A DNA stretch of 20,880 nt from Candidatus Methanomethylicia archaeon (lineage in GTDB: Archaea; Thermoproteota; Methanomethylicia; CALHIW01), in assembly GCA_038845975.1 (NCBI GenBank), contig JAWBQF010000039.1, positions 1 through 20,880 of the forward strand, read 5' to 3'. Below, piece after piece: positions 1-20,880 of the stretch. The first letter of the stretch is position 1; each line of letters starts with the position of its first letter. Position numbers and translations under genes: made by a program. Under the pieces are notes generated by a model. That model was given only the letters and a program-made list of their open reading frames with translations, was not told the DNA's origin and made no database searches.

Positions 1-126
1 TTGTGGCTTAATATTCATTTCTCGTAATCTATATCATTAAATACTATGGTTATAGGAATGTTTATTAAGCTTTTCGTAATTTATGTAAACTTGAATTTGC
101 AAAATTTCGGAATTAAGCCACAAAGC
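1..126. mobile_element. MITE-A copy 1 (about 128 bp; first 3 bp cut off by the window edge)
   Basis: Reverse complement of 16578-16702 with only 2 substitutions and 1 indel. Terminal inverted repeat (GCT)TTGTGGCTTAAT...ATTAAGCCACAAAGC; no coding capacity. Confidence 0.9.
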
Positions 127-163
127 ACTGTCCGGATAAAAGTTGGGCTGGGTAATTAATATT

Positions 164-838
164 ATGGAGATTCCAGTCCAGTTAATAGATTGGGCTAGGA
201 GCTTAAATATCTTTAAAGGAATAGAAAGCCGATTGAGCTGAAGGTGAAGGCTTTTCTACTATGGTTGATACTGAGCTCTTGTAGAAAGCTTCTAGGCTTC
301 TTGAGCTTTGGAGGGAATTTGCCAGTAATCTAAACGAGTGGTGCTTGAAGTTCAGGGCTATTTTGGAAGCTAAAGAATGGGGGAAGCCAAAGAAGCATTT
401 AACCATAGCTATAGATGAGAATTGCCTCAAGCTTAAGGGCGGGAAGTTTGGGTTTATGCTACCATAGATGTTGATACTAGGAGCCTGTAGAGATAAGGGC
501 TTATCCTGCTAGGAGCTCTTTAGCAACTAGGCTTTCCTTCAAAAGTCTTAATAAATGCCTAACAAGCCGAGGATAATAAGGGATAGGGAGTGTTGGCTTA
601 AGGAAGGGGTTGAGCAGCTAGGATTAGAGCAGGAGCATCAAAACATGGAGAAAACCTGGTGGAAAAGCTCTTGCCTACATAAGCATCGTACAGGCATATT
701 CCTCCATAACATCAACGTTAACTTAAGAAATACTTTTAGAAAGAGAGAGTGAACAAAGCCTAGCTTTAAGGCATCTAACAGCTTCTAAGAGCTTTTAAGC
801 TCTACTACGACTTTCTAGGCAGAGAAAACAAGAGATAA
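164..838 (+). pseudogene. IS6-family transposase pseudogene (multiple frameshifts)
   Basis: Fragments in shifting frames: RNRKPIELKVKAFLL, IAIDENCLKLKG, VWVYATIDVDT, NKPRIIRDRECWLK (the 555-752 ORF). These match the archaeal IS6 DDE pattern (IAVDET...AIDV...P.IIVDRG.W). Confidence 0.8.
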
Positions 839-913
839 CTTATTATCATATAATCATATTTAACATTAAATTTAAAAAAGCAAGAGATGACTAAAATATT
901 AAACTTTAAGATA

Positions 914-1022
914 GAAGTCATTGCAAAACTCTACTACTAAGGTTTAACTGTTTAATTCTACATGAGAATAGTATTGTAAAAGATTGTTAACATGTTTAAA
1001 TTTGGAGTTTTGCAATGAGTTC
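914..1022. mobile_element. MITE-B, 109 bp, nested in the IS6 remnant
   Basis: 18-bp terminal inverted repeat with 1 mismatch (GAAGTCATTGCAAAACTC 914-931 / GAGTTTTGCAATGAGTTC 1005-1022), flanked by ATA on both sides (911-913, 1023-1025). Confidence 0.65.
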
Positions 1023-1134
1023 ATAAGAATAGCAACAATACTTTAGGAAAAAACAAGAAAAGATTAAACTTATTCTCAACCTATATCTTATCCGGACAGA
1101 ACCGGCAAATTTAAGGAAATGTTTAAATTTCTTT

Positions 1135-1887
1135 ATGCTTAAGATACTTGGTGTTATAGTGCAGGTAACATTAGGGTTTGACCCTGCAACTCTAAAACTA
1201 ATGTATACTATGGCTATTATAGCAATTATTCTTTTACTAATACCTATTATCGTAAAGATTGTAAATTCATTTATTAGGAGGATTATTCCTTTTAGAGACC
1301 AGTCTTTAATGATAAAGATTCAACAGTATTCTAAGATTGTAGTTGTGTTAGCTATGCTGATGTTTGCTTTAAGCCAGCTTGGCTTAGAAACAACAATTCT
1401 TGCCGTTATTGTAGCATTAGCTGCCTTCTCAATTATTCTTGCATTTAGAGATATTATCCTTAATTTAGGAGGTGAATACTATATTAAAACATATCAACCA
1501 TTTAAGATCGGTGATTTAGTCGACATAGGTGGGTGTAAGGGTAGAGTTGTCGATATAGGCTCGCTTGCTACTACTATTGAAACCACAGAGAATGAACGTG
1601 TAGTTATTCCTAACTCATTTATTGCACGTAACTACGTGATTAACAAGAGACCGTGTTTTTTAAGTATTCCAATAAGTGTGGATAATAATAAATCTATTAA
1701 TGACCTAATTAAACTACAAGAAGAGCTTGCAAACAAGCTTCAGAAACACCTTACTGATAAACCCATATTAGAAATCAATGGTAAAACATGCAACATAAAT
1801 TTAAAATTTAAGGAAAATGCAGACTTAAACCTTGCTAAAAACATCATTAATGAAATAACTAAACCATACTTGGCTCCAACTACTTAG
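1135..1887 (+). CDS. mscS: Small-conductance mechanosensitive channel (MscS family)
   Basis: Three N-terminal hydrophobic helices, then PFKIGDLVDIGGCKGRVVDIGSLATTIET..VVIPNS (MscS signature). Start may be GTG 1159 (GGTG upstream; TTTAAA at 1122-1127). Confidence 0.9.
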   Translation: MLKILGVIVQVTLGFDPATLKLMYTMAIIAIILLLIPIIVKIVNSFIRRIIPFRDQSLMIKIQQYSKIVVVLAMLMFALSQLGLETTILAVIVALAAFSIILAFRDIILNLGGEYYIKTYQPFKIGDLVDIGGCKGRVVDIGSLATTIETTENERVVIPNSFIARNYVINKRPCFLSIPISVDNNKSINDLIKLQEELANKLQKHLTDKPILEINGKTCNINLKFKENADLNLAKNIINEITKPYLAPTT

Positions 1888-2237
1888 AAATAATACTCCA
1901 CATAGCCTAGTACCGCTCAATATTCTCTGTAACTAAAACCAATATTCATATTTAACTAGTATCCACGGCATAGTGGCCTGCTAGCTATCCCTATTCTTAA
2001 TAGCCTCTGAGTAGGCTTAACTATTTAAGTCTTCCATGTTAAGCTTTACAAAGCTTTACATAGCTGTGATAAATAACATATTTCATATGTTTGTCGTTGA
2101 TTATAGGTGAACGGATATGTTTGCTAAGTATAGTTAAATTCCTCACATAACTAAATCATTTAGATAAGTGAGAGAAAGTCTAGTAACAATATTCCTAAAG
2201 TAGCACATAATATGTTTAAGAGTTTATAATTAGTTCA

Positions 2238-2947
2238 CGCTCTTTAATAAGATTTTGTGGTTGTTTTCTGATTTTTTCTATGGGTGTTCTTAGTCTTCAT
2301 TCTAGTGAGACTGTTTTAATCTGTTTAAGATTGTTAGATGGTTGATGGTGTTCGATGTCCTAGATGTGGTTCTAGTAGGGTTATGGAAACCATAGGGATG
2401 TCTTAAGAGATATTTTTGTAAGTCTTGTAGGAGGATATTTAATGATAAGACTGTTACGATATTCCACTATTCTAGACTTAGTCTTAGGAAATGGTTCATT
2501 CTCATACTATTCTAGGCTTACATAACTTATCTATGGTTTAAGCTGGTTTCCAGATAGATACTTCATGGCCGTCTTAAGGCTTTAAGGAAGCTTATGTTAG
2601 GGATTAGGAGTAAAGCTGATCATATTTAGTTTAATAAAGCTATTGAAGTTGATAAGCCATACGTTAATGCCGGATTGAAGAGTAGGAATGAAGTGGAGGA
2701 TTACATATCATCAAGTAATGTTGAGTCTGAAACTACTTTTAAGATCTTAAGTAGACGAGTTAAGGAGAGTTCAACGATACATACGGATAGCTTCAACTCG
2801 TACATGGAATTAAACGAGCTAGGATATATGCATGAATATATAAACCATTATCTCTAACCCATTCTGAAATGTCATGTAAATAATCATGAGAATAAAACAT
2901 CAATACTAAGACAATGACTAACAATCACAAAACCTTATTAAAGAGCA
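2238..2947 (+). mobile_element. IS1595-family (ISH4-type ends) element, internally deleted
   Basis: 27-bp inverted repeat with 2 mismatches (2239-2265 / 2920-2946). Left end CGCTCTT. Flanking direct repeat TAGTTCA (2231-2237, 2948-2954). Confidence 0.85.
2280..2920 (+). pseudogene. IS1595-family transposase pseudogene
   Basis: Zinc ribbon DGVRCPRCGS and YFCKSCRRIFNDKTVTIFHYSRLSLRKWF; IEVDKPYVNAGLK; STIHTDSFNSY; GYMHEYINH (2675-2857 ORF). Frameshifted and truncated. Confidence 0.85.
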
Positions 2948-3037
2948 TAGTTCAAATTAATTACCTAGCAGTTATAAATTCCTCTCTTTTCCATCTTCAA
3001 TTTCCCTATTATAGATATTAAGTAGTAGGGCTAAACT

Positions 3038-3217
3038 ATGATTAATTTCACCGGATTCAATCAAATCCCCAGTCAGTTGCAATCCGCTAAGAAGCTTCAC
3101 AGAACTATACAAACATGTCTAACTTTCCTACATGGGGGACTTAGGCTAGCCCCCGTTAAACCTGTGGGTCTTAAATTGCTAAGATCTACAGGGATGACAG
3201 TGCCGTTCTATAGGTGA
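3038..3217 (+). CDS. Putative 59-aa small ORF leading the pilus operon (below the ORF-track cutoff)
   Basis: ATG 3038 to TGA 3215-3217: MINFTGFNQIPSQLQSAKKLHRTIQTCLTFLHGGLRLAPVKPVGLKLLRSTGMTVPFYR. AT-rich TATA-like stretch at about 3007-3021. No recognisable motif. Confidence 0.3.
   Translation: MINFTGFNQIPSQLQSAKKLHRTIQTCLTFLHGGLRLAPVKPVGLKLLRSTGMTVPFYR
3132..3192 (+). promoter_or_regulatory. Two adjacent stem-loops upstream of pilin 1
   Basis: ATGGGGG(3132-3138)/CCCCCGT(3150-3156), and a 13-bp stem CCTGTGGGTCTTA(3161-3173)/TAAGATCTACAGG(3180-3192). The non-Watson-Crick pairs are G-U on the + strand. Confidence 0.45.
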
Positions 3218-3221
3218 TATT

Positions 3222-3692
3222 ATGGTTAAAAGCCTCATCAAGAATAGGAAAGCTATAAGCTACGGTATTATTGTTGCACTAATAACAATAGTAGCCATAG
3301 CTTCCTCCGCTTTAATTGCTGTATGGATTTTTGGTGCTGGAGCAGCGTCCACCAGGAAGGCTGCATTTGAAGTTGTAGGTATTCCACTAATCTCAAGCAC
3401 TACTAATACTCTTTCCTTAACTGTCAAGAATATAGGTGGAATAGACGCCTACATTATAAAGTTCATTATTGGAGGTCAAGAAGTTACTGGTGGTTGGAAT
3501 GTAGTGAGGGAAGGCGGCTTTTCATCCAATAACATTATTCCAAGAGCTACAAGCGTAACTATTAGTGTAGCAAACCTGCCAAATAATATTATAAATGTTC
3601 AGGGAACTAGTATTAAATGGGGTGATAGTGTTAATTGCCAACTTATAACCGATCAGGGTACTTTGCCCTTTACAGCTTATGTAACTGATTAG
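3222..3692 (+). CDS. Archaeal type IV pilin (probable major pilin) with class III signal peptide
   Basis: KNRKA|ISYGIIVALITIVAIASSALIAVW: basic leader, cleavage after Ala, hydrophobic helix. Also LTVKNIGG and C-terminal LITDQG. SD-like AGGTGA at 3212-3217. Confidence 0.85.
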   Translation: MVKSLIKNRKAISYGIIVALITIVAIASSALIAVWIFGAGAASTRKAAFEVVGIPLISSTTNTLSLTVKNIGGIDAYIIKFIIGGQEVTGGWNVVREGGFSSNNIIPRATSVTISVANLPNNIINVQGTSIKWGDSVNCQLITDQGTLPFTAYVTD

Positions 3693-3701
3693 GTGTACTC
3701 T

Positions 3702-4133
3702 ATGAAAATACTGAAATCTAGAAGAGCTATAAGCTATGGGATTGTTGTTGCATTAATAACTATTGTTGCATTAGCTTCAGCATCTGTTATTGCTGGATGG
3801 ATAGTAACTGTAGGTACAAGAGCTGGAAGGCAAGCTCTACTTAAAGTAACAGGTTCACCAGTAATACAGTTTGATGATGTTAGTAGCTATGTAATAGTAT
3901 CCATCACAAATATTGGAAATACGCCTGCTAGAGTTATTAGTTGCATGTATCGTGGTACTGCTGTTAATATAGATCAAGTATTATCTGGAGAGGTCTCAAT
4001 ACAGCCCGGCACCTCGGCAACATTCAGATTTCGATTTGCAGGTAATATTTGCCCAGTTATTGGCGACTCAAAGGAATTCACATTAGTAACTGATCAAGGA
4101 AACCTGGTTTTTACAGCTTATAGGCAAGGGTGA
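3702..4133 (+). CDS. Archaeal type IV pilin, paralog of the upstream pilin
   Basis: KSRRA|ISYGIVVALITIVALASASVIAGW; SITNIGN; LVTDQGNLVFTAY. ATG 3702 preferred over GTG 3693 because AGGTG lies upstream. Confidence 0.85.
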   Translation: MKILKSRRAISYGIVVALITIVALASASVIAGWIVTVGTRAGRQALLKVTGSPVIQFDDVSSYVIVSITNIGNTPARVISCMYRGTAVNIDQVLSGEVSIQPGTSATFRFRFAGNICPVIGDSKEFTLVTDQGNLVFTAYRQG

Positions 4134-4155
4134 TATCACTACTGGTGATTACCGG

Positions 4156-5772
4156 ATGAAGCTAAGTATTAAGAAGAAAAACGATAGTTCTTTAGAGCAA
4201 CTTATTAAAAAGCTTCGTAGCTCCAAGAAGAAAAGCTCTGAAAGTACATATAGAGTAGAGGGTATAGGTGAAGTTAAAGTTGTTTATCCCTCGCTTGAAG
4301 GTAAAAATATAATTGAGAAATACACAATTCCCAATAATCCAGTTGAAATATTTATTACTGATCAAGGTGAATATTTAGTATGTGATCCTCCGTTAAGTGA
4401 AGAACAACGTAAAAAACTTGTAAAATTCATGTCAGATCTTATTTATCTACTGCCTGATGATATAACGCTAAGCGATATTGAGAAAACCACAGGCATTCTA
4501 ACTGATGTTGAGACCTACCTGGTTACGAGAGAAGTTTTTGGGTGGAGTGTTCTCGATCCTCTTATAAGAGATCCTAGAGTTGAAGATGTAAATATTACTT
4601 CTGCATATGCACCTGTACTAGTTACTCATTCAACCTATGGAAACTTAACATCTAACATCTACTTCGACTCTGAAGAAGAGGTTTTAAGGCTTGCAGAAAA
4701 ACTAGTTCATAGATGTGGTAAAACAATTTCCTTCTACCACCCTTTATCCTCAATAAGAACTCCTGAAGGACATAGATTAACAGTAACCTATGGTAGGGAA
4801 GTATCTCATACTGGTACCTCAATAGTTGTAAGGAAGTTTCCTGAGTTTTCCTGGAGTATTACAATGCAGATGGTTAGGAACACCATTGATCCAGTCATAG
4901 CCGCCTACTTCATGATGCTTATAGAAAATAGGCTTGCATGTATAATTTATGGAGTTATGAGCTCCGGGAAGACTTCTATGGTTAATAGCTTATGTAATCT
5001 TATACCTGCTAATGCAAGAATAGGAACTATTGAGGATACCGCTGAGCTTCGATTAGCTCATCCATATTGGAAGCCTCTAGTAGTTAGGGAATCCTACACT
5101 GTGGATAAGAGAGGTGAGATCTCACAGTTTGATCTTGTTAAGCACTCATTAAGAATGAGTTTAGACTATATAGTTGTAGGTGAAGTTAGAGGTAGAGAAG
5201 GAATTGATTGGGCTCAGGCAGTATTAACAGGTCATGGAGGTATAACATCTTTTCATGCTGGAGGTCCTGAAGAAGTTATTCAACGTTTCACTTCACCACC
5301 TATATCCCTAAGTTTAGGTGGTTTAATGGGTGTTTACTCGATGGGACATATGATGAGGCTAGTGAAAGAGGAGAAGGATGGTAGAAGATCATTTGTAAGA
5401 AGGATGATTGAAGTTCATGATGTTAGTTTTTCATCTGATAGTTACGATATTAAGCTTTTTGCTAGATATGATCCATCTAGAGATACTTTTCTCCACATAT
5501 CTAACGATGAGGTTATTAAGCTTCACTCTATGAGGAGGATTATGGAGCTACGAGGCTGGGATGAAAGTAGATTGATAGAAGAGCTTCACTTAAGAGAGGC
5601 TTTCTTAACTTTTCTCAGGGATAAGGCTAAGATAGATGAAGCCTTTCTAGATTATCAAGTAGTTACAAGGGCCATATGGAAGTTCTACGAGGATCCATCA
5701 TACTTCCAATTGGAGAATAAGGTTCCACTTGGAAGAAAATATATGCAATCCATAATAGCTATAAAGCCTTGA
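4156..5772 (+). CDS. Type II/IV secretion ATPase (PilB/VirB11/ArlI superfamily), pilus assembly ATPase
   Basis: LDPLIRDPRVEDV; Walker A GVMSSGKTS; Asp box TIEDTAEL; Walker B YIVVGEVRG; His box GHGGITSFHA. Confidence 0.95.
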   Translation: MKLSIKKKNDSSLEQLIKKLRSSKKKSSESTYRVEGIGEVKVVYPSLEGKNIIEKYTIPNNPVEIFITDQGEYLVCDPPLSEEQRKKLVKFMSDLIYLLPDDITLSDIEKTTGILTDVETYLVTREVFGWSVLDPLIRDPRVEDVNITSAYAPVLVTHSTYGNLTSNIYFDSEEEVLRLAEKLVHRCGKTISFYHPLSSIRTPEGHRLTVTYGREVSHTGTSIVVRKFPEFSWSITMQMVRNTIDPVIAAYFMMLIENRLACIIYGVMSSGKTSMVNSLCNLIPANARIGTIEDTAELRLAHPYWKPLVVRESYTVDKRGEISQFDLVKHSLRMSLDYIVVGEVRGREGIDWAQAVLTGHGGITSFHAGGPEEVIQRFTSPPISLSLGGLMGVYSMGHMMRLVKEEKDGRRSFVRRMIEVHDVSFSSDSYDIKLFARYDPSRDTFLHISNDEVIKLHSMRRIMELRGWDESRLIEELHLREAFLTFLRDKAKIDEAFLDYQVVTRAIWKFYEDPSYFQLENKVPLGRKYMQSIIAIKP

Positions 5773-5785
5773 CTTAGGGATATGG

Positions 5786-8176
5786 ATGGCTAGAGATATT
5801 ATATATGCTATTGATGTAAGTGATTCAATGTGTAGTAGAGGCTTTAAAACGAAGTCTCGTCTAGACATGGTTAAGGAAGCTCTTATTAAACTCATATCTG
5901 ATAAATCCATATTTAATAGTGATGATAGATTAGCTATTATAGGCTTTCATGCTGAAGCATTATCATCTAAGATCAATCACCAAGTTATAATACCTCTAAC
6001 ACCTGTAAAGCTTATTGCTGCATCAGATATTAAGAGAATTAATAATTTGAAGGGTTATGGAAGAACAGCTTTAGGTGCAGGTTTAAGAAAGGCCTTTGAG
6101 ATTCTGTTAGAGAATGATATTGGTAACGAAAAACTTATTGTTTTAGTAACTGATGGTAGGAATAATTCAGGTGAACATCCATATGCTTCAATGCAGGATA
6201 TAGTTAAGCATAATGTTAAGGTTTACACTTTAGGTTTAGGCTCCGATTTTGATAAGACAGTTCTTAAGGTACTTGCTGATAAAACAGGAGGACTCCATGT
6301 TGGGATTAAAGATAAATGTTTTGAATATTTGTTACTACATCCCGATAAAGTATCTCTACATTTTAAGACTGAAAGCTCTTCTCTAAATAGTTGTAAGGTG
6401 GAAAATATATGTAGTTCCAAAGGAGTTTTAGTAAGGTATGTTCCAGCACCAATTAGAACTACTACTTCAAAATTTAAATTTCAAATACAGAATCTATCTC
6501 CAGTAAGGCTTTCAGATAAGATTTATCTAAGCGGTATGGGAATAACACCTAATAAGTGGAAGAAGTATATAGCGGCTTTGTTTGCTTTTTCAATTCTTCC
6601 ATCTATAGCCTATTTCATAGCATCATTTTGCTTAAGTCTAGATTTATTATCCGTGTTGATTCCATATCCATATGATTTATTGGCTGTTATAGGATTATCT
6701 ATATCTATCAGTCTTATTCTATACTATACTCCAGCGGTTAAAGCTAGTATTTTCCAGTCTAAGCTTAGAAGGGAGCTTCCATGGATTGCATCCTACTTTG
6801 TTAATAATGCTGCTATAGGTATACCTCCAACAGTAAGCTTAGAAAGAGTTATAGGTTTAGAGGAGGTATTTCCTGCTTTTGCTAGATTAGCTAGAATGGT
6901 TAGTAAAATCAGGATTTTGAAGGCTATGGATCCATTTTCAGCTATAGCCTGGCATGCAGATAAGTTTACAGATCCCGATCTAAGAGATTTCCTAATATCA
7001 ATGGCTTCAACACAAAGAAGTGGAGGAAACATCTACGTGGTTTTAAGAGAGAAGCTTCAAGCCTTATATGCTGAGATGAGAAGTTCCCTGGAGGTTTTAG
7101 GAGAGAAGTTTAATGCTGTTGCCTCATTTATCTTCATGATTTATGTTTTACTACCAATATTTATGCTGAGTATAGGTATTATACTTGGCGGTGTTAATGG
7201 ATCAATAATTCTCACATCCTTCTTCATATTAAATACGTTTTTCAGCTTTATATGTTGTCTTCTTGTAGATGCTCTAATTCCTAAAGAGCTTCTAGCAAAA
7301 CCCTCCTATAAGCCACTAGCTATACTACCATTAGGATTGATCCTTATTCCAGTTAAGCTAATTAATGATGTAAAAGTTACTCTGCTATTTGATAAACTAT
7401 ATTACTTCATAGCGTTAGCTATTATTGTAGGTCTTACTCTCCCATCTATTTATGCTTTAAAAACTAGAGGTAAACAGAAGAAAATTATTTATGCTATTCC
7501 ATCATTTCTTAGAGATGTTTCTGAAAGAGTTAAGAAAGGTGAATCTCCAGGATTAGCTATAAGATGGCTTTCATCAAATAGAAGCTATAATAAATGCTTT
7601 GATGAAGCTTTAAGAAGGATCTCAGCATTTATGCATAGTGGAGCTAGAATAGGAGAAGCAGCCAGACTGGTTGAAATTCCATGGGCTGCTAAAGTATCAT
7701 TTGAACTACTAGATACTACTGAGCAGACTGGAGCTGATCCCTCCCTAGTTGAATTCATAGTTGAAAGTATTAATCAGCTATTTACAGCTATGAGAATGCT
7801 AAAAGCTAGAGTACGTTTTTTTAAGCTTATAGTATATCTTAGTGTATGTATGATTACTTTTACTGTTGCCCTATCAAGTATTGTAATGAATATTCTATCT
7901 CTTACCTATCAGCAGGCCGGTGGATTAGCTGGCCAAATGATTGGAGTTTTAACGCTTCCAAAAGCTGAGGATGTTGAATATATTACAACAATGGCTTCGG
8001 TAGGAGCTATGTATACTGCAGTGTTACTTGGACTTATAGGCGGTAAGGGAAGTGATGGAGGTTCATTAATTGATGGTTTACCCCATGCATTAATCTGTAC
8101 AGTTCTTACAGTATTTCTTCTCTATATTATGGTTGATACTGGTTTACTCTACTCTATACTTGGGGTTAGTCTATGA
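5786..8176 (+). CDS. vWA domain fused to a TadC/ArlJ-like (two T2SSF-type domains) pilus membrane platform protein
   Basis: Residues about 1-185: IDVSDSM, GRTALG, VLVTDG (MIDAS D-x-S-x-S, T, D). C-terminal about 540 aa: multiple TM helices, LRRELP..LRDFLISMASTQRSGGNI and IPSFLRDVSERVKKGESP..EQTGAD (two T2SSF-like units). Confidence 0.88.
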   Translation: MARDIIYAIDVSDSMCSRGFKTKSRLDMVKEALIKLISDKSIFNSDDRLAIIGFHAEALSSKINHQVIIPLTPVKLIAASDIKRINNLKGYGRTALGAGLRKAFEILLENDIGNEKLIVLVTDGRNNSGEHPYASMQDIVKHNVKVYTLGLGSDFDKTVLKVLADKTGGLHVGIKDKCFEYLLLHPDKVSLHFKTESSSLNSCKVENICSSKGVLVRYVPAPIRTTTSKFKFQIQNLSPVRLSDKIYLSGMGITPNKWKKYIAALFAFSILPSIAYFIASFCLSLDLLSVLIPYPYDLLAVIGLSISISLILYYTPAVKASIFQSKLRRELPWIASYFVNNAAIGIPPTVSLERVIGLEEVFPAFARLARMVSKIRILKAMDPFSAIAWHADKFTDPDLRDFLISMASTQRSGGNIYVVLREKLQALYAEMRSSLEVLGEKFNAVASFIFMIYVLLPIFMLSIGIILGGVNGSIILTSFFILNTFFSFICCLLVDALIPKELLAKPSYKPLAILPLGLILIPVKLINDVKVTLLFDKLYYFIALAIIVGLTLPSIYALKTRGKQKKIIYAIPSFLRDVSERVKKGESPGLAIRWLSSNRSYNKCFDEALRRISAFMHSGARIGEAARLVEIPWAAKVSFELLDTTEQTGADPSLVEFIVESINQLFTAMRMLKARVRFFKLIVYLSVCMITFTVALSSIVMNILSLTYQQAGGLAGQMIGVLTLPKAEDVEYITTMASVGAMYTAVLLGLIGGKGSDGGSLIDGLPHALICTVLTVFLLYIMVDTGLLYSILGVSL

Positions 8177-10737
8177 AGCCCTCTATGGTCGAGTATACAT
8201 TAAGACATAGATTATTGTCTCCTATAATGTATAGTAGCCTACTGAAGAGTTTAACTTGGCTATTTACATTTTTAATGTTTACTTCCATTTTAACTCCGGT
8301 TTTAGAATCTCAAGAAATATATATTTCTGAAGATCTAACATGGTGGCGTTTATACAATAGATTCGATAGTAATCCTACTAATATTACCGATAATGTAAAT
8401 GATCCGTATTTTGACTCTTGGTATGATGTTGCTACCGACGGGAAAACAATATTTTGTGTAGGATTTTGGGATTATTACTGGGATTCTAATTGGGTATATG
8501 GTAGACATTTAATGACTCTATATGATCTTAAAGGTAACGTACTGAAATCCCATGTATGGTATCCTCCTGTAGGTTTTTGGGGTACTGGAAGAAGAGGTGC
8601 TAGAGGTCTTGAAGCCTACTTTGACAGTCAATACTACTATGCTATTGGAATTGTATGTGAGGAGATAAATCCACCTGGTGGATGGACAGTAATAGATAAG
8701 GATGTCTACGTACTAAAATATACTAGTAGTGGGAGCCTAGTTTATAGCTATGTATCTAATGATGGGGATTATGCTTTTCAATGTAGGGATAACTATGGTA
8801 ATTATGCTTTAGGTTCACGTATTCGTCATAACTATTGTGAAGCTATGGTTAAGGTTGGTAGTGATATCTATGTTGCTGGATATGGTAGTATTGAGGTTTT
8901 CAACTGTTTAAACCATTACATATACGATGTCGGTATTATTAATCGAATAAGAGATTATGGTAGCTATGCTGGGCATGTAAGCTCTATTGAAGCTATTAAT
9001 GCTAGGTTTTTAGGAATTGCAAGTGATGGTGTTTACATATATGTTTCCGGATGGATGCCGGATGGTAATGGTAAGATAGGATATATTGGATGCTATACTA
9101 GGGATTTATCGCTAGTCTGGTGTAAAACTCTTAGCTTTACTACCGAGCTTTTCGAGGTAAGGTATAGTAATGGGTTTTTATATGTATGTGGCTATGTTTC
9201 AGATTCTTCAGGAATGAGTGATGCTGTACTAGTTAAGCTGGATAGGAATGGTGAAGTTGTTTGGTGGAGAAGATATGGATTACCAAACTCCAATGAGTGG
9301 TTTAGAAGCCTAGCTGTAGGTGAATACATATACGTTACTGGTGGGGGTAGAGGTGGAACATATTATCGGTATGTTTGGGAAACTCAACAGCAAGACTTTC
9401 TTATGCTTATAGTAGATAAGAATAATGGAGCTGTCGTCTGGGAGGATTCATGGGGTGGATCTGGCTGGGAGCTTGGTGAGGAGATAGCTCTAATATCTAT
9501 TTACGGGGTTGAATCCCCCATTGTTGTTGGAGGTATGGAGTCATGTATGCGTAGCCGGGAATGCTATATTGTAGCTTACTGGTCTCCAATTAAAACACCT
9601 ACTAAACATAGGCGTCTCATATTGGCACCATATACTGGGGAGTATATAAGTGAATTAAGCTCTAAATTTCTACCATATGAGTTTATTGGTGGTGATGTTA
9701 GCTACTGGATTAAGTTACCTGTTAAAACTATTGATGGAGCTACTAAGATAAATGGATTTGCCATACATTGGGTTAATGTAACAATGCATGGTAGTGATTG
9801 TACAGGATGGATTATATTTCCTAATAGTACTGTATATCCTGGATTAAGAAATATTCCTAATAGTATCAGTTTAATTTTCAATACTACATGCTATGGTGCT
9901 GAAATAATTGATGGTGAAGCTATTCAAAAAATCATAGTTGGAATACCTTTAAACACTACTGGTAGATTATCTGTTGCCTATATTGATGATTATGGTATTC
10001 TACATTTAGCTGGAGGATATGGTAAGTTAGATAAGGGTGTTAGACTAATAGCTTCAAATTCTACAGGTACCTATATCTTATCGTTTCTCATTAAGTCTGA
10101 TGTATATGAATATATTAATAATGGATGCTACATCAAGTCTAAAGTCTACTTTCTAAACTTTACTAGACCCTTTACTGTAATGAGCGCTAAGCTAAACTAT
10201 ACAGTTACACATTATGATAGTCATGTTGAAATAAACTTTACTCCAATATGGCTAGATAATGGTGAAATGATACTAAACAGAAACTTTACAGTTTACCTTG
10301 AGGAATTGAAGCTTAGAAGTATCTTCGTAAATCAAACAATAATTAAAATACCTCTTGAGAAGCTAAATGTTTTAGGAGTAGTTAACGGATCCATAACTGC
10401 TACATTACTACATTCACCTGGAAACGTTATTGTTAACTATGAGGCTGCTAAAATACCCTACTATGATTTAGCTTTAGAGGTTATATATAGAAACTCATCT
10501 ATACTTATATTAAGGGTTTTAAGATTTAATGATTTAGCACCTGTAGATGGAGTTAGGGTAAATCTTATAGCTGATGGCATTGTAGTAGATGAAAAGACTT
10601 CGAATACGGATGGCTTAGTTATTTTCACACCTCTACCATCATATATGGAGCTTAAAGCATCTCTAATACCTCCTAAATGCTCTACGATCTACAATACGTT
10701 AAGATATGGCAACATATTGATAGATAGCAGGGAGTAG
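8173..10737 (+). CDS. Large secreted protein: beta-propeller-like N-terminal half plus glycosylation-sequon-rich beta/Ig-like C-terminal half (adhesin candidate)
   Basis: Hydrophobic N-terminal segment. Repeating blade-like motifs (DVYVLKYTSSGSLV, DAVLVKLDRNGEVVW, YIYVSG/FLYVCG/YIYVTG). C-terminal PVDGVRVNL..TSNTDGLVIF. ATGA overlap with the upstream gene. Confidence 0.7.
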   Translation: MKPSMVEYTLRHRLLSPIMYSSLLKSLTWLFTFLMFTSILTPVLESQEIYISEDLTWWRLYNRFDSNPTNITDNVNDPYFDSWYDVATDGKTIFCVGFWDYYWDSNWVYGRHLMTLYDLKGNVLKSHVWYPPVGFWGTGRRGARGLEAYFDSQYYYAIGIVCEEINPPGGWTVIDKDVYVLKYTSSGSLVYSYVSNDGDYAFQCRDNYGNYALGSRIRHNYCEAMVKVGSDIYVAGYGSIEVFNCLNHYIYDVGIINRIRDYGSYAGHVSSIEAINARFLGIASDGVYIYVSGWMPDGNGKIGYIGCYTRDLSLVWCKTLSFTTELFEVRYSNGFLYVCGYVSDSSGMSDAVLVKLDRNGEVVWWRRYGLPNSNEWFRSLAVGEYIYVTGGGRGGTYYRYVWETQQQDFLMLIVDKNNGAVVWEDSWGGSGWELGEEIALISIYGVESPIVVGGMESCMRSRECYIVAYWSPIKTPTKHRRLILAPYTGEYISELSSKFLPYEFIGGDVSYWIKLPVKTIDGATKINGFAIHWVNVTMHGSDCTGWIIFPNSTVYPGLRNIPNSISLIFNTTCYGAEIIDGEAIQKIIVGIPLNTTGRLSVAYIDDYGILHLAGGYGKLDKGVRLIASNSTGTYILSFLIKSDVYEYINNGCYIKSKVYFLNFTRPFTVMSAKLNYTVTHYDSHVEINFTPIWLDNGEMILNRNFTVYLEELKLRSIFVNQTIIKIPLEKLNVLGVVNGSITATLLHSPGNVIVNYEAAKIPYYDLALEVIYRNSSILILRVLRFNDLAPVDGVRVNLIADGIVVDEKTSNTDGLVIFTPLPSYMELKASLIPPKCSTIYNTLRYGNILIDSRE

Positions 10738-10738
10738 A

Positions 10739-11473
10739 ATGTCTAGGTTAACCATAAATTGTAGGGGACTAGCCTTCCTATCAAAGATAATGATTATCAT
10801 AGTAATTCTAGGATTATCTACCCTGTTTCTAACTCTATTTCTACCTGTAATTCTAAAGCCTACCAGCCCATGTAATGGTAGAGATATTGGGGAGCTTATA
10901 GCTAATACTATGGAGGGTAGTTTAAGATCATCATCATCCTGTAGTTTAAATGGGAATTGCTTAATAGAGGTTTCATCATCTAGTAGATATGAGGTTAAGA
11001 TTATAATTAATGAACGTGAGGAAATAGTTGTAGAGCAGCCTAAAACCTTTATTAGAATTAATGGTTCATATGAAGTTTTCAATCAGGGTTTAGCAGTTAG
11101 AAACCATACTAGTACTCCTCCTATATGTATAAGTTACTGTGTTAACTCATCTATACATGTTAGACCTCTAATCTATTATTCCATAGGTGATATTGAAGAG
11201 TATAGTAAGAAGTTTATGGTGTTAAAGATCCTTATACCTGTATTAAATATCCAAAAACTAAAAAGTAGAGCTGGTAGTGTAACTATAAATTTTCTTCCAG
11301 AAAACTCTACTGTTAAGGAGTATGTACGTTTCTTCAGTACTCCTACATCAGCATCTCTAATTATAAATGGTCTACAAATATTGACATACAAGTTTTCTCC
11401 CTATTCTAATTATCAAGGATTAATAGTTAGGATTATTATTCAGAAGATATTTGTTAATCTGATAGGTGGTTAA
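10739..11473 (+). CDS. Minor pilin-like protein
   Basis: CRG|LAFLSKIMIIIVILG class III-like leader plus hydrophobic helix; 4 N-x-S/T sequons; operon context. Confidence 0.6.
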   Translation: MSRLTINCRGLAFLSKIMIIIVILGLSTLFLTLFLPVILKPTSPCNGRDIGELIANTMEGSLRSSSSCSLNGNCLIEVSSSSRYEVKIIINEREEIVVEQPKTFIRINGSYEVFNQGLAVRNHTSTPPICISYCVNSSIHVRPLIYYSIGDIEEYSKKFMVLKILIPVLNIQKLKSRAGSVTINFLPENSTVKEYVRFFSTPTSASLIINGLQILTYKFSPYSNYQGLIVRIIIQKIFVNLIGG

Positions 11474-11474
11474 T

Positions 11475-11843
11475 ATGGATAGACCGTTAACTGAGGTTTT
11501 AATAGCATTTATAATGGTAGCTATTACATGTCTAAGTATACCGTTAACTAGTAGCTTTCTACTAAATACTGAGTATGCTTCATCTTCCTTAAATGCTAAG
11601 TATTGTATTAATGTCTTAGCATTAGCCATATCAAGAGCTTCAAGAGTTTCCACCCCTCAAACTATTAGTCTACCATATACTATTGGAGTTCACGTAAATA
11701 ATACCATAGTAACAGTATCTATAGGCTATGCTAGTGAATCTATGGATGTAGGTATTCATGTTTTTGGTGGAGGTGTTTCAAACTGCTTTACAGTTTGGTT
11801 TAACAACTCATATGTTATAGTTAAGTCTGAGGTGGTGAAGTGA
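11475..11843 (+). CDS. Small pilin-like membrane-anchored protein
   Basis: MDRPLTEVLIAFIMVAITCL N-terminal helix with an early Glu and a beta-rich C-terminus; no clear G/A cleavage site. ATG 11475 follows AGGTGG (track start 11466). Confidence 0.5.
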   Translation: MDRPLTEVLIAFIMVAITCLSIPLTSSFLLNTEYASSSLNAKYCINVLALAISRASRVSTPQTISLPYTIGVHVNNTIVTVSIGYASESMDVGIHVFGGGVSNCFTVWFNNSYVIVKSEVVK

Positions 11844-12325
11844 AGGTTTTAAGTATTACTAAACTAAGTTCTCATGGTTTAAGCTATGTTTTACCTGTAT
11901 TGATATGTACTATAACAGTAATCTCAATTTCAGTATTAACAGCATCTATAGTCTATCCCCTAGTTATAAGAAGTAGAGGTAGTGAGGAAACTGTAAATTC
12001 AATACTTGCTATACATAATGCTATTGAAAGCATAGCTTATAGAATCGGTTCCTCAACAACTATATATGTAAATATTCCATCAGACTACCCTGTAATTATT
12101 GACTCACATACCGTTAAATGTATTAAAAACATAATTCTTAAAAGTAGAATTTTCAGCGATCCTAGGGGTATAGTTGATTTCATAGATGACTATGGGGTAA
12201 AGTATAGTAGGGTAGTAGTGAATAATTCAAAAGTTATTGTAGGAGTTTCAAGAATTACTTTAACATGTATTGGGGTTGTAAACGGTAAATCCATAGTATC
12301 TCTGGAAGTAGCTAGCATAGTCTAG
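11840..12325 (+). CDS. Minor pilin-like protein
   Basis: KLSSHG|LSYVLPVLICTITVISI class III-like leader; GTGA overlap with the upstream gene. Confidence 0.6.
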   Translation: MKVLSITKLSSHGLSYVLPVLICTITVISISVLTASIVYPLVIRSRGSEETVNSILAIHNAIESIAYRIGSSTTIYVNIPSDYPVIIDSHTVKCIKNIILKSRIFSDPRGIVDFIDDYGVKYSRVVVNNSKVIVGVSRITLTCIGVVNGKSIVSLEVASIV

Positions 12326-12409
12326 ATTATGGATATATGTGATCAATACGATATGTTAAGATATGGTTTATGATGTTGATTGTTAAATCTAGTCTAGTAG
12401 GGTGGTTAA

Positions 12410-12802
12410 GTGGAGGTTTTGTTTGAGATAGCTGTTGTATTTATGCTTTTCACCATAATGTTTTCAGTAGGTTTATTGGAGGTATGTTCCAGGGTTATTA
12501 CAGCCTCAAATCTAGTATGTACAGGCAGATTAGCCTACATAGCTGACTTAGAGGCCGAGAGAATAGCTAAACAGATACCCCCACAGCTTAAAGTAGCTAT
12601 TAACTCATCCATAATACTTTATGAAAGAGTTGAAAAGTATCAGTATGCTTTGAATAAATACTCTATGCTGGGATTCTGGGAGACTGAGAAGACAAGATAT
12701 TTACTGGTTTCTAATATTCTAAGAGCTGAATCTGTAAAACTTATCTATGTAGATAACTTTATTGTAAGAATTTATGTTGTTGCTTTTTGGGGTGGTTTAT
12801 GA
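12410..12802 (+). CDS. Small membrane-anchored protein, pilin-like by context
   Basis: N-terminal hydrophobic helix (VLFEIAVVFMLFTIMFSVG); GGTGG upstream; overlaps the next gene (ATGA). Confidence 0.5.
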   Translation: MEVLFEIAVVFMLFTIMFSVGLLEVCSRVITASNLVCTGRLAYIADLEAERIAKQIPPQLKVAINSSIILYERVEKYQYALNKYSMLGFWETEKTRYLLVSNILRAESVKLIYVDNFIVRIYVVAFWGGL

Positions 12803-13221
12803 AGCTTATATCTTCTAAAAAAGGTCAAGGAAGACTTATTGAGGGTGCTTTAGCATGTTTAATCCTACTTATTTGCTTTGGATCAGCCATGTATATTGTT
12901 GGTGTTAAAGCTCAAACAGTAATGAGGGTTTTTGATCTTGAGGATTTAGCTTATAGTGTTTTAAGTATACTAGATGAAGATGGGTTACTTGTTAAAGCTG
13001 TATATTTTGGAAGAATGGATGAGCTTAGAAATGCCTTAAATACGTTAATACCTTTAAGCATAGGATATAGATTTGAAGTTAGAGATTTAAATGGATATGT
13101 TGAGCAGGCATTGGAGGGTAATGGATTTAAAGCTGGAGATACAGAATCAGCTATTTACATATTATCATGCTATGCCGATTTAGATAATCCAAGAATAATT
13201 GTTCTAATTCTTTCAAGGTGA
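12799..13221 (+). CDS. Minor pilin-like protein with KKG|Q signal
   Basis: MKLISSKKG|QGRLIEGALACLILL; ATG 12799 overlaps the upstream stop (track start 12787). Confidence 0.7.
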   Translation: MKLISSKKGQGRLIEGALACLILLICFGSAMYIVGVKAQTVMRVFDLEDLAYSVLSILDEDGLLVKAVYFGRMDELRNALNTLIPLSIGYRFEVRDLNGYVEQALEGNGFKAGDTESAIYILSCYADLDNPRIIVLILSR

Positions 13222-13225
13222 TAAT

Positions 13226-13996
13226 GTGAATAACAAAGGTCAGATACTCATCATACTAGCTGTACTTCTAGGATCTATGCTTATTTCATTTGCCTCTCTA
13301 ATACCAAACTTTAACATTTCTATATTCATGCTTACCCCTCCCAAACAGGCTTTAACATCAATGTATCATAACTTAGAGATAAATGCTATAGCCTATGCCT
13401 CTAGAATATATATTCCAGATAGAGTAAGCTTTAATACACCTAATCCTCAAAGTATTAGCTTACAGGCTGAAAGTTACATTTTATATTTTAAATCTAAAGT
13501 TGAAAATGCTAGAGTAAATCAAGCATTATGGAGTATTATAAACATTACTGATGGCTACCTATTCAAATTTACCAATTTAGGAGCAGTACTTAGCCTAAAC
13601 TCAACAGTATCTGCCTTAGCACTATGGAATATTAGTAAACCTCATGTACCAGTAGATATTAATACAAGCTATAAAGTGGAATTAACTCTTCAAGACTTAA
13701 GTATTGTAATGAATCCTTACAGATATGGCTTCATATACAATTCCACAATTAAATACATACATATAGTCGATAATATAGCTACTAGATATCCTGAATTGAA
13801 TTTTACAGCATACACATTAAACAGCATTACTGGTACATGGGTTAGAACGGAAATATTAAAAATCATATATAGAGGTAACGGTATTTATAATTTAGCTATC
13901 GATATAGGTGTACCATTAAACGCTCAAAATCCATATGTAATAGTTCAGGTAGAAGATAGTTGTGGAGTAATACTATGGTTTAAATGTCAAGCATAG
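13226..13996 (+). CDS. Minor pilin-like protein with KG|Q signal
   Basis: MNNKG|QILIILAVLLGSMLISF; 7 N-x-S/T sequons; GGTGA upstream. Confidence 0.7.
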   Translation: MNNKGQILIILAVLLGSMLISFASLIPNFNISIFMLTPPKQALTSMYHNLEINAIAYASRIYIPDRVSFNTPNPQSISLQAESYILYFKSKVENARVNQALWSIINITDGYLFKFTNLGAVLSLNSTVSALALWNISKPHVPVDINTSYKVELTLQDLSIVMNPYRYGFIYNSTIKYIHIVDNIATRYPELNFTAYTLNSITGTWVRTEILKIIYRGNGIYNLAIDIGVPLNAQNPYVIVQVEDSCGVILWFKCQA

Positions 13997-14289
13997 ATGA
14001 TACTATGCTTTCAAGGCTTTTAAGGCTGAAGAATACTGTGAAAATTAATGGTTTACCGCTTCACATATCGTATAACTTATGGACTGGTATTGCATCTGTA
14101 TCCTATGGTAGCTTAAAAGTTGAGAAGATACTTGTCTGGAATGGTGGAGAAATCAATATATTGAATATTAAAATTAAGTTTAGAGGCTACTTAAATCCAT
14201 ATGCTGAAATCTACGTTAACAATACATTGTACACTAAGATTAGTAATATCCTTAAATTCAAAGCTAAACACTATAGAGCTAATAGCTAA
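13984..14289 (+). CDS. Hypothetical 101-aa beta-rich basic protein, last gene of the cluster
   Basis: Overlaps the upstream gene by 13 bp; no signal peptide or recognised motif. Confidence 0.5.
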   Translation: MSSIDDTMLSRLLRLKNTVKINGLPLHISYNLWTGIASVSYGSLKVEKILVWNGGEINILNIKIKFRGYLNPYAEIYVNNTLYTKISNILKFKAKHYRANS

Positions 14290-14351
14290 TGTACTAATTA
14301 AGTTTATAAGCTTGCTTCTAGATATTAGAAAGTTTGGAGTTTAGGATTATA

Positions 14352-15674
14352 ATGATTCCTCGTAGAACATGTCATATTGGAGATATAAAACCTGAAATGG
14401 ATGGATCTGAAATTGTAGTTTACGGTTGGATTCATTCAGTAAGAGATATTGGGAAAATTAAATTCATAGTTTTAAGAGATAAAACTGGACAAATACAGGT
14501 AATTGCTAGGAGAAATACTATTAATGAGGAAAAGTTTAAGCATATTAGTGATTTAGCTAGGGAAAGTATATTATGGATTAATGGTATAGTACAGAAAAGT
14601 GGAATTGCTAAGTCAGGTGTTGAAATTGTTCTAAAAGATTACGGTTTAATAAGTGAAGCTAAACCACTACCTATTGAGATATGGAGTCCAGACATTAACA
14701 CTCAATTTGCTAAAAGAATTGAATATAGATATCTGGATCTTAGAAGACCTGAAATACAAGCATTATTTAGAATTAGAGCTAAAACCCAGTCTTTAATTAG
14801 GCGTTTTCTAGAAAATCAGGGATTTACAGAAATAAACACTCCTAAAATAGTCTTAATGGGTGCTGAAAGCGGTGCTGATGTATTTGAAGTAAACTACTTC
14901 GGTAAACAAGCCTATCTTTCCCAAAGTCCCCAACTGTATAAGCAGATGTTAATGTCCTCAGGTATTGAAAAAGTATATGAGATTGCAGCTTACTGGAGAG
15001 CTGAAAAAAGCCATACATCAAGACATTTAACAGAATTTTGGATGCTTGATGTTGAAGTATCATTTATAGATGGTCTTAACGACATCTTAAAACTACTTGA
15101 GGATATGATGGTTTACATTATAACAAGACTTAAAGAAGAGGAGTGTGAAAGTCTTAGAGTATTAAACGTTAAATTAAATATTCCTAAAACTCCATTTCCA
15201 AGAGTAACTATAAGGGAAGCATATAGAATTCTAGCAGAGAACGGTAAGATACTTCAGTATGGTGACGATTTAGACACTGAAGCTGAAGAAAAGCTTGGTA
15301 ATATATTTATGGAGAAATATGATTCAGAATTTGTATTTGTGTTAGAATTTCCATGGGGTAAAAGCCCATTTTACTCCATGAGGAAAGACGATGAGCCTGA
15401 ATGGGTTGTTGGATTCGACCTACTCTACAAAGGATTAGAAGTGGCCTCAGGTAAGCAGAGAGAACATAGATATGAAAGGCTTCTACAAAATGTTAATGAG
15501 AAGAATCTAAGAATAGATACCTTAAAATGGTATCTTGAATCATTTAGATATGGTATGCCCCCCCATGGTGGTTTCGGATTTGGTATTGATAGATTTATAA
15601 AGCAAATGCTAAATCTAGAAGATATAAGAGAAGCAATACTATTCCCCAGAGATCCAGAGAGAATTTATCCATAA
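14352..15674 (+). CDS. aspS: Aspartyl-tRNA synthetase (archaeal type)
   Basis: OB-fold GWIHSVRDIGKIKFIVLRD; YRYLDLR; LSQSPQLYKQ; motif 2 WRAEKSHTSRHLTEF; motif 3 PPHGGFGFGIDR; FPRDPER. ATG 14352 likely (track start 14334). Confidence 0.95.
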   Translation: MIPRRTCHIGDIKPEMDGSEIVVYGWIHSVRDIGKIKFIVLRDKTGQIQVIARRNTINEEKFKHISDLARESILWINGIVQKSGIAKSGVEIVLKDYGLISEAKPLPIEIWSPDINTQFAKRIEYRYLDLRRPEIQALFRIRAKTQSLIRRFLENQGFTEINTPKIVLMGAESGADVFEVNYFGKQAYLSQSPQLYKQMLMSSGIEKVYEIAAYWRAEKSHTSRHLTEFWMLDVEVSFIDGLNDILKLLEDMMVYIITRLKEEECESLRVLNVKLNIPKTPFPRVTIREAYRILAENGKILQYGDDLDTEAEEKLGNIFMEKYDSEFVFVLEFPWGKSPFYSMRKDDEPEWVVGFDLLYKGLEVASGKQREHRYERLLQNVNEKNLRIDTLKWYLESFRYGMPPHGGFGFGIDRFIKQMLNLEDIREAILFPRDPERIYP

Positions 15675-15928
15675 TTATTATTGAGGAAGATAATTTATAT
15701 ATAGAATTGTGATGTTGTAAATAAATTTACACTTCCATCATTTCTTAAGAAGATTAAACTATATATGGCTTTAATATAATAGTACTATGATAAACCATTA
15801 TAGGTAGTGTTTAGAACTTAGTAAGTAATTTGGTTAAGGATGAAACTAAACTCTTAATAACTATATACCATTACTGGATTGTTATGATGAGCATGTATTC
15901 ATGCTATGGAGTCAGTAGTTCGTGTTGA

Positions 15929-16014
15929 CAACATGGATTAATAAGAAAGCAAACGCTAAGACTCATAGAACAATACCAAAATGGAATGATAAGACATGTT
16001 TAAGTTTGCAGGGC
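15929..16014. repeat. Diverged inverted copy of 20754-20844 (probable IS/MITE end)
   Basis: Shared ordered blocks ACATGGAT, GCTAAGA, TCATAGAA, CAATACCAAAAT, ACATGwTTAAGTT with the reverse complement of 20754-20844. Confidence 0.65.
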
Positions 16015-16016
16015 TA

Positions 16017-16735
16017 GTATTTCGCATAAGTTTCTCTATTGGTTTATGTATTTGTTATGTTGAATTGTTTTCTTGAGGAATTTTCCATTTCTCTTTTAGC
16101 TTATTCATGTTTTTGAATGTTTTTCCTAGATTTATGTTTAGTTCTGGTAAGTATCTTGTAGATATTGTTTATATCTACTGATTCAGGATTTTCATTGTGC
16201 ATTTTGATTTATGACTTGATCCATTATCCCATACAATGCATAATTCATCATATCTCCTCAACTTCTCCATGAAATCAATAATATGAGTTTAACTAGAATA
16301 ATGTATTGTAGAAACTTATTTCGCATAAGTTTCTACTATTTCGCATAGAAATAGTAGAAAACCATGTTATGGTTTCCTAATTATTGTTCTTAAAATTTTT
16401 CTAGATTCATCAATATTTCTCTACTAGCTTCCATCAACTCTCTAACCCATTAAATTCACTTATTAACTTCAGCCTTATAATGTCTACTTCTAGGCTTAGT
16501 TAAGCTATATCCAATACTAACAATATTCTCCTCATACGTAAGCATCAATAAAATCCACAAGTAAAATATGTAATAGTGCTTTGTGGCTTAATTCTGAAAT
16601 TTGCAAATTCAAGTTTACATAAAGTACGAAAAGCTTAATAAACATTCCTATAACCATAGTATTTAATGATATAGATTACGAGAAATGAATATTAAGCCAC
16701 AAAGCTGTAATAGAATAGAAACTTACACGAAATAC
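16017..16735 (-). mobile_element. IS630-family element remnant
   Basis: Inverted repeat GTATTTCGCATAAGTTTC / GAAACTTACACGAAATAC (2 mismatches). TA duplicated at 16015-16016 and 16736-16737 in a CTAG context. The - strand encodes LCIVWDNGSSHKSK and RYLPELN (IS630 DNAxxH and YSPELN motifs) interrupted by stops. Confidence 0.8.
16578..16705. mobile_element. MITE-A copy 2 (128 bp), nested in the IS630 remnant
   Basis: Perfect 15-bp TIR GCTTTGTGGCTTAAT / ATTAAGCCACAAAGC; flanking direct repeat TGTAATAGt (16569-16577) / TGTAATAGa (16706-16714). Confidence 0.92.
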
Positions 16736-16752
16736 TAGCGAATCTTATGCTG

Positions 16753-16766
16753 GAAAAGTATAAATA
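16753..16766 (+). promoter_or_regulatory. Probable BRE/TATA promoter of mtd
   Basis: GAAAAG followed by TATAAATA about 30 bp upstream of the start codon; GGTGG SD-like motif at 16788-16792. Confidence 0.55.
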
Positions 16767-16796
16767 TTAGCTTTTCTTCACTCTAATGGTGGTATC

Positions 16797-17642
16797 TTGA
16801 CTGTAAGAATCGGTTTCCTAAAACTTGGAAATATCGGTTCAGCTCCTCTTATTGAGCTTCTTCTTGATGAAAGAGCTGAAAGACAAGATATAATTGTAAG
16901 AGTGGTTTCAAGTGGTGCTAAAGGAGTTCAGGAAGTTAATGAAGCTGAAGAGGTTGCAAAGAAAATTCTTGAATTTACTCCTCAACTAATAATTATAACA
17001 AGTCCTAACGCTGCTACTCCAGGTCCAACTAGGGCAAGGGAGATTATCGCCCTATCCAAAATACCTACAATAATTATTTCAGATTCACCTGCTAAGAAGG
17101 CGTTAAAGAGTATTGAGGATTTAGGCATGGGCTACATTATTGTTGAAGCTGATGCAATGATTGGTGCAAGAAGAGAGTTTCTAGATCCTATTGAAATGGC
17201 TCTATTTAATGCTGACCTAATAAAGGTACTATCGATAACTGGTGTCTACAATATTCTATTTGAAACTATAGATAAAGCAATAACAGCATTGAAGGAGGGT
17301 AAAAGTGTTGAGCTTCCCAAAATAGTTATTGATAAAGAAATAGCTGTAAAATCTGCTGGATTCTCAAATCCCTATGCCTATGCTAAAGCTATGGCTGCCT
17401 ACGAGATATCTAGAAGAGTAGCTGATCTAACTGTTGAAGCATGCTTTAAAGTGAAGGAATGGGAGAGATATACGGCAATTAATGCTGCAGCTCATGAAAT
17501 GATGCTTATAGCAGCAAAACTAGCTGAAGAAGCTAGAGAAATAGAGAAGTATGGCGATACTGTTGTTAGGAAGCCTCATTTTGACGATGGAACCATACTG
17601 TTTAAACGTAAACTAATAGAGAAACCAATAAAACAAACCTAA
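16797..17642 (+). CDS. mtd: F420-dependent methylene-tetrahydromethanopterin dehydrogenase
   Basis: KLGNIG..LLLDERAER; SPNAATPGP; DAMIGARREFLDPIEMALFNAD; FSNPYAYAKAMAA; AAAHE; RKPH..G. Confidence 0.95.
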   Translation: MTVRIGFLKLGNIGSAPLIELLLDERAERQDIIVRVVSSGAKGVQEVNEAEEVAKKILEFTPQLIIITSPNAATPGPTRAREIIALSKIPTIIISDSPAKKALKSIEDLGMGYIIVEADAMIGARREFLDPIEMALFNADLIKVLSITGVYNILFETIDKAITALKEGKSVELPKIVIDKEIAVKSAGFSNPYAYAKAMAAYEISRRVADLTVEACFKVKEWERYTAINAAAHEMMLIAAKLAEEAREIEKYGDTVVRKPHFDDGTILFKRKLIEKPIKQT

Positions 17643-17760
17643 CATTATTTTATGTTTAAAATCTAGAATTAAGATATGATTAAAGTTAAGACTAATAATA
17701 AACTATTTAGAAGAATATTTAAGTCAAAGACTAATTGGAGTACTGCTTAATAGATGTAAT

Positions 17761-18489
17761 ATGTCTACACTATATGTTGATGCTCACTGTCATCTACATG
17801 ATTATCCAGACTTCCAGATATCAAGGTTTAATGGGATAATTATAGTAGCTGTTTCTGACGATTATGAGAGTTCACTGAAAACATTAGAGATATCAGAAAA
17901 ATTCAGTAATGTAGTACCATGCGTAGGAATACATCCATGGAGCATCAGTAATACGTCAATTAACACTATTAGAAAAGTGTTAAGTCTCGCTCCTGAAGCT
18001 AAATGTCTAGGTGAAGTAGGACTAGATAAAAGATTTAAACCGGAAACTTACCATATACAGTTTGAAATTTTCAAGGAGGTTGTAAATGTAGCGAGAGAGT
18101 ATAGTTTACCATTAAATATTCATGCAGTTGGAGCTTGGAGAGAAGTTTTTGACATGGTTTACAAGTCTGATATAGATAGGATAATGTTTCACTGGTATAG
18201 TGGACCTATAGATTTACTTAGAGAAATCATGGATGTAGACTACTTAATATCGATTAATCCATCAATTAAAGTGCAGAGAAAACATGTGAAAGTCCTTGAG
18301 GAGGTTAACATTAAAAATTTATTAACAGAAAGTGATGGACCATACGTTTATCATGAATTAAATCTTAATCCACTAATGGTTAAAGAACTTGTAAAATATA
18401 TAGCTGAGGTAAAAAATGTACCTGAAGACCATCTAGCTAATGTAGTATTAAATAATCTATGTAAATTTGTAAAGATACTATTTAAATAA
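17761..18489 (+). CDS. tatD: TatD-family metal-dependent hydrolase/DNase
   Basis: DAHCHL, GIHPW, GEVGLD, NIHA, FHWYSG, TESDGP. Confidence 0.93.
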   Translation: MSTLYVDAHCHLHDYPDFQISRFNGIIIVAVSDDYESSLKTLEISEKFSNVVPCVGIHPWSISNTSINTIRKVLSLAPEAKCLGEVGLDKRFKPETYHIQFEIFKEVVNVAREYSLPLNIHAVGAWREVFDMVYKSDIDRIMFHWYSGPIDLLREIMDVDYLISINPSIKVQRKHVKVLEEVNIKNLLTESDGPYVYHELNLNPLMVKELVKYIAEVKNVPEDHLANVVLNNLCKFVKILFK

Positions 18490-18558
18490 ATTTGTAAAAT
18501 TCATATTGATTATTTCAGTAAACTTTATTATATTAACTCGCTTTAACTATGTAGATCT

Positions 18559-20004
18559 TTGTGGGTGGCTGAATTGATTGAACGTGAGGAAATGTGTGAA
18601 ATTGCTAGAAGATACAGGGAGCCTATTACCCTTATATTTGGGTCTCATTCAGCTCTAGACGCTAGATACGGTTCTAGAAATTACGGCTTAAGATCAATAA
18701 TATATACAACCAAAGCTAGAGCTATAATTTATCTTCAAAATATTATAGCTGGAAGAGTTGATGAGGAAATTGAGGATTTACCATCAATATGTAGAAGAGA
18801 TGTTATTATTGTAAATGATGCTAGAGATATTAAGAAGGAAGGGGATTGGATCCTAGCTATTCTAATTCTAGATAGCTATCAAGATATTTTAAAGTATGTT
18901 GATGATTTAGTTGATATTGAAGCTCTACAAATACCAAATAGAGCGTTTACTGTTTATATTGGTGGGGATGAGCATTGTAATATAATAGAAAAGGAGTTTG
19001 CTATACCCTTAGTTGGGTCAAGAAGATTGTTAAAGATTGAGAATAGAGGGGGAATTGAAAGAGACTATTATTGGTTTGCTGAGAGGGCAGGTATTCCAAT
19101 ACCGAAATCCTATGAGTTTAGTGTTTACAGTAAAGGTATACGATTTAAAGAATTTATTGATGAGCCCTTACTTCTAAAGGCTGAACATGCTAAAAGAAAG
19201 TTTGAAAGAGAATTTATTTTTGCATCTGATTCGCATGATTTAGAGGAGAAAGTTGAAAGGGAAATAGAGTCTGGAAACTTAAATATAGATTCTTTAAGAA
19301 ATGCTAGAGTTGAACAGATTGTTCTCGGTCCCCATGGCAACTTTAACTTCTTCTTCTCCCCCCTAAATGCCTTAGAGGAATGGGGTGATGTTGATGATGT
19401 ATTTGCAGATCTTTACAGCTTAACACTGGAGGAGGCTAGATTATGTCTTGCTAATGAACTATTATCTATTGATGAGAGGAGGGAATCTATTCTTGATGGA
19501 TTGAAGAGATTACCTGCTGATGTTCAGTTAAAGCTTGAAAGAAAGATTATTCCATCATTTGAGGTTACTTTCCATTCAATGATTAGTATCAGGGAATCCT
19601 TACTTAAAGATGTTTTAAGCTGTGCTAACTCATTTGTTTTAACATTAGCTAAATATGAGCCCCCAGGTATTATTGGTGCATGGTGCCTACAAACCCTAAT
19701 TACCTGGGATAAAGCTTCAAACTATAAATATATTCCAAAAATCAAAATAGATGCTACACTAGGTTTAGAATCTAAGACTCCTAGCGATTATGGATTATAT
19801 GACTCTACTGGTGATGTATATATGCATATACCGGTTACACAGGATGTTGCTTTAAGACATGGTGGAGGAACAAATGTACATATGGGTATTGGGGCTCAAT
19901 ACTCTAATGCAAAATACGGTAAAGCTATGAGTATGGGTGATAGAATAGCATTAGAAATAGTAAGAGCATTAAGAGATGGAAAACTAGATCTAATAGTAAC
20001 ATAG
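18559..20004 (+). CDS. PurP-like ATP-grasp protein (FAICAR synthetase family, DUF1246/DUF1297), long variant
   Basis: GSHSALD, IPNRAF, EPPGIIGAWCLQ, RHGGGTN, MSMGDRIALEI. Start possibly TTG 18574 after GGTGG. Confidence 0.85.
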   Translation: MWVAELIEREEMCEIARRYREPITLIFGSHSALDARYGSRNYGLRSIIYTTKARAIIYLQNIIAGRVDEEIEDLPSICRRDVIIVNDARDIKKEGDWILAILILDSYQDILKYVDDLVDIEALQIPNRAFTVYIGGDEHCNIIEKEFAIPLVGSRRLLKIENRGGIERDYYWFAERAGIPIPKSYEFSVYSKGIRFKEFIDEPLLLKAEHAKRKFEREFIFASDSHDLEEKVEREIESGNLNIDSLRNARVEQIVLGPHGNFNFFFSPLNALEEWGDVDDVFADLYSLTLEEARLCLANELLSIDERRESILDGLKRLPADVQLKLERKIIPSFEVTFHSMISIRESLLKDVLSCANSFVLTLAKYEPPGIIGAWCLQTLITWDKASNYKYIPKIKIDATLGLESKTPSDYGLYDSTGDVYMHIPVTQDVALRHGGGTNVHMGIGAQYSNAKYGKAMSMGDRIALEIVRALRDGKLDLIVT

Positions 20005-20010
20005 AAGCTC

Positions 20011-20600
20011 TTATACCCCAATACCATTACAATATTTTACTTCTCCTCTAACGTATGGTACTCCTAGAGATGATGGAGCCCCAATCATTCTCTTCACAGT
20101 TCTTCTTGTCTCAATAGTTAATACCAATATTGTGAATAGATATGGTAATGTCGCTAATATGTTTGAAGATATTCCTATCGGCTGTAATCTGAATTCTAAT
20201 GCTCTTAATCCTTCAAACAATGCTGCACCAAGTATAGCTCTTAATGGACTCCATAATGCAAATGTTGTTAATGCTACTGCTATCCATCCTAAACTCGTCG
20301 TCATACCGGGCTGAAATGCAGATCTATAAACAACAGAAAGGTAAGCCCCACCAATTCCAGCAAGCATTTCACCAATAACTGTACATAGATATCTTATAGC
20401 ATACACATTTATACCTACTGTATCTGCTGCAAATGGATTTTCACCCACAGCTCTTATACAGATTCCAGTTTTAGTTTTGGGTTAGTATAAACCACATTGT
20501 GAAGGCTAGAATTAACGACGAATATGTTGAGGGATCATGTTTAAAAAGTAGGGATCCAATTATCGGTATATTGGATAAGTAGGGTATTGGTGTTATTGAT
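20011..20600 (-). pseudogene. Nucleoside/sugar ABC transporter permease, frameshifted and 5'-truncated
   Basis: IRAVGENPFAADTVGINV, LAGIGGAYLS, LPYLFTILVL..APSSLGVPY. The upstream PIPYLSNIPIIGSLLF segment is in another frame (extra base in GGG 20479-20481). No N-terminal third is visible. Confidence 0.8.
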
Positions 20601-20753
20601 AATATTAATTTTAGAGGGTTAAGTAGTCCTTCCTTCACAACATTATTATGTTGAGTAATTCATTACTATGAGTTTTACATCATCCCTAATTTTAAGCATT
20701 AATTTATTAGCAATAATGAGAAAACTAAGTATATGTTTTCCCTAAGTATAGGG

Positions 20754-20844
20754 GGCTTTGTTAACTTAATCATGTTTTATTACCTCTATTTTGGTATTGT
20801 ATCTTCTATGAATTCTTAGCTTTTATTTTCCTTATCCATGTTTG
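20754..20844. repeat. Probable mobile element end beginning GGCTTTGTTAACTTAAT
   Basis: Homologous to 15929-16014; terminus resembles the MITE-A TIR and the IS903-type GGCTTTGTT end. Confidence 0.55.
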
Positions 20845-20880
20845 TTTAGTATGTATATTATTGATTTTAAGCATTAATGC

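Follow-up and report, generated by a model that had tools for sequence, protein, structure and literature searches.

A vWA domain fused to the N-terminus of a type IV pilus platform protein in a narrow archaeal lineage

What might a vWA domain do when it is built into the platform protein of a type IV pilus? In a window of 20,880 nucleotides (the whole stretch of DNA analysed here, from a Candidatus Methanomethylicia archaeon), a single gene encodes both parts. Residues 240-796 of its product align with the archaeal type IV pilus platforms TadC, ArlJ, UpsF and BasF (T2SSF), which are polytopic and have two cytoplasmic T2SSF-type domains; unlike these platforms, the fusion protein adds an N-terminal 175-aa vWA and a linker. 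The TadG/PilY1 type of pilus vWA is an exported domain that works at or on the pilus, and the vWAs associated with bacterial pili are extracellular. We asked whether the fusion is real, on which side of the membrane its vWA is likely to lie, and what it may contribute to the pilus machine.

An unbroken fusion gene within a pilus operon

The fusion gene is a single uninterrupted ORF of 796 codons on the forward strand (5786-8176), as a first-pass annotation of this DNA had reported. It starts 13 nt downstream of the ATPase stop codon (5770-5772), and the ATG of the next ORF (8173) overlaps its own stop by 4 nt (ATGA). The operon runs in the order pilin-pilin-ATPase-vWA/platform fusion-candidate minor pilins, with the following features.

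3222..3692, + strand: pilin-like gene 1, 156 aa; class III-type signal/hydrophobic segment at the N-terminus (translation)
3693..4133, + strand: pilin-like gene 2, 146 aa, a paralogue of pilin-like gene 1 (translation)
4156..5772, + strand: type IV pilus assembly ATPase, 538 aa, FlaI/GspE2-like (Pfam T2SSE, E 6.3e-23)
5786..8176, + strand: vWA-platform fusion gene, 796 aa (ORF, Pfam, NCBIfam, homologue clusters)
5795..6310, + strand: vWA domain, residues 4-175 (Pfam VWA, conservation, AF2, Foldseek, dN/dS)
6311..6562, + strand: linker, residues 176-259 (conserved helix at ~181-200, disordered variable stretch, pre-TM1 motif)
6563..8173, + strand: polytopic platform part, residues 260-796 (~9 hydrophobic helices, two cytoplasmic T2SSF-type domains)
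6815-7165, + strand: first T2SSF-type domain, residues 344-460 (Pfam PF00482)
7505-7870, + strand: second T2SSF-type domain, residues 574-695 (weak PF00482 match)
8173..10737, + strand: 854-aa ORF with an N-terminal hydrophobic segment and without a known family (Pfam/NCBIfam scans, translation)
10739..14289, + strand: seven ORFs of small to medium length; hydrophobic N-terminal segments in several (candidate minor pilins/accessory proteins)

The setting is that of the platform family: a polytopic protein, a T2SSE ATPase 13 nt upstream and two pilin-like genes before the ATPase. Like the TadC/ArlJ/UpsF/BasF genes, the fusion gene lies directly 3' of a FlaI/GspE-like ATPase and 3' of pilins. 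Pilin-like gene 1, whose N-terminal signal we take to be the motif that we name RKAISYG..., weakly resembles archaeal pilins of the PDB in sequence (8tib, E 0.003; 8fk7, E 0.0077). It shares 31.5% identity with a pilin whose gene precedes the ATPase gene of a Methanosuratincola genome, and pilin-like gene 2 shares 32.6% with the same protein. The ATPase scores 247.8 bits against NCBIfam FlaI and 236.2 bits against BasE, each below its cut-off, matches PDB entries 2oap (E 3e-56) and FlaI 4ii7 (E 6e-50), and is 43% identical to the ATPase of the relatives' unfused operon. Downstream of the fusion gene, the 854-aa ORF has an 839-aa counterpart at the same position in a related locus (L039), and BLASTP gave it no match in either of the two unfused operons examined. 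The gene order of the following seven ORFs is identical in L039; no Pfam family matched any of them, and two (11840-12325 and 12787-13221) have homologues 3' of the unfused platform in G031. The tRNA and Rfam scans of the window gave no matches.

We found the full-length fused architecture in eight protein clusters of 770-803 aa, at 38-100% identity. Two more contigs from metagenomes (111,588 and 49,952 bases) carry the fusion together with the same operon. The first-pass annotation had named a stop or a misassembly in the linker as grounds for giving up the fusion; instead, contigs of two other studies run through the junction with neither insertions nor deletions. One of them (4490 nt) spans positions 5600-8190 with 4 differences and the other (3298 nt) spans 5600-6654 with 24. 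The 37 listed substitutions inside the ORF comprise 22 synonymous changes, 15 nonsynonymous changes and no stops. Raw reads from run X13 covered 17 of 30 bins, and run X18 gave 0 reads. The recurrence of the architecture and the contigs that span the junction confirm that the fusion is real and more than a chance event.

The fusion is conserved but rare, in a narrow, uncultured hot-spring archaeal lineage. It accounts for two of the 150 best representatives drawn from a database of 1.84 billion, and the count of archaeal genomes proposed in the first-pass annotation returned 1 of 62 genomes of the class and 1 of 401 sampled Thermoproteota. None of the other 27 matching genomes of the class has the vWA extension, nor does any of the 17 loci with a platform match among the 19 named loci returned; a pattern search of the genome contigs with the vWA alignment gave 103 matches, none of which was confirmed as a related locus. 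Relatives that always encode the two parts separately, which the first-pass annotation counted as a refutation, are not what the eight fused clusters show; the platform orthologues in Methanomethylicaceae-like relatives are unfused and align from query residue ~238. Their orthologous operons keep the same pilin-ATPase-platform order with an unfused platform, and we therefore read the vWA as an add-on to a working machine.

Domain architecture and predicted topology

Pfam VWA (PF00092) covers residues 4-172 with an E value of 1.1e-15 and 58.8 bits (cut-off 23.8), and two other vWA profiles also score above their cut-offs (PF13519, 45.4 bits against 27; PF13768, 35.6 against 27). The AF2 model shows alternating strands and helices over residues 3-173, and the block of residues 1-190 has a pLDDT mostly of 70-86 (range 63-86). 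Every match listed by Foldseek for the vWA model is a vWA domain (4rck, TFIIH p44, Rpn10, ITIH and ArnB). When the definition of the MIDAS motif as DxSxS with a distal Thr and Asp is applied, as worded in the accessible part of PMC6509490, the motif consists of D10-x-S12-x-S14, T94 and D123. The earlier description of the MIDAS as complete is thus borne out: D10, S12, S14 and D123 are invariant in all eight fused homologues and T94 is kept in seven, the exception being homologue P0009. By analogy, this predicted MIDAS would bind a divalent cation. The vWA is under purifying selection, with a dN/dS of 0.29-0.31 against two homologues at 79-80% identity. In the same comparisons, the linker gives 0.28-0.34 and the membrane part 0.16-0.18; constraint on the vWA is weaker than on the membrane part because its dN/dS is about twice as high.

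The platform part is TadC/UpsF-like, with ~9 hydrophobic helices by hydropathy. Its first cytoplasmic domain (residues 344-460) matches T2SSF PF00482 with an E value of 2.5e-10 and 40.9 bits (cut-off 25.2). The second (residues 574-695) aligns to profile positions 1-121 of 125 with 19.3 bits, below the same cut-off (E 1.1e-3), and hhalign of the two cytoplasmic halves detected no repeat (probability 0.4%). The NCBIfam models UpsF (NF046075; residues 247-702) and BasF (NF053673; residues 263-747) each span both halves, and their equivalog cut-offs are missed by far (93.8 against 400 and 50.6 against 1300, respectively).

Between the two parts lies a linker of ~84 aa (residues 176-259), longer than the ~70 aa of the first-pass annotation, which was right about its presence. 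The Ser/Thr richness ascribed to it is only moderate, at 19% over residues 176-259 and 25% over 190-245, against 11-13% elsewhere in the protein. Residues 192-253 have a pLDDT below 50 in the AF2 model. Among the fused homologues, conservation is poor in the variable part of the linker, and the pre-TM1 motif at its end is conserved and common to the unfused orthologues.

We assessed the topology from hydropathy and from counts of Lys and Arg. The fusion protein has neither a signal peptide nor a class III signal at its N-terminus, and none of the eight fused homologues has a hydrophobic segment there, the maximal 19-residue Kyte-Doolittle mean over the first 30 aa being at most 0.44 in all eight; the earlier statement that the vWA begins at residue 4 without a signal peptide is upheld. 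Two hydrophobic helices separate the vWA from the first T2SSF domain, the TM1-TM2 region being modelled by AF2 with low confidence (pLDDT ~45-55). The Lys plus Arg counts in the eight homologues are 4-6 in the N-tail, 17-18 in the first and 17-23 in the second cytoplasmic domain, and 0-2 in each putative outside loop. The platform family is described in the available parts of PMC10790770 and PMC4307647 as N-in, with cytoplasmic domains facing the ATPase. The vWA is predicted to lie in the cytoplasm because a signal peptide is lacking and the positive-inside pattern is consistent, and knowledge of the family points the same way. The cytoplasmic placement proposed at first, and with it the distinction drawn from the exported vWAs of TadG and PilY1, is therefore supported. 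The fused vWA shares with TadG/PilY1 its association with a type IV filament system, but they are exported, whereas it lacks an export signal and, by prediction, stays inside.

Relatives of the vWA and precedents for the domain pair

The nearest relatives of the vWA are soluble proteins of ~300-350 aa from Methanomethylicaceae-like archaea, with E values to 3.5e-24 in a profile search. The vWA of these proteins begins between residues 1 and 23 (mostly 1-7) and precedes a charged, heptad-like tail that we read, by eye, as a coiled coil; no hydrophobic stretch was noticed on reading. Both families share a TDG..N.G(E/D).P stretch, and where the stand-alone proteins end in a coiled coil, again judged by eye, the fused vWA is joined to a membrane platform instead. 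The only match of a Methanosuratincola stand-alone copy in the source genome is the fused vWA (E 1.6e-11). In a quickly built tree of 34 rows, which holds vWAs other than those of ArnB, TadG and the MoxR-linked families, the fused and stand-alone groups lie side by side. All eight fused vWAs group together (one change, SH-aLRT 80), consistent with fusion in a single event, and the tree does not resolve the donor vWA group.

We considered a "Rosetta stone" reading, under which the stand-alone family would also be tied to pili, and dropped it: in the 8 loci examined, the stand-alone genes show no linkage to pilus genes, and one of these loci has a partial ATPase-like ORF ~7 kb away. The fusion therefore reveals no wider vWA-pilus partnership. 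The recurring neighbours of the stand-alone genes are cation-efflux and P-type ATPase genes.

The first-pass annotation knew of no described system with this architecture. Our literature search, which for Makarova et al. 2016 and Denise et al. 2019 was confined to material outside the supplementary tables, found no paper describing a vWA-platform protein, and in that respect the claim stands; it needs qualifying on two counts. First, a link between vWAs and type IV pili is published. The available part of Makarova, Koonin and Albers 2016 (PMC4858521), which also mentions TadG, links pairs of vWA (arCOG02900) and MoxR/GvpN ATPase genes to thaumarchaeal T4P loci of clade 4A. Those pairs, as presented there, resemble the fusion in that a predicted cytoplasmic vWA is linked to a T4P system of the TACK group, but they are separate neighbouring genes accompanied by MoxR, whereas the vWA here is fused to the platform. 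No MoxR (AAA_3) match was found among the window ORFs scanned, and the AAA_3 matches of the genome lie on contigs C2, C24 and C38. Second, the ESM Atlas lists three Actinomycetota clusters (51, 206 and 66 members) of ~540-570 aa in which T2SSF and VWA co-occur by family listing alone, with feature scores of 0.81-0.83, below the tool's 0.9 mark. These proteins have the same Pfam pair but, compared by that listing alone, are bacterial and shorter, and at this length they presumably contain one T2SSF domain.

The Atlas listing makes it probable that the domain pair is not unique to this archaeal lineage. The literature search found no paper on T2SSF+VWA proteins of Actinomycetota, and when the Atlas was queried with just the vWA, all clusters returned were small, generic vWA clusters. 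A protein search with the vWA region gave 9 proteins at E<=10 (6 at E<=1e-3) and no new fused form, and a tblastn search of the vWA against plasmids gave none annotated T2SSF among the 60 listed of 79 records. One Streptomyces vWA locus has no Tad genes, and one Streptomyces Tad locus, found by tblastn of an ATPase segment against plasmids, has two ordinary, unfused T2SSF genes.

A possible role for the tethered vWA

Our preferred reading is that the platform gained an N-terminal vWA in one lineage, where, tethered to the platform, it docks a partner protein, most likely the ATPase, in a metal-dependent way; we put the probability of this reading at roughly one half. The vWA would hang in the cytoplasm on a flexible tether of ~60-80 residues and sit beside the two cytoplasmic T2SSF domains, which engage the assembly ATPase. 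A MIDAS-bound cation could then capture an acidic side chain of a cytoplasmic protein, which would be held or gated at the pilus base. Among candidate partners we favour the hexameric ATPase, whose gene directly precedes the fusion gene, and rank a regulator second. Metal binding, the identity of the partner and an effect on pilus assembly are all proposed by analogy.

The fusion might instead be a phospho-regulatory node, in which an FHA protein, a kinase or a phosphatase binds the vWA or the linker and switches pilus assembly in the manner of ArnA and ArnB. Like ArnB and its paralogue vWA2 (PDB 8s05 and 5a8j), the fused domain is an archaeal vWA with an intact MIDAS, tied to a type IV filament system and predicted to be cytoplasmic. 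Both proteins are among its PDB sequence matches, although ArnB matches residues 78-177 only (E 2e-7; vWA2, E 3e-6). The moderate Ser/Thr enrichment of the linker would suit such a node, and the genome does encode one FHA protein. The available text of PMC6509490 reports that the ArnA-ArnB interaction in Sulfolobus acidocaldarius depends on phosphorylation and describes ArnB as a beta-sandwich that contains the vWA as an insertion, with a phosphorylated four-helix bundle after the vWA. The fused vWA starts at residue 4 and lacks the N-terminal strands, the beta-sandwich and the phosphosite-bearing helical bundle; after residue 175, the AF2 model contains one helix, the disordered linker and TM helices, with no additional domain of the ArnB type. 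Judged from its sequence and predicted fold, the fused vWA is not ArnB-type, and the analogy to ArnB drawn at first is weak. As portrayed in the sources at hand, ArnB is moreover a separate soluble protein paired with the FHA protein ArnA, whereas this vWA is covalently joined to the platform, and the accessible portion of PMC4858521 states that ArnA/ArnB genes never occur in T4P loci. A genome-wide FHA search found no FHA gene in the window; the sole FHA gene is on contig C1, where a different vWA gene ~3.3 kb away is a more obvious partner. The poor conservation of the variable part of the linker also speaks against phospho-regulation, which we regard as unlikely.

An equally low probability attaches to the vWA acting as an autoinhibitory or oligomerising lid on the platform's own cytoplasmic domains or on those of a neighbouring protomer. 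The available part of PMC10790770 offers a parallel: the N-domain of bacterial GspF/PilC is, like the fused vWA, cytoplasmic, N-terminal, flexibly attached and N-in, and PulF is modelled there as a trimer. The folds differ, the GspF/PilC N-domain being one helix with three strands and the vWA a Rossmann-like fold with a MIDAS, and the bacterial protein has three TM segments against ~nine here (same portion of that source). The stand-alone relatives also pair their vWA with an apparent coiled coil, an oligomerising element that the platform replaces in the fusion. Against a lid, the full-length model offers no confidence measure for the arrangement of the domains and the linker is disordered.

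That the vWA is an exported, TadG/PilY1-like adhesin domain outside the cell is very improbable: bacterial pilus-associated vWAs do lie outside, but this N-terminus has neither a signal peptide nor a class III signal, the number of helices before the cytoplasmic T2SSF domain is even (two), the positive-inside counts favour N-in in all eight homologues, and the nearest relatives show no hydrophobic stretch by eye. Slighter still is the chance that the fused gene reflects an error of assembly or gene calling, or a recent read-through from one gene into another that has no function. The source is indeed a metagenome-type assembly (76 contigs, 4.28% contamination), but the single frame persists in eight clusters down to 38% identity, independent contigs carry the operon and cross the junction without gaps, and both the dN/dS of ~0.3 and the near-invariant MIDAS residues speak against it.

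The docking reading can be carried further, more tentatively, to a built-in cytoplasmic MIDAS switch, through which a metal or an acidic ligand would determine whether the platform recruits or releases the ATPase or a signalling protein and which may recur in Tad-like systems of Actinomycetota; we consider this extension doubtful. The value of the finding is limited by the narrow, uncultured hot-spring lineage in which it occurs, by a vWA that is not ArnB-type and by a Pfam pair that seems to be present, though undescribed, in Actinomycetota. Even so, switching and signal coupling of archaeal type IV filament motors inside the cell are poorly understood, and vWAs have so far been implicated only indirectly, through ArnB, whose route is unclear, and through vWA and MoxR genes beside thaumarchaeal pilus loci. 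A covalently attached vWA would fix the predicted site of action at the cytoplasmic face beside the ATPase, and it is a simple test object, a soluble domain of 200 residues with predictable loss-of-function mutations. If the switch exists, it would give a physical basis to a vWA-T4P link that has been predicted from gene neighbourhoods only; if it also arose independently in Actinomycetota, it would represent a general, undescribed means of controlling archaeal-type and Tad pilus machines from the inside.

The fused gene and its operon

The open frame at 5786-8176 (+) runs uninterrupted through 796 codons, as the first-pass annotation described, and the VWA + T2SSF architecture holds with both Pfam families above their cut-offs: a vWA domain (PF00092) at residues 4-172 (58.8 bits against 23.8) and a T2SSF domain at residues 344-460 (40.9 bits against 25.2). 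A second T2SSF-like domain, at residues 574-695, covers the whole Pfam profile with only 19.3 bits, and hhalign detected no internal repeat in the platform part. The NCBIfam UpsF and BasF profiles span residues 247-702 and 263-747, respectively, both with scores far under their cut-offs. The MIDAS is complete, as claimed, and consists of D10, S12, S14, T94, and D123. The Ser/Thr-rich linker, put at about 70 aa, is longer, with about 84 residues, and its enrichment is less than implied: Ser and Thr make up 19% of the linker (25% in the 56 residues at its centre), compared with 11-13% elsewhere. In an AlphaFold2 model built from eight sequences (mean pLDDT 63), the vWA fold is confident (block pLDDT mostly 70-86, range 63-86, up to residue 190), linker residues 192-253 come out as disordered, and helices are modelled with moderate confidence in the membrane part.

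The upstream ATPase gene ends 13 nt ahead of the ATG of the fused gene, and the ATG of the next gene overlaps the fused gene's stop as ATGA, so that the genes form one closely packed operon.

Genes flanking the fused gene
3222-3692: pilin-like gene 1, upstream of the ATPase gene; weak match to solved archaeal pilins
3693-4133: pilin-like gene 2, a paralogue of gene 1; weak match to solved archaeal pilins
ending at 5772: FlaI/GspE2-like ATPase, 538 aa; Pfam T2SSE; PDB 2oap E 3e-56, FlaI E 6e-50
8173-10737 (+): 854-aa ORF; N-terminal hydrophobic segment, no Pfam or NCBIfam family
downstream of the 854-aa ORF: seven smaller ORFs, several of which have a hydrophobic segment at the N-terminus
beyond these: housekeeping genes AspRS, methylene-H4MPT dehydrogenase, TatD, and PurP-like

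With its pilins, ATPase, platform, and downstream ORFs, the locus thus forms a complete archaeal type IV pilus-like operon. Translational coupling links the 854-aa ORF to the platform gene, and its presence goes with the fused form: L039, a metagenome contig locus with a fused copy, keeps a counterpart of 839 aa, whereas BLASTP against two unfused operons found none. Two stretches of the window, 1888-3221 and 15675-16796, each exceed 1 kb without any ORF of at least 80 aa, and tRNA and Rfam scans returned nothing in either. Two more T2SSF-type platform loci lie on contigs C31 (18017-19467) and C37 (18804-20003) of the same genome, one split into two ~300-aa frames and the other a single 604-aa frame; together with the window platform, they bring the type IV filament systems of the organism to at least three.

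Integrity and distribution of the fusion

We found 14 matches at E<=1e-3 in a collection of 5.8 billion proteins. Eight share the full-length fused architecture (770-803 aa, 38-100% identity, at least 99% coverage), and the remaining six are unfused FlaJ-like proteins with 23-27% identity. D10, S12, S14, and D123 are invariant in all eight fused proteins, and T94 is kept in seven. Two metagenome contigs (111,588 and 49,952 bases) bear copies 79-80% identical, and the one checked, L039, has the gene order of the window. The vWA-linker-membrane junction is crossed without an indel by contigs assembled from the runs of other studies, one covering 5600-8190 with 4 differences and a second, from a slightly different strain, covering 5600-6654 with 24. 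Among 37 listed differences inside the ORF (23 more lie beyond the list), 22 are synonymous and 15 are not, with no stops. Against the two metagenome copies, dN/dS was lowest in the membrane part (0.16-0.18), with 0.29-0.31 in the vWA and 0.28-0.34 in the linker. The fused homologues, the crossing contigs, and the dN/dS of ~0.3 rule out misassembly or decay for practical purposes, and the fusion is genuine, as first proposed. The vWA is conserved, under selection, intact in its MIDAS, and attached by a tether at the platform's N-terminus in a complete pilus operon.

A profile of the eight fused proteins, searched against 1.84 billion representatives, matched 6140 proteins at E<=1e-3. Among the best 150 of these, only P0007 and P0008 cover both parts, and the other platform matches start at about profile position 236 or later, except P0016 (229) and P0124 (210). 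The genome of the window (2.77 Mb, 93% complete, 4.3% contamination) shares its class with genomes labelled Methanosuratincola or Methanomethylicus. A platform orthologue (E<=1e-30) occurs in 28 of the 62 genomes of this class, with the vWA in the window's genome alone; the other 27 orthologues all begin at or beyond query residue 205. The only other genome of the genus, 62% complete, gave no match. When P0008, a 42%-identical fused homologue, was searched against 401 sampled Thermoproteota genomes, 19 matched at E<=1e-60, full-length only in the window's genome. A separate set of 19 loci was confirmed in genome contigs; 17 of these match the platform part, and in all 17 the match begins no earlier than residue 221. 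The pilin-ATPase-platform order is also that of the unfused operons, whose ATPase is 43% and platform 30% identical, the latter aligned from residue 238, from which we infer that the vWA is a lineage-specific addition to the platform. Besides possible source samples, at least four studies have hot-spring metagenomes with the fused form; the fusion is rare and confined to a hot-spring lineage.

Location and candidate role of the vWA

A hydrophobic N-terminus is absent from all eight fused proteins, in agreement with the earlier claim that the vWA lacks a signal peptide. Hydropathy places two helices (about 262-285 and 297-317) ahead of the first T2SSF domain, another four between it and the second, and the last three behind the second. 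Across the eight sequences, Lys plus Arg number 4-6 in the pre-TM1 tail, 17-18 and 17-23 in the two cytoplasmic T2SSF-type domains (Cyto1 and Cyto2), 3-4 in the TM4-5 loop, and 0-2 in each putative outward loop. The platform family is described as N-in, its cytoplasmic domains meeting the ATPase, in parts of PMC10790770 and PMC4307647. The nearest vWA-only relatives, read by eye, have no apparent hydrophobic stretch. Hydropathy, the charge pattern, and family topology make the fused vWA very probably cytoplasmic, and the N-in helix count, the charge pattern, and the disordered linker support the annotated placement of a tethered cytoplasmic domain. The hydropathy, the absent hydrophobic N-terminus, and the charge pattern speak against an exported TadG/PilY1-like adhesin, which is very improbable.

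On the cytoplasmic side, the vWA would lie next to the T2SSF domains to which the ATPase docks. Cytosolic vWAs often work with P-loop ATPases, such as MoxR, BchI/BchD, midasin, and TFIIH p44-XPD. In MIDAS domains, a metal mediates binding to an acidic side chain of the partner protein (part of PMC6509490). By analogy with this binding mode and these partnerships, the tethered vWA may dock or gate the assembly ATPase, a reading to which we give a probability of about 0.3. It is improbable that the fused vWA binds a separate regulator, and just as improbable that it binds within the platform, in an intramolecular or inter-protomer mode.

In the case of ArnB/vWA2, the vWA is set within a beta-sandwich, a phosphorylated helical bundle comes after it, and the partner is the FHA protein ArnA (part of PMC6509490); in contrast, the AlphaFold2 model of the fused protein contains neither the beta-sandwich nor the helical bundle. 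The match of ArnB to the fused vWA is limited to the C-terminal half (E 2e-7), and ArnB ranks 35th by fold. An ArnB-type vWA was rejected on these grounds, and the suggested ArnB analogy is weak. A MoxR-linked vWA was also rejected, as the AAA_3 matches of the genome are on other contigs. Makarova et al. 2016 (PMC4858521) had already predicted, on the basis of gene neighbourhood, that vWA proteins together with MoxR/GvpN ATPases regulate thaumarchaeal T4P.

Other vWA loci of the genome
134738-134941 (-) and 138199-138687 (+), contig C1: candidate FHA/vWA pair (loci L053, L017)
21682-23316 (-), contig C2: MoxR-type AAA_3 and a third vWA in one 599-aa frame (loci L019, L054)

On C1, a separate vWA gene (416-aa frame) lies ~3.3 kb from the sole FHA match of the genome (142-aa frame), and the two may be an ArnA/ArnB-like pair outside Sulfolobales. 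The C2 frame, a chelatase/MoxR-vWA-like fusion, has no connection with the pilus locus.

Relatives of the vWA and other decorated platforms

The best stand-alone vWA relatives have ~300-350 aa, with the vWA starting at residues 1-23, mostly 1-7, and end in a charged, heptad-like tail, a coiled coil by eye. This family occurs in 12 of the 32 genomes of f4, a Methanomethylicaceae-like family, and otherwise in the 401-genome sample only as the fused domain in the window's genome, where the fused vWA is the sole match of the Methanosuratincola copy. In a quick maximum-likelihood tree of 34 rows, the eight fused vWAs group together (SH-aLRT 80), which fits one fusion event; their relation to the coiled-coil family is not separated out in this tree. 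No pilus genes were found beside the stand-alone vWA genes in eight loci examined, and thus the fusion exposes no general vWA-pilus partnership. The coiled-coil genes (~320 aa; L015 and L057-L063 in G004, G025, G031, G047-G050, and G052) sometimes come in two copies a few kb apart, with cation-efflux (CDF) genes beside them at four loci and P-type ATPase genes at four.

We found no description of a vWA-platform fusion in the literature and no paper pairing T2SSF with VWA. The word "fused" occurs three times in Makarova et al. 2016 (PMC4858521), neither of the two occurrences shown being on TadC-vWA, and "vWA" has 0 occurrences in Denise et al. 2019. The claim of an undescribed architecture stands to that extent, but the same Pfam pair is listed in three Actinomycetota clusters of the ESM Atlas (51, 206, and 66 members; 539-571 aa), in which all members (100%) carry T2SSF and 54-98% carry VWA families. 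These clusters are known by Pfam content, their similarity scores of 0.81-0.83 being a lead only; this content points to occurrences of the domain pair elsewhere.

Among the best 150 matches, at least eight platform homologues (789-898 aa) carry long N-terminal extensions. The extensions of P0063, P0079, P0083, P0110, P0114, P0122, P0139, P0159, P0096, and P0137 have ~170-360 residues, and scans of all ten detected no Pfam family in them. These extensions may be further cytoplasmic add-ons to pilus platforms; hence, decorating the cytoplasmic N-terminus may be a wider habit of archaeal platforms.
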